Shown one piece after another: positions 1-64,000 of a stretch of 64,000 bases of DNA. Under the pieces are notes generated by a model that saw nothing but the letters and a program-made list of their open reading frames with translations, had not been told where the DNA came from and ran no database searches. Where the stretch lies: assembly GCA_021432655.1 (NCBI GenBank), contig MU271180.1, positions 81,445 to 145,444 of the forward strand, read 5' to 3'. This DNA comes from Atractiella rhizophila (lineage: Eukaryota). The position numbers were made by a program, and so were the translations under genes. Positions within the stretch are counted from its first letter, which is position 1. Each line of letters begins with the position of its first letter.

Positions 1-330
1 AGGAGCTGCCGTCTGTGCACCACCATCACTCAAGTGGATTCAAGGAGGGCGGTCAGATCCAGTTTCGTCTCAAGGCACATGAGGCTAACAGACCGCATTG
101 TTCAGTGAGATGTATCGGCGGTCTCGAATCGAACAATGGGAAAAGGAACGTGCCGATGGCAGCAACATCTTGGAACCGAACTGGAAAGAGGAGTACAAGC
201 GACTTTCTCAATCTGAAAAGCAGGTGAGGTATTGTTACTATCCCACAAACCTATTCGCTTACCAGTAACCGTTTCAGATGTGGAACAAACGATACAAAGA
301 CCTCAACGTATCACTTCATGATCATAGCAC
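1..330 (+). CDS. Possible 3' part of a multi-exon gene or gene relic entering from the window edge
   Basis: GT..AG-bounded segments join to give EMYRRSRIEQWEKERADGSNILEPNWKEEYKRLSQSEKQ|MWNKRYKDLN. No family recognised. Confidence 0.25.
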
Positions 331-732
331 GACTCCTGTCATTGCCCCCTCGACGACGGAGGGACAGTTATAATATGCTGCAAGACAGACTTGTATGGAA
401 AAGCGTAGAAGAGTTGGGAAGATGGGTTTCAGAGGTACCTGCAGGGGATCTGATGACGGAGGAGGTGCGCACAGCCAGGAAAGAGGGGGGAGAGGGTGCA
501 GGATAATACAGGGAAATGCAGCTATCCACAATCTATACATTTGATTTAATTCTATTATACATTCTCAATATGTTTTCTGCTTCGCGAGAATCCAGGAAAT
601 AATCAGCAACCCAGGCCATAATTTTCAGTGTTTCCTGCATATTCCAGCAGGACGGAAATTGTTGTAAAAAGGTCGGGAAATGTCGACAAACGACAGAAAG
701 GACTTTTGACAGGGCACCAGCTCTCGCTACCT

Positions 733-922
733 TGTAAGGATCTAAGGCTAGGAGTTGTTGGTGGTCAATAATGAGCAATTAGAGAAGTATAGAGAGACAT
801 ACCTAGGAGTAGTCGGTGGTCAATAATGAGCACCAACACTCCTAGGCAGAACTAAACTACATAGTGATGACTCATAAGAGTCATAAGAGGCAGATGACCA
901 AAACAACACACTACAACTAACA
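733..922 (-). mobile_element. Short LTR-like repeat, copy 1 (TG...CA ends, internal duplication)
   Basis: tgtaaggatctaaggctaggag...caactaaca is the reverse complement of 2296-2433, with an extra internal repeat of ctaggag...gtggtcaataatgagc. Confidence 0.65.
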
Positions 923-1779
923 TTATTGGGTGGTTATTTTGGATGGTTCTTGGATTTGGTGGGAGCTTCAAGAGGCAGCTGCCCAGGTGGGAGTGTTGGA
1001 TTAGGTGTTATATTTCATGGTGTTGTATTTGTGTGGTCAGCCACCTTTGCCATGTTTGCTCACTTCATAGTTTTTCTCCCTAGGGGGCAGTCTTGGTGGT
1101 TATCATCTTTGACCACCAACTCCTGTCCTCTAGGTATATGTTTCCTCATCAATCCTATCATCTTTGACCACCAATCTCTGTCCCCTAGCTCCATCCAGCA
1201 TCAGATTCTCTCACTTTTGTTGTAACCTTGACTAATTTCTATGTTTCCCCTGCAACAGCTTCTGCCTCTTTCTTTATATGTCCCCCTTTCAGTTTGTTAT
1301 GTTTGACACATTTCCTCTCATCCTAGTGGTGTATGTGCTCCCTCCCTTGCCTTGCTGCTTATTCTCACTAATTGTTACATAGTGTGTTGCTTGGCAGTTT
1401 CCGTGTCCTTGTCATGTCTTCTGCTCTTGCCACCTACCGTTACCATCACAAGGCAGCCACGGCAACAGCTGTGCTCACTGTCTTGTTCGTGCTAAGCGAA
1501 TCGCCTCCATCCTCGCACCACATCACATCAACCGCCTGGGCCAAAACACATGGACGAATCTGTCAAGGTCATATCCATCATGGTATGGGCTTGGGTTGAA
1601 ATGCTTCTGGTCATAGATGGATAAGGCTGCAGCACTTCATTTGGATAAAATTTGATTATGTAGCATTTGACCCACAATTCAAAAGATAATGGATGATGAA
1701 ATATTTCAAGTTAGGCTTGGAGACAACCATTGTATAAGGGATGGCTATGATTGCAGGATGATGCTGAAAAAGGGGGTGG

Positions 1780-2290
1780 TCTAGCTAGGTGAGTATTCTT
1801 CCATTGATGATGGCATCCATGCTCCTCTCCTATGTTCAACTGTTGCTGTAAAGCAGATACTTCTGGCCTTAAGGAATCGTACTCTGCTCCTAATGATGGT
1901 CACAGTCATAACCTTCGAAGATAGTAGTAAGCTTACAAACTGATAGCAGATCGATACAGAGCTTGGGAACGTGTAGGACATTGTGAATGGTGACATTCTT
2001 TAACTTTCCATCCTTCAATTTTGCCTCAATTACCGCCTCTCCAATTGCAGTTGACCAGATTACTTTTCGATTAGCAACTCTGACAGGTACAACATGTTTT
2101 CAATAGGATTTGAAGTGCTGGTGCGGAGTCATTGATAAAGTTGCTCCTGTATTGATAAGCCAGTCAGTCCCAGCGTTCTGGCATTCTGGCAACTAATGGC
2201 ATCATCTTCTGCATAACTGGTGTCTCCAGCGAATTCTGACCTTTGACTTTGGCTTCCTTCACCTCTTCCTGCTTGCCATACCTCAATGTC
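1780..2290 (-). mobile_element. Degenerate Ty1/copia gag-pol fragment (protease/beta-barrel region)
   Basis: Minus strand reads DWLINTGATLSMTPH...VPVRVANRKVI...VTIHNVLHVPKLCIDLLSV, matching copia WxxDSGATxHMT and VLHVPxLxxNLLSV motifs. In-frame stops present. Confidence 0.8.
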
Positions 2291-2295
2291 TACTT

Positions 2296-2433
2296 TGTTA
2301 GTTGTACTGTTTTATTTTGGTCATCTGCCTCTTATGACTCTTATGAGTTATCGCTTGCCTGTAGTTTAGTTCTGCCTAGGAGTGTTGGTGCTCATTATTG
2401 ACCACCAACTACTCCTAGCCTTAGATCCTTACA
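2296..2433 (+). mobile_element. Short LTR-like repeat, copy 2 (inverted relative to 733-922)
   Basis: tgttagttgtac...ccttagatccttaca, with TG...CA termini. Confidence 0.65.
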
Positions 2434-3300
2434 GCTATGCCCCATAATTCTGAATCCAGATTCTCAGTATGGCTGGACAGGGTGATCTGGTTGGCTGGGC
2501 AATTGGAAGAAATTGAGGCTCCATCTGGATTTAGAAAGAGATGACCGAGTCTCATTATGTCTGCATCCAGTTGCAGTGCAACTGAACTTAGCTATCGTCA
2601 CCTGAAATTAGACGATTTACACCTGTCTGTCCCAGCTATCCTCTCTATCCAAAAGCACTTACCAACCTGCCCTTAGCTGCCCACCCATCTATGTCTAGTC
2701 ATATCAAGCTACAAGTGTCCAACCAGACAGCTGCATGCATTTGTATTGTGCTTCTGCATTGAGCTGGGGACACATTGTATTAGCCTGCATGCGGCTGCCC
2801 TTTACCTGTAGACAAGAAGCTTCTTCTTTTCCTCCTGTTCACATTTTCTGGGCCTGTAGCCATTTGAGCTTTATGTAATCTATATAACCTTCCTTGAAAC
2901 TCTATCAATTGTAGTTCCACACAACAACATTGTGAAAAGGGTCGGGAGATTCCACAGGCTTGAGCTGTTGGGAGGGATCAATTAAGTATGGAGAGGAGGT
3001 GGATGGTATCAGCTGGGTCCTTGAAGAACAAGGCACCCAGGGCCCTGCTGATCAGTGTGGGAGGAGTGGCTGACTGTGGAACAATCCTAACATGGTCTTA
3101 TCTGCAGTGGACAAACTTGGAAGTTTTTGAAAAAGCAAAGTCCTGATGTTGTTCAATGTTTGTTGCAAAGGGACAGTAAAAAGTATAAAATCCATAATTT
3201 TTGGTGTTTCTTGCATATTCTAGCACTGGAAATGTTATATAAAAAGGTTGGGAAATGTCGACAAACAACGGAAAGGAGTTTGACAGGATGGTTGATGCCC
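2434..3300. repeat. Diverged copy of the repeat family of the 51058-52373 TIR element; its 3190-3290 part also matches ~610-715
   Basis: Shared blocks such as atggctggacagg, cagacagctgcatgcatttg and cctttacct...gtagccatttg with 51087-51870; gggaaatgtcgacaaac at both ~675 and ~3250. Confidence 0.75.
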
Positions 3301-4018
3301 ATACACTTAAAGAGCCAAAACATCCAGGTTCACAGTAGCAGAATATTCAAATATTCATGAGCAATGTTTAAGTCTATGACAGCTGAAACATTCAGCCATA
3401 GGATAACTGAATTAGATAATTTAGTGTGCAACCTAAATATTCAACAAAGCAGATGGGGAATTCCGAATAGTAAAATCCAGCTTTCCAAGCTGACCTTCAG
3501 AATATAAGCGCTGAAGAAGTGATTCTTGCTCCATCCCCATAAAGTCCGCTCGGGGTGGGTACACAATACAGAGCAGAAGAATGGTGTAAGGAACACAACG
3601 GGAACGGGAACAATACCTCCGGTCTAAATTTCGAAGCTGCGGGCAAAGCTGTCGCAATGCTACAACATAATTTAACTCTTGAGCAGCAAACAGCTCATTT
3701 CCTCTGGTGCGAACAGTCGTTAGTTTCTCTTTGAACTTCATAACTGGGAGTCAAGGTGCTGTTGAATTCTGATAGAGCCATGGGGCAGAACAATTTTGGA
3801 TGATGGCAGATCATCTGGTATGGACAGGCAGGTGGCAAACGCCAGACCTGTAGCGATAGATCGCAATCCGCATGGCACTACCAGAAGTACGAGATAGATC
3901 TGCCTCTGCAAGTGGGTGGTAGCCTGACATGTTCTACTCCTACCCTGAGGTTTCGCGGTCCTGCATTTCGCCCGATGCGATTACCTGGGACGTATCTTGA
4001 CATCGAGCCTGCAGAACT

Positions 4019-5049
4019 TCAAATGATGCTTTCCAGCTCCTTGGCGTACTCTAACGCGTGAATCCCTACCTTGTCCTTCTCTTCTTCTCTGTCCCTCTCC
4101 TCTTCACCATCCCCCGCAAATGCAATTAAGCCGGTAGATGGATCGATTTCCCAATCATTCTATCCCCAATCAGGCACACATCACAGACCTGGAGGACAAG
4201 GACGAACCCGACGGCTGAACTCCATCGCTTCCCCTTTCTCTTTGGCGGAGAAGAATAGGAGAGTAGAAGCTGAATTGAGTGACAGTGTTTTCGATGCATA
4301 TGCACGAGAAGCGCAAGAAGCGATTTCAGTCCTTTGTGCCCAACATCAGTTAGCAGACGAATGGCAGCAAAGGGAAGTGACGGACCTCATCCCTTCTATC
4401 AGTTGTGCAGATAGCCATGCAAAGTCATTAGCGTTAGCGTAGCCGCTTTCTCCAGGTGAACACGTTGGCAAGCCAGTCTTCGCCTTAGCATTTGTGTTGC
4501 GTAAAAATCCATCCTGGGTAGTAGAAAAGAAACAGACATACCTGCTGGTACGCTTTAGCAAACGCTCCGGCGCCCAACTGTTGCTCCAGGTCCACGACCC
4601 ATCTGATATACTTGTTCTCCATCATTTCGGAAGGTAGTGTCTCTAGGGTCGTGTGGAATTGGGAGATGCGGTTTTGTGAAAGGAGGAGGAGGAGGGACAG
4701 TGAAATGAGGGGTCCCTGTGAAGCTGACGGCGCGAGTTCCCTGAAATCACCAGTTAGCTCTCACAAAACAACGAACCATGAGAGAGACCAACGAAAATGA
4801 AGCACTATAAAACGGGGAGAGCTGTGATAAGGCGCGAGAGAACAGGGTAATGGATCTAGACCGCAGAGAGTAGAAAGCTGAAATCTCTAATACATCCCTC
4901 GCTGCTTCCTTGTTTTCTCCGTTCCCGTCCAAAGACCCAGCTGTCGCAAGCTGCAGTTTCAAGTTGGCAATCAGCTCTCCCGTTTTCGGATCTCCTTTCT
5001 TGAACGCGTTTGCCAGATTATATCTTAGGGTCTTGATGGAGGAGGCCAT
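4019..5049 (-). CDS. RPN12: 26S proteasome lid subunit Rpn12 (multi-exon)
   Basis: MASSIKTLR...ARDVLEISAFYSL, NKYIRWVVDLEQQL, EIASCASRAY...TLLFF and C-terminal ALEYAKELESII*, typical of Rpn12/PSMD8. Confidence 0.85.
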
Positions 5050-5289
5050 GGCTCCGTGAAAGGTCGAGTGAAAGAAGCACGTATGAGCGTGGTCTGCTGG
5101 TTTACTGCAACTGCAAATACGAACGGTGACGCGTTCTGCGTTGGTGGCTGTCGTGACAGTACGTACACTCCAGAACAGACACGGTCGCAGAGTTAAAACG
5201 ACCATCTCATCAAACAAACATCTCTCCCTGCGCCCTGACACCTTTTCCCCAACAAAGCCCTAGCCTACACTTCAACACGATCGCCAGAA

Positions 5290-7986
5290 ATGGCGGCAAC
5301 TTCCTCACCATTCGACGTACTCACCCCAACCATGACTTCCCTCTCAATATCGTCCTCCATCCAACTCGTCCCAACCACGCCTAGAACTTCATCTGGCTCA
5401 TCCTCCGGCCACGAAGTCCAACGTGTGATCTTGCAAAGGAGACCTACTTCTGCCGCCGCTTCTTTCCCCAGTCCTTCTGAAAATGGGAAAGACGAAGCAG
5501 AAGCAGATCGGAGTCAGGACCACATGTCCTCTCAGCAAACCCAAGGGCAAGGTGCCACTCATGCGCCAGAAAATGCGGGACTGGACGAGACAATCGTTAG
5601 GGCTCTGGAAGTACAAAAAGACAGGATATTCCTCTCAAAAGTGGACGCAGAGCTAGAACGGTTTACTCTGGATGCAAGGTACTTTCAACTCCCTTTTCTG
5701 GATTGTCTTGTGTTCACGGAATATAACGCAGTCAAAGTCGACTCCCTATTGCCCCTCCCCACTTCGGTGGTAGTTTGAATGCTTACCAACGTCTCCTCCT
5801 CCATCGTCTCGCTGATTCTTACGGCATCAAAAGGGAGAAAGATTCGCTAGAGGCTCGCCTCGACGGAAGCGTTACGGGTCCCGTAAACGAGAAGAATTCA
5901 TACCTCGTGCTTATCAAAACTGAACAGACGGCAATGTACGTTCTGCTTTCACTTCGCCCAGCTGAAACAGTAGGGACTGGGTTGATTGTTTTGTGTAGCC
6001 CCGCCTTCCGAATATCTGCACTGATATCCATGTTGGAGAAGGAAGAATCAACTAGATTGACTGAATCCCCTTTCTCCACGTCTCTTGCTATTACCGATCA
6101 GGCTCCCACCTTCAAAATCATGTCACGTCAATCTGCTCAGCAGTCCCCGTCTGCATCCGCTCCGCAAAGTATGTACAATGGAGAGGGCTCTGAGCGATCC
6201 AGCTCGGCTGGAAAACCGCGACCCGCCTTGACGCTTGAAGAGCGGGAAGCAGCGTATAGGGAAGCGAGGAATAGGATTTTCAAGGATTCCGACTCTTTGA
6301 CGGCTTCGCTGGCTGCCGAAGTAGAACGCCCCAGCAGCAGGACAAGCAGCAGTGATAAGAGCAGGACAAGCGGTGGGAGCGGGAGTGTTCTGGAGGGCTC
6401 CAGTACTACGAGCGTCAACAGCTCTATGACGACGACAAGAAGTGCCAGTGGCTCTCCTACAACGTCGACGTCCAGCGTGAAGACGGGGAATGTACCTGGG
6501 ATGGAGAAGTACTTCAAAACCCCGCCAGCTATTCCGACCCCATTATATCAACAACCAACTCTGCGGGCAGGAGCACCGGTCTTTGATCCTAGTCTCCAAT
6601 ACGGGTCAAGCTCTTTTTATCACCATATGCCATATGCGGCTCAGCAGCAGCAGCCGATTTATCCGCCTCCTCACATTCCTCCACAGGTGCAAGGTGTTGC
6701 TCCTCTGCGACACTACAACCACCATACTGCGCCGCAGGAATACAATCAGCACGCTCCACCACAGGGCTACAACCGTGACGTATCGCCTCCTCATTACCCC
6801 CCAGTGCCACCTCCACATCCATCGTCAAGCTCTCCTCAAGCTCCCAACCTATATGGGCCCTACTATATGGATTCGACGACTGGACAGATGATACCGTTTG
6901 CGCCACAGACATTTCCTCCTCAACACCAACCGTCGCAACAGCAACCACAGCATATGCCGATTCAGCGTACGGCTCAGGTTGTCCCTGCTCCGGCATTGCA
7001 ATGGGAACATCGACCTTACGCTCAAGCTGTTCTGTACGATGGGGGATCTCGTCAAGAGTCAGAAAGACCTCAGCCACCACAAATGATCTCCCCTCACCCA
7101 ATTTACCCACATTCTCAGCCTCTACATGGGAAACAGAACGAGCTACAGCCTACTCCAGCAGCAACGTCCTCTTTCCAATCTCCCGCTCTGTCCCCGGTGT
7201 CCACTCTGTCTAATCATAACCAGGCATTTGCATCACATGCCCCGAGTTCAGGTTTGCCGTTGCGATTTTCTGGACCTCCTGTGGCGACATCAATAATGAA
7301 CGGCCCACCGGACAATCATCTGCCTTATACGCACAGACCTGCTAGCTCAGCTTCAGTGTCTTCGTCGTCCACCTCTCGGACGGCGTCCTCATCTAATCGC
7401 CCAGGGGGTTCTTCTATTTCAGGATCTAGTAGTTCGGTGTCGATAAGCGGTCTTGAGCTTTTGCCAATGAGGGCCACCTCTAAATACCCCCGTAAAAAGG
7501 TGAAGCCAATGAAGGAAGAGAAGACCAACAGTTCTGCGACTCAAAATGGAGGAGCGGACGAAAAGGAAACTAGTCTCATAACAAATCCACCATTCCTCCC
7601 TGCCAAACCAACGTATGTCCTTCCTGACGATGGTACTGGTGCTGACTAACTGACTGATTTGACTTAGTTGGGTGGAGCAGGAGCCGAGCCTTCCCCCCAA
7701 GAAGGAAAGCAAACGACGGATGCCAGGCAATCTGCCTCCTCTGGCTTCGAATGGCAGGCAGCCCCATTCTGAACCCAACATCCTATATCAGCCCTTTGGT
7801 CCCCAACCACACAATCATGCACCCAACGCTGTAGGCATGCCCATGCCAAACTTTGCACCTCCGTTACCGATGTATTACAACACGTTTCAACAACAACAAC
7901 AGGTCCAGTTAGGTTGCGAAGTAGACAATCCGCCGCGGCGCTCTGAGAGCGGAAGAAAACTTTGGGAACCAAGGCAGATGTCGTAG
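5290..7986 (+). CDS. R3H + SUZ domain RNA-binding protein with P/Q-rich low-complexity tail
   Basis: R3H motif NAYQRLLLHRLADSYGI; SUZ motif LTLEEREAAYREARNRIF; short introns link the ORFs. Confidence 0.8.
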
Positions 7987-8161
7987 CCGGAAGTCTCTCT
8001 AATAGTGTATTCTTTTCCAGCCTCGTTGCAGATGGGTCATATAAGTGCCGTTCGATTATCGAGTTTAGTTAGAAGGGGTCAGTAATTGATCTGCAGCGTG
8101 ATGTTGTATATCTTGCATTACATACATTACTGTTTACAGACTTATGCACATTTCTCAGTTT

Positions 8162-9428
8162 CTATGAAAAGTAACCTTGCTGAACTGCAATTTCGGCCTA
8201 GCGTGTTTGCTCAGCCGCATGATCTGTGAGAAAATTGAAGCAAAGCTTACGTTGATGATTGAGCTTGTTGCCGCACCAATGGCTACATTGTTGGCGAGCA
8301 CCACAAACTTGATGTCAAAGACATTACACCTCCTAATTCTGCCGACGCTGACACCTGCTCCTCGCTGGAAATTTCTGTCTAACCTAGGTTGAGGGCGATC
8401 AGGTTCGTCTTCTCCATGCACAAAAATCGCTTGCTCCGGAAGCGATGGTGGCCTACTCTTCGTGCGGTGAGCCGGAGAAGACCATTTTCCCAATGCCGTG
8501 CCAACTTGTTCAGGAGATGGAGGCGGTCGTCTTAAAAACTCGACAGATACACAAAGAGTGTGCCCTTCAAGCACAGGCACCCGATTGCATGATGCAGAAA
8601 CACGTATTTCGGGGGAATCGCCATCCCCACGCAGGAGAGTTGAGCCTTGAGATGAGAGGGAACCCAGTATCTTCCGAGTCTCCCATTCCATCTTTTCCTC
8701 CTCACCTTCGATGTAAGGTACAACGTTATCGTGTATATCCAAGCTGGGAACTCCAGGATAACCTGCCCCGCTAATCGCCTGGAGAGTAGTAACTGCCACT
8801 CGAGATATCGGACCAAAGCTCTCTTCGAGGGCCGCAAGTGGAATAACAAGACCAGTCGTGGAACAGTTGGCATTGGTGAGAATACAGCCTTTCGAGAGTC
8901 CGAGAGCAGACTTTTGCGCGCGTAACAGTGAAAGATGTGAAGGATTAACGAGAGGCACCATCAGAGGAACTAGAGGATCCCGACGATAGTTCTTCGAGTT
9001 TGAAAAGACCATGATATTGCTGTCCCGAAATGATCCCTCTTGGGAGTCAGCAGATTAGTTTCGCAATCAATCATGGCACGAGACGACCTACCAATTTCCC
9101 CCGCTACGGAACTGTCTAAACCTGAAAAAACTAAGTCGCAACCTTTGAAGTTGTCAGGTGTGCATTCTACCAGCACAATTTTTTGCACGCTCTCTGGTAT
9201 GGCATCAGACTGTTTCCACTTGACCGCTGCCTTATATTGTTGATTTGCGGATCTTGGTGACGCTCCAAGAGTAGTCAAGCTGAAGAATGGGTGGTCCGCG
9301 AGGAGGAGTATGAATTTTTGACCTACAGTGCCTGTTCGTGCAGTTAGTTCAGGTCCCAGAGCGAGGTACGAAATGGCCCCACCTGTGGCCCCTAGAACCC
9401 CAACTGTGTATGTGCGACGCTCCATCAT
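8162..9428 (-). CDS. HOM2: Aspartate-semialdehyde dehydrogenase
   Basis: VGVLGATG|TVGQKFI, NANCSTTGL, LQAISGAGYPGV, CNRVPVLEGH, PQPRLDR. Confidence 0.95.
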
Positions 9429-10616
9429 AGTGGTGGTGTGGATGGAGAAAACAGCTGGATTGGACCTGACTCCGATCACATTTAGAGGGAATGTACAACC
9501 CCCTCAGGTTCGCACAATGAGTTAGCGAGGTGACATCTTAATACAAGTTTGAGATTGGAGTGTGGGATTGGAAGTTGCGATGAGTGTTATTGCCGTGCTA
9601 GCAATGACCTCTCATGTTCGAGCTTCCTATTTATGTAAAGGAATGAAATCCTTGTACTTGCAGCAATATTGTAACAATGTTCAGTGGCCAGGCATTGGCA
9701 TAAGCAAATCGCAGTCCTGATATTCGTTTGCCTTTCACGAATAAGAACTGTAAATTAACGCTAGGAATGACAACATAACCACTTCCCCTTGTTGTCGACC
9801 GTCATACTACTGGTTAAAAATTGTGGCGAGCAACAAGCTCCGCCTTTACGCGATGAGTATTTCGACTCCGGCTTTTTTTGCATTAAACTGTCAAGAAGAG
9901 GATGTAAACAGATAAACGTTTTATAGCTATTTCTTGGATTTTGCATAATTTTCCTATATAAGCTCTTTAAGTAGTTACCCACTGTCGAAGGACACAGGTA
10001 GACGAGCGTTGTCGTCGCATCGTCTACAGCCTTCCCTTTACTCCCGTTACTCAGCGAATGAAAAAAACAACAACAATAAATCAAACGGCTCCTTGTTGCC
10101 CCTTTCTGATTCTACGTTGAAAATATTAGATTCAGTCGCGAAGCCCTACTGCTGGATCACGCCTTCGGGACGACGAGGGCACTCCGACACTTCTAGTACA
10201 ATCAATCAATAGTCTTTTCACACAAAGCTTCTTCGCGAGCCATCTGCTTGCTCAAGTGATTAATAACCTTGAGTCTTCGAGAACCTAGATTTTTTGTTTG
10301 TTGTTTCTTCTCTACTAGCAGTTATCGATGCTTTCTATTCAGTATGCACCACATTCCTGGGTGAAATTTCTTGTCCGCTCCTCCCCCTGTCTAGCTTCGG
10401 TTTCTGTATGCATGTCAACCAACCCTTGGGGATTGTGCGAATTGGAGTTGATCCACACGATTGTCGAGCAAATATGTCCTTAGCAAGAGCAGGGGAATCG
10501 GATATTCTTTTCCTTCTACAGTTATACAACATAATAAGGAGAAATAGTATTTGTCTTTTACGCCGTTACTCGAATGCAACGTGGCAAGTGGAGGAGACGA
10601 GAGTAGGAGAGAGAGA

Positions 10617-13600
10617 TCAAGACTTAAGGATTACTCGTTTCCGTTTCTTGGAATTGTCCTGGAGTTTCTCCAACGCTTGCTCTTCTGTCAACATCCCACC
10701 CATCTCCTCAAAGAAGTCTACGGTCTTCGCAGCGAGGAGTTGGCGTTGCATGAATCGGAGAGCGGCTAGATTATGTCCTACACGTTCCCGTTCTCCAGAG
10801 ATCGCAGATTGGACATTATCACGGAGAGACAGCAACGTGGGACGCATGCTTCGAGCATTTGCGAGCTGGTTGTAATGAACGCGTAAAATAAACTGGGTTA
10901 TACGAGCTACGAGAGGGATGTCCCATTGCTGCACCAACATGAGAATGATAAATTTATCAGAAACAGGACCTACCCTTTTCGCCCAATAATTCAGATTATC
11001 GATCAGAATAATGACCTTGTCAAATGGGAGGGTCAAAAGAGCATCATAAAGACCACCTTGGTTGATGCTTCGCATAACGTTGAGTACATACTCTTCTGGT
11101 CCGCAATTGTCGAAAGACGCGAAAATCGGGTGTCTTGCTTCCCTGTGCTTACTCTCCCCCACATTCGTAGCAGCCTCCCAAGCATTTTGATCGCTCCTAT
11201 CCTTCGCAGCAACTTCAAGAGCTTCCATGATCCGTTCGCCAGCCGTCAACGTCTCAGCCGTCGCCTTTTGTACCTCGCCACTTTCGACCTCTGGTACAAC
11301 TTCATCATCATCCTGGAGAGAGGTCTGGAGACGAGAGCTGTCCCGTTGTTTCGCGGCGAGATCTGCGTTCGCATACAGCTTCTCCAGCTCCGTTTCCCGC
11401 TCTTCTTCAAGGAATAACTACAAAGCAACTTAGCATATGCCAGAACCGCGAAGCCGCGGCGTACCGGGTCATACAAACGCTCCCATACTCGTATACTCCT
11501 GTCCTGCGAAGCAGTGAGGACGAAATGGCCCTGTCGACTAACTGCGAGCGAAGTGACGTCCCCATTGTGCCCATGGAGAGTCTGGATATTTTCAAACTGT
11601 GCACACTAACTCATCAGATACTGAGATTGGGATTGCAGTTCGGCAGACCTTGTCGCCGTCCCACTGTTTTAACAATTTGTCCCGTCCCACACTCCAAAAC
11701 AAATGGGAATTTGTTTCAAATCTAACACAGTTAATGACATCGTCATGTGCGAAGAGGGAACGATGACAATCCCCAAAGTCGAGACCCCATATCTTGATGT
11801 TCTTGTCACTTGAGCATGAGATCAACAGTTTTGAATCGAAAGAAATATCCATGGCGAGAACGGGTAGCTGATATGTAGGAGTCAGCAAAGCGACGGGTGA
11901 CTTGGAATTGAAGCCACCTTATGCCCGTAAAGTGAAAGGAAAAACTTCATGGTATCCATGAAGAAAATCTTAATTGTGGAATCGAGGAGGGAAACAGCGA
12001 ACAATCGCCCATCGGGTGAAAGCTTGATACTGAGGATTTCATCTTGCATCTTCATCGTCCTGGTATGATTTATGACCAAACCCCCGTTCTACGTCGAGAA
12101 GTGATTAACATCCCATACGCTCAAATCAGGTGTTACATCTGATGACACAGGAAGGACAAAAGCGAACCTCATCCTTGCCAAACTCCCAAAATCGCACCTC
12201 GCCATCCTTCCCGCCCGTGACAAAACCGCGTCCATCCGGCCGCATGTCGACTCCCCAGATCGCACCTTTATGAGCTTCTTCTACGCGGTGAACCAACAAA
12301 GAGTTTCGAATGTCATATAGTTCCAGTGAACCCGTCTTTGTACCCACCAAGAACTATGGTCATGTGCTTGTCAGTCTCAATTGAAGAACTGGCAAGAGTG
12401 AGGAACAAACGTGTCCATCTCCTTTGCACCAGGCGCCAACTATGCCTTGGCCCGCTTCTATAGTTCGAATCGATCTGGTCGTCTTAATATTCCACACTTT
12501 CAGCGATCCCTGACTGACGGAAGCTAACATCTCGTCGTCACTGGAAACTGCAAGGCATTTCACATCTGTTCGATGTCCCGGCAGAGCGAGGGAGTAGAGG
12601 AGCGCGTCAGGAGATTCGCCATTCGGCAATTTAGGAGGGGGATAAGGAAGCGTATAGGTCTCGAGAGAGTTGGAGGCGAGCGACAGAAGGAGGTGTATGT
12701 GGCTCGTTGATCCTGACGATTCTGAAGAGAATGTGAATGACTTGATTTTCCCTCCGCCTGACGCTCTGACAGTAGTCCAAAGTGTTATGCGATCCGTCCA
12801 CATCACCTTTTCCTCCTCTTCATCCTCTTCCTCTTCAGCTTCTCCTCCTTTTCTCTTCTTCCCTGCCTTTTCCTTCTCTCTCTTCTTCCTTCTCTTTTTC
12901 TTCCGCATCACCTCCTCCTCCGTCCTCACTCTCCAAATCTCGACTGCTTTATCTCCAGCGGTCAAAACTCCCAGAATTGGGAACCGAGGATGACCCTCAA
13001 TCCTGCTTATTCTCGTATTGCTGGTACTGGGTAGCGACTGTAACAGATTGATCGCCTTCTTGAATTTTCCATCATCTGCCTGTGACAGGCCCGCCTCGAG
13101 GACGCCTCATCAACAGACCACAACATGCGTTCTCCCTCTATGCCACCGGAAAGAATGTATGTTGACCCGGAAACGGAGAATGGCGTGAAAGAGAGGAGTT
13201 CGGATCGATGAGAGATTGTTGTTTCAACACAGTGTTTAGTCGGCAGGTGATAAAGTTTGAGAAAGGTGTCGCGAGACGAAGATAGAAGGTGAGTCTGATC
13301 TTTTGAATCCAGGGGGAGAAAAGCTAGAGCAGTGATGAGCAGACGGTGGGAGTGTACCCTGGTGAATACCTCTTAGCACAAGTTAACAAGAAATGGTGCG
13401 AAAAAACCGACCTAAACATGCCAATCCCTTCCAGAGTGTCCCAAATCACGATCTCGCCCTCTCCGCCCCCAGAGGCGAGTCTCACCCCATCCGCATCCCA
13501 TGCCAGCGCACTGACAGCCTTGCCATGTCCATTGAGCGTCATTTTAACAGGTGGGTGCATCTCTCCTCCCACCTTCCATTCAAATATCCTGATACTCCCA

Positions 13601-13914
13601 TCGGCGTACCCAATTGCAAAAACGTGCTCCTTTTGGACGGTCAGTGCTGGAGACACAGCGATAGCTGTGACGGGAAAGATGTGTGATTGAGCGTGAAACA
13701 TTGACTCCTATTCGCCATCTAATCCATCAACATTCAAGGAACAAGAGGTGATTCGGATACATACGAGTTCACCAGTCTTGAGGTTCCACACCAACACATC
13801 CTCGTTCCCACCCACAAATCCATGCTTCCCAATGTGAACGCATGTGGATGAGGAGGTGGTAGCAATCACTCCAAAAGATTCTGTTGGTCCGTACCTCTCA
13901 TAAGAACGAACCAT
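10617..13914 (-). CDS. DIP2: U3 snoRNP WD40 protein Dip2/Utp12
   Basis: MVRSYERYGPTESFGVI, many WD repeats, FFLSLYGHK|LPVLAMDIS, SSDKNIKIWGLDFGDCHRSLFAH, C-terminal Utp12-type region. Confidence 0.92.
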
Positions 13915-14248
13915 TTCACCAGACCTGACTGATCTGGCCTCTCAACGCCTCGAGCAGGCTGCCGTAATTTTTTTTTGTGTACGTAATAACTGACGACCTT
14001 TGCTTCCCTCAACAACCGTGACGAGGCTGACCGGTAAGTTTTGTTCACGAAGGGTTGCAAGAGTCAAGCGTACGGGCTGCAGAGACGAGAACGGGGAGAG
14101 GGCAAGCCAGGGAGGTCGCAGGCTGGTCAGAGGAAAGCAGGTAACATAATCAGAGATCTTGAGTCCAACCTTAGTCACAGTGCAAAGCTTTCCATTTGCT
14201 GCCTTGCAAAGCATTCACGCATTCACCAGCATCTTTCCTGCAGAAGTC

Positions 14249-15053
14249 ATGTCAGAAGCTGAACCGGATTATGAGATGGAAGTTGTGGACGAGGTTGAAG
14301 GCATGGAGGCAGGACTTTCGACGACACCAAAATCGTTTGTCCTCTCCTCCTTCTCAGATCATAGCTAACTGTCCAAGAAGAAAGCCAGGAATTGTTTATC
14401 TTTCTCGCATCCCACCACACATGTCACCTTCAAAGCTCCGACATATTCTTTCTGCGTATGGCTCTATCGGACGAGTTTATCTCGCACAGAAGCAGTCTCC
14501 ATCCACTTCTAGCAAAGGCAAAAGCAAAACAAAGGCAAAGCATGCGGCACATATCTACGAAGAAGGATGGGTTGAGTTCACTTCTAAGAAGGTCGCAAAG
14601 TCCATCTGCGGCTTGTTGAATGGTCGGAACATAGGTCTCTCCTATATACATCCATTTATGAATTTGCTTATCTGGTTCGCGTCAGGTGGAAAAAAGTCTT
14701 CTCGCTTCCACGACGACATTTGGTCTCTCAAATATCTTCCGGGATTTAAATGGCCTATGCTGACATCTCAGATGGCGACAGAGAGAGCAGCACAGGCTGA
14801 TAAGCTGCGCTTACAGATCGAAAGCGGGAAGAGGGAGGAGACTCAATATCTAGAGCAAGTGGAAAAAGCTCGCGTCCAGAAACTCGCTCAGGAGAAGAAG
14901 GCGAAACGTAAAGGCACGGAGGAAGAAGCAGAGGAAAAAGACTATCCGAAGAGTGTGGCGGAGGTACCGAGCGTCAAACACAAGCACAAAAAATCCTCGA
15001 TCCGCGTAGGGAGAGAAGAATCCGACAAAACCCAGGTTCTCGATTTGCTATAG
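14249..15053 (+). CDS. ESF2: Pre-rRNA processing protein Esf2/ABT1 (RRM)
   Basis: KPGIVYLSRIPP, YEEGWVEF, GGKKSSRFHDDIWSLKYLPGFKW. Confidence 0.92.
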
Positions 15054-15480
15054 GTATCCGCTCAATCTGGGACAGAGTAGATTACCTGTTCCTCTACTAC
15101 ATGTGTGCAACCGTTATCCTCACATAGTCCGGACATGTGGAAACGGCCTGAAGCGAGTAGGGCTCCTTCCCTGATGCTTTTATACTTCAGCAAGCTGACG
15201 CTGGAAGAAGCTTCCTTTGTAGGGGGAACATTGAGTTATCTTGTGTGGTTGCGAATACAATTACTTCAAGTTCTGGAACGCAATCGATTACACGTTTACC
15301 AACCACTCGTGCGATGCACTTTCCGAATCCCAGAGCTCCTCTGCTCCAGCCGGGTGCGACATGCCAAACAAGAAATAGGCATCTGTGGGTCACGTACCCC
15401 CGAGGGCGAGAGCTCCCCCGCTTCTCAACGTCCCACTTAACCTCATCCATTCGACGAACAGAACCTGACAAACAGTCGAG

Positions 15481-18400
15481 ATGACAGATGTCGCAGGGAT
15501 TGTCCTCAGTGTCGTGACTGCATGGAAGACATGCATTGAGGTTTTCGACATTGTTCAGTCAGGACGCAATTATGGCATGGAATACCAAATCCTCCGAGTT
15601 AAGTTAGAGGTGGAAAGAATTCGGCTTATCATGTGGGGGGAGAGCCTTGGGCTAGCGGATGTGGATTCACTGGGCTCTGGCACATCTAGAGCGGCCGCCG
15701 TACTCGCAAGGGACGACGTGCGCGAAACAGTTTTACGCCTACTCGGCTGCGTACAGCATGCGTTTGAGAGTACACATCGGTTTGAGGAGAGGTACGGCCT
15801 AAGGCTAGTGACAACATTACCTCCCGCGATCCAGGATTGGGAATCGCCACCGCAGTCGCAGGGAATACTTGACGGTGTCTTCAAACGTGCATACGAGATG
15901 CTTCGCAGATCTGCGAGACAGAGACAACAGGTGACTCCGCTAAGGAAGAAAGCTTTGTGGGCCGTTTATGACGGGAAGAAGTTCAGCTCCATGATTGCGG
16001 AGCTGAAAGGATTCAATGACAACCTCCAGACATTAGTCCCTGATGTCGGAACAAAGACAATTCAGAACATCCGCGAAGAAATTGGTCAGAGTGAAGACAT
16101 TGGCGCTTTGCAATCGCTTTATGAAGCGACTACGAACGCTCACGTAGATATCTCGGATACTGCTAGTACCAGACTGACGGCTCTCGGTGCAACGACGGAT
16201 GCATCAGCAGACGCGAGGACAGTCTCTGCAGCTTCCAAAATTGTTGGACGAGTCGCCAACAACGCAAACGCTGAAGACCTAGAAGAATCAGACAGGCTAA
16301 CCGAAGAAATGGAAGCTGTGGAGGATTTTGTATCAAGAAGGATGGCAGGAAGTGTGAGGCTATCGCTGATCGGGCCGTGGAGGGTCAGCGCGCGCGTCAC
16401 AGCACACGCATACTGGGTCGGAGATCAGACTTCAGACACATGGCGAGATTGGAACGACCAATACAAGGGCTATGTGAAGACGTCACATGCATCCTTGTAA
16501 GCTGAAACCCCTTGTCAACGTTATGCAAGCATCTCACCGATCATTGCCTAGAAACCTTTACCACCGTAAAAGATATATTACGCGTTCTCGCAATGAATCC
16601 AATACTGACGAGGACGAAATTCTTTTCGATGTCGAAAGCCACACGAAATATGAAAATATCAACCCTGGAACCGTGACAATCGATGGGTATGGCATGGAAT
16701 GTTGGGACTACGAGGAACATTTGGGAAAACCGCGCGAGAAGACCGTGTTCATCTCACATGCACAACTTCCTGCAGTATCGGCCAAGAAACTTCTTCGTCG
16801 AATTGACGAACTAAAACGCGGTGGGCAGAAATTTGGTTGGAACCCCGAACGGGACAAATCTGATTTGGAAGAGTTCTTCGGCAATATGGGGTGATATGCT
16901 CCCAGTTTGCGTTGAAGGCAGGCCTAACATTGTTGTAGCGTCGTGTACACTGCCGCTGCGTCGAACGACCCGACCCTGGCTATTATCGACTTTTACAGTC
17001 AACTAAACCGGGTCGACATTTTTGCTGACTTTACAGCAAAGTCTAGCATCGCGACCCTATGGACAGCACCGGACGGCATAGGCATGTGGAATGTGCTGTG
17101 GCAGATTATCTTAGCAAAGGAATTGTACAGGCGATATACGGCCAACATTTCTGATTCCAGCTTTAGCGGCTTCACACCTAGGATTTTGGCAGCGCTGATT
17201 GTCCAAGACCTCTGGTTCCGCAATGTCGACCTAGTTCTGCGAAATGCGGCGATACGAACGGATGAGCTCAAGGCAGCAGGGACCGACGAAGAACGAGCGA
17301 AGGCCGAAGGTTTCAAGAGTAAGGGAAACGAGGCCATGCAGCAGAAGAAGTTCAAGGTTGCCATCGAACTTTACACTGAAGCGCTGAAGATTGACCTGAG
17401 GAACCCTATTTATCGCTGCAACAGAGCGGCGGGTTCTATGGCCCTCGGGAGGTACGATGACGCTGGCGAAGACGCTTTTATTGCGACACAACTTGACCCA
17501 AAATATGCAAAAGCATGGTCTCGGCTAGGTGCCGTGGAGCTCAAACTTGGAAACGCAAAACGAGCCCAGGACGCGTACGAAACAGCCATTACGGTAGCTG
17601 GCAAAGAAGCCACAATCTTGATGAAACAGGGCCTTGCCGACGCTAAAGCCATGATCGATGGAGAGTTGAAGGCGATTGACGATGAGAAGGACAAGAAGAA
17701 GAGAGATAGGCTACTGAAAGATTATCTCGACAAAGATTGGGATACTGCAGGACGCATTGTCGAGGCACATAGTAGCTGTTGGGAAGTACAAGTCGACGGA
17801 CTCCTCCACTTTGCAGAGCGTATGAAATGGCCTTTTCTCAACGAGACGCGTGACCACGCTGAAACAGCTTATGAAAACCTCCTCTCCGGCACTACTCTCC
17901 CGATAGACCTCTATGATTGGCTATTCGGCCTCACACTTCCTGGAAAGTGGATGTCTTTCAAAATCATGAGCGCGCTCATTATGTGTACTCCCACGCTGTC
18001 AGAAAAGCTAGGGATCGCAGCTTACTACGAATGCGGCCTCTCTCTTCCGCAGAAGTCATACTGGAGAGTAAGGACAATCCTTGGCCGTGTTCTTGGTTGT
18101 CTTCCAGGAGTAATGTCTCTCTGTGGATGGATTGGACCGTGCCCACCTGTCGAGTTTGTCTCCGTAGGCAAGGAAGCGATCAAAAACGAGCCAAGGCATG
18201 TCCGTATCAAGGCCAGGCGCGTCGCCCCAATAGAATATAATGCAGATCAAGACGACAACACCGTTTACATTGGGTTAAACAATTCTGTCGAATCGATCAG
18301 CATGCGGCCTGACGATGATGTAGCCACATACATATCACAGATGAAAGATATCGACAATTGGATTGTCCCAGAGTCACCTGTTCGGGAAATCAGTACAGTT

Positions 18401-18889
18401 ACTTTACAGTCAATCAAGTTGAAGAAGTTCCCCGCGGATGTCAACATCGCAGCCAGAATAGCTAACAAGTCTATCAGCGAGAAAGAGGCAGAGGACAATA
18501 CGCAGTATCGTGCTAGCATCCTCTTCAAGATAGACAACAATGAGGATCCGGTGACGTACACCCTTTACACAAACCCCATATTTGTGACGCCGCCATCGTG
18601 CCATCCTGGTCCAAAGGGCTTTCATGAGGTGCATATCCGAGCACTGGAAAAGTATCGGAAGAATATCTGGACAGTAGACCAGCTGAAGAACTACAAGGCG
18701 GAGGATATGGATGAAGATGTTATGGTTATCAATGCGACAGGAAAGGGTGCTGAAATCTTGGCCAGAGCATGGTGCTCGGAGAGAGGCAAGAATGCAGTGA
18801 TCTGTCGCCAAGGTGGTGCTTGTTATGTTTGTGGCTTCAAAGCTGCTTCGAAGTCAGGTTTGGGGACTGGTGTTCTCATATGGGTCTAG
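15481..18889 (+). CDS. HeLo (prion-inhibition and propagation) domain + TPR-repeat protein, ~1101 aa, 2 introns (16497-16551, 16891-16938)
   Basis: N-terminal GIVLSVVTAWKTCIEVF...VKLEVERIRLIMWGESLGL and KALWAVYDGKKFSSMIAELKGFNDNL fit the HeLo pattern. AEGFKSKGNEAM...YTEALKID...YRCNRAA...DPKYAKAWSRLG are TPR repeats. Both introns join the ORFs in frame. Confidence 0.85.
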
Positions 18890-19440
18890 CTGGATCTCGA
18901 AAGTAACTCCCTCTCCCTCTCCGTCTTGTTGTTGATCATGTTCAAACTACGAGTATTCCTCTGCAGTGATGTTCCATGGGATGGGAAGTGATGAGATGGG
19001 TTGTGTGACTTGTAGAAGTCGAGTATTCATTATCGACCAATCACCTTGCACTCTGTATTCTAACACCAACGCGAGACCGTAGCAAGCAAAAGTAAATCGA
19101 TGAATTCAACGACAAAGAGTTGCAAGTGACAGGATTGACATAGGCAGCAGGCGGGCTAAATTGAACAAAGAGAATATGACGGTGGAGAACGGGAAGAAGC
19201 AATGTATATGTTGTCGTTCCCACGCCTAATTTTTATGTTGATGCATAAAATATCGAAGAGTCATTGACTGTGATGATTTGAGAAAGGCAAAACGATTATC
19301 TGAGGGCCCTTTAGGCTTTTGTGCAAATTAAGGAAGCTGAATGAAATGAAACGGTACTCCATGATGAACTGATAAGGGAACTTTCCAGTAATTATAGAGG
19401 GCGAAAGAAAACGAGGCATCCAGTCCATGGTAAAGACACT

Positions 19441-22400
19441 CTACCGTCGTGATCCTGTCCTTCTCGTTCGTGGCAAGGGCCGCACTGTTCTTGCATCACC
19501 ACTGGGCGACTCACCCGCCCCCATATTGAACATTGATCCAGGCGAATTGGCTGCCGGGCTAAGAGCTGCAGCAGGGGAAAACGCTCCCCCACCGGTGGCT
19601 CCGAATGTGAAGCTTGGGGAGGAAGCTGACGGAGGTTGGTTGAAAGGAGACGGCGCTGAAGGGGAAGGAGCCCCGAAGCTAAATCCAGAAGGCGGAGAGG
19701 TGACTGACCCGTTCGTTGGCGGCCCGCCAAATTTGAACGGCTGATTAGAAGAGGTGGGGTTTCCGAATGGACTCGTAGCGTTGGGAGAGGCGACGAACGC
19801 GGATGAATTGTGAGCTGGCTGGTTCTGCGTGCCGAAAGGGGAGGACGCGTTGACGGGTTGAGAACCACCAAAGGGCGACGGATTACTTGCTGGCTTGGAC
19901 GCGTTCCCACCAAAGTTGAAGGAGAACGGTGAAGTCGGAGCTGGCGGGGCAGGAGAAGGATTGTTGTTACCCCCAAAAGTGAAGGGTGAAGTAGGAGCTG
20001 CACCACCGAAAGGAGCAGGCGAAAGAGTCGGATCTTTTCTGTCTTGCCCAAAGCTGAAAGGTTTTGGAGCTGCAGAGAAAGGTTGAGACGTTGTTGATGT
20101 GACCGCAGCACCGAAGCTGAAACCAGAGGATGCTGGCTGTGCTTTTCCAGCAAATGAAAAGCCGGGTCCATTGGCAACCGTCTGGGCAGCAGTGAGCAGA
20201 GGATTCGAGACTGCGAACATGGAAGGTGTTTTGACTGGCTCTGCAGGTGGAGTTTCGATGTCCTCCATCCCGACCGACTTATCGTTACTCTCACTTCCAT
20301 TTCCGTTCGTTCCGCTCACGCCAAACGAAAAGGGGGACGCAGTCGCTGTACTCGTAGCCTTGGGGCCACCAAAGGTGAATGCGCTGTTGTTGTTGGACTT
20401 TACGGAGGTGACCGCAGATCCATTACCAAAACCTGTTCCAAATGGACTCTTCGTAGAGGTATTTGCAGTACCAAACGTCATTGGAGCCGCGGTAATGTTC
20501 GTCGCAGGAGCGTCTGATGATGGTGTGCTATTGCTCCCGAAAGTGAATGGACTGGAGGAAGAAGAAGCCGCTCCGAACGGTTGTTCCTTTTTCTCCGCCG
20601 TTCCAAATGAGAAGGGCGGCTTGGAAGTCTCGCTACTTTGTGTTCCGAAGGCGAAGGGGCTGCCGGTATTTGCTGTCCCAGACGTTGAAGCTGGCGCGCC
20701 GAAAGAGAAACCGGGCTTTGACGACTCCGCTGGTTTCGGTTGATCGCCAAATGGGGCTGCAGCTTGGGGAGCATTCTTTTCCTCAACCTTGGCGCCAAAG
20801 GCAAATGCCGTTGGCTTTGGGGCAGACGTAACGGCAGTCTTATCGTCAGGTTTTGGGTCAAAGCCAAAGGAAATTTTCGGTGTCTCCTGCACTGTGGGTT
20901 TCGCGCCAAACGAAAAGGCTGGAGTGCTGGTCGAGTTGGTCGGTCTGGTTCTGCCCCAAATTGAAAGGGAGAACTTTTCGCTGTTGTGGTTGTCCCTTTC
21001 TCTTCGGCTGGGTTGGTAAAGGAGAAAGCTGGTTTTTCCGTATCTTTGACCGGCTGAACAAGAGGATTGTCCATCAGACGATTTGCAATGAAATAGAGGG
21101 AGCATACCTTTTCGGTGGCGGTAGGCAGGGAACCGAACACAAACGGTTTTGTTGGACTGTTCTGCGGCGTCGTGCTCTCTTCCTGCACTTTCTCCATCAC
21201 AGGAACGGCACCAAACACATTGTTGGAAGGCGGCTTGACAATCGGGGTTGTCAAAGGAGTGGTGCTCTCCCCTTTCTCTCCTCCTTTCTTCGGTGTCGCG
21301 TCCAAACCAAAACTGAATCCCTCGGGCACCTTGATCTCTGGCATCTTGACGCTGCTCAAAACGCTGTCGTCGACCTTCCATTCCTCCTCCTCTTGTTCCT
21401 TTTCCCGCTCCTTCTCCGCGAGCGCTCTCTTACTCTTCGGCGCAGATACGTGCATCCCTGAGCGATGCGTACGAGAGGGACGGAAGCTGGAAGTGGAGGC
21501 GGAGAGGGGGATGCGGCCAGAAGGAGTTGTGGCCAAAGGAGCAGGGCGAAGGATGAATGCTGGCGGGGGTTCCTCGATGGGTCGAGGAGGAGCGGGTGCT
21601 GCACGTGGAGGGGAAGGAGGGGGTGGCAACGGCGCCACAAAATCTTTCTCCTTTATTGTCGTTGTCGTCGTTGGTTGGACCGTAACTGGGGTGGCCGTGT
21701 CTTCTCCAGTCTTCCTCTTCTTCTGAGGGCTTTTATCCTTGCCCGTTCTCTTGGTCTCAAAGCCGAACCCCTCCTTCACAGGCATCAATCCTCCCTCACT
21801 CCCCTCACTCCCTTCACTCTCGCTCCTGTCTCTCCTCCTCTTCTTCTTCTTCTCCTTCTCCTTGCCCTGCTTTTCTTCCTCCTGTCCTTTCGGCCCTCCC
21901 GTTCGATCTCATAAACGACATCGTCATCCTCGTCCATTTCCATTTCCACCTCCCTGATCCTCCGCTCACTGGCACGCTTCCGGCGCCTCTCTTTTTCGAT
22001 TCTTGTCGACAGAGAAAGCGACGCATTACCGTTCGATACTGCCGGAGCAGAGGCATGAGATGTACGTCGACGGGCCCATGGGGATATTGAGCGGGAGTGA
22101 GGAGCGGAGTCGACGGTCAGGAGGGATTGCGACTCATCAAGGACGGGGACTAATCGACTTGATGGGAATGGCTGATTTGACCTTGAGATGGAACAAAACG
22201 GAACAAAGCAACAAGGAGAAAGGATGCGAACCTTACGCGTCACCGATAAGGGTGTTCTTATGCCTTCTAGCCTCCTCAGGATCCGTTCAGCTTCGTTGAC
22301 ATTTCCTGCCTCTCTCTCCTTTTCCCATCCATGTGATTACTATGCAGTCGAACAAGGGAGAGCAAATGCGTACCTTGACCTTCATCTCTTCTCTGCGCTC

Positions 22401-23000
22401 TGCCTCCCGTCTGAAGCCTTCTCCTTCTCCCTCCCACTGCATATCCCTCCCTGAGTCCCGGTTGCTGTTGCCAGCTGCACCTAATCCGTTCATAAATCCT
22501 GTGTTCCCACTACTTCCGCTCCACATGCCCAATCGGAAGGGGCTGTTCGCCATATCTCCAATAGTTGTCTTCTGCAACCCATTGGCCAGTCCACTTCTTT
22601 CCGGACTGGTGCTCCTCCATTTGTCCACTATCCTCGCATTCGCGCTCACGCTGTTATTCCTCGACAGCCTCTGTGCAGAATTTGTGGTGAGAGTAGAGTA
22701 GTCGGTGCGGTGCCTGGGCTTTTGAGGGTTGGGATGAGCAAAGATTTGACGCGCCACCAGCTTTTCGCGTTCGCTGATTCCGCCGCCTGTGATCCTTTCC
22801 AGGGCCGCGACTCCACTACCATGCGCACCGTTCGAACTCTGGCGGATTGACGGCGCGATGGCGAGTGAAGGGGCAGATGAGGCCGGCGATGGAGCGTCCC
22901 CTCCTCCCAAAAAGCCGAAGGAGAGCGTGCGGACCAGCGTGCTTTTCCAGCTTTTCCTGGTGTCCCTGTTCGCCTTCGCGGTGGAGTAAGGAGAGGCCAT
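19441..23000 (-). CDS. FG/FxFG-repeat nucleoporin (nuclear-basket Nup1/Nup153-like)
   Basis: Dozens of FSFG/FTFG/PFG repeats, basic C-terminus ARTVRPLPRTRRTGSRR; probable start MASPYSTAK at 23000. Confidence 0.8.
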
Positions 23001-23156
23001 CTCGCTGGCTGGTGAGTGGTGGACGGTTGTCGTGCTGAGGACGTCGTTTTTGGTCAAAACGTAACAAAGGTCAAGGGCATAGGGTTCCGGAGAAGGAACA
23101 AGAACAAACCGCAGCACGAAAAAACGTGACAACATAACCAAACGCGTCTAGCCCAC

Positions 23157-24925
23157 ATGCCTCGCGAGATACTTACCATCAGCGCCGGTCAGGCTGGGAA
23201 CCAGAGTAGGTCTTTATGTTTCTGAAAGATCGGCTGAAATGATGGTGCAACAGTTGGCAGCGAATTCTGGCGACAGCTCTGTCTGGAGCATGGCATTTCA
23301 CCAAGTGGTACACTAGAGGATCTTCCAGCCGATGTCTCAGCGGGAAGTGGGAGCAGTTTGGCACAAGGAGATCGAAAAGACGTCTTCTTTTACCAAGCGG
23401 ACGATGATCACTACGTTCCACGCTCCATTCTAGTGGACCTTGAACCAAGGGTGCGCTGTTGCTTCTCTCAACTCCACCTGGGTATGATGTTGAAGACCGC
23501 TGGCGTGAAGGTCATAAATGCTATCTTATCTAGTCCTTACCGCTCTCTATATAATCCTGAAAACATATACTTGAGCAAAGACGGCGGAGGCGCTGGAAAC
23601 AACTGGGCAGCGGGGTACGTTGCTCTTCTCTTGCCCACATGTTTCTAAAGGGACGCGCAGATATTCAGCAGCTGAAAAGATTTATGAAGAGGTGATGGAG
23701 ATGATTGATCGTGAAGCGGATGGGTCGGATTCTCTTGAGGTAGGACACTCACCCTGCTTCAAACCCTCAAGTCAAATTGATGATATAGGGATTCATGCTG
23801 CTCCATTCCATCGCAGGAGGCACTGGTTCTGGTCTTGGCTCTCATATCCTTGAACGACTGTCAGATCGATACCCCAAGAAGCTGATTCAGACCTATTCCA
23901 TTTTCCCTAATAATCTCGAAGGTATGTAGTACTCCTTCACATCAGTGTGATGTTGCTGATGCCCAGGCTGCAGGAAACAGTGACGTGGTCGTCCAGCCTT
24001 ACAACTCGCTCCTTACTCTTCGCCGTCTCACCGAACACGCCGATTCCGTCGTGGTTCTTGACAACGCTGCGCTAGCACGAATCGCTTCTGATCGTCTGAA
24101 GGTGGAGGAACAAACATTCAAACAGACCAACCAGCTTGTTCGCTCTCTCTTTCCTGTCTCCAAACCAAGCAGGAATGACGATGGAGCGGTGTAGGTCTCA
24201 ACTGTTATGTCGGCCTCGACGAATCCTCTCCGTTTCCCAGGGTACATGAACAACGATCTTGTAGGCATGGTCGCCTCCCTCATCCCTACGCCTCGATGTC
24301 ACTTCCTCATGACTGCATACACACCTTTTACTTCTGATTCACTCGACAAAGCCAAGAGCACACGGAAGACGACTGTTCTTGATGTGATGCGCCGTCTCCT
24401 CCAACCTAAGAATCGCATGGTTTCTACTCCGCCTACAAGCAGCAAGACCAGCTGTTACATCAGTATCCTCGATATCATACAGGGGGACGTAGATCCAACA
24501 GACGTGCGTTCCCATCCTATCCCACGTTTGACGCGAACCGGAGCTGACGAGCGCCGTGTTGACAGGTGCACAAATCTCTCCTACGAATTCGAGAGCGCTC
24601 TCTCGCCAATTTCATCCCCTGGGGTCCCGCATCTATCCAAGTTGCACTGTCCAAGCGCTCCCCTTACATCCAAACCGGCAACCGCGTCTCTGGCCTCATG
24701 TTAGCGAACCACACGAGCATTTCTTCCCTCTTCAAGCGCGTGTTGGATCAGTATACGCAATTGAGGAAGAGAAACGCCTTTTTGGAGGCGTACAAGAGGG
24801 AACCCATCTTTGGAAGCGATTTGGGCGAATTTGATCAGTCGAAGAACGTGGTACAGGACTTGTTGGATGAGTATATGGCCTGTGAGAGGGCGGATTATAT
24901 CGACTATGGAGCTGGAGATGATTAA
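23157..24925 (+). CDS. TUB4: Gamma-tubulin
   Basis: [77 protein letters not shown]. Confidence 0.96.
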
Positions 24926-25216
24926 GTCCAGCCATGCGTTTGTTCCTGCGCTTTTCGGCGCCATTACTGCAGTTGTGTATCATTCAGGGGAGGCACAGTT
25001 CGAGTTTCTAGTATGTAACATCTGGTTGTCCATTGTGACGAATGCATTACTGTTTGTTTCATCTACTTATTCACATTGTAAACCAAGGGCACGGCAAGAT
25101 AATTATACAAGGTACTGAGACTTAGAACTGAACTTCTCTCAAAGAGAGCATCCAGGAGTAGGAGGTCCATCATCAAGATACATCACGTCGCATCAAGTCC
25201 TTTGAGCGCTTCGTCG

Positions 25217-25698
25217 TCATTGATAGGATGGATTGTACCCCTCCTTTCGTGCTGCTGGCGGAGGTTGAGCGAACTGAGCGGCCGGGTTCCACGAGACTTG
25301 TTGCGGTTGGAATTGTGCATCCTTCGGCCCAGACCACTGGCAAATGCCGCACTGGAAGGATTCATCGTCAGCCTGAGAGCTTCGAAGGGGTGACGGGTGG
25401 AAAGACGCACAAACCAGATTTCCTTCTTTCCCAGTGGTAGGATAGGGATCCAACACAGCTCGAACCGTCGTTTGGAGGTGGCAGGGACACAGGAGGCGTT
25501 GTGGCATCGCTGGAGGAGAAAGGGGCGTGAACGAAATTGAAGTGAACGAACGGGAATTTGAAGGCGTGGATTCATCAGATTTCTTGACTGGCAATGGAAG
25601 GAAAGAGGACGAACAGGGCAGACTCTCGTCTCGCTCGAAGACTGAGAAATCTTGGTTGGACAACCGAAAACGATAGGAATGAAGAAACAGAAATCCAT
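25217..25698 (-). CDS. Small zinc-ribbon protein (3 exons)
   Basis: Spliced reading MDFCFFIPIVFGCPTKI...VCP|RCHNAS...FELCWIPILPL...|CGICQW, i.e. CxxC...CxxC around a hydrophobic FELxWIPxxP stretch. Confidence 0.65.
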
Positions 25699-26242
25699 CT
25701 CCTATTTGATCGACGGTTCAGTTCTTGATGAGAGCAGCAATCTTCAGAGGGGACTCGGGGGCGACAATTGGAGTGTGCTGATACTGGAGTATAAGAGGGG
25801 GGACTACGTGACTTGTGATCGTTCTGGTCGTTTTTCTCGCAAGGCTGATGCTCTTTTATGCAAAGCAAATCAGGTGCTTGGAACAGCGTGCCGCGCCGAT
25901 TCACGCGCCACAAGATGGAGTTGATGCGAGATTTCGTGTCGGATGAGTGGCGAGAAGGGTAACTAATGTATTGTCATGCATTCCGAGATTCGGACGTGCG
26001 CTTGGAATTCGCGAAGCGGGACTGCAAAGCTGGAAGTTGCAGCTTGCAGCACAACTGGCTTTATCGAAATTCTGCAAGGTGTTCCTTTTGACTTCTGAAA
26101 GGTGATCGGTAGAACACATAATCTCATTGTGTGAAAGCTGATTGTGTTGACCGCTTCCCCGGACATGGAAGGATTGTAGCACGCTCATGCAAAGGAAGGA
26201 TTAGCCTGAAGAAGCTGCTGAACACATTGAGAAAGCATGTCG

Positions 26243-27057
26243 TTACGTTTCATCGTTATTTTTATCCAATTTTCGCAAAAGCAACTCCATCTCCTCTCCC
26301 TCCACCTCTTCAACTCCATCCCCCAAACCTTCTTCCTCGATCTCCTTCTTCCCAAACGATCCTGTAAACTGAGCCAACTTCAGCTTCTTATAGCTTCTGT
26401 GTCCATAGACGTGAGGTTCGGAAGACCGACGCTTGTGACTTCGTTGTGAGGAATGATCTGAGGGTGGAGGAGTCTCCTCATTGAGGGACAGAGAGTTAGC
26501 TCTCACCTTGACCGGGATGACCACCTGAGGACGGGCTGACGAAATAGATGGAGAGGTGGGGCTTGACGGCGTGATAGTTTTCGATACGGCAGGAAGATCC
26601 GGTGAAGGCACATTCTGAACAACGTCCACCTTTGGCAGAGCAGGTTTAAATTTCGATTTTGCTTGTTCGTGCGAAATATTGCGGGCTGAAATGCTTCTGG
26701 TCCGGCTTTCCTCTTCTTCGTCCTCCTCCTCCCTGTTATCGACCTGCTCCTCTTCTTTCTTTCGCCTTTTCACCAACTTGTTCAGTGCTGGGTCATGCTT
26801 CTTGTATCCCTCCGACCCCTTTGCAGGAGGTTCAGCACCCAATCCGTATTTTGCGTACCTATTTTGGAATTAGATTGTAGGGACAGAAACGAGTGGTGCA
26901 CTCACTCAGGGTTGTTTCTGAAATATTTCGCATCCGTCAGATTAACGAAATTTGAAGATGTCGATGTCGAAGCTATAGGTAGAGGTGGGATGAGCATGTC
27001 CAGTTCGGCTTGGAAAGCGTATGGATCCCAATGCTCGTCATCGTCGTATTTTGACAT
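26243..27057 (-). CDS. Hypothetical charged, probably nuclear protein
   Basis: MSKYDDDEHWDPY... exon followed by an LGAEPP...VKRRKKEEE...EEESRTRSI ORF; 3' end uncertain. Confidence 0.45.
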
Positions 27058-27475
27058 GCTGAAGTTTGTGCTGCACCAATCGATTAAGGTAAATATTTCT
27101 GAATTAGTTCGTTGCATATCGAAAGAAATTGAAACCTCGCACGCTCGTTGCTTAAAAAAAAACAGAACTTTCAGGTCAACAGCTACACTGTTGAAGCTGA
27201 GCAATTCACTTCATGTATTGTCCCATAGAAATATGTTTCAATCAGACTGCATCCCTCTTGAACCTGAAGACAGCTTTTCATAGCTTTCTGTTACGAATAA
27301 ATGATTTGCCTTTTCGCATAGTGTCCATATCCATCAAGTCTGAATGACCACTGTTGAAATTTTGGGTTTCATAAAGCGAACCGCTCACCTCAAAGTGCTT
27401 TCTATCACGCTTAACCGAAATGTAGACTTTGTTGGAATAAGGTTTGCCAAAACAAGCAACTTTTGAGCAAGTCCA

Positions 27476-29328
27476 AAATCGCGTATGGCATGGCGACTCC
27501 ACGCGCCGTCCCTCTGCCCCCAACTTCAGCATATCGAGTTCCTGCGCCAGCCCCATACTCCTCCTCCCGCCCATTGCTGCCGCTCTCACTCTTCCCAGCG
27601 CCAACCCAGCGGCTGTACCTCGCGTCTTTCCTTTTGGCACTCCAGGCATTCAAACTCTACGATGCTGTCACAGCCAGCCCTCTGTTCTCAGAAACAGCAA
27701 CGGATAGAGGCATTAATTGGGTGTGGTGGAAGTGGTTCTTAGTAGATCTGGGCATTCTGTTGGGCTTGATGCGGGTGTTGGGTGTGCCTGGAATGGAAGG
27801 CCCAAGAGGATTGGGCATTGTGAAGGCGACATTGTTCGTAGGAATCGCGAATTGGGTGGTTCTGGGAAGATGGAAGGTATGTTTGCTCGTGATATCCTGG
27901 AATGGCACAAGTGGAGGCTGAACTCGAGAAGCACAAAGCCACTAAGATATGTAAAGCTTTCTACGTGACCATGAGCTCACGGGCCTTCAGAAGTGCCGTC
28001 ATAAAGTTCCTCTAGTGGTCTAGTAATCATTTGCAGAATCTTAGCTACCATTTAAAGACCTCGCATAAATGTGCTGTGTGAAAGAGCTCTCGCCACATAC
28101 ATGAGGGCGTGCGCTTTTATGTCGTTGGAAGCGTCGTCTTTGCTGCCTCCCGAGGGACCTTCTGTCTAACGTTTGTGCGGTACAGTGGCGCATACGGCTG
28201 ACAACGCTAGTGCCTTCATTCCTCCAAGGTAGAGTTTTCGTGTTCAATATGCCGCAGAGATTCATATCTGAATAGCACTTACGACATATTATCTTTCAAC
28301 GTCCGAGCATCGAGTGCGAATAATGGACGTCGTCAATTCGCATGACCACATTTTAGGTGTGCTTTGAGTTGACCTCAGTGTTGACATTCAGCGTTTGATA
28401 AAATCGCGTATGGCATGGCGACTCCACGCGCCGTCCCTCTGCCCCCAACTTCAGCATATCGAGTTCCTGCGCCAGCCCCATACTCCTCCTCCCGCCCATT
28501 GCTGCCGCTCTCACTCTTCCCAGCGCCAACCCAGCGGCTGTACCTCGCGTCTTTCCTTTTGGCACTCCAGGCATTCAAACTCTACGATGCTGTCACAGCC
28601 AGCCCTCTGTTCTCAGAAACAGCAACGGATAGAGGCATTAATTGGGTGTGGTGGAAGTGGTTCTTAGTAGATCTGGGCATTCTGTTGGGCTTGATGCGGG
28701 TGTTGGGTGTGCCTGGAATGGAAGGCCGAAGAGGAGTGGGCATTGTGAAGGCGACATTGTTCGTAGGAATCGCGAATTGGGTGGTTCTGGGAAGATGGAA
28801 GGTATGTCTGCTCGTGATATCCCGGAAAGGCACAAGTGGAAGCTGAAGTCGAGAAGCGCACAAATGCACTAAGATAAGCAAAGCTTTCTACGTGACCATG
28901 AGCTCATGAGCCTTCAGAAGTACCGTCACAAAGTTCCTTTTGGCAGTCTAGTAATCATTTGCAGAATCTCAGCTACCATTTAAAGACCTCGCATAAATGT
29001 GCTGTGTGAAGAGCTCTCGCCACATACATGAGGGCGTGCGCTTTGTTGTCGTTGGACGCGTCTTCTGTGCTGCCTCCCGAGGGAACTTCTGGCTAATGTT
29101 TGCGCTGTACAGTGGCGCATACGACTGACAACGCTAGTGCCTTCATTCCTCCAAGGTAGAGTTTTCATTTTCAGTGTGCCACAGAGATTCATATCTGAAT
29201 AGCACTTACGACATATTACCTTTCAACGTCTGAGCATCGAGTGCGAATAATGGACGTCGTCAATTCGCATGACCACATTTTAGGTGCGCTTTGAGTTGAC
29301 CTCAGTGTTGACATTCAGCGTTTGATAC
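27476..29328 (+). repeat. Direct tandem duplication, 27476-28400 and 28401-29328, of POM152 exons 1-3
   Basis: aaatcgcgtatggcatggcg recurs at +925; both copies end cagcgtttgata. Confidence 0.95.
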
Positions 29329-32300
29329 AGTTTCTTAGGGAAGCATACGGTGCACATTCTCCCTCATGCGTAGGTCTACTCCTTCCTTCATGTGTACCTC
29401 TCAATTTCTTTAATAGAACCGTAGACGTCAACCCACTCTCAAGCCCGTTTTGCCTCACGCTTCCACACTCTCCTGCGCGCTGGCCACACCCTCCATTATC
29501 CGTGTATTCCCCTTCGTCTTCGCACCAATTTCATGTCCCAATCCTTGTCAACAATTCCATACCTTACGAAGTGACGTACGAAATCACACCTTTAAGCGAC
29601 CATGGATCTAGCAAGAATGTAACGACGCGCAATATCATCCGTGTTTCTTCCACGAAGAAGAAAACGGATGACTATTATGACGATGTAGAAGACGAGGAAG
29701 ACGAGGAAGGGTATTTCTGGCCATTTTCAAAGAAACCGACTGTACAGCATCGCCATCCGGAACTTCTCACTTCCTTGGACCTCTCGCCCATGCAAAGCCT
29801 CTACACGCTGCCCATATCCTTGTCCTTCCCGGCCGTGATTAAGGTATTACAGGTAACAGACAAGTCCAAGAACGCGATTCGAGTTCGTCGACGATCCAGA
29901 GAGGTTTTCGTTGTCGAGTGCCCTTCCGCTACAATTCTACCACATCAGATGCATCGCTGTACGCGGGACGAGCCTTCAAGACTACTTGTAAAGCTTCGAG
30001 GTACACCACCATTCTCTTTTCGGTGGCACAGCATCTTCAGCACGCACAAACAATGGTTACGCTACACGCGAGAGCTCGAACAAGTGTCTTCACCGTCTGC
30101 CGATAAGACCAGCCAACAGCGATTTTCAGCCACTGTTGACTTTGGTGGTATTCCTGGGGAAAGAGAGGCACATTCTCTAGACGCTCTTTCTCCACCGGAT
30201 TTTGATTCACCGTTCCTCGTGGGTCATGCACGAAACTCTCCCGCCTTGGTCGATGCCAGCGATTACTCTTACGCTGAATCCACGACCATCGACGTTCCTC
30301 TCAATGTCTCGCATTCTAGAACCGGTGTTCAGACGTTCAAGATCGACGAGATCGTGGATGCGTTCGGGAATCGAGTCGATTTCGCTTCCATGCGGGAGAC
30401 AGAGGAGGGGAGATGGAAGCTTGCATCGGATGCATCGAAGAGAGTGAAGGCCAAAGTGACGGTACAGGACATTGAGCACACCACCAGCCTCGCCATTCAT
30501 CCACACCCTCAAGTGACCTTCATCAAGGATTGCGCCAGAGGTCTCCAGCAACCGTTAAAGCTGATAAAAGACAAGCAGATATCGATGCACCTCAAGATCG
30601 ATACAAAAGAGGATGATGCAGAGGAAGTGTTCAGCGTCGATGTCGATTATTTCCCTCCTGGTATGGAACCATTGGGTACCTTCCCCAGAGACGCACCGTT
30701 GCACGGATCGCCACAGCCTTGGTCACAGACATTCCAGCTACCTCAAAAGTCGAGGATCCTCGACGCCTCCCAAGAAGGAACTTACGAACTTAAACGCATA
30801 AGCGGAACCTGGTGTCCTGGAGAAGTCAAGAATCCATCAATAGTATGCACTGCAACCTACAATCTCCTCCTACTGATCATTACTGCAGTGTACTGTGGTT
30901 GAACAACCACTTCCATCTGCAGATTTGAGGTAAGTAGCGTTGCCCGGCAATGTCATGTCTGACAAGTTTGTCTTCAGTTTTACGAAGCTCGAAGATGCCT
31001 GTGCTGGCGAGATTGGTTTCAGCACATCCTTTGCTTTCACGGGTACCCCACCTTTCACAGTCCACTACGAAGTCTCCGACGTCACAGATGGGAAGAAGAA
31101 AGCTCGAGCCGTACCCATGATAGCACGATTCAAACATGTCAGGGAGGAGCAAGAGTTCAAGCCTGAAAGGGACGGAAAGTTCGAATACGTGTTCAAGACC
31201 TTGGATGATGCAGATTATAAAGGCATCTCACTCAACGATGCTACCATGACCCAACATGTTAGTAAGTCGATCACCGCCTCTTCCATCTCCCTCGACTAAA
31301 TTCGCACTGCAGAGCCACTTGCGTCCGCGAGATTCGTCACAGGGAGGAAAACTCAGCTTCGCGTCTGTGGTGATTCCAAAGAGGTCGAAGTACGTGTCGA
31401 GCTCACCGGAAAGGCGCCTTGGATTTTGGAATATGCCGTTGCTGGTCAAAAGGCTGAACGAACAAGTAAAATCGACTCAGAACACCATGTTCTAAAGATT
31501 TCCATTCCGAAACGAATAGCGAAATCCGGTGGTTCCTTTGTCTTAGCATTGGGCGAGTCCTCCTTATTTGGTTGCGAACGGAACTAACGATCTAGGTAAT
31601 TACAGTCAGCGTTACGGACGAACGCAATTGTCAAAGACCACTGACCGGAACGGAACTAACGATTGAAGTCCTCAAGAGCAAACCGACTGCTGCTTTCTAC
31701 ACTGGGATCGATGGGAAGCGATGGACATCAATTCGCCTATCAGAGACGGCCAAACTTCCATTGCGGCTGGCGGGTGAAGCGGTATGTTATCTCCTGCTTA
31801 GGACGAGTGGTGGTTGACATTTCCACCTGCAGCCTTGGAAGATTGTCTACCAACGCGACGGATCTGATAAGAGACACACGGCTGAAGCCAAATCTGCAAA
31901 CGATGAACTTACCGTTGATGAGGAAGGGACTTGGCGCTTGCTGGAAGTGAAAGATGCCTTTTGTCCTGGGCAAATTGTCCAGAAGGAAGCTGACTTTGTC
32001 GTTGAACGTTTGCCTCAACCCAAATTGGAACTGAGTTCGTCGACTGCGATCTTCAACTCAAAGAGAGGAGCGTTCATTCGAGAAGCTGTCTGTCGTGGCT
32101 CAGATGACAGTGTCCAGCTGATGCTCACAGGTTTGTCTACCTCACACTAAGAAGACGTTACTCAACGTGCACTAGGATCCGCTCCATACACAGTGAGCTA
32201 TGACTATACTTCTCCAGTAGGCGGTCCCAAGGAAGCAAAATCCTTTCAAACGATCCAAGATTCTGCTACCTTGGTGCTCCAAACCGATGAAGCGGGAAGA

Positions 32301-33433
32301 CACACGTACGACTTTACGGGCATTGCGGACTTCATCTATCCTCAAGCGTCGAAGGCAGGCATCATCACTCATGCAGATGCACCGAAGCGACTCCGGCTTG
32401 AACAAACGATCTACCCTCTGCCGACAGCATCTCTCAGTCACCCTTCCAATGGGGTATTTTGTGTAAACGACCGCCTTGCGTCCACCAGGACAAATCCTCT
32501 TCTTCTTAAGCTGGAAGGAGAGGCCCCCTTCAAGGTCGAACTCGAGTTGAGGGAAGAAGGATCAAGCTCGAAGACGAGAAATTTCATTCTTGAAGGCATT
32601 ACGAAGAAGGAGATGGAGCTGGATTTGGACTATCAACTTGATAATTCCGGACGGCATCAACTATTTGTCAGGTCGGTAGAAGACAAGAACTGTCGTTCCG
32701 AATCGCCTTACGCATCTACACTTGTCCAAGAATCTCCGTCTCTTATCACCTTCGAAGTAGCGGAGACGGCTGCCATCACTCCAGTCCAGGTTGCGCGGGA
32801 TCACTGTGTGGGAGACAAACTTGAATTCGTTCTGCAAGGCTCAGCTCCGTGGACAGTTGTTTCACAATTCAACAAGAAGACGCGACACATTAATGTGAAG
32901 ACCCCAAAGTTTACGAGAGTGGCTGAGGCTGCTGGAACGTTCCAGATCCTCTCAGTTTCTCACCGTGGAGAATGCGAAAGCGGCAATGTGAACATATGGA
33001 AGGAAATCCATGATATCCCAACCGTCAAAGTGAGCGAAGGCAAAAACTGGATTGAGGATATCCAGGAGGGTGATCAGGTCCGTTCTTTAGCTATATGCCT
33101 TTTTCAGATTCTGAATAGACGGAACAGACACAAATTGTCTTCACTTTCACTGGTGAACCCCCGTTTTCCTTTACCTACAACCGGATGGCTCCTCAGGATC
33201 GCTCGAGAGATAAAACCATCCTTGAATCGCATACTGTCAGGTTAGTTCTTTGGCCTTCACCCAATTGATCACCTTTGCTGACTCTGCACAGTGGAATCGA
33301 CTCCCACACCTATTCTATTTACACTAGTCAGGAAGGAACCTGGACTGTCTCCTTCATTTCAGACAAATATTGCGCCTTCCCGCCACTCGCCAGTCCAGAA
33401 GAAGTCGAGTCTCAACAGTATTTGACGAATTAA
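27490..33433 (+). CDS. POM152: Transmembrane nucleoporin Pom152 (alternative start 28415 in copy 2)
   Basis: QRLYLASFLLALQAFKLYD N-terminus and TM helices, HIL G|KHTVHILP, repeated Ig-like units (GTPPF, GEAPF, GSAPW), C-terminal SQEGTWTVSFISDKYC. Confidence 0.85.
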
Positions 33434-33744
33434 AATTCAAAGGGGTCCATGATCTTCGATGATATATGACGCCATGAAATTGCACAGGCTCCAGCTTTTC
33501 GATGGATTCAGTATAAACGTACCTAGTTTGTTCAGTTCTCATTTCTCTTCATGCTCCTCCGCACGCGCCTTATACGTCAGGCATCATGTAGTCATACATA
33601 CCAGCAAGCATTAAATGGAACGGCCATAATATCAAAGTACATGTGAACATGTAGCCTGAAAGTGAACCAAAGACTGGCAAACAAAAAAGTCAAAGCGTTC
33701 CTTAAACCGACAATCCCTCTCTGCCTCTTAGGCAAGCTCTCAAC

Positions 33745-36030
33745 ATGCAGCTGGCTAGCTCTCTTCACCGGCGCACGCTCTCCTATCTCTCCCACCCGTC
33801 CTCGCAATTACCCACGCTGAGACACCTCTCTCAACCCCTCCCCCATACACATCCTCACCTCCTCCGCCCCAACGAGCTCACCCCTGGCATCACTGTCGCG
33901 GAATACGAAGGCCGGAGACAGAATTTGATGCGTTCTCTTGAGCGGGATGGTGTGGTGCTGGTCAGCAGTGGCGAGGTGAAGTGGATGAGTGGAGCTGTTT
34001 TGTGAGTTTCCTCCATTTTTACTTTGAGGGAACAGCGGGTGTGAGGTTGAGGGTGTATCTTACACTTAAGGAGCTTAGCCCAGCTAGAAACTTCGGGCTG
34101 TTCCAGTCGTAGTAAGAGAGACTTTGCGGACGCGTCGCGTTGATACCGTGCAAACTACGACATAGTGTTGTGCGCTGCTTGCTGCACACTGTGCCTAGAT
34201 GATACGCAGCATAGCTTAAGCCTCTGAAATGAAGAGCAACAACAGTGCCTTCAAGTGATCTCTTCTACGTTTCTATGTGCCCCTCATGTCGCTGACGGAG
34301 ATTCTCTGCTCAATTGACATAAACCGAGAAATGTCGAGATTCTTGAGATGTTTTATCAGAAACTGAACATAGAGTAAACGCGTGAAGTCGATATTTCCTA
34401 GAAGGAATACTGATCTGCCTTTAATCGCCTCCAGTTATTCATTTCGACCGTCATCGTCATTTCTGTATTTGACTGGCTTTCTATCACCGTCATCATTTCT
34501 TCTTCTGGGTCCGTCGTTATTCCCAACCCCTTTCCATCAGCTTACAGCTTGTGCTGGATAGGTAGAAAAATCAGCATCATCCTCCAAGGGCTACGACATG
34601 ACACTCTTTGTACCGCCAACAGATCCCGAGCAAGAGCGATGGAACGGCTGGCGCACAGGTGGGTTCACCCCAATTTCTACTCCTGTATTGACTGCGGCAT
34701 AAAGGTCTCGATGAGATGCGCACCGTCTTTGGAGCTGATAAAGCCTATCCCAACGATGCACTTCCAAGAATACTGCGGGAGAAGTTGAGTGCACGGCGAG
34801 AGGGAACAATTTTCTTCGATTCTCCTGTCCCTTCATCCTCGTCATCTCGCTCAAACGGACAAACGCCATCGATGTTGTCCGTTCTATCGAAATCTTGGAA
34901 TTGGAAAGCTCCTTTTGCGAAGGCTGGGAAAGGAGATACGGACTATGTCATGAATGTGCTCAGTGGAGGAGGTGCGATGGAGGTAGGTTACTTATCGCGC
35001 TCATGATGTGTACCAACCAACCGTGCAGGTGAAAAGTTTGGACAAAGTATTGGATCCTATGCGGCTCATCAAGAGCGCTGCCGAGATTGCAGTCATGGAG
35101 AAGGCGGCATCAATAAGTGCTGGAGCCCATAGAGATGTACACTCCTCTACCCTCGTTTCTTACGTCCGCTAACTCTCGACTCCGCAGGTCATGGCGTTTA
35201 CACAAGAGACAGGAACGGAGCATGACATTGTCACTCGCTTTCGATATGCCAGTGGCATCCAGGGCTCAGAAGTCAGTCTTCATTGTTCCTCTATCCCGCG
35301 CAAACTGATCAGGAGCAAGCACAGAGAGAAGCCTACATCCCCGTCTGTGCTAGCACACCGTCGGACCCTCTCAAACCAATCCACTACACAACGAACCTTT
35401 CCCGCCTCTCACCCCACAACCTTGTGCTGCTAGATGCAGGAGCAGAGTATGGTCTCTACGCATCCGACATCACCAGGACATTCCCCGTATCCAAATCCTT
35501 CACGCCTGCCCAAGCAGAGCTTTATCAGGCTCTGTTGGAGTGTCAAAAGGAGACAATAGACATGATTGGAGGTTCTTCAGGAGGCTCATTGAATGCACTC
35601 CATCGTTTCAGCTTGGAAGCTCTAAGGGTGAACCTACTCCAGATTGGCTTCAAAATCGACATCGGCGTATTAGAGCGTGTGCTTTATCCTCATTTCGTTG
35701 GGCATTGGATTGGTCTGGGCAAGTTGGCGTTGTTTCTCTTCCGTCTGATAGTCTGATTATGCGGTAGATTTGCATGACACCAACTCCGTTGGTAGAGACA
35801 CTCGATTCGATAATGGGATGGTGATCACGGTCGAGCCCTCAGTCTTCGTACCCAAAGATCGAGGCTTTCCAAAAGCATTTGAGGGAATAGAGATGCGAAT
35901 AGAAGATCAGGTAGTCATTGAAACAAGAGGGGATGGACGATTACAAGGTCGAGTCATTACCCATGAAGCTCCGAAAGAGCTTGCAGCTGTAGAAGATGCC
36001 TGTCGTGCTAGAATAGACTCCAGCCGCTAA
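33745..36030 (+). CDS. ICP55: Mitochondrial intermediate cleaving peptidase (Xaa-Pro aminopeptidase, M24B)
   Basis: THPHLLRPNELTPGI, FYSFR...FLYLTGF, LVLLDAGAEYGLYASDITRTFP, YPHFVGHWIGL|DLHD, MVITVEP. Confidence 0.88.
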
Positions 36031-37173
36031 TCACCCCATATGTTGCTGCAACTTTATCATTATTTTCCTCTCGTAGGCGAATGGCGACAACTGCCACTTC
36101 AGTTATCATTGAGAAATCTGAGCGTGGCTTGACAGTCTGAAGGCTATATGCTTGGCCGAAGGACATTCTATTACGACGGTGCTGCTCATAACTTGAGTGA
36201 ATAGGGTCATGGAGTAGTGTGCTGCCAGCATTGCTGGATGACCGGCAGATGTTCTTTACATCCACGATTCACAAATTCATTGTCTTTGAAGCCAGCGACG
36301 AAGGTTCGACGAAGGTGTCTAGTCCAATCTTCCAAGCAGTCAACTCGCCAAGTTCCTAATAATCTAATAATCTAGTAAGATCGCTTCTCTTTTATGACGA
36401 AGAGCAGAGATCCAACAGGAAGATGTCTCAGGAAACAGGAGTGGAAACGATCTTAATTGAAAATTACCACTCCTTTAGTGCCCAATAAACACGCATATTT
36501 AACAATCATACCTCTCCCTCACGGCCATTCTGTCGACGGCACGCTCTTTGTCATAATCACATTGACATGGACTTCACCATGAAGGCCCTCGCCGATCATA
36601 TCTGAATGAGCGAATACGAAAGGCGACTCTGGGCCAAATGTTGACCTTTCGAACTTATTTATTGAAATCGACGTGGAACATGTGTTTGGCATTATCATCG
36701 TCTTCGTAAAGGATCTTCAAAAAGTCGAACACCTATTTCGCCGCGCTGATCCGCAAACTGTGCCCACCATTACGCTAGCTGGTGGATCTCACGCTGAACA
36801 ATTCTACTCAGCATGACCCATCAGAGGGTAGTCAGCCGTGCGATACTTGATAGGTTTCTGAAAGGTGCGTTTATGGACTGTCAACCCAGTTAGATTATCA
36901 CCTTGTTTAAGAATGATACTCACGAATGTCGCCCACGGGAGTGTCCCCAGTAAGAATATCGCAACGCTCTAGTACCAAGCTCTACATCGCTGGCTAATGC
37001 CGCTAGCAAAAATGTATCATGTATCATTAAAATAGAACATGTAGCAGTTTCGTTGCTTGCCTTTCTTGGAGCCGAACAGCAATTAGTAAACCTTGAGAAC
37101 CAAACAAAGGACATCCATTTTCTCTCAAAGCACTCCAATTCCCATCTATCACCCTCTTCTTATAATCGGTACC

Positions 37174-37904
37174 ATGGACGAGAATGTAGCATTCATAATA
37201 TCACTGGGCCTAATTTTTTTCTTTATACACTGGCTTAGTCCGTCCTTTCAATCATCCTCTCTGTGCTTTGCTAAACATTCTCACATGTTGCGTGCAGGTA
37301 AGCGGCCTAGCACTCCCTCTACCGCCAGGGCAGCTCCACGTCGTCAAGTACCTCAGTCAAAAATTGATCAAGTTGCGAGCATGTTCCCTACTCTCTCGAC
37401 GGGAAGCATAAAGTACGAGCTGGAGAAGAATGGAGCGAACGTGGAGCGAGCAGTGGAGAAGATTTTACTCGAGGGCTTTCTTCCTGAAGTCTGTCCCTCT
37501 CTCGTACTCTACAGCCGACTTTACACTAAATCAAATCTTTCAGCCCCCAGCGGGTTGGTTTGGCGAAGAGAACCCGCCACCGCGTCCTGCAGCACCTGCT
37601 CAATCTAATAATCGCTCGACAGCGATGACAGGGACCGCTGTGAAGCGAGAAACCTTGATTTCACGCTTAGGGATGGAAGCGAAAGTCGAGGAGCAGGATG
37701 CGGCTTGGAAGGAAGCAGGAATAGTAGGGGTCAGGGACTGGACAGAGGCGTTGCCAGATGGAGATTTGAAGGAGAGGAAAGTCAGGATGGTTTTGGACGC
37801 GAGGAGGTTCGTCCATTGCCACTCTCATTCTCTGTAGCAATGACCGATCCTTCACTAGGAAACTATTGGAAAAGGACGAGCGCGTGAGGAGGGGGGAGAC
37901 ATAG
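37174..37904 (+). CDS. Membrane-anchored CUE-domain protein (Cue1/Cue4-like)
   Basis: N-terminal TM helix, CUE motif QVASMFP...IKYELEKNG.NVERAVEKIL, C-terminal LKERKVRMVLDARR. Confidence 0.75.
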
Positions 37905-38243
37905 CCTTTCGATCCTTTAGTGTTGCAATTGCACTCCCTCTACACTATAACTTTCTAGCTTGCACCCGCCGATCCTTTGTTGCTCTTCACTCATTGCCAG
38001 CCGCATTGAATTTTGAGACTGTTCCGTCGAAAAATAGTCCGACTCACGCCTCAGGGCATCTTCCTTCAGGTGTTAGCCTAGGGCAAAGGCTTATAAGAAT
38101 CTTTCTGTATCAAGTCGAATCTCCCCGTAAATGCAATGGAACACTCTATCTTTTGAATTGCAACTATAATAACAAAAAGCGAACATTGTGAGTATTTCTA
38201 CATTTTACAGCAAGGAACCCAGTTAACAACAACCCATGGACGT

Positions 38244-39831
38244 TTAGTCGACTTCCTCGACTGACGGACCGTCACCTCCGGCACCAGGGAATCCACCAGG
38301 AGCACCGCCAGCTCCAGGGAAGCCACCAGGACCGCCAGCGCCAGGGAATCCACCCATTCCGGGCATACCGCCTGGGGCACCTCCCGCCGACTGGTAGAGA
38401 CGAGTAAGGATGGGATTTGCGATGGCCTCAATCTCCTTCTGCTTGTCCTGGTACTCCTCAGTCGCAGCCTCTTGGGAGGCGTCGAGCCAGGTGATGGTCT
38501 CCTGGATCGCCTTCTCGAGGTTCGTCTTGTCCTCGCCCTGAAGTTTGTCCTTCAAGTCACCCTCGATCGAGTTCTTGAGGTTGTAAACGTAGGATTCAAG
38601 ACCATTCTTAGCGCTGATACGGCTGGCGGCAGCTGCATCGCAATCAAGCCCAAATCAGTACTCCATTCTCAAATACCGATCAGAAATTGACATACCTTCA
38701 TCCTCAGCCTTATACTTCTCAGCCTCGGCAACCATGCGCTCAATCTCAGCCTGGGAAAGTCGACCCTTCTCGTTGGTGATCGTGATCTTGTTCGACTTTC
38801 CGGTGGTCTTGTCGGCGGCGTTGACATTCAAGATACCGTTGGCGTCGACGTCAAAGGTGACCTCGATCTGAGGAACACCACGAGGAGCAGGAGGGATACC
38901 GGACAGCTCGAATTTACCCAAAAGGTTGTTGTCCTTTGTCCGCGCTCGCTCTCCCTCGTAGACTTGAATCAAGACACCAGGCTAGTACAGGAAATCGAAG
39001 TCAGTCTTGACAGCCACACGAAGGGGACATGATGACATACCTGGTTGTCAGCGTACGTAGAGAAGATCTCAGACTTCTTGGTGGGCACAGTCGTGTTCCT
39101 CTTGATGAGAGCAGTGAAGACACCACCAGCGGTCTCAATACCGAGAGAAAGGGGAGAAACGTCGAGAAGAAGGATTTCCTGGGTCTTTTCAGAGGTGTCA
39201 CCGGAGAGGATGGCAGCTTGGACGGCAGCACCGTAGGCGACGGCCTCATCAGGATTGATGGACTTGTTGGGCTCCTTTCCGTTGAAAAAATCGGAAACGA
39301 GCTTCTGGATCCTTGGGATACGGGTCGATCCTCCAACGAGAACGATTTCGTGGACGTTGGCCTTGTCGATTTTGGAGTCGCGAAGGACTTTCTCGACGGG
39401 CTCCATTGTCGAACGGAAGAGGTCCTGGCAGAGTTCCTCGAAACGGGCTCGGGTGATAGAGGTGTAGAAATCGATGCCCTCGAAGACTATATCCATTATG
39501 TATCAGCATCTGTTAATCGCGAAATCAACAGAGTAACTCACGAGAATCGATCTCGATGGAGGTCTGAGCGGCGGAAGAGAGAGTTCGCTTCGCCCTTTCG
39601 CAGGCAGTTCTCAGACGACGAACGGCACGAGCATTTCCAGAGATATCTGCTAAGCCTGTTAGCGCGCCATTCATGAAGATGAGCAGTGAAAGCGTACCTT
39701 TCTTGTTCTTCCTCTTGAACTCCTGAATGAAGTGGTTGACAAGTCGGTTGTCGAAATCCTCACCACCAAGATGGGTATCTCCCGCCGTCGCCTTGACTTC
39801 GAAAATTCCGTCCTCGATTGTGAGGAGAGAC

Positions 39832-39863
<32 letters not shown>

Positions 39864-40615
39864 CAACACGTTCCTCTCACCCTCCACCTTTTTGTCGAGT
39901 CCATAAGCGATGGCGGCGGCGGTGGGCTCGTTAATGATACGGAGAACGTTGAGTCCAGAGATGGCGCCAGCATCTTTCGTTGCTTGACGCTGGGAGTCGT
40001 TGAAGTAAGCGGGGACAGTGACGACGGCGTCCTTGACCGCCTTTCCGAGGTAAGCCTCAGCCTGTCGAGATCGTCAGTTCTCATCGCACATCATCGTAAA
40101 GTAGGGAACTCACGGTCTCCTTCATCTTCATCAGAACCATGGAGGAAATCTCCTCAGGCGTGAATTCCTTCTCCTCTCCCTTGTATTCGACCTTGATCAC
40201 TGGCTTATCCCCAGCCTTGGCCACAACCTTGAAAGGCCAGTGCTTCATATCAGCCTGCACCTCGGGTTCAGCGAACTTGCGTCCGATCAAACGCTTCGCA
40301 TCGAACACGGTGTCTACGCCACACCATCAGTATACAGCCGCTTCCATAGGACGAAGATCACGCACTGTACGGGTTCATGGCGACTTGATTCTTAGCCGCA
40401 TCACCAATGAGACGCTCGGAATCGGTGAAGGCGACATAGGAAGGGGTGGTACGGTTACCCTCTGCACATCGAAAGGTGAATCAGCATCTTTGCATCACTT
40501 CCCGATCGAAAGGAGACAACTCACGATCATTGGCGATGATCTCGACTCGATCGTTCTGCCAGACACCAACACAGGAATAAGTCGTCCCCAAATCAATTCC
40601 AATAGCTTTCGACAT
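38244..40615 (-). CDS. HSP70: Cytosolic Hsp70 (Ssa-type)
   Basis: [41 protein letters not shown]-terminal GPSVEEVD. Confidence 0.97.
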
Positions 40616-40700
40616 GTTTCCCTTGCGCTATTTAGTCTAGTGGCGTGAAGATGTGATCGTTGTTTTTTTTTTTGCTGGAGTGAGTGTGCGATGGCCTGTC

Positions 40701-40742
40701 TTTTATACAGAGTTTATGGAAAGTTTTGGAGCTTTCTAGAAG
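40701..40742 (-). promoter_or_regulatory. TATA box and heat-shock element upstream of HSP70
   Basis: TATAAAA on the minus strand at 40701-40707; alternating units GAA-ag-TTT-tg-GAG-ct-TTC-ta-GAA at 40719-40741. Confidence 0.7.
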
Positions 40743-42007
40743 ACGGGTAAAAGTGGATTTCCGTCATAAAGAATTTTTCCTTTGTATTGACTGTACAGAG
40801 ACGAACAAGCGGTATTTTGCCACCACTCTTTCGGGTCTCGGGTCTATACTTTTCTTCTCAATTTTTCCAGGTGATTCTGGTCTGAATATTGGTCTTCAGC
40901 CAAGCACTCTGAGTACAAGACTTTAGTTTTACATGTGACAGGCGGCAAAGCAGCGAGGTGGCTGAAAGAATTAACTCATGCCATGATCACAACAACACGA
41001 ATTGATTTTACAGCACCTACTGGAAGTGGCACCAGTTGCTTCTTAGGGTAAAAGGATGCTGGAATCGTCTCTGATACAGGTGATGACCATTGATGATTGA
41101 TTATGGCGAGGCGTGATTTTCCACGTATCCGTTCTCTAATGTGAATGCGGCCGAATCTGAGTAAGACTTTCTTCCTCCCAATTACAGCAAAGCACACCAA
41201 CAAGTGGTATGTGTCTGTATATCCCAGCAGTTCATGTCTGCAAACAATTCGGCGCTTTAGAAGGTTGCGTCGGAAATCGAAAAAGGTCTTCAAACCTTGT
41301 CAAATCAAAGCAACAAGTAACAACGGCAGAGGAAAACACTGTGCCGAATTTGCGAGTTGGCGGCAAGACGAAACAAATGGAACAGTACATGGCTGTTGAA
41401 TACAAGCGAAGAGGAGAGATGCTTAACGTCTAACGTTACGGCCTGAGCACTCTGTGCAAGGACGAACGATCAAAGAGCTGATTATGTATATAATTATGGA
41501 CGTTGCAAGGAACGATATTCGAAAGCTAGAAAGCGACCATGCGAGGAACGGGGAGACGACTTGAACGCGTGCATTTTCCAGAGGTTGATCGTAGATGGAT
41601 AACGATTTTGACTTGGAGAGGGTTAAAGGAAGCTTGTCGCTTAGTTTTCTGTTGAGGACAATTTCTCTTTTGCAGCCTCCGCCGGACTGTTACCTGCACG
41701 ACGGAGCACGCGTAGTACGCCAGAACAAAGGCATGAATTCTGCACGAGATTTACGTGGAAGATCGGTCCCGATCATTTTGCAGCAATTCGATGGAGCAAC
41801 ATCACGTTGACCGAACGCTAGAAGAACTTTCCGGCCTCATTTCTTTCTTTCGGATTGGGCTTCTTTCCTTCACCCCTATAAATACGATGGACCTTCTCAA
41901 CCGTCCCCAAGCCAGCTGCTCTCTGCTCCTCCCAGCTTCTCAGGCCCACAAGAGACTCATTTGTCCACACTCTCCTTACCCAACTCACTCTCCTTCAATC
42001 AACAAAG

Positions 42008-42998
42008 ATGGTCGCCATCAAAGCCTTCGCCGCTTTCTTCGCTCTCGCCTCTAGTGAGTTGATCTCTTTTGCCACCGTGAAAATCGCTGATCACGGTCGA
42101 TCTCCCAACTTTCACTCTCAGTGGCTGTCGCTCAGTTCGAGCCTCTCGAAGAACGAGCTTCCTCTACTGCTCCTCAGTTCGAGGCTCTAGAGGCCAGGAG
42201 CATGTTCCCTTCCCGTTCCACTGAAGGACATTCCCTCTCCGGTCGCTCTCAAATTCACCACAAGAGGGCCGTGAACTCGTTCTACGCCTCCTCGTACTCC
42301 AAGTACGTCAGCGACCTCGCTGGCCAAGTCGCCTCCGTCAAGAGCCAGATCCAGACTGCCTGCAAGAGCAAGGGAAAGTCTTCTTCGAGCACGTTCACCA
42401 AGACCATCCACCAGAGCTTGAGCAAGTGTAAGGAGCACGTCCACAAGTGTTGCGGCAACGTTCACAAGTGTGTTAATTCTTTCATTTTCGTTGCTACGTT
42501 TCTGACAACGCTTCCATAGCATTCCCCATCACCCTCATCCTTCTCAATACCCTGGAAACCCACCCACCATCCCTGGATGCGCTGGACAGGTTTCGTGAGT
42601 CCATTCGATTTTGTTGCTCCAATATTTACTGACTGAGGCATGTAGCTCTGTCGTCATTGATATCTCTGATATGGTGCGTTTAACCCACATGTCGTACAAG
42701 GAAAGGGACTGACCAACGATCTGCAGTTCGATGACCTCAAGGAGTCGGTGAAGGGCAATGCCGAGCTTGAGTCCCTTGTTGCTGGTTACAGCCAGGGGAT
42801 CGACGTCGAACTTGCCGATCTTATTTCTTCCGGAGACTCTCTCCTCTCTGGAATCTCTTCTCTCACCCAGAAGTAGTATGTCTTCCTCCCTTGAATCAAA
42901 CATACAAGCGCTGACTGACCGCGCACAGCACGTCCGGATTCGAGACCTCCCTGAACGCGAATGGTTTCTACAACCTCATCGGCTCCTTCCACCACTGA
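42008..42998 (+). CDS. Small secreted Cys-containing protein (6 exons)
   Basis: Signal peptide MVAIKAFAAFFALAS, repeated QFEPLEER/QFEALEAR, HHKR site, then exons ending TSGFETSLNANGFYNLIGSFHH*; TATAAATA at ~41877. Confidence 0.75.
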
Positions 42999-43920
42999 AG
43001 GTCGACCCCAAACACACTTCTTAACTGAAGTCAGTGTCAGAAGCCCAATCCTTCCTTAAAACGTTCACAGATGGGACGGTCCCTTTTTTACAATTTTTTT
43101 TTCTCAACTCCCAAGTTGGACGATTTCGATCAGTACCCCCCATCGCTTTCATTCACTAGAATCTTCATGGACTTCTGACATTTTTGTCTTGTCTCAACAG
43201 CATCCAATCAGTCTCCTGTCTCTCTCTTCAAACAAATGGGCTCTAGGTTTCAACAGTCGCAATCGCTTTCTTTTTCGTTCCGCGCTCTCGGTCTGAGACA
43301 CGGTTCGATGGACTTTTCCTTCTAGACTCTCCGCTTGGAGAATGAATGTTGTTCCGTCGAACTGCATTATTATCATACTTTGGATCCCTCATCTCATCGT
43401 CCCTGCACGTCTGCATTGGCTGGTTGGCTGCCTCAATTATAACGGTGGGAACTACCTCTCTTCGTTGACGTTCTCAGCAGGTTAGTGCAACTTGAGGAGG
43501 GCAAGTACTCACCAACACGAACCAAAGCGAATATTCAAATGCCCTTTCCTCCAAGACTCAGGAGCGTTTATGGTAGCGCTGAGCGCTTAATTTGCTGCGT
43601 CACCGGCCCCCCTCCACATGAATTCCATCGTCATCTTATACCTGTTTGGTGATAAGTTGAAGAGAGCAGCAATATGCGAGGTGCGAGACCAAACCAATGA
43701 GAATGTGGTCTGCACTCGCAGGGCAATTCGCTTTTATCACACCAAGGTAAGATACTAGGAGACATGAATGCTCCCAGAAAGTAGGAGGCATAAGTGCTCC
43801 GGTTACCCCATCATTTGGGACATTCTGAAGCTGTAAGGAAGTCTAGGTAAAAAGTGTCTAGCACACAAAAGAACGCATTCAGGCTAGCAAGTGCAGTGGT
43901 CAGGTTCGCAATGGGAATGC

Positions 43921-45740
43921 TAGGGTGCTCTAGATATACGGCTGTGCCATTCGGGTAGATTTTGCTCCTTTTTCGTTACGGCTCACCCATTCTTGCGTGT
44001 ACAGAGATTATTCGAGCGGCCTTGTCCAACGGACACGAATGGATACCCCTCATTCTTTATGCTGAAAGTAATGCATCACCCGTAGGACATTTATCCATAG
44101 CCTTAGGGGCAATACGATTTTGGGGTGTGGCAGAACTTAAGGTATTGCCATGGGAGATGGCAATACGAATGGCAGAAGGCAGTTTTCAGAGCGTTATAGG
44201 CATATCTAACAGTCAGGCAATATCATTTATTTCAAAAAAGCATCTAATAAAGGGATTCCAATGGCTCAAATGGTCAATTGAGACGGGCACACTTGTTCGC
44301 GATATCTGATCCTGAACCTTCCGCTCTTCGAACCATTGGGAAAGCTGCAGGAATGCATACCACAGAAGATGACCCTCCTTCACTCCTTGAGAAGCGCTCT
44401 TCGTTGCCGTGTCGCTGCTGAGTCTTCACGAGATTCACTTGAAGAATTTCGTTGCATTCCATGGCACCGAATCTGCGGTGCCTTGATGTTCCGACAACGA
44501 CGGTCTCGTCGTCTTAGCTGCTGTCCCATTCTGAAGCATCGCGTCGTAAGCGATGAGATCGTAGCGGTCAGAGGGTCGGGGAAGGTGCTCTCGTCCAAGT
44601 CGTGTTGCTTCAGCCATTTCCTCCTTTGCCTTCTTCAACTCCTGCTGTAAGTTGGATACAAGATCCTCATCGGCAGATACAACTTCCTCAAGGTCTCCAA
44701 TGATATCCAGCTCGTTGTAATCTACAGTATTAATGTAAATAGCTTGCAAGATCATCAGGAAATTGGAAAAAACAAACCTTCAATCTCCTCGACGGTTTGC
44801 GTCTCCAACATGTCTTGTCTTCCACCTTTTCTCCGTTGAAATACTTTCCCTTCTCCTTTCTCTCTCTTGTTGCAAGTCGTCCATCGCTTGATCACGAACA
44901 ATTACTTGAGCTTGGAGACTGTAAGAGGATTGCGATCTCGAGTATGAATGCAACTGAGAACAGAAAAGGTACTTTCAACAACCCCAGCGTGTAGAACCAC
45001 GCTGAAGATGCAAACGGCGACGGAAATGAGTGGATACTGCGATAGAGGAAGGGCCAATTCCTCCCAATACTTCAGGGCATTAAGGGAGGTTTCCGCAAAC
45101 TTCCCCTCAAAGTTATGATACTTGGCGACATTGTCGCAAAGAAGGGCGGAGGCTTTGCTGGAAAGCTTCCAGCGCTCCGCAAGTTGAAGTAAGAAGGATT
45201 TGACATTGGTGAGGTTGCGAGAGTTCGCTATGTGTCGGGAGACGGCGATTCCACGGCACATTGGATGAAGGTAAAGGGTGACAAAAAGGAGGTCAGAATC
45301 GATGGCATGGAACCGGTTCTTGAAACAAGAAACTGCATACTCGAGAATAAGTTCTCCCAGCCGATATCAGGGTCTTCCTCTTGCTCCAAATCCATTTGAT
45401 CGAAGTGCTTTGCAAGATGAAGCAGCTCAAGCGCAACGTCAGCTAACATGCAGTCGGACCTCTCCAGCGCTTCAATCGTATCAACTACAGGACTGACAAC
45501 ACGGACAAGGAACTTGTTCTCTGGGAAGAAGGGGAGATACGATGCAGTGAAGTAAGGACATCGGCATTGATACCCATTCCCTTGCAATCTGTTGCCTCTG
45601 AATGCATGCTAATCTTTCCGAAAGCAGACCTAATACCAATATTTACATTAGTGGATCTGTGAGTAAGTGAAAAGATAGACATCATACTCATGACCAATAA
45701 GAGCATGGAGGAGATGTCCAGTATAGTACCAAGCAAGTTT
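43921..45740 (-). mobile_element. Degenerate hAT-superfamily DNA transposon
   Basis: YWEEL...VAVCIFSVVLHAGVVESTFSVLSCIHTRDRNPLT matches the hAT dimerisation domain; PVVDTIEALERSDCMLADV upstream; frameshifted. Left boundary (tagggtg) is tentative. Confidence 0.75.
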
Positions 45741-46317
45741 CATGAGGGAAACAGACACAGTATCCAGGAATAGGAACACCTTTGACTCCTGGGTCAAGGC
45801 TTGCCACCGGGCAGAAAGACGAGTAGGGGAGCTGCAGAGGGAGGTGGATAAGCTGAAGATGGAAAAGGACGTCCTCGAGGAGGAGACGAGAGCAGTAACA
45901 GACGAACGGAATGAACTGCATAACCAGCTCGTCAGCTTAAATGTCCCTACCAAGAGCCGTCCACCCCGCACAATCGACCTTTTGTTTCCTCCCTACACCA
46001 CCCCCCTCCAATCGAACCCTTCGGTCTTGCTCCCCAGCCCCAGCTCCATCAGAACTTCGGACCTCAACCTGCCCAACCCCAGAAGCGGCCACTGGAGGAA
46101 GATGGAGAGATGGAGCTCATTCAGCTGGCCAAGGACCGGAGCACTGCCATGAAAGACCTCATTAACATGCTTTTCGACCAAAGCATGGACCTTGACTTCA
46201 AAAACGCCTCCCCCTAGAACTCAATGTAAGTCCCCAATGTACAAAGTATTCTGTAATACACCAATGTACAACTGGGCCCAACCCTCTGACCTCAAAGTTC
46301 AAGGTTGCCAAAGCACC

Positions 46318-46480
46318 TCAAAGTACCAATGTACGGCAGAGCTCTACACTCCATGCGATAATGTCCCCCAAAGTACCAAAGTATGGCAGAGCCTTGTGCT
46401 CCTCACCTTAATGTACCCAAAGTACTAAAGTGCGGCAGAGCTGCACGCTCTAAGCCACAACATATCTCAAGTACTAAATT
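46318..46480 (+). repeat. Degenerate ~50-bp tandem repeat (3 full units plus a partial)
   Basis: caaagtacyaa.gt.yggcagagc at ~46320, ~46370 and ~46419. Confidence 0.7.
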
Positions 46481-47271
46481 CACAAATCAAAGCCTTTACC
46501 GAACAAAGGGCTATTCCCAAATTGTGGGATAGAATACACTGCGATTCCTTGCAGTTATCACTTGACGGAGTACAGCGTGCTTGTGAGGCTAGGCCTTCTA
46601 ACAATGTAAGATAATATTAAGCTCAAGCGGTAAACGCGAGTTTAAGTAATTAATGTCTCTTCAAGCTAGTAGCGAGATTAAGGCTCAACTTTAAGTAGGA
46701 GCTTAAGTGCATGCAACCTCACAGTTATAAGGTTCTGCAAAAACGTTGCGCGGTCTCGTAAACGCGTGTTTATCACGTGGCACAACTTTATTTTACAACA
46801 GTCTATTGAACTGAGGGAACTTACCGGTACTCCGAGCTTAAGTTTTGCGATCAGGTGCAAAATCAAGCAGTAGAGAGGTGGAAAAAGCTGAATTTCAATG
46901 AGGAGGAGAGAGGCCTTTTATAGGCTCTCAGGACTCACTTGGTTTGTATGTTACAAGAGGTAAACAAAGCAAACAAAGCGAAATATTAGCTAAAATAGGA
47001 AAAAAGCGAAAAATACATAGTAAGCCATAGAGAATCCCCCATTCCTATTGGAGGGATTCTCTGCCGTCCAAGGCACGGATTCAGATTAATGCTGACTCCT
47101 CAGAAAGGATTTAAGAGGAGGAAAGTGGAGGGGGGCCGAAAAAGGCTTATTTCGATGTTTTTGCTCTAAGGTTCCCGCTTCCGAAATAGGAAACGCTGCG
47201 GAATCCTTTGTCTTAAGGTACGCATCTCACAGTGCTAATGTCGTCCCTTCCACCAGATTGTTGCAAACAAA

Positions 47272-48160
47272 ATGGAGAAGTGGATCCTCTCCAACCCACA
47301 CAGTTATGTTCCAGCAATCTGCTTCACCAGGTCGATCAAGGAGGAAATTGAGCAGAAATTCAGAACCACCAACGCAGCGATAAACTCCAGTGACGCCTCT
47401 GTACGCTCCCGTGCCTTCAATAGCCTCGGAGACGACATAATCTTCAAGATCGCGAAGGAGGGAAAGGACCTTAACATCGACCGGGGCGAATGTGACTTAG
47501 CCATGAACAGTTACCTACAGGTTCTTTCGAAAGCCAACAAACCAAACCTTTCGAGGGATTTATGCTGCTTCATCGACTTCATCAAGGATGCCCACTACAC
47601 CTTGCGCCTCCGCGCGGTTTCCAACAGCTCAGCAGCCTGGTTCGACGACTGGCCAATCTGGCACCGGGTAGCCATTAAAAATGCCAAAGATCCACCAAAG
47701 CAATGCCTCAAGTCATTTTGGTTCCCCAGATTAAATACACGCTCAATATGTTGCAGAGCGGGAACAATGGATGCTCCTTGAAGTCGAAAGCAAGTTGAGG
47801 ACCCACACACCACCCACAACTCTTGCACATGCACAGAAGCCCTTTCGTACAAAGTTCGAGAACCACTCCTCAAATGAGCCTTCCGCACCCACCACAGCCA
47901 GTCCCCCCCATCGATCGCGAGCAAGAAAAGACAATCAGTGTGTCCGGTGCCAGTACAACGGTCACAAATACAACGACTGCTACTCCACCAGAACCATTTC
48001 TGAAGCCGGAGGAAAGAACCTGGCTGCTAAAGGTCAGGGACGAGGGAAGCTTATCGTTGAAGGAAGTAGTGATAGGATATGCTTCTTCCATCAACTGCAT
48101 TCTGGATGCAAATGGGGAGACTGCTGCAGCACTGGCATTATTGCTTGTACTCATATAACA
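47272..48160 (+). mobile_element. gag/ORF1-like retroelement relic with zinc-finger motifs (possibly DIRS/Ngaro type)
   Basis: CVRCQYNGHKYNDC (CX2CX4HX4C) followed by CFFHQLHSGCKWGDC; frameshift near 47750. Family assignment is inference. Confidence 0.5.
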
Positions 48161-49127
48161 CTGACATGCCATGTGGTTCCCAGAAGGTTGGAATTAGTCA
48201 TCAGTCTCGAGCATGAGACACCTCGGAACTTGACCGGCTGTTATGGTCTTATCTGGGTGAACACGCGTTTCCAAACTGCGGGTTCCTAGCATTGAATCGA
48301 TCACCATGTGCCTTTCCATAGCCATATGTGGTGCCGCGCACCACTTTTTCATACGAGTCTGCCCGTAACTTGAGGTTTCTATTTTCAAATTAGATATGCG
48401 ATGCTCCCATGCGGTTTCATGGCATTGGGCCCAAATCAACACATAGCACTTGGCAGCCCTGGGTGATGTGGCAACCCAAGTCATCGGTTCGATGTGAATT
48501 GCACAGGGCATAGCCCGTTGCTTCCCCTATCACACCCTGCCTGACATGATGCTTTTTGGGGTTCGTTGCAATTTAGGTGTTCTGGGAATGACAACTGGGA
48601 CTTGTGGGATCACTGATGTGATATTGGAGGCTGTTGTCGTCTTCTTTCTTCGCTTTGCTTCCTTGTGCCCCTACCTTGTGTTGCTGCCTCATGTTCTTTG
48701 GTCGGTTTTTCCGTCATGTTGGACCCACGTTCATGAGAGCTCCTATTCAACTAGGTTTCATATGGGTTGGCTGTCACAGAAAACTAGATCCGACAAAAGG
48801 ACCATGACAATTCTGGAATTGGGGCAGTATGAGCATGGAGCGCTAAGCAATTTCGATATCACCAAACAGGAAATGGGCAGTGAGAGATTGAGCACCCCAA
48901 AGTTTGTCATTGCCTGAGGACACATGACACGTCAGGAACAAAGTAGTCATATCACCGGGACAGCTTCAGGGTACTAGAAACGGGACAGTGTCCAGCTGGG
49001 TATTTGAAGACAATATGTTGCTTAAACTGTCGTCAGATGGCGTTTCCCGGCTTCGATTGAGACATCAGCCATGTGAACAAACCCCTTGGAAATTGCCTGG
49101 GATATCGTACTCTCGAGCCACACCAGC

Positions 49128-49831
49128 AGAGATATCGTCCTCTCAAGCATGCCAGCAGAGAGGGTCAGATCGAATTCAGGGGCTAGGTAGCAGGCAGTGC
49201 GTGTTTGAACTGCGTGCAAATCCGCGCCCAGTCGCCTGTTCTCCCATTTGCGTCTGCATCACCACTTAGCTCATTTGTGCCTATTCTCCTCTTATTAACT
49301 CCGCGTAATCCCACTGTCACTTCCCCCTTTTAGTTCTCTTACATGTTTCATCTCCTCTCCTCTACACTCTGTGACAGTGTTATTCCGCTTGTATATATAG
49401 ATCAGAGAGTAGTGGAGGTGACCTTAGAGTATCCTCTTAGGTTTATCTCCACTACAGGTTAGTCTTCATGTCATATCATGCCCTTTGGTTTATCTCCACT
49501 ACAAACGCATCGCCCGTCGGCAACTGCACATAGTGTCAGCCCTAACAACCTCATAGCCAGCTTACTTAACATTGGACAGGAATTTGTACTCGCCATATGC
49601 GTGTTTGATTCCTGTAAGACTTTTGGTGCAGTGGGGGATTTCATTCCTTACTCAAAACTCGGTAATCCTGCTTTCTCAACCCCTTTACAAGTCTGGCTTC
49701 TCCAACTCACCCCCAATTCAACTTCAACAGTTTCTCCAACTCAGTCATTAGCAACCCACGAAACCCAGTGGCAGTGGAACCACCAATATGTTCCAATTGC
49801 AGATGCATCATCGTCATCCACCACCCTTTGG

Positions 49832-49870
<39 letters not shown>

Positions 49871-50393
49871 ATATCGTCCTCTCGAGCATGCCAGCAGAGA
49901 GGGTCAGATCGAATTCAGGGGCTAGGTAGCAGGCAGTGCGTGTTTGAACTGCGTGCAAATCGGCGCCCAGTTGCCTGTTCTCCCATTTGCGTCTGCACTT
50001 AGGTTTATCTCCACTACAGGTTAGTCTTCATGTCATATCATGCCCTTAGGTTTATCTCCACTACAAACGCATCGCCCGTCGGCAACTGCACATAGTGTCA
50101 GCCCTAACAACCTCATAGCCACCTTACTCAACATTGGACAGGAATTTGCACTCGCCATATGCGTGTTTGATTCCTGTAAGACTTTTGGTGCAGTGGCGGA
50201 TTTCATTCCTCACTCAAAACTCGGTAATCCTGCTTTCTCAACCCCTTTACAAGTGCGGCTTCTCCAACTCACCCCCAATTCAACTTCAACAGTTTCTGCA
50301 ACTCAGTCATTAGCAACCCACGAAACCCAGTGGCAGTGGAACCACCAATATGTTCCAATTGCAGATGCATCATCGTCATCCACCACCCTTTGG
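49128..50393 (+). repeat. Compound direct repeat A-X-B-(A)36-A'-B'
   Basis: A 49128-49258 matches 49867-49997; B 49436-49831 matches 49998-50393; 36-nt poly(A) at 49832-49867. Confidence 0.9.
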
Positions 50394-50639
50394 TGAAGCA
50401 TTTGACGTCTCATCCCCACACATCATACCGTTAACGGCAGATAAGGACTTTACGATTCAATCATCCACGGACCTGAATGGAAATGTCCGCTTGACATGGG
50501 TCTTTGAGCGGTCCAAGTTGGGCTCCGTGTTACACCATGTCTTCAATCACGCATGCAAACTTGACCAAGAGATACATACAATGTTTCTGCTGCCGTGGCG
50601 CATACCCTTATGAGTCTGGTAAGTATTCCTGATTATAGG

Positions 50640-52672
50640 TGTATATTTACATACTGAAACATAAGCTACGACAGCAACGGCTATGTCTGTCATCATCAGA
50701 CTCTCTACTCCTTCGTTCAGCTTCAAACCTCTACATGGTTAAACCATGCAAGATACCAGGCTGTAAAGCCATTGTTCAGCTAAACCACATGCGATTGCAT
50801 GTGGCTGCCCATATTCTTAGCTTTCTCCATCCGGCCACTGTGAACAACCTTCGCACCTCATTCCATTTCCCCCTGCCACACATCTAGAACTGGTGACAAG
50901 AATGTATCGGTATGTTTCTTTCTTTCTCTCTCAAGACCATCTTCTGCTAAACTGACACACTATAACTTTAGCCTGTGTTCTTCACCTGCGGGTTTGTGGT
51001 TTGAATAATGGGAGCTGTTCAACAATGTTGAAGAAGAAGGGGAACGGAGTTGTATTACACTGCCAATTGAAGTTTATCTGAATCCAGCCGTGCCCCACAA
51101 ATTCTGAATGCAGCACTCAGATATGGCTGGACAGGCGAATCAGTTGTATGAGCAACTGGAGAAAGATGAGGTCGCATCTGGATTCAGATGCAGACGACCG
51201 CTTGCATCTGAATGCGCCCTTCATCCAGTCGTAGTGTCAGCTGGACTTAACTGCTACCACCTGAAATCAAATGATTTGCACCTGCGCTCAGCCGCCCCTC
51301 CGTCCGAATGCACCTGCCAACAGCCGTAAGCAGTCAGCTGACATCCCACCCTCAGCCGCCCCACTCATTCGTATCCAGGCGCACCAAGCTGTAACTGTCC
51401 GGACAGACAGCTGCATGCATTTGCATTGCACTTCTGCATTTAGCTGAGAACACATTGTATATCCGCCTGCATGCGTCTGTCCTTTACCTCTAAATATGAA
51501 AGTTTCTTCTTTTCCTTCTGTTCCCATCCTCTGGGCTGGTAGCCATTTGGGCTTCATGTAAGCTAAATAACTTTTCTTTGAAATGCCATCAAATGCAATT
51601 CTACACAACAGCATTGACAAAGATGGTTGGGAAGTTCCACAATCTTGAGCAGTTGGGAGGGATCAGTAAGTATGGGACATGTTGACAGAGAGACTAGATC
51701 CTCGAACCGGGTGCCCAGGACCATGATGATCGGCTTGAGAGGAGTGGCTGACATGTGGAATAAGCCTAACATGGTCTTGTCAGAAGTGGAAGGACTTAGA
51801 CGTTTTCGAAAAAGTGAAGTCATGACGTTGTAGAAACGCTTGTTGCAAAGGGAGGTTAGAAAACATGAAATGTACTAAGCATCTCAATAGGTTAATGGTA
51901 TGTACACTGACACCCATGCTAGACTTTGGGTTTGATCCCCACTGATAACAAGCTTAACATCATCCAAAAAAATCAGAAATAGTGTGGAAAGTGGGAAGTG
52001 TGGAGGCAACGGCAGGAAGCACAAGCGGCAGAAAGAGCGTTTCTTTTTCTAAACCTGTTGTCAAACTACTGACCGCATGCATACAGATGCTTACAGATGA
52101 ACGCAGATGTCATTGCAGCCGTGAGAAGATGGGGGATGTAGTTGCAAGGCAGATGAACATCTTCTGGAGTCAGACGCACATCATTTGCATGCGGACACGC
52201 GCTCAGATGTGACCAGTCGCAGACGGCTGCAAGCAGCCGCAATTCAGATGACTTCAGCTTTCAGATATGGCTGGACAGGTGAATCCAGTTCATGATCAGA
52301 ACAATACAGTTGTGATTGTCTGGTTACAGCTTTTAGATTCAACTGGCCACCACCTGAAATTGAATTGGCAGTATAGGTGGGGTGTGTGGCAGCAGATATC
52401 GTCCTTCAACTTTCAATCACGTTTAAGTGTGGATCTCAATTGACAAAAGGACGGGGAAGAAAAAGTACAAGACTGATAATCCTTCATCGAACATCCCCTC
52501 CCACTGTGTACTTTGTATCAATGCTGAAGGTGTTTCCCTTTGGAGCTATACCATGCCATTCCACCTTCAACAGCAGCATCTGAATGCCACCTATGCCGAA
52601 ATATTAAACCACAATCAAGATGTCTCAACTGTCTTCCCTCCTCCCGATAGTCGAAGTCTCCAAAGTCTTTAA
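50640..52672 (+). pseudogene. Cys/His-rich protein pseudogene split by the 51058-52373 insertion
   Basis: PCKIPGC...HMRLHVAAHIL, RVCGLNNGSC, and PSSNIPSHCVLC...LWSYTMPFHLQQQH; reading frame continuous across the insertion apart from one TAA. Confidence 0.6.
51058..52373. mobile_element. Non-autonomous TIR element, 1316 bp, with TA target-site duplication
   Basis: TA|CACTGCCAATT ... AATTGGCAGTA|TA (10/11 inverted match); internal direct repeats cagatatggctggacagg (~51118, ~52262) and cacctgaaat. Confidence 0.75.
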
Positions 52673-53727
52673 ATGGGAGATTTCAAGACATTTGAGGCAG
52701 AAGAGGTTGGAGGAAAGAGAAAAAGCACAAGGCCACGATACAGTACAATGTGTGCTTGCACAGGTACCGTCTCCTTTGTCTACACATACTTCATCTTCTG
52801 TACAGATGCTGGATAATGGGCCAATGGAGATGGTGATGGGGAATGATGATCGTGCAGCTGACCTTGAGTTTGACCCCCCTTCCATCAGTGTTCCACTCCA
52901 TGTCGGAGGAGCAATTGGACAAAGAGGGGAATGAAGCAGCAATGATTCTTGCGGCTCTCGGGAACGGCCTGCCTGTTTGATTGGTGAGTGTCAGGTTATA
53001 GCATGTTTGGTTTGGTTTCAATGTTCCCTCAAGCTGATGGCAAAAGGCCTAGATTTCCCCTTGTGCGTGGTGCTTCTCATGTACTTAACAGTATGAACTC
53101 TAAACTTGGGCATCAAAAATTCATGATATCCTAGAAAAGCCAAGACCCCCCTTCCTTGAGGTCCGTGGGATATCCGAAATTCGGGTTTTGAACACCTCTT
53201 GAAGGAACTTATCTGCTTGTGATGTCAACTCCGCCTAGTCCCACACTGTCGGAAATAAAGGCGGAATGCCGAGCCCTGCCCACTGGATTTGAACCTAGTT
53301 AATAGGAAATTAGGTAATAGGAAATTAGATTAGAGTTTACGGCTTCCCCCGGCCTGTGCATAAGCTCTGATTGTTTCGTTGCGTTGAACCTTGTGCCCAC
53401 TCCAGTGGTGGTATGGTGACAGTCACCTAGTCCCAACAAGAGTGCCTTAGCATGACTCATTGATGATGGTTGATGAATTTTGTTCCAAATTTTTTCAAAT
53501 TTTTTTTGCCAGTTCAAGAAGCTGTAGCTGTTCAAGGTACATATGAAGAAAGAATGGTGTGATGCACAATTTTGCAAGAATGTATTAGTCGAATTAAATT
53601 GTTAAGGAAGAATATGTTTGTAATAACCATGTCTATCTGAACATCATGTTGAGCGTGCCTGTGGAACCTGCGAACAGTAATCAAGTGATGACTGACGACA
53701 CTCTTTGCACACACGAACACGAACAGT

Positions 53728-53848
53728 GTCACCTGACGTACTGTTAGACATAATGAGTCACTAACGTACAGTCAGACGCACAGTAGGTCACCTGACATAC
53801 AGTCGGACGCACAATGGGCCACCTGACATACAATAGCACGTACAAGAG
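53728..53848 (+). repeat. ~30-bp tandem repeat x4
   Basis: gtcacctgacgtac / gtcactaacgtac / gtcacctgacatac / gccacctgacatac at 53728, 53757, 53787, 53818. Confidence 0.75.
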
Positions 53849-54129
53849 TGCTTTGTTCCAAATCTCACAGTGAAAAAAAAATTGCTCCGCAGGAAGAAGA
53901 CTTTCCAAAAAGTTGTCTGTAGGTTTTAATCTAAAGGCTCCTTTAGAGCATATTTCACAGACAGATAGTCGCCAGGATCGAAACTGAGGGAGCAATTTTA
54001 AGGTTTGGCAGGCTGGTTGGACACTATATAAGGGTCTTCACTCTTCCTGGCGCTTTCCCCACTCTCCTGTCTTTCGTCCGATCGACTTACTCTCGGACTA
54101 CTTTGCACCGATCTTCACTGTTCTCCACT

Positions 54130-56140
54130 ATGTCTAACGACCATACAAGCGAGTTCTTTTAACTTTTATTGATCATTTCCCGTCTGACCTACTGGTATAC
54201 CTCTTTCTAGGCGTTGACTGGAATGCACACGTCCACTCCGACGTCTTCGACGCTGAGTGCAAGGCGATGTCTAGGGGACTCTCATCCAGGTCGAGTGGTT
54301 CCGAGTCCTCCGAGCGTTACAGGCTCTGGGACAACGACGACTCTTCCAGCATGACTTCGGACACCTCCACCCACGCTGTTTCGAAGTTCGAGGCCTATTT
54401 CTACTATCACGGCATCCGCGGTGACAGACGCCTTGGTCCCAAACTGATCTTTAGGACGTCCACGGATGAGTTCGTGGTTCCTACTGAGCCAGGACAAGAG
54501 CCTCGCAAGATTCAGCTTCTCTCCATGCACAAGCACGCTAAATTGCAAACGAACAACCTCTGGGCAACTGTTCGCAAGGAGGTGCGTAACTTTCTCAAAG
54601 CGTAGCAATCTGTTGGACTGAAACTCGTTCAAGACGGTTGGAATCCTCGACCAGCGACAAGTACAGCTGACGTCCGTCGACTTGGCTCGCTTCTGTTGGA
54701 AGGAGGATACCGCGGACGGCCGTAGCAAGACCGTCTTCAGTCGCGTCACCATCTGGATCGGCGTCGTTCCCGATAGCACCAACGGCGATACTGCATTCGA
54801 TTCCTGCCAACCCATTCTCCAACTCCTCTCGAGGTACAGCATTGACGATGTCGACGTTGCTTACCGAGAGTCAGACGCTCAGCTTCTCGCTGGGCCACCA
54901 CTCTACGCTCCTGTTAGCGACCTCCATCCGTTGAAAGACGTGATGGAATGGATCACCACCGCTCTTACCGTGCCCATCGCCGGTGTCAAGACTCTACAGA
55001 TGCAAGGCACTCTGGGCTTTTATTTCAAGGTCGGTGACGATCTCTATGGCGTCACGGCACGACACATCCTGTTCCCCGGCGTGCAAGGTAACGTGCTCTA
55101 CAACTACACCTGTAGGTTCGTTTCCCCTCGAAAGATAAGCGAGTTCTGACCACAACTACACAGCCGGTCCTAGGAAGGACGTTGTCGTCATGGGCAACAA
55201 GGCCTTCGACGACTTTCTTGCGTCCATTCAGGCCAATATCGGTTCGCTGAACGGCACCGTCAAGGTGCTCAAGAAGCGTGTTGCATCGCTCACGACGACG
55301 GCGCACAACGGTAACGGGCAGGCCGCAAGCGATTTGGCGGACACCCGAGCCGACTTGGAGAAGAAAGAAAAGGCCATCGAGGACCTTAAAGACTTCTTTG
55401 CCACGATGAAGAAGGACTGGGCTGCAGTCAATAAACGCGTTATTGGCCAAGTCGTCTGGGCGCCTCCGATCAGCGGTCTCAATGGACCTGACGGCTACAC
55501 CGTCGACATTTGCGTCGTCAAGTTGAACGAGAGGAAGTTCAAGAACTGGAAGGGGAATGTGATTGACCTTGGTGCGTGCTAACCGGTTCACGCTGGAGGG
55601 CGCCTACCTAATCTGACTTGTCGTATCTTAGGCACAAAGATCGAGTCCGGCAAGTTTATGAGTCTTATGTATCCTCGTGACAATTCGCCGTCCGAGTTTG
55701 ACTACCCCGAGACTCGCCTTTACAAGATCAAGAAGATTCTCGCCGCGGCCAAGATCAAGGAGTCCAACAACTTCGACATGAATGGCGATCCCGTGCGCTT
55801 CGTGATCAAGAGTGGCCACACCACAGGTACTACGGTCGGTCGTCTTACTGGCTTCGAGTCTCACAAGCGCCAGTACGACATCACCGGCAACTTCGACTCC
55901 ATCGAGGCTGCCATCTATCCCTACGACAACGACTCTTCTACATTCTCTCGGCGCGGTGACTCTGGATCTGCCATTGTCGGCGCCGACAACGACATCATCG
56001 CCCTGCTCACCGGTGGCAGTGGTCCTACTGACTCTTCAGATATCACGTACGGCACTCCGATGGAGTGGTTGTGGAACAAGGTCATCAAAGTCAAGTTCCC
56101 CGGCGCCGTGCTCTTCTTCGACGACATCCCTGACAACTAG
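54130..56140 (+). CDS. Trypsin-like (PA clan) serine protease-domain protein, 5 exons, first intron GC-AG
   Basis: GTLGFYF...GVTARH (His), VDICVVKL (Asp), FSRRGDSGSAIV (Ser), KSGHTTGTTVG; TATATAA at ~54025; no signal peptide. Confidence 0.78.
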
Positions 56141-58319
56141 GTTCGTCTCTCCCCTCCTGTCTAAGCCCTCTCGTACTTCCTTCCTGACTACGTTTGTGTA
56201 GCGCTTCCCAAGACGTCCTCGCATCGGTTTTTTTTCTTCATCAACAATTGCTCGTCGTCTCTTCCATCTGCCCACGCTCATTGTCTCGATTCATTCTCGT
56301 TTCTCGGTGCTCAGTTCTGTCTTGGTTGGGGTCAGTGGCGCAGACAGATGTTTGGATCGTCAACAGGCCGTTCAGGTTCGTCTCTCGCATCTGTATCATA
56401 TTTGAGATCCTAACTAACGATCGCTTGCGGCACTAGCAAACGTCGGTTTCTGCAACTTCCTTCCCCCTTCCACTCTATGCTTCCCCTTTCTTTCTCCGTC
56501 TGCGAAATCGTGCTCGTTTTCCTTTGACTCCCCATTCTGTGCTCGCTGGTCGTTGGTGCAAACGCATGCTTCGACGGTTGGATCTGCTGTTCAGGTCTGT
56601 GTCGTTTCTTCCGTCTCTCGTTCTTTCATAACCGTGATTGACGACCCCGACGTCTAGCGCATGTCCCAACCCGCACATTTCGTTTGTCGCCATCGACCTC
56701 GTCTTTCATTCTCCCCTGCTCGTAATTTAATGGTTAGTTGTTGGTCGTCGGACGGATGCTTGGACCGGTGAACCGCTTGCCTTTGTGAGTTTCTTCCCCC
56801 TGTACCTGACTTCTCGTCTTTCTTACCACAACAACCTCTGACGTCTAGGCCCTGGATGCGTGGACTTGTTGTTCAGGTATGCCGTGTCCATCTTTTCATT
56901 CCCCCGTTGCGCCGAACTAATAGCTTTCCTCGATGGTTTAGGTCTTGGACTCGTGGACTCGTCGTGCTGATCGTTGTTGCTTCTCGTCGTCGGACACTAT
57001 CAACCCCCGTGTACTAACTACCTCGCTCGTGACTCATATGGTCTTCCCTCGTCGTATACATCCCCCACTCAAAGGTCGATCACAGAGCTTCACCGCGCCC
57101 CAAATATGCGCTTGACGGGCTCATTCTCGTCAACGGCTGTCCTTCACGTTGACAGTGCTGCTCGATGTTGACGTTATCACGATGTTAGGAAAGTTGGTAG
57201 GTCGCCGTTGTGTTGTCCGGGGAAGGGTCAAGCAGAAGACTTGTCGTTGTTGGTGCTGGAACAAGTGCGAGACGTAAAGTGAGGGATTGTTCGCGTTGCT
57301 TTATGTCTTTGCATGCTGATGATACGGATGACCTCTTCGCACACGTCTAGGAGCTCATCACGATCGTCAAAGCAGCGAAAACGGGTCTTGACGGTATGCT
57401 GAACCCTGAACTCAAGGTTTATTCCGGTTCACCCGCTTTCTGAGGCGAGGAGTGCCGTAGTTTCGTGCATTCCATTGCGACGTCCATGTAAGCTTCACCA
57501 GTGGGTAAACTAATACAGATATGCGCACTTTGTCTACACATTTGACGATGCTGATCCTCCACTCTTAAGTTCCCGCCAGTGCAAGCACATAATCGACGAC
57601 AAGACGGGTCTCGATACTACCCCTAAAGAGTGCAGCAGTCCGAGCATACGCAGACTCGTAGCTCGACATCACGTCCAATGTATTGGAACTGAAGGACAAG
57701 ATTCACCAGCGTGAGTGGACAGTGACAGTCGTCAGCTTTCTAATATACAGAACGACAGCATCAGCTATCGGGTGAAGTAAGAGTCACCCTAGCGTAAAGT
57801 TGAATGCGTCGAGACAGTGGTGCGCGACGTTTAGGAGACTAGTCTAACAACATTGCTGGTCCGTGGAGATCGACGGCATGGGCTGAGCACCCCAGTCGGC
57901 TGTTCTAGAGGACAACGAGACCGGAAATGAAGACCAGATTCACGGTCTTCGAGACCGTGCCCCAGCCAATTCTCAAAACAACTCTGAATTCGTGAATTGG
58001 CAGTATTTACCATCAAGCGGGCAGATTGATCTAATGGTCTACATTGCCTAGCTTTATCTCGATGTGGTGATTAAGGTTGTGCTAAGCTTCAAGCTTGCTC
58101 TGCTGTATTTTCAGGCTTTACTCTCCTCTGCAGCTGAAGACACGTGACAGGACAACTTTCGAAATGCAGACCTGCTTCTTTTGCATGATGACATCATTGC
58201 GTCGATTAACGTGACGTGTGGATGAGGAGAGACGCCCTCTTGCTTTATAAAGAAGCCCCTTTCTCCATCGAATCCCACCAAACTGAACGAATCCAGCCAC
58301 GACCGTAACGAACCACATC

Positions 58320-58901
58320 ATGTCCGCACCTCAATCGCGCGACCCATCTCCTGCAGGCTCACAACCTCCCACTCCGCCTCAAGAGCATCCCGAGGGAGGG
58401 CAAGAATCGCCCGTCCAGTCTCCCATCCAATCTCCCGCCCTCGAATCTCCCACCCACTCTCCTCTGCCCAGTCCTGCCCAGAGCCCAGCAGCGAGCAGAC
58501 AGCCTTCGCCTGCGCCTCAGCCTGCCGCGTCTCGATCGCGAACGAGGAAGACGCGGGAGAGGCAGAGGCCGAATCGCATCGAACAGTTGCCTACGGATGG
58601 GGAGACGGATGCTGAGCATAAAGGATTGCAGAGGGTCAGGGGAGGAGTTGTCGGTCCGTCGCAGGAGGAGAAGAGGAGGGAGGTGAGGCGGGAGAGTCAA
58701 GGAGGAGGAGGAGGAAAGAAGAAACGCGATCCTGTCAGTTTGAGGGTAGATGTCAATCTCACCGCTGAGGTTCGTGATCTCATTCTTTACAACTTGTGAC
58801 TGAGGAAACTGAAGAGTGCTCGTTTTGTGTAGATTACATTGAAGGCGAAAATACACGGTGATCTGACGCTCACCATGCATGAAGGCTTGGGCCTGTCTTA
58901 A
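58320..58901 (+). CDS. Small P/S/Q-rich protein with conserved fungal C-terminal motif
   Basis: SLRVDVNLTAE|ITLKAKIHGDLTL resembles the recurring fungal LRLDLNLxVExxLKAKIHGDxxL motif; TATAAA at ~58246. Confidence 0.65.
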
Positions 58902-59229
58902 ATTTCGTACCGTTGATGGGTCAGTTTGCTTTCTCGTCGAATCATACTTACTTACCTTGGATGCTTTGACTGCAACAGACATTCGCAGTTCGTATCATAC
59001 CGCTCTCTGCTTTGTAAATATCCATCTCGCTTGAAGAATTAAAGTAGCGCGAGTGAAAGAGATGTATTGTGTACAATCAACGTCTTTAATGAGCATTCGA
59101 ATTCGATATTTTCTCTGTACAATCGACAACACACTCGTTTGCGCCTCTTTCAGGAGGAGTCTATCACGATCTTATCCACATCGTCTGTCCATTCCCGAAG
59201 CAACCTTGGAGGTCAAATGGAACCAACAA

Positions 59230-61344
59230 TCACCAAGACTGTGACATAAATCTCTGTACTGTACTTAACGCCTGGTACCTCACGTCCTAATTTTCCATCA
59301 ATCAGTCCTCTCACAATGTAGCAGATCACTTTCAGAGAAAGTGGGAAGACGCACAGAGTCGGGGTGCGACATGAGCTCCATAACCTTCGCCTTCGCTCCC
59401 AGCTCCTGCGCTTTGCTATTCCATTCACGAGATCAATCCCAGCATTGAACGAAGGAAGGCAGGAAGAAAGGAAGGACAAACCTTTTGCCGGTGTCGCAGA
59501 ACTTGAGGTACTTTCCCACATCGCTAGCAGCAACGGCCAAAACTTCGACCTCTTGTCGACTGATGAGGAGCTGGACGAGGCGCCTTCACCCATATACCCT
59601 TTAGCATCATACGCTCTGACGACGAGGGATAGAGAGCAAAATGGCGCACTTGAGGCCCTCGTAATCTTTCTCATTCAACCGGCTCGCGTTCTCCCGCCAG
59701 AAATCGTCGCTCGTATGCAGTGGGGACCAAGTGAGTTGACCCGACTGAATCTCGGTGATGTATTCGTCGTAGGTACTTCATTCATCACCATCATTCTCCC
59801 TTCGTTCACGCAAAATAAAGGACGGAGGGAGGGGACGAAGGAAGACATACGTCATACCCTCGCTTCCCTTCTTCAATTCCTCCCTAAGCCACTCCACATC
59901 CTCCTTCAGCTCCTCGTCGTCCGATTGGACCTTCAGTTTGGCAGATTGTGAGTCCAGGAACTCGAGTAGGCCGAGTTTGTACAGGAGCATTGGGGGAAGC
60001 GATTCCTCCGGCGCCTGGGTGAGAAGATTCTGCTCTCGCCAGCCATCAGAATCAATTTGCGTGTTGGAAGATGGAGGAGAGGTTGGAGACGAACCCGGAA
60101 GGTTGCAACGATGACGCGAGTCACTTTTTCTTTCACGGCGATCTTGAGTGTCTCGCCCAAGAGAGGGATGATGGGATATTTCCTGCGAGGCGTCCAATCA
60201 GCTATCAAGATTCGAGCGAGGGGATAGAGGGATAGACCAACTCGACGATTCCTTTAGCGAAATCAGCATCGAACGTTGCTTGCCATAGCGAGAGAGCGAC
60301 AAGATAAAGGGTCTGAGGGTCTCCATATCCGTTGCCATTACCGTTGCCATTGCCATTTCCATTTCCTGGCTTCTTCGCCTCCAGGACCTTGACTAGCCTT
60401 TCGAACCACAGTGAGAATGAGCTATCGCCTTTTGGATATAGAAGAAGACCCACCCATCTACAGGTTTCTCCTCATCTGCGCCGTCCGACGATTCTGATCG
60501 CCACAGCTCCTTCCTGACATCCTGTGCTCGAAGGGCAGAAGAGAGAGCAAAGAGGGCAAGGTTGAGGATTTCTGTTGGAGGAGTGGAGTGGAGGAGTCTG
60601 GAGATTTGAACGAGGAGGGAGGAAATGATGGATGACGGTGGAGATGATGGATCTTCCCTATTCCATTTCTCATTCTTGACACAGCTTGTGAACAAGGAAA
60701 GGACTGACGAGAGAAAGCGTGAGAGGAGGTAAAGTGACATTAAGGAAATGAAGCGATCTTGCGAATTTAGGTGCCTTAATGCCAACGTTCAGAGGGAGCA
60801 GCTTTGAGGGTCCGAAGAGGCAAAACATACCGCGAGAGGCCCGTGTAGATGGAAGGTGGCTTGCTCTTGGTCTCGTCACTGATCAAGAGATCGCCTTGGT
60901 CGAGCGAATAGAAGAGCTGGAATCTTGTTTCATCGCCTATTAGCTCATGTGTCAGCTCAAATAGTCTCGTTCCAGGCATCACGACGAGTACCTGCCAACA
61001 GCTTTTCTGTGGAAGCAAGCACGAACTGGATCGGCTCGTTCCTGCTGAGACTTCCCAACAGTTTGGTATACAGCTCTGCGTACTTCGTCAGGCCCTGGTC
61101 TTTATCCTACACCACCAAATTCGAAGCAAAGCGTGATAATATCAAAGCATGCCCTCAATCATAAGCGAGAGGATGAGAAACACACCTGCGGCTTGCTCTT
61201 TTCGAAGTTAGGAGTCGACTGCACAAGCTGCACGTCGCCTTGCGACACAATCCCTGCTCGCTGATAGGAATCCCATGGAAGTGCTCGGGTAAGGATCTTG
61301 GTAGATTCCGAGGACAGAAAGGGGGAAGCCGAGGAAAGAGACAT
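59230..61344 (-). CDS. VMA13: V-ATPase V1 subunit H
   Basis: LPWDSYQRAG, KIAVKEKVTRVIVATFR, YDEYITEIQSGQLTWSPLHTSDDFWRENA, LAVAASDVG, GAKAKVMELM...VRYQAL. Confidence 0.92.
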
Positions 61345-61590
61345 TTCGTCGTTTCGTAACACAAAACTCAAGTAGGACGGACGCTAGCAACATGAGGCGT
61401 ACGAGCCAAACGTATTAACCCCCCGGGGATGCTGTCTGTGCGATGTGTCGACGTGGCATGGTGCGCGGTGGCGAATTTTTGACACGTCGCCAAACCACCA
61501 TTTAAAAGGGTTCCACCTCGAATATTGCCCACTTTGACTCTCTTCGCCTCTCCATCACTGCCCCTTCCCTTCTGTTCCATAGCCATAACC

Positions 61591-64000
61591 ATGGCCAACA
61601 GAAATAACATGCCAAAGCGGAAGCTCACTTCCAAACTCCTCTATTCACTCCTCCCTGTTTTCCTCTTCATCGCTTGTTGGAGCCTCATTGGAACTGCCAA
61701 TGCTCAGAAGGAGGATGTAAGCGTCTACTTGTGCTTCTGTCAGAGGAACTGGGACTAATGGGGGTTTTCTAGTTGGGAACAGTCATCGGTATTGATGTAT
61801 GTTAATTTGCCATTCCTCTGTGCGCTGCTCAAATATCATGCATAGTTGGGAACGACATACTCTTGTGTTGCGTACGTATTTCATTGTGTCCTATAACGGG
61901 AGCAGAGCTGAGGGGTTGTGCAGCGTTCAGAAGCAAGGACGGGTGGAAATCCTGACCAACGACCAAGGAAACCGTATCACACCGTCCTATGTCGCCTTCG
62001 CCGCCAACTCTGGCGAGCGAATGATTGGAGACTCAGCCAAGAACCAATACGCCCAAAATCCCACCAACACCATCTTTGACGCTAAGCGTCTCATCGGACG
62101 AAAATTCGACGACCGTGAAGTCCAACGTGACCTCAAACACTATCCTTTCAAGGTCGTCGACAAGAATGGCAAGCCCAACATCCAGGTCGAGGTCGGAAAC
62201 GAGAAGAAGACCTTCGCCCCAGAGGAGATCTCTGCCATGGTTTTGTGAGTCTTTACTACCCTCCGTTTTGGATTGTGGTTGAGTCAGAACCTACAGGATC
62301 AAGATGAAGGAGACCGCTGAGGCATACCTTGGAACCAAGGTTACCAACGCTGTTGTCACGTTCGTCTTCTTGTTTCTATCCTCACAAAAGCACTAACAAG
62401 CCGTTCAGTGTTCCCGCCTACTTCAACGACGCTCAGCGTCAAGCCACAAAGGATGCCGGTACGATTGCTGGACTCAACGTTCTCCGAATCGTCAACGAGC
62501 CCACGGCCGCCGCCATCGCTTACGGATTAGGACAACACGGAGCTGGAGAGAAACAAATCATCGTATACGATCTTGGAGGAGGAACCTTCGATGTTTCCCT
62601 CCTCTCAGTCGACGACGGAGTCTTCGAGGTTTTGGCTACCGCCGGTGATACCCACCTTGGAGGAGAGGATTTCGATAACCGTGTCATCGACCATTTCGTC
62701 AAGCTCTGGAAGAGGAAGCACGATGGACAGGACATCACTAAGAACTTGAGGACGATGGGAAAACTCAAGAGGGAGGTCGAGAGGGCGAAGAGGACGCTCT
62801 CATCTCAAATGTCGGTCAAGATCGAAATCGAGGCTTTCTTCGAGGGACAGGATTTCTCCGAGACTCTCACCAGGGCCAAATTCGAGGAACTTAACATCGA
62901 TTTGTTCAGGAAGACCATGAAGCCCGTTGAACAGGTTCTCAAGGATGCCAACGTCAAGAAGGAAGATGTGTCGGATATCGTTCTTGTCGGTGGTTCCACT
63001 CGTATCCCCAAGGTCCAGGAACTTCTTAAGGATTACTTCGATGGAAGGGAACTCGCCAAGGGTATCAATCCTGATGAGGCTGTCGCTTATGGTGCTGCCG
63101 TTCAGGCTGGTCCGTTTTTCTCTTCTTTGCTGATGGGGACTGAGATTCTTTCAGGTATTTTGGCTGGTGAGGAGTCGTTGAAGGAGATGGTTTTGATCGA
63201 CGTCAACCCTCTCACTCTCGGTATCGAGACGACTGGAGGTGTCATGACCAAGCTCATCGGAAGGAACACTGTTGTGCCCACGAAGAAGTCCCAGATCTTC
63301 TCCACCGCAGCCGACAACCAACCTACTGTCTTGATCCAAGTTTTCGAGGGAGAGCGATCGATGACAAAGGACAACAACCTCCTCGGCAAGTTCGAGCTGA
63401 CCGGCATCCCCCCCGCTCCTCGTGGCGTTCCTCAAATCGAAGTCACTTTCGAAGTCGACGCCAACGGTATCATGAAGATCAGCGCTCAGGATAAGGGAAC
63501 TGGCAAGAGCGAATCTATCACCATTACCAATGACAGTACGTCTTTCTGTGTTCCTTTCTCGTCGCGATGTGGGATGGATCTGACAATTTGTTCGCAGAGG
63601 GACGTCTTTCTCAAGAGGAGATTGATCGCATGATTCAGGAGGCTGAGGAATTTCGCTGAGGCGGATGAGGAAGCTAAGAAGAAAGTCGAGTCGCGTAACG
63701 CGGTACGTCCTTTTCTTTTTTCCCCAGCATTTGATGCTAATTTTGCCGTCATTGCAGCTCGAGAACTTTGTTTTCTCCCTCAAGCAACAAGTGACGGATA
63801 AGGAAGCCCTCGGTGGCAAGATTGAGGATGAGATAAACAGACCATCTTGGACGAGATCAAAGAGGTCCAAGACTGGATGGAAGAGGATGGCGCGACCGCC
63901 TCCGCTTCGGATTTCGAGGAGAAGCTCCAGGCTCTCCAAGCCGTCGTCTCGCCCATCACTTCCAAGCTCTACTCTTCTGGAGGATCTGGATCTGGGGGAC
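61591..64000 (+). CDS. KAR2: ER Hsp70 BiP/Kar2 (3' end outside window; two apparent single-base indels)
   Basis: Signal peptide, [72 protein letters not shown]. Confidence 0.95.

Follow-up and report, generated by a model that had tools for sequence, protein, structure and literature searches.

A conserved fungal HeLo protein family without a detectable NTPase domain, represented by a gene of Atractiella rhizophila

Introduction

In the accessible accounts of PMC3321046, PMC10197012 and PMC12881547, HeLo and four-helix-bundle (4HB) executioner domains come under three kinds of control: templating of amyloids by NLRs, direct fusion to a NOD, and a (pseudo)kinase. All-in-one fungal NLRs with the layouts HeLo-NACHT-WD and HeLo-NB-ARC-TPR exemplify the fusion (PMC3321046). 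A HeLo protein with a reported biological phenotype is LopB of Leptosphaeria maculans, which carries a HET-s/LopB domain and whose similarity to HET-s is confined to the N-terminal domain (PMC1325252).

We analysed a gene of Atractiella rhizophila in a 64,000-nucleotide stretch of DNA, referred to here as the window. An earlier note, made from the sequence alone, had described it as a fusion of a HeLo effector and a TPR sensor. Both domains are real, but they do not form a bare pair, since ~700 of the 1101 residues belong to two further conserved domains, which we call Mid and CTD. The family to which the protein belongs represents a fourth arrangement, in which the partners of a killer domain are two conserved domains without a recognised fold and, often, a putative reader of Hsp70/Hsp90 tails.

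Results

An intact gene of three exons that is transcribed and spliced

Three plus-strand open reading frames at positions 15481-18889 join into an intact fungal gene of three exons, with a coding sequence of 3306 nt that stays open over 1101 codons and has a single terminal stop codon (18887-18889, +); the earlier note had likewise seen an intact gene of ~1101 aa. Exon 1 (15481-16496, +), delimited by its open reading frame and start codon, encodes residues 1-338 and two bases of codon 339, covering the HeLo domain at residues 8-213 (reaching to ~232), then an acidic linker of variable sequence (~233-275), and lastly the first part of Mid. It is followed by intron 1 (16497-16551, +), which has 55 nt and GT..AG ends (GTAAGC...TAG). 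Exon 2 (16552-16890, +) encodes residues 339-452, split codons included, and forms the central part of Mid; its placement rests on frame continuity, on conservation among homologues and on many metagenome matches of the size of an exon (~100-130 aa). Intron 2 (16891-16938, +) is a predicted GT..AG intron of 48 nt (GTGATA...CTAAC...TAG), whose removal restores the frame and across whose junction the homologue alignment is free of gaps. Exon 3 (16939-18889, +) holds the end of Mid, the TPR cassette and CTD.

Intron 1 was confirmed by a spliced contig from an RNA library (metatranscriptome), 274 nt long, which joins position 16496 to 16552 and precisely skips the intron, with 54 nt on its shorter side. 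Another RNA-library contig extends past the stop codon to 18950, which gives a 3' UTR of at least 61 nt if this contig represents the transcript. The RNA contigs cover neither intron 2 nor most of exon 1, which is not evidence of absence. Transcript fragments were found in four RNA runs, none with a known death context. The gene is transcribed and spliced.

A complete HeLo domain

Residues 8-213 matched the Pfam HeLo family PF14479 with an E value of 1.6e-49 and a score of 168.9 bits (gathering cut-off 23.2), covering profile positions 6-205 of 205. Among PDB sequences, the HeLo chain of HET-S (2wvo) was found with an E value of 5.7e-19, residues 5-235 aligning to chain positions 9-222. The HeLo-type N-terminus that had been suggested from the letters was thus confirmed by both searches. 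The N-terminal 50 residues are among the best-conserved parts of the domain, with identities of 0.54-0.65 across 27 homologues compared to 0.26-0.28 in loops, and it is from the first 50 residues that the membrane helix of HET-S comes (PMC10197012, PMC12881547). Downstream, the acidic linker is variable, with an identity of 0.12 in the block 251-275. The stretch between HeLo and TPR, previously put at ~250 aa of unassigned sequence, is actually ~340 aa long and consists of this linker and a conserved folded domain.

The HeLo domain is homologous over its whole length to those of HET-S (Podospora anserina) and HELLP/HELLF, including the conserved N-terminal helix region. Unlike these proteins, the A. 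rhizophila protein has no C-terminal prion-forming/amyloid motif detected by Pfam at E <= 1 and no NLR gene found beside it, and compared to HET-S it continues for ~870 more residues (Mid, TPR and CTD) after the HeLo domain. It shares with LopB the status of a HeLo protein.

No NTPase, amyloid motif or neighbouring NLR detected

The translations of the three exons contained no Pfam match to NACHT or NB-ARC at E <= 1. Scans of 68 relatives (E <= 1e-4) and of 26 (E <= 0.01) detected neither family. A regular expression for Walker A ([AG]x4GK[STQ]) had 0 matches in the protein. Among 27 full-length homologues no Walker A motif occurs at a conserved position, and the 4 sporadic matches lie in 4 proteins at three places. 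No match to the HET-s_218-289 prion domain or an amyloid motif family was found in exon 1 at E <= 1, a check that used Pfam families rather than dedicated models of the PP and sigma motifs. Protein kinase families were likewise without a match in the exon translations (Pfam, E <= 1). The genes around the locus were surveyed through 13 open reading frames of at least 150 aa between 8 and 27 kb of the window, each taken as a single uninterrupted frame, and no adjoining NLR gene with a matching motif was seen among them. Their matches were solely to semialdehyde dehydrogenase, Utp12/WD40 and tubulin, the others having none; the neighbours are housekeeping genes.

These results uphold what the earlier note had said about the absence of Walker A and of a HET-s-like amyloid motif, and the NACHT/NB-ARC profile check that it proposed came back empty. 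Because neither an NTPase nor an amyloid motif is detectable, the activation of HeLo would have to bypass both the oligomerisation of an NLR and templating by an amyloid, which supports the earlier expectation of an activation route that does not pass through an oligomerising NTPase. The protein resembles all-in-one NLRs in having an N-terminal HeLo domain on a long multidomain chain with TPR repeats downstream. In contrast to them, it has no detectable NOD (no Pfam match, no Walker A, a helical middle domain), its TPR stops at three repeats of the clamp type where theirs form a long sensor array, and its C-terminal part is highly conserved instead of hypervariable.

An SGT-type TPR as a dispensable cassette

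The TPR cassette (17306-17623, +; residues ~575-680) was recognised by Pfam TPR_1 (E 1.9e-11) and TPR_2 (E 2.5e-10) at exon-3 residues 123-220, corresponding to ~575-672 of the full-length protein. Its best natural match among PDB sequences was Aspergillus fumigatus SGT (3sz7, E 1e-26), followed by Sgt2 (5lyn, 5.6e-22) and Hop (7kw7, 1.2e-18), with the TPR of PP5 also listed. Three TPR repeats and a capping helix are present and homologous to SGT/Hop, in agreement with the about three SGT/Hop-like repeats counted in the earlier note. The carboxylate-clamp positions, whose inspection had been advised, are all occupied: K578, N582, N613, K643 and R647 are identical to the residues of the aligned SGT 3sz7, and the five positions are retained in 25-26 of the 28 rows of the family alignment. 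In Hop TPR1 the corresponding clamp is K8/N12/N43/K73/R77. The clamp residues given for TPR2A and Tah1 in PMC2865030 have a spacing that the TPR of this protein matches. By these sequence comparisons the TPR qualifies as an SGT-type domain with a complete two-carboxylate clamp.

SGT, Sgt2 and SGTA (3sz7, 5lyn, 2vyi; E 1e-26 to 3e-16, with the full carboxylate clamp) are the closest proteins to this TPR. The alignment is nonetheless limited to the TPR (exon-3 residues ~114-244), which is flanked here by Mid and CTD, whereas the flanks of SGT itself, a dimerisation domain at the N-terminus and a Gln/Met-rich client-binding domain at the C-terminus, are missing. Protein phosphatase 5 is a TPR-autoinhibited enzyme that is opened by the Hsp90 tail. 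Like PP5, the protein couples a clamp TPR of three repeats to a functional domain on the same chain, and PP5 provides a precedent for tuning by chaperone tails; the domains outside the TPR are unrelated, however, and such regulation of the A. rhizophila protein is hypothetical.

In Collybia P0094, Calcarisporiella P0080, Bifiguratus P0109, and in P0185 and P0190, the TPR is cleanly missing (0 of 106 aligned positions) and the rest of the architecture is kept whole; the TPR is a dispensable cassette.

Two conserved domains outside Pfam

Mid (residues ~276-560, its end encoded at 16939-17262, +, residues ~453-560) is conserved and mostly helical. Its AlphaFold model, built on the region of P0009, a 55%-identical homologue, rather than on the sequence of the window, reached a pLDDT of 80.8 and contains 13 helices and one hairpin, which is not an alpha/beta arrangement. 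The boundary of Mid was drawn from conservation and from the model of this P0009 counterpart. CTD (17681-18886, +; residues ~700-1101), delimited by its AlphaFold model (pLDDT 91.3, pTM 0.87), conservation and profile matches, is the most conserved region of the protein, with blocks at 0.72-0.82 identity. Besides a helical subdomain and a beta-rich part, it has a closing beta-alpha-beta-alpha-beta unit, which bears the motif INATGxGxE..ARAWCxERG...C..C. C847, C853, C1006, H1014, H1017, C1064, C1080 and C1083 are conserved, and the domain carries invariant Cys/His residues and a Gly-rich strand-loop-helix. The Cys-rich C-terminal motif picked out in the earlier note is therefore genuine and nearly invariant across the family. 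The regions that the note had left unassigned still have no family assignment, but they turn out to be conserved folded domains with confident models.

Neither Mid nor CTD belongs to a Pfam family, and searches with their AlphaFold models gave no convincing fold match in the PDB. No NTPase appeared among the fold matches of Mid, but no strong match of any kind did either. Its sequence returned nothing but family members or exon-sized fragments (46 matches of 610-1943 aa and 37 of 30-609 aa), and the ESM Atlas held no usable match for it. The CTD profile reached an E value of just 0.83 at best against PDB sequences. On the strength of these sequence and model searches, we regard Mid and CTD as two new domain families lacking a Pfam model or a structural relative. 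Clusters in the ESM Atlas that pointed to zf-MYND for CTD (0.81-0.82, with recognition under the trust mark) were treated as noise. We rejected a YraN match at CTD positions 343-394 (NCBIfam, E 0.036) because it falls far short of the cut-off and because the strands predicted to follow the helix come in an order unsuited to a PD-(D/E)xK core. A Pico_P2A match in Pfam (E 0.14) was ignored, and PADLOC families had no match. A complex prediction of HeLo against Mid and CTD (P0009 residues 1-232; 274-573; 709-1110), with alignments unused, scored 0.00 and gave no answer, and is neutral as to intramolecular docking.

In concept, the protein may resemble MLKL and the fungal HELL-kinase, where a four-helix-bundle killer is checked by a covalently attached regulatory domain that is not an NTPase (PMC12881547). 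In contrast to these proteins, its putative regulatory part is no kinase or pseudokinase, Mid and CTD being without a known fold match.

A widespread and modular family

The architecture HeLo, variable acidic linker, Mid, optional TPR cassette and CTD is shared by at least 27 full-length homologues from Ascomycota and Basidiomycota, with 27 of 27 matches of at least 1000 aa showing it; one homologue, P0023, comes from a relative of Podospora, and TPR-less forms are present in Mucoromycota. The C-terminal 400 aa had 197 matches, and the CTD profile reached 577 representative clusters. The family is widespread, its range taking in both Dikarya and Mucoromycota, and a chytrid form is related to it. 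The family core is HeLo-Mid-CTD, which is retained where the TPR is absent. Mid-TPR-CTD also persists without HeLo, in forms that may be truncated gene models. In one single-ORF relative with the layout TPR-CTD-HET, a second death-associated effector, HET, takes the place of HeLo. CTD also stands alone, 47 of 68 scanned proteins having no other Pfam domain, which indicates a role of CTD that is independent of any effector. A quick gene tree was patchy and discordant, with tandem duplicates.

Discussion

We propose, with a probability of roughly 0.45, that the gene belongs to a conserved non-NLR HeLo family of fungi, so far uncharacterised, and that its product is a soluble, auto-inhibited executioner under the control of Mid and CTD, with the TPR as a handle. 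Invariant throughout the family, the Mid-CTD core is conserved more strongly than HeLo, and Mid and CTD are better candidates for the regulatory core than the TPR. As a regulated membrane-permeabilising protein, it would be restrained by the Mid-CTD core until a signal arrives, presumably a conserved endogenous cue; judging by the invariant Cys/His residues and the Gly-rich strand-loop-helix, this cue may be a metal, a redox change or a small ligand. Such a signal might bring about a conformational change or self-association, and the freed N-terminal HeLo helix could then insert into membranes, by analogy with HET-S and MLKL. Where present, the TPR would most likely dock the EEVD tails of cytosolic Hsp70/Hsp90, as its clamp residues suggest. 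By analogy with Hsp90 acting on PP5 and NLRs, it may be a co-chaperone handle built into the protein, there to stabilise or tune a metastable state, and not the trigger.

Other readings of the locus differ in how much of the evidence they accommodate. That the gene is a pseudogene or a chimeric model is negligibly probable: two introns are required, and intron 2 has a less common donor (GTGATA) and no RNA cover, but the spliced frame is open for 1101 codons, 27 full-length homologues share the collinear architecture with gap-free junctions, and an RNA-library contig bears out intron 1. It is also very improbable that the protein is a cryptic NLR, with Mid or CTD as a diverged STAND/P-loop NTPase whose oligomerisation follows the exchange of nucleotide. 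A chaperone-guarding death switch, as the earlier note had imagined, would have the TPR read the EEVD tails of Hsp70/Hsp90, so that loss or titration of the chaperone releases the protein and fires HeLo. The SGT-type TPR, with all five clamp residues kept in nearly all rows, and the lack of both a detectable NOD and an amyloid route speak for this switch. The proteins P0094, P0080, P0109, P0185 and P0190, however, have an intact HeLo-Mid-CTD at 0 of 106 TPR positions, and since the TPR is missing from such lineages the basic control of the family cannot depend on it. Chaperone guarding as the primary trigger is thereby weakened, and we consider it distinctly unlikely.

Possible, though doubtful, is a non-lethal housekeeping protein that plays no part in cell death and serves, for instance, the quality control of membranes or proteins, in which CTD is an enzyme or a binder of small molecules or metal, HeLo a regulated membrane anchor and the TPR a chaperone dock. 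The conservation of CTD, highest in the protein, its invariant Cys/His and Gly-rich strand-loop-helix, the many proteins with CTD alone, the housekeeping genes next door and the transcript fragments in four runs of no known death context all fit such a role. The strong conservation of CTD and the housekeeping character of the neighbours also count against the auto-inhibited executioner, for they suit a non-lethal function in the cell no less than a death switch. On the other hand, all HeLo/HELL domains that have been characterised have their role, according to the available text of PMC10197012 and PMC12881547, in cell death and the permeabilisation of membranes. CTD is also fused to HET, another death-associated domain, and the patchy, discordant gene tree with tandem duplicates is unlike that of a core housekeeping gene.

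Returning to the auto-inhibited executioner, the family offers a tractable single-gene system for how HeLo stays silent and is then released without an NTPase, and may show control of killer domains without an NLR. A broader version, which we rate as rather unlikely, would make Mid-CTD a nucleotide-independent sensor/assembly module of fungal regulated cell death that substitutes for a NOD, works with varied killers (HeLo, HET) and an optional TPR, and is cued by metal, redox or metabolite through the Cys/His residues and the Gly-rich loop, not by variable non-self ligands. If true, this would be a third mode of HeLo/4HB control besides NLR amyloid templating and the MLKL-type (pseudo)kinase.

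We found no publication on the family or its architecture; the supplementary domain tables of PMC9815663 and PMC4986451, parts of those papers outside the search, might list it. The database names of family members either cover a part of the protein, as 'prion-inhibition and propagation' does, or mislead, as do 'SGT2' and 'small glutamine-rich TPR protein 2'; the last of these, given to some homologues, misleads because solely the TPR aligns to SGT.

Gene structure and expression

Three long open reading frames in different frames occupy positions 15481-18889 of the + strand and are separated by two introns with fungal-type signals in the DNA. Intron 1 (16497-16551, +, 55 nt) has the signals GTAAGC...TAG, and intron 2 (16891-16938, +, 48 nt; GTGATA...CTAAC...TAG) is predicted and without RNA cover. 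Splicing yields a coding sequence of 3306 nt, or 1101 codons with one, terminal stop. A 274-nt contig from the root metatranscriptome run X1 joins 16496 straight to 16552 with GT..AG ends. The intact gene of ~1101 amino acids described in the earlier note stands. Other RNA contigs with at least 99% identity, found in four runs, match stretches of each of the three exons and reach 61 nt beyond the stop. Both exon junctions are indel-free in an alignment with 27 full-length homologues (gap fractions: 0.00 for block 326-350, 0.12 for block 451-475). RNA contigs of different runs show single-base differences from the window at 16171, 16206, 16209, 17713, 18488 and other positions, the A>T at 17713 being seen in two runs; these are probably strain variation.

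Domain architecture of the predicted protein

The product, here called the window protein, consists of HeLo, an acidic linker, Mid (~276-560, mostly helical), TPR (~575-680) and CTD (~700-1101), Mid and CTD being working names for two conserved domains without Pfam family or fold assignment. The previously proposed "compact" receptor is upheld in part: HeLo, a clamp TPR and the lack of an NTPase stand, its compactness giving way to a four-domain architecture. Judged by sequence, the N-terminal domain is a clear HeLo family member, as had been suggested: Pfam HeLo matches exon 1 at amino acids 8-213 (E 1.6e-49; 168.9 bits against a cut-off of 23.2), and the alignment with the solved HET-S/HET-s HeLo domain extends along the entire domain (2wvo, E 5.7e-19; 2wvn, 5e-17). 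The best-conserved part of HeLo is the first 50 residues (identity 0.54-0.65), a segment that in HET-S makes up the membrane-attacking helix (PMC10197012, PMC12881547). The linker that follows (~233-275) is acidic and variable in length, with an identity of 0.12 in block 251-275.

Pfam TPR_1/TPR_2 matches cover exon-3 residues 123-220 (full-length ~575-672). The best natural PDB sequence matches of the TPR are SGT proteins (A. fumigatus SGT 3sz7, 1e-26; yeast Sgt2 5lyn, 5.6e-22; human SGTA 2vyi, 2.9e-16), followed by RPAP3, Hop, PP5 and Tom70, in agreement with the SGT/Hop-like repeats noticed earlier. The carboxylate-clamp check found all five residues present: K578, N582, N613, K643 and R647 align to identical SGT residues in the 3sz7 alignment, are spaced by 4, 31, 30 and 4 as in a two-carboxylate clamp for an EEVD-COOH tail, and are conserved in 25-26 of the 28 family members aligned. 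In Hop TPR1 the clamp is numbered K8/N12/N43/K73/R77. Clamp residues listed in PMC2865030 are K229/N233/N264/K301/R305 for Hop TPR2A and K8/N12/N43/R77 for Tah1. From these residues the domain reads as a clear clamp-type TPR that very probably binds Hsp70/Hsp90-type C-terminal tails. The window protein is not an SGT, however, because the flanking domains present in SGT are absent from it.

No NACHT, NB-ARC, AAA, kinase or HET-s prion-domain family matched the three exon translations in Pfam at E <= 1, nor 68 relatives at E <= 1e-4 or 26 relatives at E <= 0.01. A Walker A regular expression gave 0 matches in the window protein and four among 27 homologues, scattered and not aligned. The lack of an NTPase domain and of a HET-s-like amyloid motif, both read earlier from the sequence, was borne out in these searches. 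A 2025 review places HeLo on amyloid-controlled effectors and NLR N-termini, and HELL on kinase or pseudokinase proteins (PMC12881547); the window protein lacks the features that define amyloid-controlled effectors, NLRs and MLKL-like proteins. We found no description of a HeLo-Mid-TPR-CTD protein in the literature, including the available text of PMC3321046, PMC12881547, PMC9815663, PMC10197012, PMC3689799, PMC1325252 and PMC2865030, a mention in a domain table being possible, and family members are already in public databases under automatic names. What is new is the putative regulatory module of a candidate HeLo executioner, made of two domains without assignment, Mid and CTD.

The CTD

Both regions without an assigned family are real conserved domains. 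The CTD sequence of the window protein itself, folded with an alignment of 121 rows, gave a confident model (pLDDT 91.3, pTM 0.87), whose parts are a helical subdomain, a middle rich in beta structure and, at the end, a beta-alpha-beta-alpha-beta unit. This last unit holds the family's most conserved block, I-N-A-T-G-x-G-x-E..A-R-A-W-C-x-E-R-G...G-P-C-x-x-C-A, within which lies the Cys-rich ARAWC motif pointed out earlier. C853, C1006, H1014, H1017, C1064, C1080 and C1083 are invariant or near-invariant. The suggested AlphaFold and Foldseek check thus yielded a model and no fold match at E <= 0.001 (best 0.25; CTD searched as one piece); the CTD also has no Pfam family and no PDB sequence relative, profile search included (E 0.83). 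These negative fold searches are no proof of novelty. Weak leads to YraN (E 0.036) and to zf-MYND-like features (0.82) were set aside.

Family range and phylogeny

With the C-terminal 400 amino acids as query, 197 proteins matched at E <= 0.001; lengths and precomputed domains are given for the best 120 of the 197. Among these, 27 matches have at least 1000 amino acids; HeLo is precomputed in 27/27 and TPR families in 26/27, the sole exception (P0079; P numbers are handles for family proteins) listing HeLo only. Taxonomically the 27 span Sordariomycetes (Podospora, Cercophora, Chaetomium, Sporothrix), Dothideomycetes (Bipolaris, Westerdykella), Eurotiomycetes (Aspergillus terreus), Leotiomycetes, a lichen fungus and Agaricomycetes (Amanita, Mycena, Psilocybe, Serendipita). 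The Mucoromycota members Calcarisporiella and Bifiguratus are shorter, at 954-979 amino acids, and lack the TPR. Full-length homologues are 40-55% identical to the window protein over its full length, and its best match is 66% identical over the CTD, so the exact protein is absent from the collection searched.

A CTD-only profile built from 12 rows matched 577 representative clusters at E <= 0.001; stricter limits of <= 1e-10 and <= 1e-30 left 410 and 179 of them. Sixty-eight of the 577, picked for differing length or domain position, were scanned with Pfam: 47 had no Pfam family (mostly 380-620 amino acids, CTD at the C-terminus), 13 had TPR only (including the chytrid P0197, TPR N-terminal), 6 had HeLo only, 1 had HeLo and TPR, and 1 combined TPR, CTD and HET. 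The last, P0148, is encoded by one 1364-aa ORF on a metagenome contig of 6.7 kb (TPR 134-185, CTD 190-639, HET 889-1045); HET is thereby a second death-associated effector joined to the CTD module.

In a domain-by-domain alignment the TPR is missing outright (0/106 positions) from P0094, P0080, P0109, P0185 and P0190, which retain the other three domains, HeLo, Mid and CTD; the TPR is a clean cassette in this family. Conversely, in gene models as deposited, HeLo is absent and Mid, TPR and CTD are kept in P0095, P0096, P0098, P0101, P0107, P0110 and P0114 from Aspergillus and P0134 and P0135 from Fusarium (814-870 amino acids; the Aspergillus forms, from seven species, 827-870). Since some lineages lack the TPR and others HeLo, the invariant core is Mid-CTD, to which HeLo and TPR are accessory. 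In the same alignment, two clamp positions are apparently substituted in P0095.

A maximum-likelihood gene tree from a quick search, with 40 rows (39 selected named proteins and the window protein, which has no resolved place), departs from the species tree of fungi: Leucoagaricus falls inside an ascomycete clade, Mucoromycota inside a basidiomycete one, and the partner of Amanita is a lichen fungus. The conflict could come from old paralogy and loss, horizontal transfer or contamination. Adjacent paralogues with neighbouring locus tags (P0097/P0103 and P0079/P0077) suggest tandem duplication in Serendipita, a root endophyte. One Serendipita copy lacks the TPR, and the longest contig reported is 105,480 bp for P0097 and P0103 alike.

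Proposed mechanism

From the observed architecture, homologies, conservation pattern and expression we infer, tentatively and with a probability of about 0.45, a regulated HeLo executioner under Mid-CTD control. By analogy with HET-S and MLKL, a HeLo domain whose N-terminal helix is constrained would carry out regulated membrane attack, and since amyloid motif, NOD and kinase are all absent, control would have to lie with the Mid-CTD core to which HeLo is covalently attached. Conservation of this core exceeds that of the effector, with CTD blocks reaching 0.72-0.82 identity across phyla, the reverse of NLRs, whose sensor domains are hypervariable; such conservation points away from recognition of variable non-self. 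It suggests a conserved endogenous cue, or else a site for catalysis or ligand binding (Cys/His cluster, Gly-rich loop). The flexible acidic linker suggests that HeLo is on a tether and docks in a reversible way.

An immune or cell-death role is fitted by the CTD-HET link in one relative and by the patchy, duplicated phylogeny. Stand-alone CTD proteins and the gene's place among housekeeping genes leave room for a non-lethal housekeeping or enzymatic role, which we consider less likely. The chaperone-guarding death switch of the earlier note, triggered through the clamp TPR, is weakened by relatives that have HeLo-Mid-CTD and no TPR, and we regard it as improbable; because the TPR is dispensable in whole lineages, it would rather be an accessory chaperone handle, stabilising or tuning a metastable protein, than the family's trigger. 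A cryptic NTPase seems very improbable, and an artefact carries almost no weight; the remainder of the odds was given to no reading.

Genomic neighbourhood

The neighbouring ORFs are recognisable as housekeeping genes (semialdehyde dehydrogenase, Utp12/WD40, FG-repeat ORF, tubulin), and the 13 ORFs scanned between 8 and 27 kb of the window include neither an NLR or HET gene nor another HeLo gene. Domain matches mark split ORFs for semialdehyde dehydrogenase (C- and N-terminal domains; 8155-9479, -), a Utp12/WDR3-type WD40 protein (10617-12965, -) and a tubulin C-terminal domain (24207-24704, +), which are ordinary housekeeping genes with introns. Directly downstream on the opposite strand, a 646-aa ORF (19441-21381, -) with no Pfam match at E <= 0.001 has many FG, FSFG and FGG repeats and looks like a nucleoporin. 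Just upstream, a 285-aa ORF (14196-15053, +), also without a Pfam match at E <= 0.001, has a tail rich in lysine and glutamate and could belong to a spliced gene.
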